Counted from the first letter of the stretch, positions 1-15,873 are shown. The stretch is DNA of 15,873 nt from Thermoproteota archaeon (GCA_037917625.1 JAVCBY010000034.1:1-15873); one strand, 5' to 3'. The notes: generated from the letters alone by a model not told the origin. Program-made: numbers and translations.

Positions 1-31
1 ATTGAAACATTTACCGTAACTGTGTATCCGT

Positions 32-3000
32 CTTTCAATCCTCTTTTCATCGAGACAGTTGGAACGAATCTGGACATACGTTTAGGGGATCGATCTTTCA
101 ATCCTCTTTTCATCGAGACAGGAGCTAAAATAGGCACTAAAATCGTTGTAATCAACCTTTCAATCCTCTTTTCATCGAGACGTCGGTGGGGCTTCCGCCG
201 CCAGGAGATCGAGCCCCACAACTTTCAATCCTCTTTTCATCGAGACGTAATTCTGTCCGAAATCTGGGCTCTCCGATGCGTTATCACAGCTCTTTCAATC
301 CTCTTTTCATCGAGACTTTGTACTGGTTTGTTATCGTGAGATTGTACTCGTCTGCTTTCAATCCTCTTTTCATCGAGACTTGAATTTCCAGCAAAGGCGG
401 ACATCATCCAGCTTGATGCTTTCAATCCTCTTTTCATCGAGACGTTGAACGCTACGGATTTTGAAGACACAACATTGACAGCTACTTTCAATCCTCTTTT
501 CATCGAGACTCTCACTTCCTCGCGGAACCGTGACAGAAAGCGGGTAACTTTCAATCCTCTTTTCATCGAGACCAGATAAATTTATAAAACAGTACTCTCT
601 TTGTAATGTCTTTCAATCCTCTTTTCATCGAGACCAAAAGTTCGCAAAACTCCAGGACCTCCTGATTTTAGCTTTCAATCCTCTTTTCATCGAGACTCCC
701 AAATTGTGTAGCTTGATGTTATGTTGAACGTAGTCTTTCAATCCTCTTTTCATCGAGACGCTGTTAGATGGCTTATCTTGCCAAGATTGTCAATGAGACT
801 TTCAATCCTCTTTTCATCGAGACTTTCAATATTTTTTTTACCCTTGTGAAGGACATAAATCTTTCAATCCTCTTTTCATCGAGACATGAAAAAGAGGGTA
901 TCCCGTTGACAAATATGGTAAATCTTTCAATCCTCTTTTCATCGAGACTTTCTGTATCGATTTTCGATGTAGGTTTATAAATCTATATCTTTCAATCCTC
1001 TTTTCATCGAGACTGAGAATAGTAAGCCTAAACTCACACCTAACGTTTTGGCCTTTCAATCCTCTTTTCATCGAGACGTCCTTCCCGAAACTTCACTAAG
1101 AATTACTCTAACACCACTTTCAATCCTCTTTTCATCGAGACTTAAGCCCTTGTCAGCCTGGTTAGTTAAGTTCAATTTTTCTTTCAATCCTCTTTTCATC
1201 GAGACCCAGTCCACAACTAAATCGGCTGAATATGCACGTATTGCTTTCAATCCTCTTTTCATCGAGACGAAGAGCTTCTTCCAAAATGGGATATTCAAGC
1301 GTTACTTTCAATCCTCTTTTCATCGAGACACTGTAGAACTAGAACAATACTCATTGCAAATCCGGTCAACTTTCAATCCTCTTTTCATCGAGACGATCGA
1401 TTACTGAGCCTCCACAATCGAAAAGCTTTCCTACTTTCAATCCTCTTTTCATCGAGACTGATTATGTCTGCGACATCCAGCAGCCCCCCTCCTAGGCTTT
1501 CAATCCTCTTTTCATCGAGACATGTGAGTAGCGGAGGGACTTTAGACATAAGAGCCTACAGCTTTCAATCCTCTTTTCATCGAGACTGGGAGACATCTCC
1601 ACGCCTTTGTCTTCCCCCTCCAGGACTTTCAATCCTCTTTTCATCGAGACTGAAGAGAGTGAATATCATACGTTTACTGAGTAGAGGTCTGAGCTGCCTC
1701 CTTTCCTTTCAATCCTCTTTTCATCGAGACTGAAGAGAGTGAATATCATACTGCAGGAGGTAGCTTCCACTTTCAATCCTCTTTTCATCGAGACAGCTTT
1801 AAGTGTTAAGAGAGCTAGCTGTGTACTCGGAGGTAGCTTCCACTTTCAATCCTCTTTTCATCGAGACCAGTATCCCTCAGGGCGGGGGAGGGCCGAGCTT
1901 CAGGTGCTTTCAATCCTCTTTTCATCGAGACAGGGCTCATTATTGACGAAAATGGTGTAATAAGGCTTACTTTCAATCCTCTTTTCATCGAGACGCGATA
2001 AAACACCCGGGGGCTCTGAGAGCTTATGTAAAGCTTTCAATCCTCTTTTCATCGAGACGAGTTTGAAAAGAATTTCGAGGAACTTGAGAAGAAAACTTTC
2101 AATCCTCTTTTCATCGAGACGCACCAGGGATGAGGAGAGTGAGGGAGCTCTCTCTAGACTTTCAATCCTCTTTTCATCGAGACAAAGTAAGCTCTGGAAC
2201 GTACACGCTAGCGTATTTAGCTTTCAATCCTCTTTTCATCGAGACCTGGGCTCAGCAGGAGGATAGCCCTCCCACTATACTGCTCTTTCAATCCTCTTTT
2301 CATCGAGACACATCCAATCTGTGCTCGTGGCCCCCATTGAGTATGATACTTTCAATCCTCTTTTCATCGAGACCAGAATATTGCCCAACGCCCCGAAATA
2401 GTACTTAAAACTTTCAATCCTCTTTTCATCGAGACGAGGTGTGGTCGATAAGGGGCCACACCTACCGCGTATTTAGCTTTCAATCCTCTTTTCATCGAGA
2501 CTTCGACAATTGGTTATTACTCAATCTGTGCGGTTGCTGTCTTTCAATCCTCTTTTCATCGAGACGGGAAAGAGGCCTGAGCTGGCTGATGAAGCATATC
2601 AAGTGCTTTCAATCCTCTTTTCATCGAGACGACATCCCATATGAGAAGTTGTATGACTGGTTGATGAGAGCTTTCAATCCTCTTTTCATCGAGACCCATG
2701 TGAGGCCTCCAGCAGCAGAACTCAGGAAAAAAGCTTTCAATCCTCTTTTCATCGAGACGTAAGCACAACCCCGCCACCCACAATGGGCTACCTCTTAGCT
2801 TTCAATCCTCTTTTCATCGAGACCTATGAGAACACGTTATAGATTTAGTAGTGGCGGATCAACCTTTCAATCCTCTTTTCATCGAGACTGGCTCTTTCCG
2901 CTTCCTCTAGGGGCTAAAATAACTGCTGACTTTCAATCCTCTTTTCATCGAGACAAAATGAAACTCGTTTACTTTGCCGAGAGCGAGAGGGGCTTTCAAT

Positions 3001-3845
3001 CCTCTTTTCATCGAGACTGAGGTTTCACGACAACAATATTGTTTATCTTTTCATTCCTTTCAATCCTCTTTTCATCGAGACACAATTATGGGTGGTGTCA
3101 GTAGCGTTAATGCAATTTCGCTTTCAATCCTCTTTTCATCGAGACAAGCCGAGATAAGCTGTATCTGAGCTCTCTGTGGCAATTCTTTCAATCCTCTTTT
3201 CATCGAGACCACCCTTTCCGGTGATGAGCAGATCATAAGGGTCGTGGTCTTTCAATCCTCTTTTCATCGAGACAAGCAGTTGAGTCAACATTTTAGCAGT
3301 TGATGCATGTCCTACTTTCAATCCTCTTTTCATCGAGAAGAGCTTAGGGCTAGAGCTACCTGTGACTGTGAACACTTACTTTCAATCCTCTTTTCATCGA
3401 GAACTACGCCACGCCCCCGAAGACCAAAAAATGACAAAAAATTCTTTCAATCCTCTTTTCATCGAGAAGCAAGGATCTATGTAGGGGTACTTCTGGAGAG
3501 AGAAGCTGCTTTCAATCCTCTTTTCATCGAGAAGTATTCAAGTTCCCGCCCTCTCCCCTATTCATTCCTAACTTTCAATCCTCTTTTCATCGAGAAGACC
3601 CCCTCCACGTTCTCCGTCGTGAGCCTCTCAGCCCCTTTCAATCCTCTTTTCATCGAGAACATATGGGAATACGAAAGAGACGTGGCCTCTTCTAGATCTT
3701 TCAATCCTCTTTTCATCGAGAACTGAATATCATTGCTGAGTTGCATTATCTAGGGCTTCTTTCAATCCTCTTTTCATCGAGAACGGCGCTCTCTCCGAAA
3801 GAAGGGATGATCGTGCTATTCTTTCAATCCTCTTTTCATCGAGAA
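32..3845 (-). CRISPR. CRISPR array, 60 repeats of 25 nt (+ strand CTTTCAATCCTCTTTTCATCGAGAC/A) and 59 complete spacers; probably truncated by the left window edge
   Basis: Repeats counted by hand from 32-56 to 3821-3845. Spacers are mostly 36-41 nt (outliers 45, 48, 55). The minus-strand repeat GTCTCGATGAAAAGAGGATTGAAAG ends in the canonical ATTGAAAG handle, and the leader/promoter is at the right end. Repeats 1-51 end GAGAC; repeats 52-60 end GAGAA. Confidence 0.99.
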
Positions 3846-4030
3846 CATATACTCTAACACTCTAGATATCACGGATAGCCTCTATTTAACCTTTTCTGTG
3901 AACCCCCCTCCCGAACATATAACGCGGGAGTAAATCCTTAAAAGGCATCCCCGGTATGTTCGAGTAAAAGTTTATATATCTTCACTAGTCCCACGCAGCA
4001 AGCGTTCGCGAGGGCGTAAATGTTCGAGAG
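3846..4030 (-). promoter_or_regulatory. CRISPR leader (distal boundary approximate)
   Basis: Non-coding region adjoining the last repeat on the cas side. It contains a BRE/TATA oriented into the array and repeated CGAACAT-type motifs. Confidence 0.85.
3883..3896 (-). promoter_or_regulatory. Archaeal BRE + TATA box for pre-crRNA transcription
   Basis: Minus strand reads GAAAAGG-TTAAATA, about 37 nt upstream of the first repeat. Confidence 0.7.
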
Positions 4031-4250
4031 CTATTCTATCGTTGAAAGGCAGCTATAGGGCTTATAGTTGGATTTCTCTCCTTTCAACACGTGAATATCA
4101 AAAAATAAGGTAGATAATGGAGTTAAGAGATGTTTGGATGATAGAGAACTTCTTTCACCTCCTAAAACTGTCGGAAAATGTGCTAATTCTCATTCTATAG
4201 TTATTTTGAAGTACCATGAATAACAGGATTATTGCAATTACTTTTACACC

Positions 4251-4290
4251 AAAAAAGTTATCTTTATTTAAGCGATAGACTCATAAAAAA
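4251..4290 (-). terminator. Putative oligo-T terminator(s) of the interference operon
   Basis: Two T6 runs on the minus strand (4285-4290, 4251-4256) just after the cas3'' stop. Confidence 0.35.
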
Positions 4291-4292
4291 CT

Positions 4293-5054
4293 CTAAATAT
4301 TTAAGTATAGTTTGCAAAACTCATCTACCACGTCACCGAATTTCGTCCCCCCACCTCTCCTACTTGCCGATATGTAATCAACGCTAACGAGTGATACTAA
4401 AGTTAGATATGACAGTCTCTTCAGGACTACATCTTTTTCTTTTCCTGAGATATAGATACTAAAAAAATCTTTACAGATCTCGTGGAATGTCCGCCCCATA
4501 TCATTTATCTTAATTGAGCCCCTCTCAATACTACCTTTAAGCTCACTTATAACCGAGTCAAGTAATTTTCTCTCCTCCTTAGAGAGAGCATCTTTTCTTA
4601 AGAAAGACAGCTCGTCTCTGAGGTCCTCCAGGAGGCTAGGATTCAGCTTGACTTGTTTTATCCTCTCTAACCTCTTCGAGATATCCATCGGATGGTGGTG
4701 GAATGCTACGGCGAATAACGCTGGTTTCAATACACTAAATCCCTCAAGGTCATTAAGTTTCCTCTTCACAATTAATTTCCTGAACTTAGAGAGTAAATAT
4801 GTTGAGAAGATTTCGTGTCCTGCAAAGCTTATCGAATCTCTCTGATATAAGAATTTACTTTGATAAAAAGCTTTACCTAAATCGTGAAAGACTACGGACA
4901 ATCTGACCTCATCGATGAAATCTTTATCGAGAGAGAGGCCCACTCTCCCTATCCTAGAACTCTCTAATTTCTCCAAGAGGTGGAGGCAGCTGTTTATATG
5001 CTCCGATAGATACTCTGTTACGGGAGGCTTATGATAACTGAGGATCCTTCCCAT
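4293..5054 (-). CDS. cas3'': CRISPR-associated HD nuclease Cas3''
   Basis: Motifs LSEH, FHDLGKA, GHEIFS, FHHH, VDYISA of the Cas3 HD domain; overlaps the end of cas3'. Confidence 0.95.
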   Translation of the reverse strand: MGRILSYHKPPVTEYLSEHINSCLHLLEKLESSRIGRVGLSLDKDFIDEVRLSVVFHDLGKAFYQSKFLYQRDSISFAGHEIFSTYLLSKFRKLIVKRKLNDLEGFSVLKPALFAVAFHHHPMDISKRLERIKQVKLNPSLLEDLRDELSFLRKDALSKEERKLLDSVISELKGSIERGSIKINDMGRTFHEICKDFFSIYISGKEKDVVLKRLSYLTLVSLVSVDYISASRRGGGTKFGDVVDEFCKLYLNI

Positions 5055-6795
5055 GTCCCATCACCATTCCCAATTCCTCGTCATAATCCCCCTCCACCAA
5101 GAACGCAACGAACTTAGATGAGAGGACACGCCTTAATACGTTTCTTGCATCTACCCCGTTTTCTGGCTGATTGTCGAACTTAGATGAGAGGACACGCCTT
5201 AATACACTCTTCTTTCTCTCGTTCCAGAGCTTCTCAGCGGACTCCTTTATTACCTTCCCCTCCTCTTCAATGAGCATCTCCCCGGGCTTTATCCTATATA
5301 CAACGGATAAGCTCATGGGGACTAGAAGATCCCTCAATTCACTTATGGGCATATCTTCTCTCCATAAGGAGCTGGGAACTACCGGGACTAGCGTGCTATC
5401 TCTCACGAAACTCCCCTCCAATTCTTCTATGAATATCTTAATCACTCGATTAGAGCTCTCTAAGATGCTCTCTAGGGAAATTAATTCCCGCACATCTCCG
5501 GGGCTTAAGTTGAAGGAGCTCTCATCATAAACACTATCTAGAAGGGTTTGGTAACTTTCCGGATCGTGAAATCTCACCTCATTCCCCTCGAGGAAGTCAA
5601 GAGTTCTCTCAAGGAGATCCATATCATATATGCCCTTGTACTTCCCGCCCTCTCCCTCCTCATGCCAGAGGAAGATCATCCCCTCCCCTTCCCCTCTGTA
5701 CCTCAGGAACCTCCCCAGCCTCTGGATCAGAGATGAGGCTGGAGCTAGATCGGATATGAAGAGGTCCGAGGATATATCGATGCCTGCTTCTATAACTTGC
5801 GTCGAGACTATCAGATACTCCTCCTTACTCTTCAACTCCTCAATCCTTCTCATCTTCTCCTCCCTATCCTTCCCTGAGAACCTAGAGTGGAGGAGGAGCA
5901 TCCTATCTTTTCGCAATTCCAATCTATCCCTCGCAAGCCTATAGAACTCGATAGCTTCATTAACTGTGTTGAAGACGACGATAGCTCTTCTAAATCCTTC
6001 TCTCATGCCCCTCTTTATCCAATCCGAGATCCTCTCGAACTTATCGCCCCCGAGCTTCTCCAAATTTGCGTCATACCTCTTCTTCCCTCTCTCCTCAAGG
6101 AACATGTTATCGGGATCCTCTGAGAATCTAGTAATCTGGAGATCGATGTCCTTACATTCCCTCCTCAGGAGGCTCTCCAGAGCCTTAGGGATTGTCGCCG
6201 ACATGAAGGTAGCTCTCCCCCCATGAGAGGCCACTATCCAGATGAGGGAGATCAGGAAGTTCAGAGACTTCGTCGTATCTGATAGGAGATGGACTTCATC
6301 GAGCACTAAATCTGAGAGAAGGACCATAGCTCTGGAGAAGAGATAATGCCCCATGCTCCCAGTTAGAGTCCCATCATAGTACTTGAGGACCATCTCTAAG
6401 TCCTCAGGAGCTATGCCGAAGAGAGTTAGGGAGAGAGTATCGACTGTAGTGAGAGTAATGGGTCTTATCAAATATCTCGATTCTGGATAATGCATATATC
6501 TAGCTCCGACGAGCCTTTCATCGAAATTAAGTTTACGTAACATCCCTCTGAACTTAAATAGCTGATCCTCGAGGAGGGTCCTCAAGGGGTATGAGATCAC
6601 ACACTTTAATCCCTCCTCCAAAGACCTGAGCGCGATCGCTTGAGAGATCGCAGATTTCCCATAGCCCGTAGGCGCCTCTATGACTGAGATTCTGCTATCT
6701 TCAGCTTTCTTTATAGCGAAGTTGAGGAAGGGCCTATCCTCCCTCTCCGGTAATGTTGAGAGAACGCATTCCAAGTAGTGAGATAAGCTAGCCAA
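5029..6795 (-). CDS. cas3': CRISPR-associated SF2 helicase Cas3'
   Basis: APTGYGKS (Walker A), DEVH, MSAT, LHSRF, STQVIEAGIDIS, QRLGR; TTG start preceded by a GGAGGTGA RBS. Confidence 0.96.
   Translation of the reverse strand: MASLSHYLECVLSTLPEREDRPFLNFAIKKAEDSRISVIEAPTGYGKSAISQAIALRSLEEGLKCVISYPLRTLLEDQLFKFRGMLRKLNFDERLVGARYMHYPESRYLIRPITLTTVDTLSLTLFGIAPEDLEMVLKYYDGTLTGSMGHYLFSRAMVLLSDLVLDEVHLLSDTTKSLNFLISLIWIVASHGGRATFMSATIPKALESLLRRECKDIDLQITRFSEDPDNMFLEERGKKRYDANLEKLGGDKFERISDWIKRGMREGFRRAIVVFNTVNEAIEFYRLARDRLELRKDRMLLLHSRFSGKDREEKMRRIEELKSKEEYLIVSTQVIEAGIDISSDLFISDLAPASSLIQRLGRFLRYRGEGEGMIFLWHEEGEGGKYKGIYDMDLLERTLDFLEGNEVRFHDPESYQTLLDSVYDESSFNLSPGDVRELISLESILESSNRVIKIFIEELEGSFVRDSTLVPVVPSSLWREDMPISELRDLLVPMSLSVVYRIKPGEMLIEEEGKVIKESAEKLWNERKKSVLRRVLSSKFDNQPENGVDARNVLRRVLSSKFVAFLVEGDYDEELGMVMGHGKDPQLS
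5109..5205. repeat. Perfect 31-bp direct repeat (5109-5139, 5175-5205) flanking a 35-bp unique segment within cas3'
   Basis: CGAACTTAGATGAGAGGACACGCCTTAATAC occurs twice; the protein reads VLRRVLSSKF-DNQPENGVDARN-VLRRVLSSKF. Confidence 0.97.
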
Positions 6796-7303
6796 GGTGA
6801 CTCACCTCCTGCGAGCCCCTCTGAGGAGATATAGTCCTCTGCTCGCTAAAATGGAAAGCCTTCCATGGTACGCTGGAGACGTGCCTTAAATCTTTAATGC
6901 ATTCAATCATATGAAATTGCAGCCACGATCTCGAGCTTCCAGGGACTACCCTCAATGACCTCTCTAAGCCGTGTATTTTCTGGATATCTTCTCCAGATTT
7001 CCGGATTAAATATTTTAGAAATTTCCCGTGACACTGCTGGACGTGAAAACATGAATCACTAGAAAACGATTCGGAAGTTCGCAAAAAGGTGCCGCTTCCC
7101 ATCCCACAAAAAGCATCGCAATGCTCGCATCTCCCAGTCTCCTTATAGACGCATCCATGGAAGGGAGATTTAAGGCAGTAATTCTCACAAAATTCTCCCT
7201 TGCATATCCCCCCACTTTTTACTTTCGCTGAAGTGATCCAGATTTTATAGGCAATAGACTCATTGAAGTCCTTTATAGCCACTTCAATCCACTCAGAAGG
7301 CAT
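6788..7303 (-). CDS. Hypothetical cysteine-rich (putative metal-binding) protein, 171 aa, inside the Cascade operon
   Basis: The ORF exactly fills the cas8a-cas3' gap, overlapping the cas8a stop (11 nt) and the cas3' start (8 nt). It has 10 Cys; I recognise no family. Confidence 0.7.
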   Translation of the reverse strand: MPSEWIEVAIKDFNESIAYKIWITSAKVKSGGICKGEFCENYCLKSPFHGCVYKETGRCEHCDAFCGMGSGTFLRTSESFSSDSCFHVQQCHGKFLKYLIRKSGEDIQKIHGLERSLRVVPGSSRSWLQFHMIECIKDLRHVSSVPWKAFHFSEQRTISPQRGSQEVSHLG

Positions 7304-8477
7304 AGGAGATTTCCCTCTGTATACTAGCGTATCTCTTCGCCCTAGCCTGAGCCCTCTTGTCTCCTCCCTCGAGGATCTTGCAGGCCTCCTCTAATGATCT
7401 TAAGAATCCGAAAAGGCCTTGAGTATCTCCTAGGGATACGAACCTATAGAGATCCAAGACCCCTCTGAGGACGGCGTCGGCCTCACTATATTTATTTTTT
7501 TGATTGAAGGATCTCAATGCTTCCATTATTACATCGTTAGGTGATAAAGCTTCATGAAGTTTTTCACACAACTTATCCGCTCTGATCCCTCGCTCAGCGA
7601 GGATCGTATAGAACATCGGCTCCCTGTATACGGAAATGGGGACCGTCTCATATATCTTGTAAGTCATCCCCCCCTCGGGAGATATCTTGAAGACATTGAA
7701 ATCCACTTTATCCAGATTCATTTTCATGAGCTCAGATCTTATTTTAGTGCTCAACATCACCTCGAGGACCATGACTTCACTAGTGACAGAGCTCCTGAGA
7801 GTTTCCGAGAGCAGTTCCCTCAAACTTTCCTTAATTGAGTAAATGTTAGTTAATCTGAGTGGATCTCCGGAGGCAAGTATACTAGTGGCCTCATCCGGTG
7901 AGAGGAAGAGGAAGTAGTGATAAGTACTATCCTGTGCTCTGACGGTCGTTATGTGCGATGAGTATACTCCGAGGAGACCTATCAGGATGATCTCAGGGGA
8001 GGCCTTGAGACCTAATTGCTCTGAAGTCGTCTTCATCTCTAGCGTTGAGAACCCGGTATATCTATCAACTTTGAATAGTTGGGGTGCTGCTAGCTCACTT
8101 CTCTCCGCATCTAATGACATGTTCCTTCCTTTAATCTCAGCTTTTACTACTATCTTATCCCTATTAATGGATATGCTCCTACACTGTTCCTTTAATAACT
8201 TCAATAACTCTCTATAAGTTTTCTTAAGAGGCCCCTCCTTTATCCCTAAATTCTCTAAAAATTTACCTATTTTATCATTTCCTGTTAATGCTATTGATAG
8301 TCCCTCCACTTTACTCTCCTCAATACTACCGTAAGCTCTGCAGAGGAAATCGTCCGGTAGCTCCACGCGATCAAGACTAAATGATCCACGTACTTGATTT
8401 AGGATGTAGAGGATCCCCTCATAAATTACTCCACTGAGGAACGTGGAATCGAGGGGTACTCCTAGTTCTAATATCAT
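7293..8477 (-). CDS. cas8a: Type I-A Cascade large subunit, Cas8a family (Csa4/Csx9-like)
   Basis: About 394 aa, in the position between cas5 and cas3'; ATG at 8477 forms an ATGA overlap with the cas5 stop. Assignment rests mainly on synteny and size. Confidence 0.75.
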   Translation of the reverse strand: MILELGVPLDSTFLSGVIYEGILYILNQVRGSFSLDRVELPDDFLCRAYGSIEESKVEGLSIALTGNDKIGKFLENLGIKEGPLKKTYRELLKLLKEQCRSISINRDKIVVKAEIKGRNMSLDAERSELAAPQLFKVDRYTGFSTLEMKTTSEQLGLKASPEIILIGLLGVYSSHITTVRAQDSTYHYFLFLSPDEATSILASGDPLRLTNIYSIKESLRELLSETLRSSVTSEVMVLEVMLSTKIRSELMKMNLDKVDFNVFKISPEGGMTYKIYETVPISVYREPMFYTILAERGIRADKLCEKLHEALSPNDVIMEALRSFNQKNKYSEADAVLRGVLDLYRFVSLGDTQGLFGFLRSLEEACKILEGGDKRAQARAKRYASIQREISYAF

Positions 8478-9307
8478 TCTCTCCACCCTATAACAACTTC
8501 CCCATCAACTTTGTAATATGCAGCAGGCTCCCGTACTTCAACAATGAACTCCGGTTCCTCAGTCCTCACCACTAATATGGGAATTCGGAAAGGTATTAGG
8601 GATCTTCCCTCCATGTACGTCAGAACGGGATTCACTCTCTCAGCATATCCTACATCCCTAGGGTTAATATACGCTTCATAAAGCCACTTCCTCTGGAGCT
8701 CCTCCAATGGTTGCACCCCCTTCATCACTGGAAAGCTGTATTTAGAATATATTCTTCCCTCTTCTGGGTTTATTCCATCCAATCTCCTCACATCTATGAC
8801 GGAGACTCTACTCTCCTTTGAACCCAGTCTGTGGATCCTCCAGAAATGACTCTCATCCAACTCCAGAGTTTTCCCTCCTAAATCGATTTTATCCTTTTTG
8901 AATACGAGGAGAAACCTGAGGGTAGGGGAATTCTCATCCAAACTGACTATAACAGTCTTCCCCCTAGCTGGTGAATCGTAAGAGGAAGTTATATTCTTGG
9001 GATCGGGGCAATGAACACCGGATGTCACTTTCACAGCTATTATCTTGTTTATATCCTCGTACTTAATAGGGACGCAGTTTATAGGCCTGATTCCAAAAGC
9101 CAAAAGGTCCCTACCTAACGATGATATGATCCCCCTCCCAGCGGATTCCCCCAGTCCGAGCTTCCTGGCGATAGATTCACCCAGAGCTCCCAAAAATGTA
9201 GTGGGTGGAGGGTAGTAGAAAGAGGGGGATGTCTTAGATAAGCCAGCTATCCTTGCCTGAAAACCCCAAACGAATTCTACATCTACTATGAATGCTGAAG
9301 TTTTCAT
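8474..9307 (-). CDS. cas5: Type I-A Cas5 (Cas5a)
   Basis: WGFQARIAGLSK..SFYYPPPTTFLGAL N-terminus and RLGSKES motif; ATG 9307 follows a GGAGTGA RBS. Confidence 0.93.
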   Translation of the reverse strand: MKTSAFIVDVEFVWGFQARIAGLSKTSPSFYYPPPTTFLGALGESIARKLGLGESAGRGIISSLGRDLLAFGIRPINCVPIKYEDINKIIAVKVTSGVHCPDPKNITSSYDSPARGKTVIVSLDENSPTLRFLLVFKKDKIDLGGKTLELDESHFWRIHRLGSKESRVSVIDVRRLDGINPEEGRIYSKYSFPVMKGVQPLEELQRKWLYEAYINPRDVGYAERVNPVLTYMEGRSLIPFRIPILVVRTEEPEFIVEVREPAAYYKVDGEVVIGWRE

Positions 9308-9311
9308 CAAA

Positions 9312-10343
9312 TCACTCCAGCCTCCTCTTCGCCTCATTCATTGCCTCAATCACGACTTCCTCGAATCCCGGCCCTCCCACGTACTTGAAGAGCTTCGTAT
9401 TGTAACTAACTTTCTTCGCCTTCTCCTCTGCTCTCTCCACGTAATTCTTAGAGAACGGGCTCGGAACAGCCCATATATCGTCGCTCACTGCTATAACTAA
9501 GGATTCCCACTCGATCACAGGGAGAAACCTCGTCCTCTTCGCTCCAAACATCATCTCTATCATGAATTTAGAGAGGGCATCTAAAGCTGTCCCTATCCTC
9601 TTCTTCCTCTCCTCCTCACTTACAACGACTTTACCAGCATTCTTCATGGAGAAAGTCGCTTTCCCTATGTATTTAGTATCTAGATCGAAACTGAACGTAT
9701 AAGCTGCGGAGGAGAGCTCTATGTAGTAGATCATCTGACCACCAGCTCTCGCTCCTTCCTCGACGAAGGGAGTGCCTAACGCATATCTCGTGTGGAGTTG
9801 AGGCTCTATCACAGTGCTCTCCAGCGACTCCCTAGTTGGTATCATATAACCTACGAAGAAATTAGAGGTCCTCTTAACGTTCCTCCCCTCCTCAGCTGAA
9901 GCATCCTTAACTTTCTTCCCTTCTTCAGCTGAAGCATCCTTAGCGCCTCTCCCTCTCTTGGCTGGAGCATAGAGGAAGCCCCCCACATCCTCTACGACGC
10001 ACCCCTTTATGACAGCATTTTCAAACTCGCTCACGTCCTTGGGCGGATTGTCTCCGAAGGACTCCTTGAAGACAGCATCATTCGTGCTCTTCAAGAAGTA
10101 TCCCTTGCTGCATAACTTACACACAGGCAAGTTCTTCCTTGCAGCTTCCTCAGCTAATACTTGCTGATATCCATGAGCTATGGATTCCCCACTCACTGAG
10201 GGGACGAAGTAAGTTGAGTATGTCCCCGGCATTATCACGGGGACTCTCCTATGCTTCACATAATTTCCAACGCTTTCCGTCATATTCAAGGCCTCAACAT
10301 TGATCAGGACCCTTCCCCTAACCGAGACGAATGGATCCACCAT
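9312..10343 (-). CDS. cas7: Type I-A Cas7/Csa2 backbone subunit
   Basis: EALNMTESVGNYVKHR, VSGESIAHGYQ, EDVGGFL, VKRTS and FGAKRTRFLP motifs typical of Csa2. Confidence 0.96.
   Translation of the reverse strand: MVDPFVSVRGRVLINVEALNMTESVGNYVKHRRVPVIMPGTYSTYFVPSVSGESIAHGYQQVLAEEAARKNLPVCKLCSKGYFLKSTNDAVFKESFGDNPPKDVSEFENAVIKGCVVEDVGGFLYAPAKRGRGAKDASAEEGKKVKDASAEEGRNVKRTSNFFVGYMIPTRESLESTVIEPQLHTRYALGTPFVEEGARAGGQMIYYIELSSAAYTFSFDLDTKYIGKATFSMKNAGKVVVSEEERKKRIGTALDALSKFMIEMMFGAKRTRFLPVIEWESLVIAVSDDIWAVPSPFSKNYVERAEEKAKKVSYNTKLFKYVGGPGFEEVVIEAMNEAKRRLE
9880..9942. repeat. 33-bp-period tandem duplication in cas7 (KDASAEEG x2)
   Basis: 9880-9909 vs 9913-9942 are 27/30 identical; reading frame preserved. 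Confidence 0.9.
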
Positions 10344-10354
10344 AATGACACCCC

Positions 10355-10678
10355 CTAATCCTTAAGTCTGGAGGCTATAGAGAGAGCCTTCGCCGCAATT
10401 AAGGAAACGACCTCCCTTAACTCCTTCATAGTGGATATCTTCTCTATATTCTGTATCTCCCTCTCCAAGAATTCCATGTTTATCTTCTCGGCCTCCTCAA
10501 GAGCTTTTGAATACTGCCATTGAGGATTATTTTTGAGGGACATGAAATCCCTCAAAGCCTCCCTCAGATAGTAGAGCACTAAATCCTTAGATGGCGCATA
10601 TCCAAGCTTATCCACATATGTGTAGCTCTCATTCTCAGCGACTAAAACAGCAAGTAGCTTAGCGATGTTTTCCATCAT
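10355..10678 (-). CDS. csa5: Type I-A small subunit Csa5 (Cas11)
   Basis: 107 aa, YTYVDKLGYAPSKDL..YLREALR motif, first gene upstream of cas7, with a GGTGA RBS. Confidence 0.9.
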   Translation of the reverse strand: MMENIAKLLAVLVAENESYTYVDKLGYAPSKDLVLYYLREALRDFMSLKNNPQWQYSKALEEAEKINMEFLEREIQNIEKISTMKELREVVSLIAAKALSIASRLKD

Positions 10679-10785
10679 AGTATCACCTTATGTGCTTAAG
10701 ATAGGCATGTTATTAAATAAAAACATTGCTGATCCTTATATCGCGAGCATAATGTATAAATATTGCATCATTCTACGTAAAGAGC
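10679..10785. promoter_or_regulatory. Divergent promoter region for the csa5 operon and csa3
   Basis: Minus-strand TTTTTATTTAA at 10713-10723; plus-strand TATAAATA at 10755-10762, about 24 nt before the csa3 ATG (leaderless geometry); imperfect palindrome at 10707-10726. Confidence 0.7.
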
Positions 10786-11421
10786 ATGCGAACTGCTCTA
10801 ATATCTACGCTCGGATTCGAGGAGAAGTTCTGCTATAGAGCGATATTGAGGCATGGAATAAAGGAAGGGGACAGGATAATCCTTTTTACAGCAGAATTGA
10901 TCGATAAAGTAGAGAGAGCATATGATTGGATAAAGAGATTAGTTCAGAGCTCATATGGAGACTCCGTCAGAGTGGATTTAATCCAGTTAGACCCTACTAA
11001 TCCAGTTAAATCGATAAAGAAAGTGCGTGAATTCTTAGATGAGCTGAATGAATTCAAAATAATCGTTAATTTGAGTGGGGGGATGAGAGCTATCATCATT
11101 TACGTGCTGCTAGCTTGCATGATGAGTCTCAGGGAGGATATAATCGTTGAGGTGGAGGCAGAGGATCTCTCCGGCCTATCTACGCTGGACTTCAAGATGC
11201 TGAAGCTCGTTAAGGAGGGAGCGAAGGAGGAGTGGCTCGATGTACTGAAGTGCATAGCTGATGGATCCCATGACGTGAGCTCAATAGCTAGGAAATTGAG
11301 GAAGGATAAGAGCACTGTGAGGAGGCAGCTCTCATCACTCGAGGGGAATGGACTCATAAGGGTCAGGAGAAGGAAGCCTCTGACAGTAGAGCTCTCAGAA
11401 CTCTCAGAGCTCATCCTCTAA
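10786..11421 (+). CDS. csa3: CRISPR-associated CARF + wHTH transcriptional regulator Csa3
   Basis: N-terminal ISTLGF, NLSGGMR motif, C-terminal HTH (SIARKLRKDKSTVRRQLSSLE). Confidence 0.95.
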   Translation: MRTALISTLGFEEKFCYRAILRHGIKEGDRIILFTAELIDKVERAYDWIKRLVQSSYGDSVRVDLIQLDPTNPVKSIKKVREFLDELNEFKIIVNLSGGMRAIIIYVLLACMMSLREDIIVEVEAEDLSGLSTLDFKMLKLVKEGAKEEWLDVLKCIADGSHDVSSIARKLRKDKSTVRRQLSSLEGNGLIRVRRRKPLTVELSELSELIL

Positions 11422-11422
11422 C

Positions 11423-11945
11423 TCATTCAAAGCATATCCCCTTAAAATCGCAGTTCTCGCAACTCCTCGATCTATAAGCTCTGGGGACCTCCCCCTCCAT
11501 TATCCTCCTGCACTTCTCTATAGCTCTGATCAGGAACCTCCTCTCACCATCCCCCACTCTCACCTCTATGAACCTCATCCCCTTGGTTAGGAGCAAAATG
11601 CCCGATTTAACTGGCCTCCCAATGGAGTCCTCCAGGAGCATAGCGTAAAGGGAGATGCTGTACTTCCACCATGGCCTCAGCCTCCCGCTGAACTTGACCT
11701 CCAAGGGCATTATCTCCCTTTCCCTCCTCACCACGAAATCTACCTTCCCTACTACTCCCAATCTATCGCTCCTCAGCTCAACTTCCTTTCCCAAGATCTC
11801 GAACTTCTTCCTTATCTCATCCTCAGCTTCCTCCTGAGCTCTCTTCCCCAGATGAGCCCAGAAGCCCTCCTGCCTATCTATCCCGAGGTGGTTCTTGTAG
11901 TAAAAGAGGAGAGGGCAGAAGAGGTACTCCTCTATCTCCCTGACG

Positions 11946-11965
<20 letters not shown>
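11423..11965 (-). CDS. cas4: CRISPR-associated Cas4
   Basis: EYLFCP, GKVD, EVK and a C-terminal CxxCxxxxxC Fe-S motif. Confidence 0.92.
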
Positions 11966-14168
<2,203 letters not shown>

Positions 14169-14190
14169 AAGGTCTCAGCTCAGTTACGAC

Positions 14191-14203
14191 TTAAAAACAT
14201 GCT
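14191..14203 (-). promoter_or_regulatory. Putative TATA box of the adaptation operon (leaderless cas1 mRNA)
   Basis: Minus strand ATGTTTTTAA about 23 nt upstream of the cas1 GTG; no RBS before cas1. Confidence 0.55.
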
Positions 14204-14304
14204 TGGGATAAAGAGGAAAGGATATTACTTGAAAGAGAGGAAGAGGTAAATGGATGATATCCTGCCTTGCCGAACGTTTATGCTCTTATGAAAGCTCGAG
14301 ATGA

Positions 14305-14323
14305 GTCTCGATAGGGTTGAAAG
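14305..14323 (+). repeat. Solitary degenerate CRISPR repeat
   Basis: GTCTCGAT------AGGGTTGAAAG vs array repeat GTCTCGATGAAAAGAGGATTGAAAG: 18 of 19 aligned nt identical, with a 6-nt deletion. Confidence 0.7.
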
Positions 14324-14602
14324 ATGCTGATACCAGAATCAAAATGAGAGGATTCCGTTACCATGAGTGGGGATGCACTGATGAGGTAGAGGTCTTCAGC
14401 TTAAGTTATTTTGAGATTTCAGTGGACGATTATTTAGGAGCTATAAGCTGATTATTCGGGGAGGCCTTGGGGAATTATATAACGCACGGGATATTGAGGA
14501 AAAGCAGGAGAGCCCTTACACACTCTACCCTAAGCAATGGGGACCAACAGCCTGACTCCCTCAAGTTAGCTCATCGATTATAATAACTGAGATTGCCCTC
14601 TA

Positions 14603-15172
14603 TCATCGATCAAGCGGCTTCTGAAATATTAGACCGACTATATAATTTGGAGGTACTTCCCTAACGAGATACACCTTCCCAGCTTTCCTTATCTCGAATC
14701 CATTATTTATCATAGCTCTTGCATCTACTTCGAGCACAACTACATCTTCGCCGTGCCTCCTAGCTACTATTAAGGCTTCCTCCACGGATGGGGATAAGTG
14801 CACGTACTTCCTCTTCCCAGGTTTTATTCCCTCCTCCCTTATCCTCCTCCAAGCCCTGAGAGTGGTGCCGTGGTATAGAGTAGCCACATCGCTCACCGGG
14901 ACTCCGGCCTCGACATCGATGCTGTGACCGTAGGTAGCCCTTATCCTCCCATCCCTCACCTCGAACCTACCCTTCTCATCCATCTCGACCAATCTGAGTA
15001 TGTGCTCGGGCCTGACCCACTCATATCCCCTCTTCTCAGCGATCCTCCTGGCGATCTCCTCCAAGGTGACGTTGGAGAAGCCCATCTCATCGAGGGAGAT
15101 CCCTATGTGAGAGGGATTGTGCCTCAGTATGTATGAGAGCAACTTGCTCAACTTCACCATTCTCCGCTCCAA
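14603..15172 (-). CDS. kptA: RNA 2'-phosphotransferase KptA/Tpt1 (start TTG 15172 or ATG 15160)
   Basis: LSKLLSYILRH, KGRFE, RIRATYGHS, LYHGT and VHLS motifs. Confidence 0.95.
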   Translation of the reverse strand: MERRMVKLSKLLSYILRHNPSHIGISLDEMGFSNVTLEEIARRIAEKRGYEWVRPEHILRLVEMDEKGRFEVRDGRIRATYGHSIDVEAGVPVSDVATLYHGTTLRAWRRIREEGIKPGKRKYVHLSPSVEEALIVARRHGEDVVVLEVDARAMINNGFEIRKAGKVYLVREVPPNYIVGLIFQKPLDR

Positions 15173-15361
15173 GTTTCCCACCTGAGAGGGGATGGAGGAT
15201 TTCAAAAATTAGGATGATGAGCCCAGCTTTAGTTCTCGATGCACACATGTAATATCGGGGTCACAGAAGTTTCAAACATGATCCCGTATGAAATTAGGGA
15301 TTAGCATGGGCACTAATACGAAAGCTACTTACTGCCCTTCAAACAATTCCAAAAGTAAAAG

Positions 15362-15799
15362 TCACCTCCAAAATCCCCTCTCCTCTAGAACAGGGATAAG
15401 CACCTCCGAGATCATTCCCACGTAGCTCTTCACCTTCTCCAGCACTTCCCTAGCGTAGCCTTCAGAGACAACTTCGGAAGCGGGTATCTCCTCATAACCG
15501 TACATCGCCGGTCCCCTTATAGCGGCTAACTCGGAGATCAACGATGATAATTCCTCAACGCAACTTCTTATAGTTTCAGGGAGCTTGTCAGAAATTGAGA
15601 GTAAGACAGGACTTACGTCATGCGTCTTAGGGTATTCTACTGCTAGGGCCCTTAAGAGAGACTTGGCTGCCATTTCAAGAGATTCCTGAGATCTCCTCAC
15701 GCATAGAGGATAATCCTCACGTCTAAATGCAGCTTCAGCCTCTTCTAAGCAAGAGAGAGAACGCTTAAGGTAATCAGCAGCCATTTGTAAGTTTATCAG
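15362..15799 (-). CDS. HEPN-domain protein of an MNT-HEPN pair (start CTG 15799 or ATG 15784)
   Basis: A..AF...DY....RSQESLEMAAKSLL, PKTHDV and R...MYG motifs. Confidence 0.9.
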   Translation of the reverse strand: MINLQMAADYLKRSLSCLEEAEAAFRREDYPLCVRRSQESLEMAAKSLLRALAVEYPKTHDVSPVLLSISDKLPETIRSCVEELSSLISELAAIRGPAMYGYEEIPASEVVSEGYAREVLEKVKSYVGMISEVLIPVLEERGFWR

Positions 15800-15873
15800 A
15801 TCTCCACCACCTCTCCTAGCTTGACATCTTGCTTCAGAATCCAGTACCACCCATCCCCCACTCTAACCTTCTT
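15796..15873 (-). CDS. C-terminal fragment of a minimal nucleotidyltransferase (MNT), partial at the window edge
   Basis: Not in the ORF track. Reads KKVRVGDGWYWILKQDVKLGEVVEI*, resembling the WxWxLK..GEV C-terminus of archaeal MNTs; its stop overlaps the HEPN start. Confidence 0.75.
   Translation of the reverse strand, partial: KKVRVGDGWYWILKQDVKLGEVVEI

What the first reader, a model, noticed from the sequence alone, without database searches (positions are those of the whole stretch)
5109..5205. Apparent off-target spacer integration inside cas3' that kept the reading frame
Seen: two identical 31-bp copies flank a unique 35-bp segment (5140-5174). The 66-bp period is 22 codons and adds DNQPENGVDARN plus a second VLRRVLSSKF. 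The duplicated site contains GATGAGAGGA, resembling the repeat core GATGAAAAGAGGA, and begins with CGAAC like the leader motif. Known: Cas1-Cas2 integration duplicates the target around a spacer-sized insert, and ectopic integration at repeat-like sites has been reported. Inference: this is a recent ectopic acquisition that altered the system's own helicase, i.e. a two-repeat 'mini-array' inside a gene. Simple slippage would not supply the unique middle. Caveat: the 30-31-bp duplication is longer than this array's 25-nt repeat.
Basis: partly seen in the sequence, partly recalled or inferred. Interest (0 to 1): 0.8.

Follow-up and report, generated by a model that had tools for sequence, protein, structure and literature searches.

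The report
Spacer-like insertion inside a cas3' gene
A 66-base in-frame insertion built like a CRISPR repeat-spacer unit sits inside the CRISPR helicase gene of a hot-spring archaeon, present in some strains and absent in others, and is most likely a stray product of the cell's own spacer-integrating enzyme.

Summary
Two exact 31-bp copies (5109-5139, 5175-5205) flank a unique 35 bp (5140-5174) inside type I-A cas3' (5029-6795, minus strand), adding 22 codons in frame.

The insertion is real and derived. One homologue (96% identical, separate ENA assembly) carries it. The other 21 of 22 aligned homologues, and a same-genus genome at 81% DNA identity, lack exactly these 66 bp. Three contigs from two other hot-spring metagenomes (97-98% identical) skip exactly these 66 bp, so it looks polymorphic.

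It is not a tandem duplication. The middle has no template in the genome, 35 family genomes, IMG/VR, GTDB representatives or GenBank phages.

This integrase therefore makes ruler errors of this kind. No other recent event of this build exists in the MAG.

Verdict: off-target Cas1-Cas2 integration is the best explanation (about 0.5), still unproven.

The parts
5109..5139 (.). Copy 1 of the 31-bp duplicated target. It encodes the second (C-proximal) VLRRVLSSKF on the minus strand.
   Evidence: The AlphaFold model places this copy in helix 550-557, as in homologues.
5140..5174 (.). Unique 35-bp insert of unknown origin. It encodes DNQPENGVDARN on the minus strand.
   Evidence: No other copy in the MAG. 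None in 35 family genomes at up to 3 mismatches. No exact match in IMG/VR or GTDB representatives. Only chance hits in GenBank phages.
5175..5205 (.). Copy 2 of the 31-bp duplicated target. It encodes the first (N-proximal) VLRRVLSSKF.
   Evidence: It falls in the low-confidence loop 527-548 of the model. In P0002 this copy carries R534H.
5029..6795 (-). cas3' helicase gene (588 aa) that hosts the insertion.
   Evidence: TIGR01587, 241.9 bits. 560 homologues at E<=0.001.
4293..5054 (-). cas3'' HD nuclease gene. It overlaps the end of cas3'.
   Evidence: TIGR01596, 36.1 bits, below its cut-off of 43.45.
3846..4292 (-). CRISPR leader, between the first repeat and cas3''.
   Evidence: Read on the minus strand. 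Its orientation is inferred from the repeat ending ATTGAAAG and from the repeat variant at this end.
32..3845 (-). CRISPR array of 60 repeats of 25 nt. 56 of 59 spacers are 36-41 nt; the other three are 45, 48 and 55 nt.
1626..1751 (.). Aberrant array unit. A 46-bp duplication (repeat plus 21 nt of the neighbouring spacer; 1626-1671 = 1706-1751) surrounds a 34-nt insert (1672-1705).
1756..1867 (.). Aberrant array unit. A 39-bp duplication (14 nt of spacer plus repeat; 1756-1794 = 1829-1867) surrounds a 34-nt insert (1795-1828).
11423..14168 (-). Adaptation module: cas4 (11423-11965), cas2 (11946-12278), csa1 (12217-13149) and cas1 (13146-14168).
   Evidence: all over their cut-offs. This is the only cas1 in the MAG.

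Best explanation
Proposed mechanism (inferred): the locus's own adaptation complex (Cas1-Cas2, with Cas4/Csa1) carried out a full-site integration of a spacer-sized DNA fragment at a non-CRISPR site in cas3', 1.26 kb from the leader. The two strand-transfer attacks fell 31 bp apart instead of 25 bp. Gap filling then duplicated the 31 bp on both sides of a 35-nt insert. If position 5206 was once G, as it is in the empty alleles, the figures become 32 bp and 34 nt.

Because 66 bp is 22 codons and the insert has no stop codon, the product is a Cas3' with an extra segment in its C-terminal domain. The C-proximal copy keeps the original helix. The N-proximal copy plus the new 12 residues form a loop.

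Shown here: the anatomy, the derived state, the presence of both filled and empty alleles, the lack of any template, and the ruler errors in the adjacent array.

Inferred: the enzyme responsible, and that the filled allele is tolerated and spread or persisted among recombining strains.
For: (1) Geometry. An exact target duplication flanks orphan DNA. The period of 66 bp lies inside the array's own range: 4 of 59 units have period 66.

(2) It is an insertion. 21 of 22 aligned homologues have a single VLxxxLSSKF-type segment (several diverge in it) and none of the 12 extra residues. G012, of the same genus, lacks exactly 66 bp.

(3) It is not a tandem duplication. The best junction model explains only 31% of the middle, which is chance level. 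There is no local template; only one 8-mer is shared within 3.2 kb.

(4) The neighbouring array holds two units whose duplication overshoots the 25-nt repeat (39 and 46 bp). Each has one edge exactly at a repeat border and a 34-nt insert. Among 197 adjacent repeat pairs in 9 arrays of this repeat family, exact duplication lengths were: 25 bp (98 pairs), 26 (54), 27 (27), 28 (7), 29 (2), 30 (2), 31 (2), 39 (1), 46 (1), and 23-24 (3).

(5) The adaptation genes are intact. The nine leader-proximal repeats share a variant letter, which fits recent growth of the array.

(6) It is the only recent event of this build in the 1.22-Mb MAG. The three other short repeat-filler-repeat structures checked are conserved in relatives, so they are old peptide repeats.

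(7) Literature. Off-target integration by Cas1-Cas2 is described in passages seen in 10.1101/148544, PMC6698737 and PMC7054753. Aberrant duplication sizes arise when repeat motifs are displaced (abstract of PMC4872114).
Against: - The duplication is 31 bp, not 25 bp.
- The insert (35 nt) is shorter than every one of the 59 spacers (36-55 nt).
- The target is no more repeat-like than random genome windows, and there is no leader-like junction.
- No protospacer was found in any collection searched. None of the array's spacers matches a GenBank phage either, so the local virome is simply unsampled there.
- A second homologue (P0005) has a 26-aa insertion of similar repeat-filler-repeat shape at another position, with copies of 12-14 residues. 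That would be too long for a 25-nt ruler and hints at a general mutational process. Its DNA could not be obtained.
- The empty alleles come from Logan contigs built with a word length that I recall to be 31, the same as the repeat length. A collapsed loop is therefore not fully excluded.
Confidence: 0.5

Rival explanations
1. A repair- or replication-associated insertion. A staggered break or a template switch captured about 35 nt from an unsampled donor (virus, plasmid or unassembled genome part) and duplicated 31 bp by fill-in, with no Cas1-Cas2 involvement.
For: The target is not repeat-like. The duplication and insert sizes miss the canonical 25 bp and 36-41 nt. P0005 shows a similarly shaped 26-aa insertion elsewhere in the same gene family. 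The MAG is only 83.93% complete, so a donor could be missing.
Against: No template was found locally or anywhere searched. No other recent event of this build exists in the MAG: the three candidates checked are conserved old repeats. No known repair pathway gives a roughly 30-bp duplication, whereas the neighbouring array shows the integrase doing so. Under this model the position beside the leader is a coincidence.
Confidence: 0.27
2. Recombination with an unsampled, divergent cas3' allele that already carried an extra segment. Under this model the 66 bp were imported rather than made in place.
For: The strains are clearly mosaic. P0002 combines substitutions seen separately in the X1 and X2 contigs, and filled alleles sit on two backgrounds.
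Against: None of the homologues aligned (21 of 22 lack it) has anything like the 12 residues. Nor do the 16 metagenome loci that cover the C-terminus; this is inferred from their match lengths. The two copies are 100% identical over 31 bp, which implies duplication in place.
Confidence: 0.1
3. An assembly artefact in the MAG: a loop created by the assembler around a shared word.
For: The window is a whole MAG contig.
Against: P0002, from a separate ENA assembly and a different strain (20 internal substitutions, a start-codon reading difference and a one-codon deletion), has the same 22 extra residues. It carries R534H in one copy, so its two copies are not identical.
Confidence: 0.03
4. The footprint of another mobile element (a transposon, casposon or integrase att site) that inserted and excised.
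For: A target duplication around foreign DNA is the general signature of transposition.
Against: As far as I recall, known transposases and casposases give duplications of 15 bp or less. There are no terminal inverted repeats (0 inverted repeats). No related copy exists in the genome.
Confidence: 0.05

Closest known systems
Off-target (non-canonical) spacer integration by Cas1-Cas2, shown in E. coli type I-E by Nivala, Shipman and Church 2018. That paper is not held. I know it only from passages in 10.1101/148544, PMC6698737, PMC9456107 and PMC7054753.
   Same: A spacer-sized insert flanked by a duplication of a non-CRISPR target, in a genome with an active adaptation module.
   Different: This is a natural population, not an over-expression experiment, and the system is type I-A. 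The target shows no repeat or leader likeness. The duplication is 6 bp longer than the repeat. The insertion lies in frame inside the system's own helicase gene, and both filled and empty alleles are seen.
Aberrant repeat duplication when ruler motifs are displaced: Haloarcula hispanica type I-B, Wang et al. 2016, PMC4872114 (abstract seen).
   Same: The duplication size departs from the repeat length because the second cut is mis-measured. The two over-long units in this window's array (39 and 46 bp) are of this kind.
   Different: In that study the deviations were 1-3 bp and were produced by engineered repeats. Here they are +6 bp (cas3'), +14 bp and +21 bp (array), and natural.
Ectopic spacer acquisition inside arrays: Streptococcus thermophilus type II-A, PMC7999890 (search listing only); review PMC8047081 (passage seen).
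   Same: Integration away from the leader-proximal repeat.
   Different: Those events still use a true repeat inside an array. The present site is a coding sequence outside the array.
Ordinary in-frame tandem duplication by slippage. An example is the 33-bp x3 repeat in cas7 of this same locus (9873-9971).
   Same: An in-frame addition to a cas gene with repeated peptide sequence.
   Different: In a tandem duplication the middle is a copy of the flanks. Here the middle is unrelated to them.

Membership tests
Product of Cas1-Cas2 off-target full-site integration | An exact direct duplication of the target flanks the insert. | tested here: met
   31 bp, 100% identical.
Product of Cas1-Cas2 off-target full-site integration | An empty site with a single copy of the target exists in relatives. 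| tested here: met
   G012 lacks exactly 66 bp. 21 of 22 homologues lack the 22 residues. All 3 contigs crossing the site in 2 runs skip 66 bp.
Product of Cas1-Cas2 off-target full-site integration | The duplication length equals the system's repeat length (25 bp). | tested here: not met
   The duplication is 31 bp. Within true arrays of this repeat family, exact identity reaches 31 bp in 2 of 197 adjacent pairs, and 39 and 46 bp in one pair each.
Product of Cas1-Cas2 off-target full-site integration | The insert length lies within the system's spacer range. | tested here: inconclusive
   The insert is 35 nt, while all 59 spacers are 36-55 nt. It does match the 34-nt inserts of the two aberrant array units.
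Product of Cas1-Cas2 off-target full-site integration | The insert derives from foreign DNA next to the system's PAM. | tested here: inconclusive
   No match in IMG/VR (exact), GTDB representatives (exact), 35 family genomes (up to 3 mismatches) or GenBank phages.
Product of Cas1-Cas2 off-target full-site integration | The target shares repeat or leader features. | tested here: not met
   Best 13 of 25 ungapped matches. 43% of 3000 random windows do as well; in the gapped comparison, 68% do.
Product of Cas1-Cas2 off-target full-site integration | An intact adaptation module is present in the same genome. | tested here: met
   cas1, cas2, cas4 and csa1 are over their cut-offs. There is a 60-repeat array and one cas1 in the MAG.
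Type I-A Cas3' helicase | Match to the Cas3' core model, in an operon with cas3'', cas5a, cas7/csa2 and csa5. | tested here: met
   TIGR01587, 241.9 bits (cut-off 102.45). Neighbouring hits: TIGR01874, TIGR02583, and TIGR01878 (the last below its cut-off).
Simple tandem duplication (slippage) | The middle equals the start of the downstream flank joined to the end of the upstream flank. | tested here: not met
   Best split gives 31% identity. Identity to either flank is 20-29%.

The most novel reading that the evidence does not exclude
A CRISPR integrase caught in nature writing a spacer-sized piece of orphan DNA into its own effector helicase gene. The result is a heritable 22-residue protein segment that segregates as filled and empty alleles in a recombining hot-spring archaeal population. 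The neighbouring array records the same enzyme's ruler errors (duplications of 39 and 46 bp, inserts of 34 nt). On this reading, Cas1-Cas2 would be a natural source of coding-sequence insertions, not only of immune memory.
Probability: 0.45. Interest if true: 0.7.

Novelty: new member of a known kind. Interest (0 to 1): 0.55.

Why it matters
Off-target spacer integration is known mainly from over-expression experiments. According to a passage in 10.1101/148544, natural cases are few and circumstantial.

This locus offers a natural candidate with several useful properties:
- clear empty and filled alleles;
- an in-frame, apparently tolerated change to the interference helicase;
- an internal record, in the adjacent array, of how this type I-A integrase mis-measures duplications.

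Together these make two questions directly testable. One is how type I-A integrases choose and measure their target. The other is whether CRISPR adaptation contributes to host gene evolution. If the mechanism turns out to be repair-based instead, the finding shrinks to an ordinary polymorphic indel in a cas gene.

Tried and rejected
- Tandem duplication: rejected.
- Local or genome-wide template for the middle: none found.
- Inverted-repeat or hairpin origin: 0 inverted repeats.
- A second adaptation system with a roughly 31-nt repeat: not found. There is one cas1 and only 25-nt-repeat arrays. The MAG is 84% complete, so this is not excluded.
- Repeat or leader likeness of the target: chance level.
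- Protospacer searches: nothing. One search gave only E=3 chance hits; searches gave 0 matches.
- Array spacers against GenBank phages: no match.
- Other repeat-filler-repeat structures in the MAG (C1:6970, C51:1526, C72:3579): all three are conserved in relatives G016/G012 and so are not recent events. A fourth (C26:27864, 92-nt middle) was fetched but not compared.
- DNA of P0002 and P0005: not obtainable. The tool for exact contigs is closed, and searches did not return them.
- Related loci (35 loci, 149 kb, many overlapping): no second structure of this kind outside arrays.
- Sequence search of solved structures: the best chain, 8wtk_A, aligns only to profile position 464. The insertion could therefore not be mapped on a solved structure.
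- The part of the stretch holding the 35-mer had no cover in either run. A missing cover alone proves nothing.
Nivala et al. 2018 is not held.

Full report
**1. The observation**

- The window is one whole contig (C40) of a 1.22-Mb MAG with 116 contigs, 83.93% complete.
- At 5109-5139 and 5175-5205 there are two 100% identical 31-nt copies, 66 bp apart. Between them lies a unique 35 nt (5140-5174).
- Neither piece occurs elsewhere in the MAG.
- On the minus strand the ORF 5029-6795 (588 aa) reads ...KKS-VLRRVLSSKF-DNQPENGVDARN-VLRRVLSSKF-VAFLVEG....
- The ORF is Cas3' (TIGR01587, 241.9 bits). It sits in a type I-A locus with these genes:
  - cas3'' (below its cut-off), a HEPN-domain ORF and an unassigned 397-aa ORF where cas8a would be expected;
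  - cas5a, cas7/csa2, csa5 (below its cut-off) and csa3;
  - cas4, cas2, csa1 and cas1.
- A 60-repeat array (25-nt repeat) fills 32-3845. Its leader (3846-4292) abuts cas3''. The insertion lies about 1.26 kb from the first repeat.

**2. It is a real, derived insertion**

- I aligned the query with 22 homologues taken from the top 27 hit rows (P0002-P0028). I left out P0015, P0017, P0019, P0026 and P0027 as near-duplicates or short.
- Of these, 21 of 22 have a single VLxxxLSSKF-type segment (several diverge in it) and nothing like the 12 extra residues.
- One homologue, P0002 (96% identical, 587 aa), has the same 22 extra residues. P0002 comes from an ENA metagenome contig of 2537 nt; the window's protein is from NCBI.
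- P0002 differs from the window's protein at 20 internal residues, plus a start-codon reading difference (L/M) and a one-codon deletion. One difference is R534H inside one copy. The filled form is therefore not an artefact of one assembly.
- A closed same-genus genome, G012 (81% DNA identity here), lacks exactly 66 bp and has one copy of the target.
- The metagenome scan returned 17 related loci. The 14 that cover the whole gene have match lengths of 1674-1689 nt. The peptide pattern spanning the insert junction found no further filled allele.

**3. It looks polymorphic among near-identical strains**

- Two hot-spring metagenome runs from two studies hold the region.
- All three contigs that cross the site skip exactly 66 bp: one in X1 (1300 nt, about 98% identical) and two in X2 (700 and 156 nt).
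- None of the five laid contigs covers the 35-mer.
- The empty contigs share P0002's substitutions:
  - X1 shares residues 384, 433, 436, 505 and 506.
  - X2 shares 384, 433, 436, 447, 449-451, 453 and 454, plus the one-codon deletion at residue 458.
- Filled alleles therefore sit on two backgrounds, and empty alleles sit on backgrounds close to P0002's. That pattern means either recombination among strains or secondary loss. Recombination between the two 31-bp copies would restore the empty form precisely.
- Caveat: these are Logan contigs, built (as I recall) with 31-letter words, the same length as the repeat. A purely filled population should break contigs at the repeat rather than run through it, but only raw reads can settle this.

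**4. What it is not**

- Not a tandem duplication. In that case the middle would be the start of the downstream flank joined to the end of the upstream flank. The best such split explains 31% of it, which is chance level.
- There is no local template (one shared 8-mer in 3.2 kb), no inverted repeat and no copy elsewhere in the MAG.
- I found no second adaptation system with a longer repeat.

**5.

- The 25-nt repeat matches the inferred empty site at 13 of 25 positions at best. 43% of 3000 random genome windows do as well; with gaps allowed, 68% do.
- CGAAC occurs three times in the leader, but more than 100 nt from the junction.

**6. New evidence for the integrase**

- Spacers are 36-41 nt in 56 of 59 cases. 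The outliers are 45, 48 and 55 nt. The 48- and 55-nt 'spacers' are not simply long.
  - Positions 1626-1671 repeat at 1706-1751. This is 46 bp, made of the repeat plus 21 nt of the next spacer, around a 34-nt insert.
  - Positions 1756-1794 repeat at 1829-1867. This is 39 bp, made of 14 nt of spacer plus the repeat, around another 34-nt insert.
- In each case one edge of the duplication lies exactly at a repeat border and the other is displaced. This is what one correct and one mis-measured strand transfer would give.
- Over 197 adjacent repeat pairs in 9 arrays of this repeat family, exact duplication lengths were: 25 bp (98), 26 (54), 27 (27), 28 (7), 29 (2), 30 (2), 31 (2), 39 (1), 46 (1), and 23-24 (3).
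- This integrase family therefore does leave over-long duplications. Its aberrant events carry 34-nt inserts, close to the 35 nt in cas3'. The cas3' figures become 34 nt and 32 bp if position 5206 was G, as in two of the three empty contigs (inferred from how they were laid; not listed among the differences).
- Alternatively, a 25-bp duplication with a 41-nt spacer and 6 nt of chance identity would look the same. That appearance occurs in 2 of 197 true units.

**7. Control for a general process**

- A genome-wide scan for exact repeats of 18 nt or more, up to 120 nt apart, gave many tandem coding repeats and four short repeat-filler-repeat structures with unrelated middles.
- The three I compared (C1, C51, C72) are present, with both copies and the middle, in relatives at 81-88% identity. 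They are old peptide repeats, not recent insertions.
- The cas3' event is thus the only recent one of its build in the MAG, and it lies beside the CRISPR leader.
- Against this, P0005 (79% identical in alignment A1; 74% by BLASTP) has a 26-residue insertion of similar shape at another place in Cas3': REAKRKRIEELK, then 12 new residues, then REAKRKRRRIEELK. Its copies would be 36-42 nt, too long for a 25-nt ruler. I could not get its DNA.

**8. Effect on the protein**

- The AlphaFold model has mean pLDDT 77.7, built from a 23-row alignment.
- It puts the C-proximal copy in helix 550-557, followed by strand 562-567, as expected from the conserved VLxxVLSSKF-VAF motif.
- The N-proximal copy and most of the new residues (527-548) fall in a region with pLDDT below 50. 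Only two rows of the alignment inform that region.
- P0002's private substitutions cluster there, at residues 526, 527, 529 and 534. This fits relaxed constraint on a tolerated loop. Tolerance is inferred, not tested.

**9. Origin of the 35 nt**

- The origin is unknown.
- No exact match in IMG/VR or in GTDB representatives.
- No match in 35 family genomes at up to 3 mismatches.
- Only chance hits in GenBank phages (E=3).
- The array's own spacers also match no GenBank phage, so the local mobilome is unsampled in these collections.

**10. Literature seen**

- Off-target integration by Cas1-Cas2 in E. coli, with circumstantial natural cases in two other species: passage in 10.1101/148544.
- In vitro off-target sites of Pyrococcus Cas1-Cas2: passages in PMC6698737.
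- A review passage on rarer off-target events in E. coli: PMC7054753.
- Aberrant duplication sizes of 29-33 bp for a 30-bp repeat when motif spacing is changed: abstract of PMC4872114.
- The primary paper, Nivala et al. 2018, is not held. What I say of it rests on these citing passages.
- I did not find, in searches, a report of a natural in-frame off-target integration inside a cas gene. Three full-text searches do not show that none exists.

**11. Verdict**

- The insertion is real, derived, young and probably polymorphic.
- The best-supported mechanism is an off-target full-site integration by the locus's own Cas1-Cas2 with a mis-measured 31-bp duplication (confidence about 0.5).
- The main rival is a repair-associated capture of unsampled DNA (about 0.27).
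- Host: the closest named relative of the gene is Candidatus Methanodesulfokora washburnensis at 70%. Other named hits include Candidatus Korarchaeum sp. and Bathyarchaeia MAGs. The host is likely a korarchaeote-like hot-spring archaeon. That is an inference from gene similarity only.

Noticed in passing
window 1626-1867: Three consecutive spacers share ends. Two array units carry duplications of 46 and 39 bp (the repeat plus part of the neighbouring spacer) around 34-nt inserts. This explains the 55- and 48-nt 'spacers'. I read them as ruler errors of the integrase.
   Followed up: yes
window 3294-3845: The nine leader-proximal repeats end in ...GAGAA on the plus strand, whereas the 51 older ones end in ...GAGAC. 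A mutation in the first repeat seems to have been copied into every later unit.
   Followed up: partly
L036 283-1164 (G000:C49:1782-2663): On another contig, a solitary CRISPR repeat is followed by a two-gene cassette: a 75-aa ORF and a 130-aa ORF with a weak PIN-domain match (20.8 bits, below the cut-off of 23.6). After the cassette come two more repeats, of a variant form, with a 51-nt spacer between them. A toxin-antitoxin-like pair thus appears to be enclosed by CRISPR repeats.
   Followed up: partly
window 9873-9971: A 33-bp tandem repeat (about 3 copies, 67-100% identical to the reference copy) lies inside cas7/csa2. It gives KDASAEEGKKV / KDASAEEGRNV in a loop that splits the DevR-family match into two stretches. 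This is an ordinary slippage-type in-frame expansion in the same operon.
   Followed up: partly
protein P0005 residues about 311-350 (no locus obtained): A Cas3' homologue (74-79% identical) carries a 26-residue insertion of repeat-filler-repeat shape after the SRFSGKD motif. No other aligned homologue has it.
   Followed up: partly
window 6788-7303 and 15362-15850: Two HEPN-domain ORFs are present (Pfam PF05168; 29.6 and 65.9 bits). One is wedged between the unassigned 397-aa ORF and cas3' inside the interference operon. The other lies beyond the RNA 2'-phosphotransferase gene.
   Followed up: no
window 5422-5456: Across strains there is a cluster of 7 substitutions plus a one-codon deletion within 35 nt of cas3' (residues 447-458). 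It is shared by P0002 and the X2 contig but not by X1. This is a sign of mosaic recombination among co-occurring strains.
   Followed up: partly
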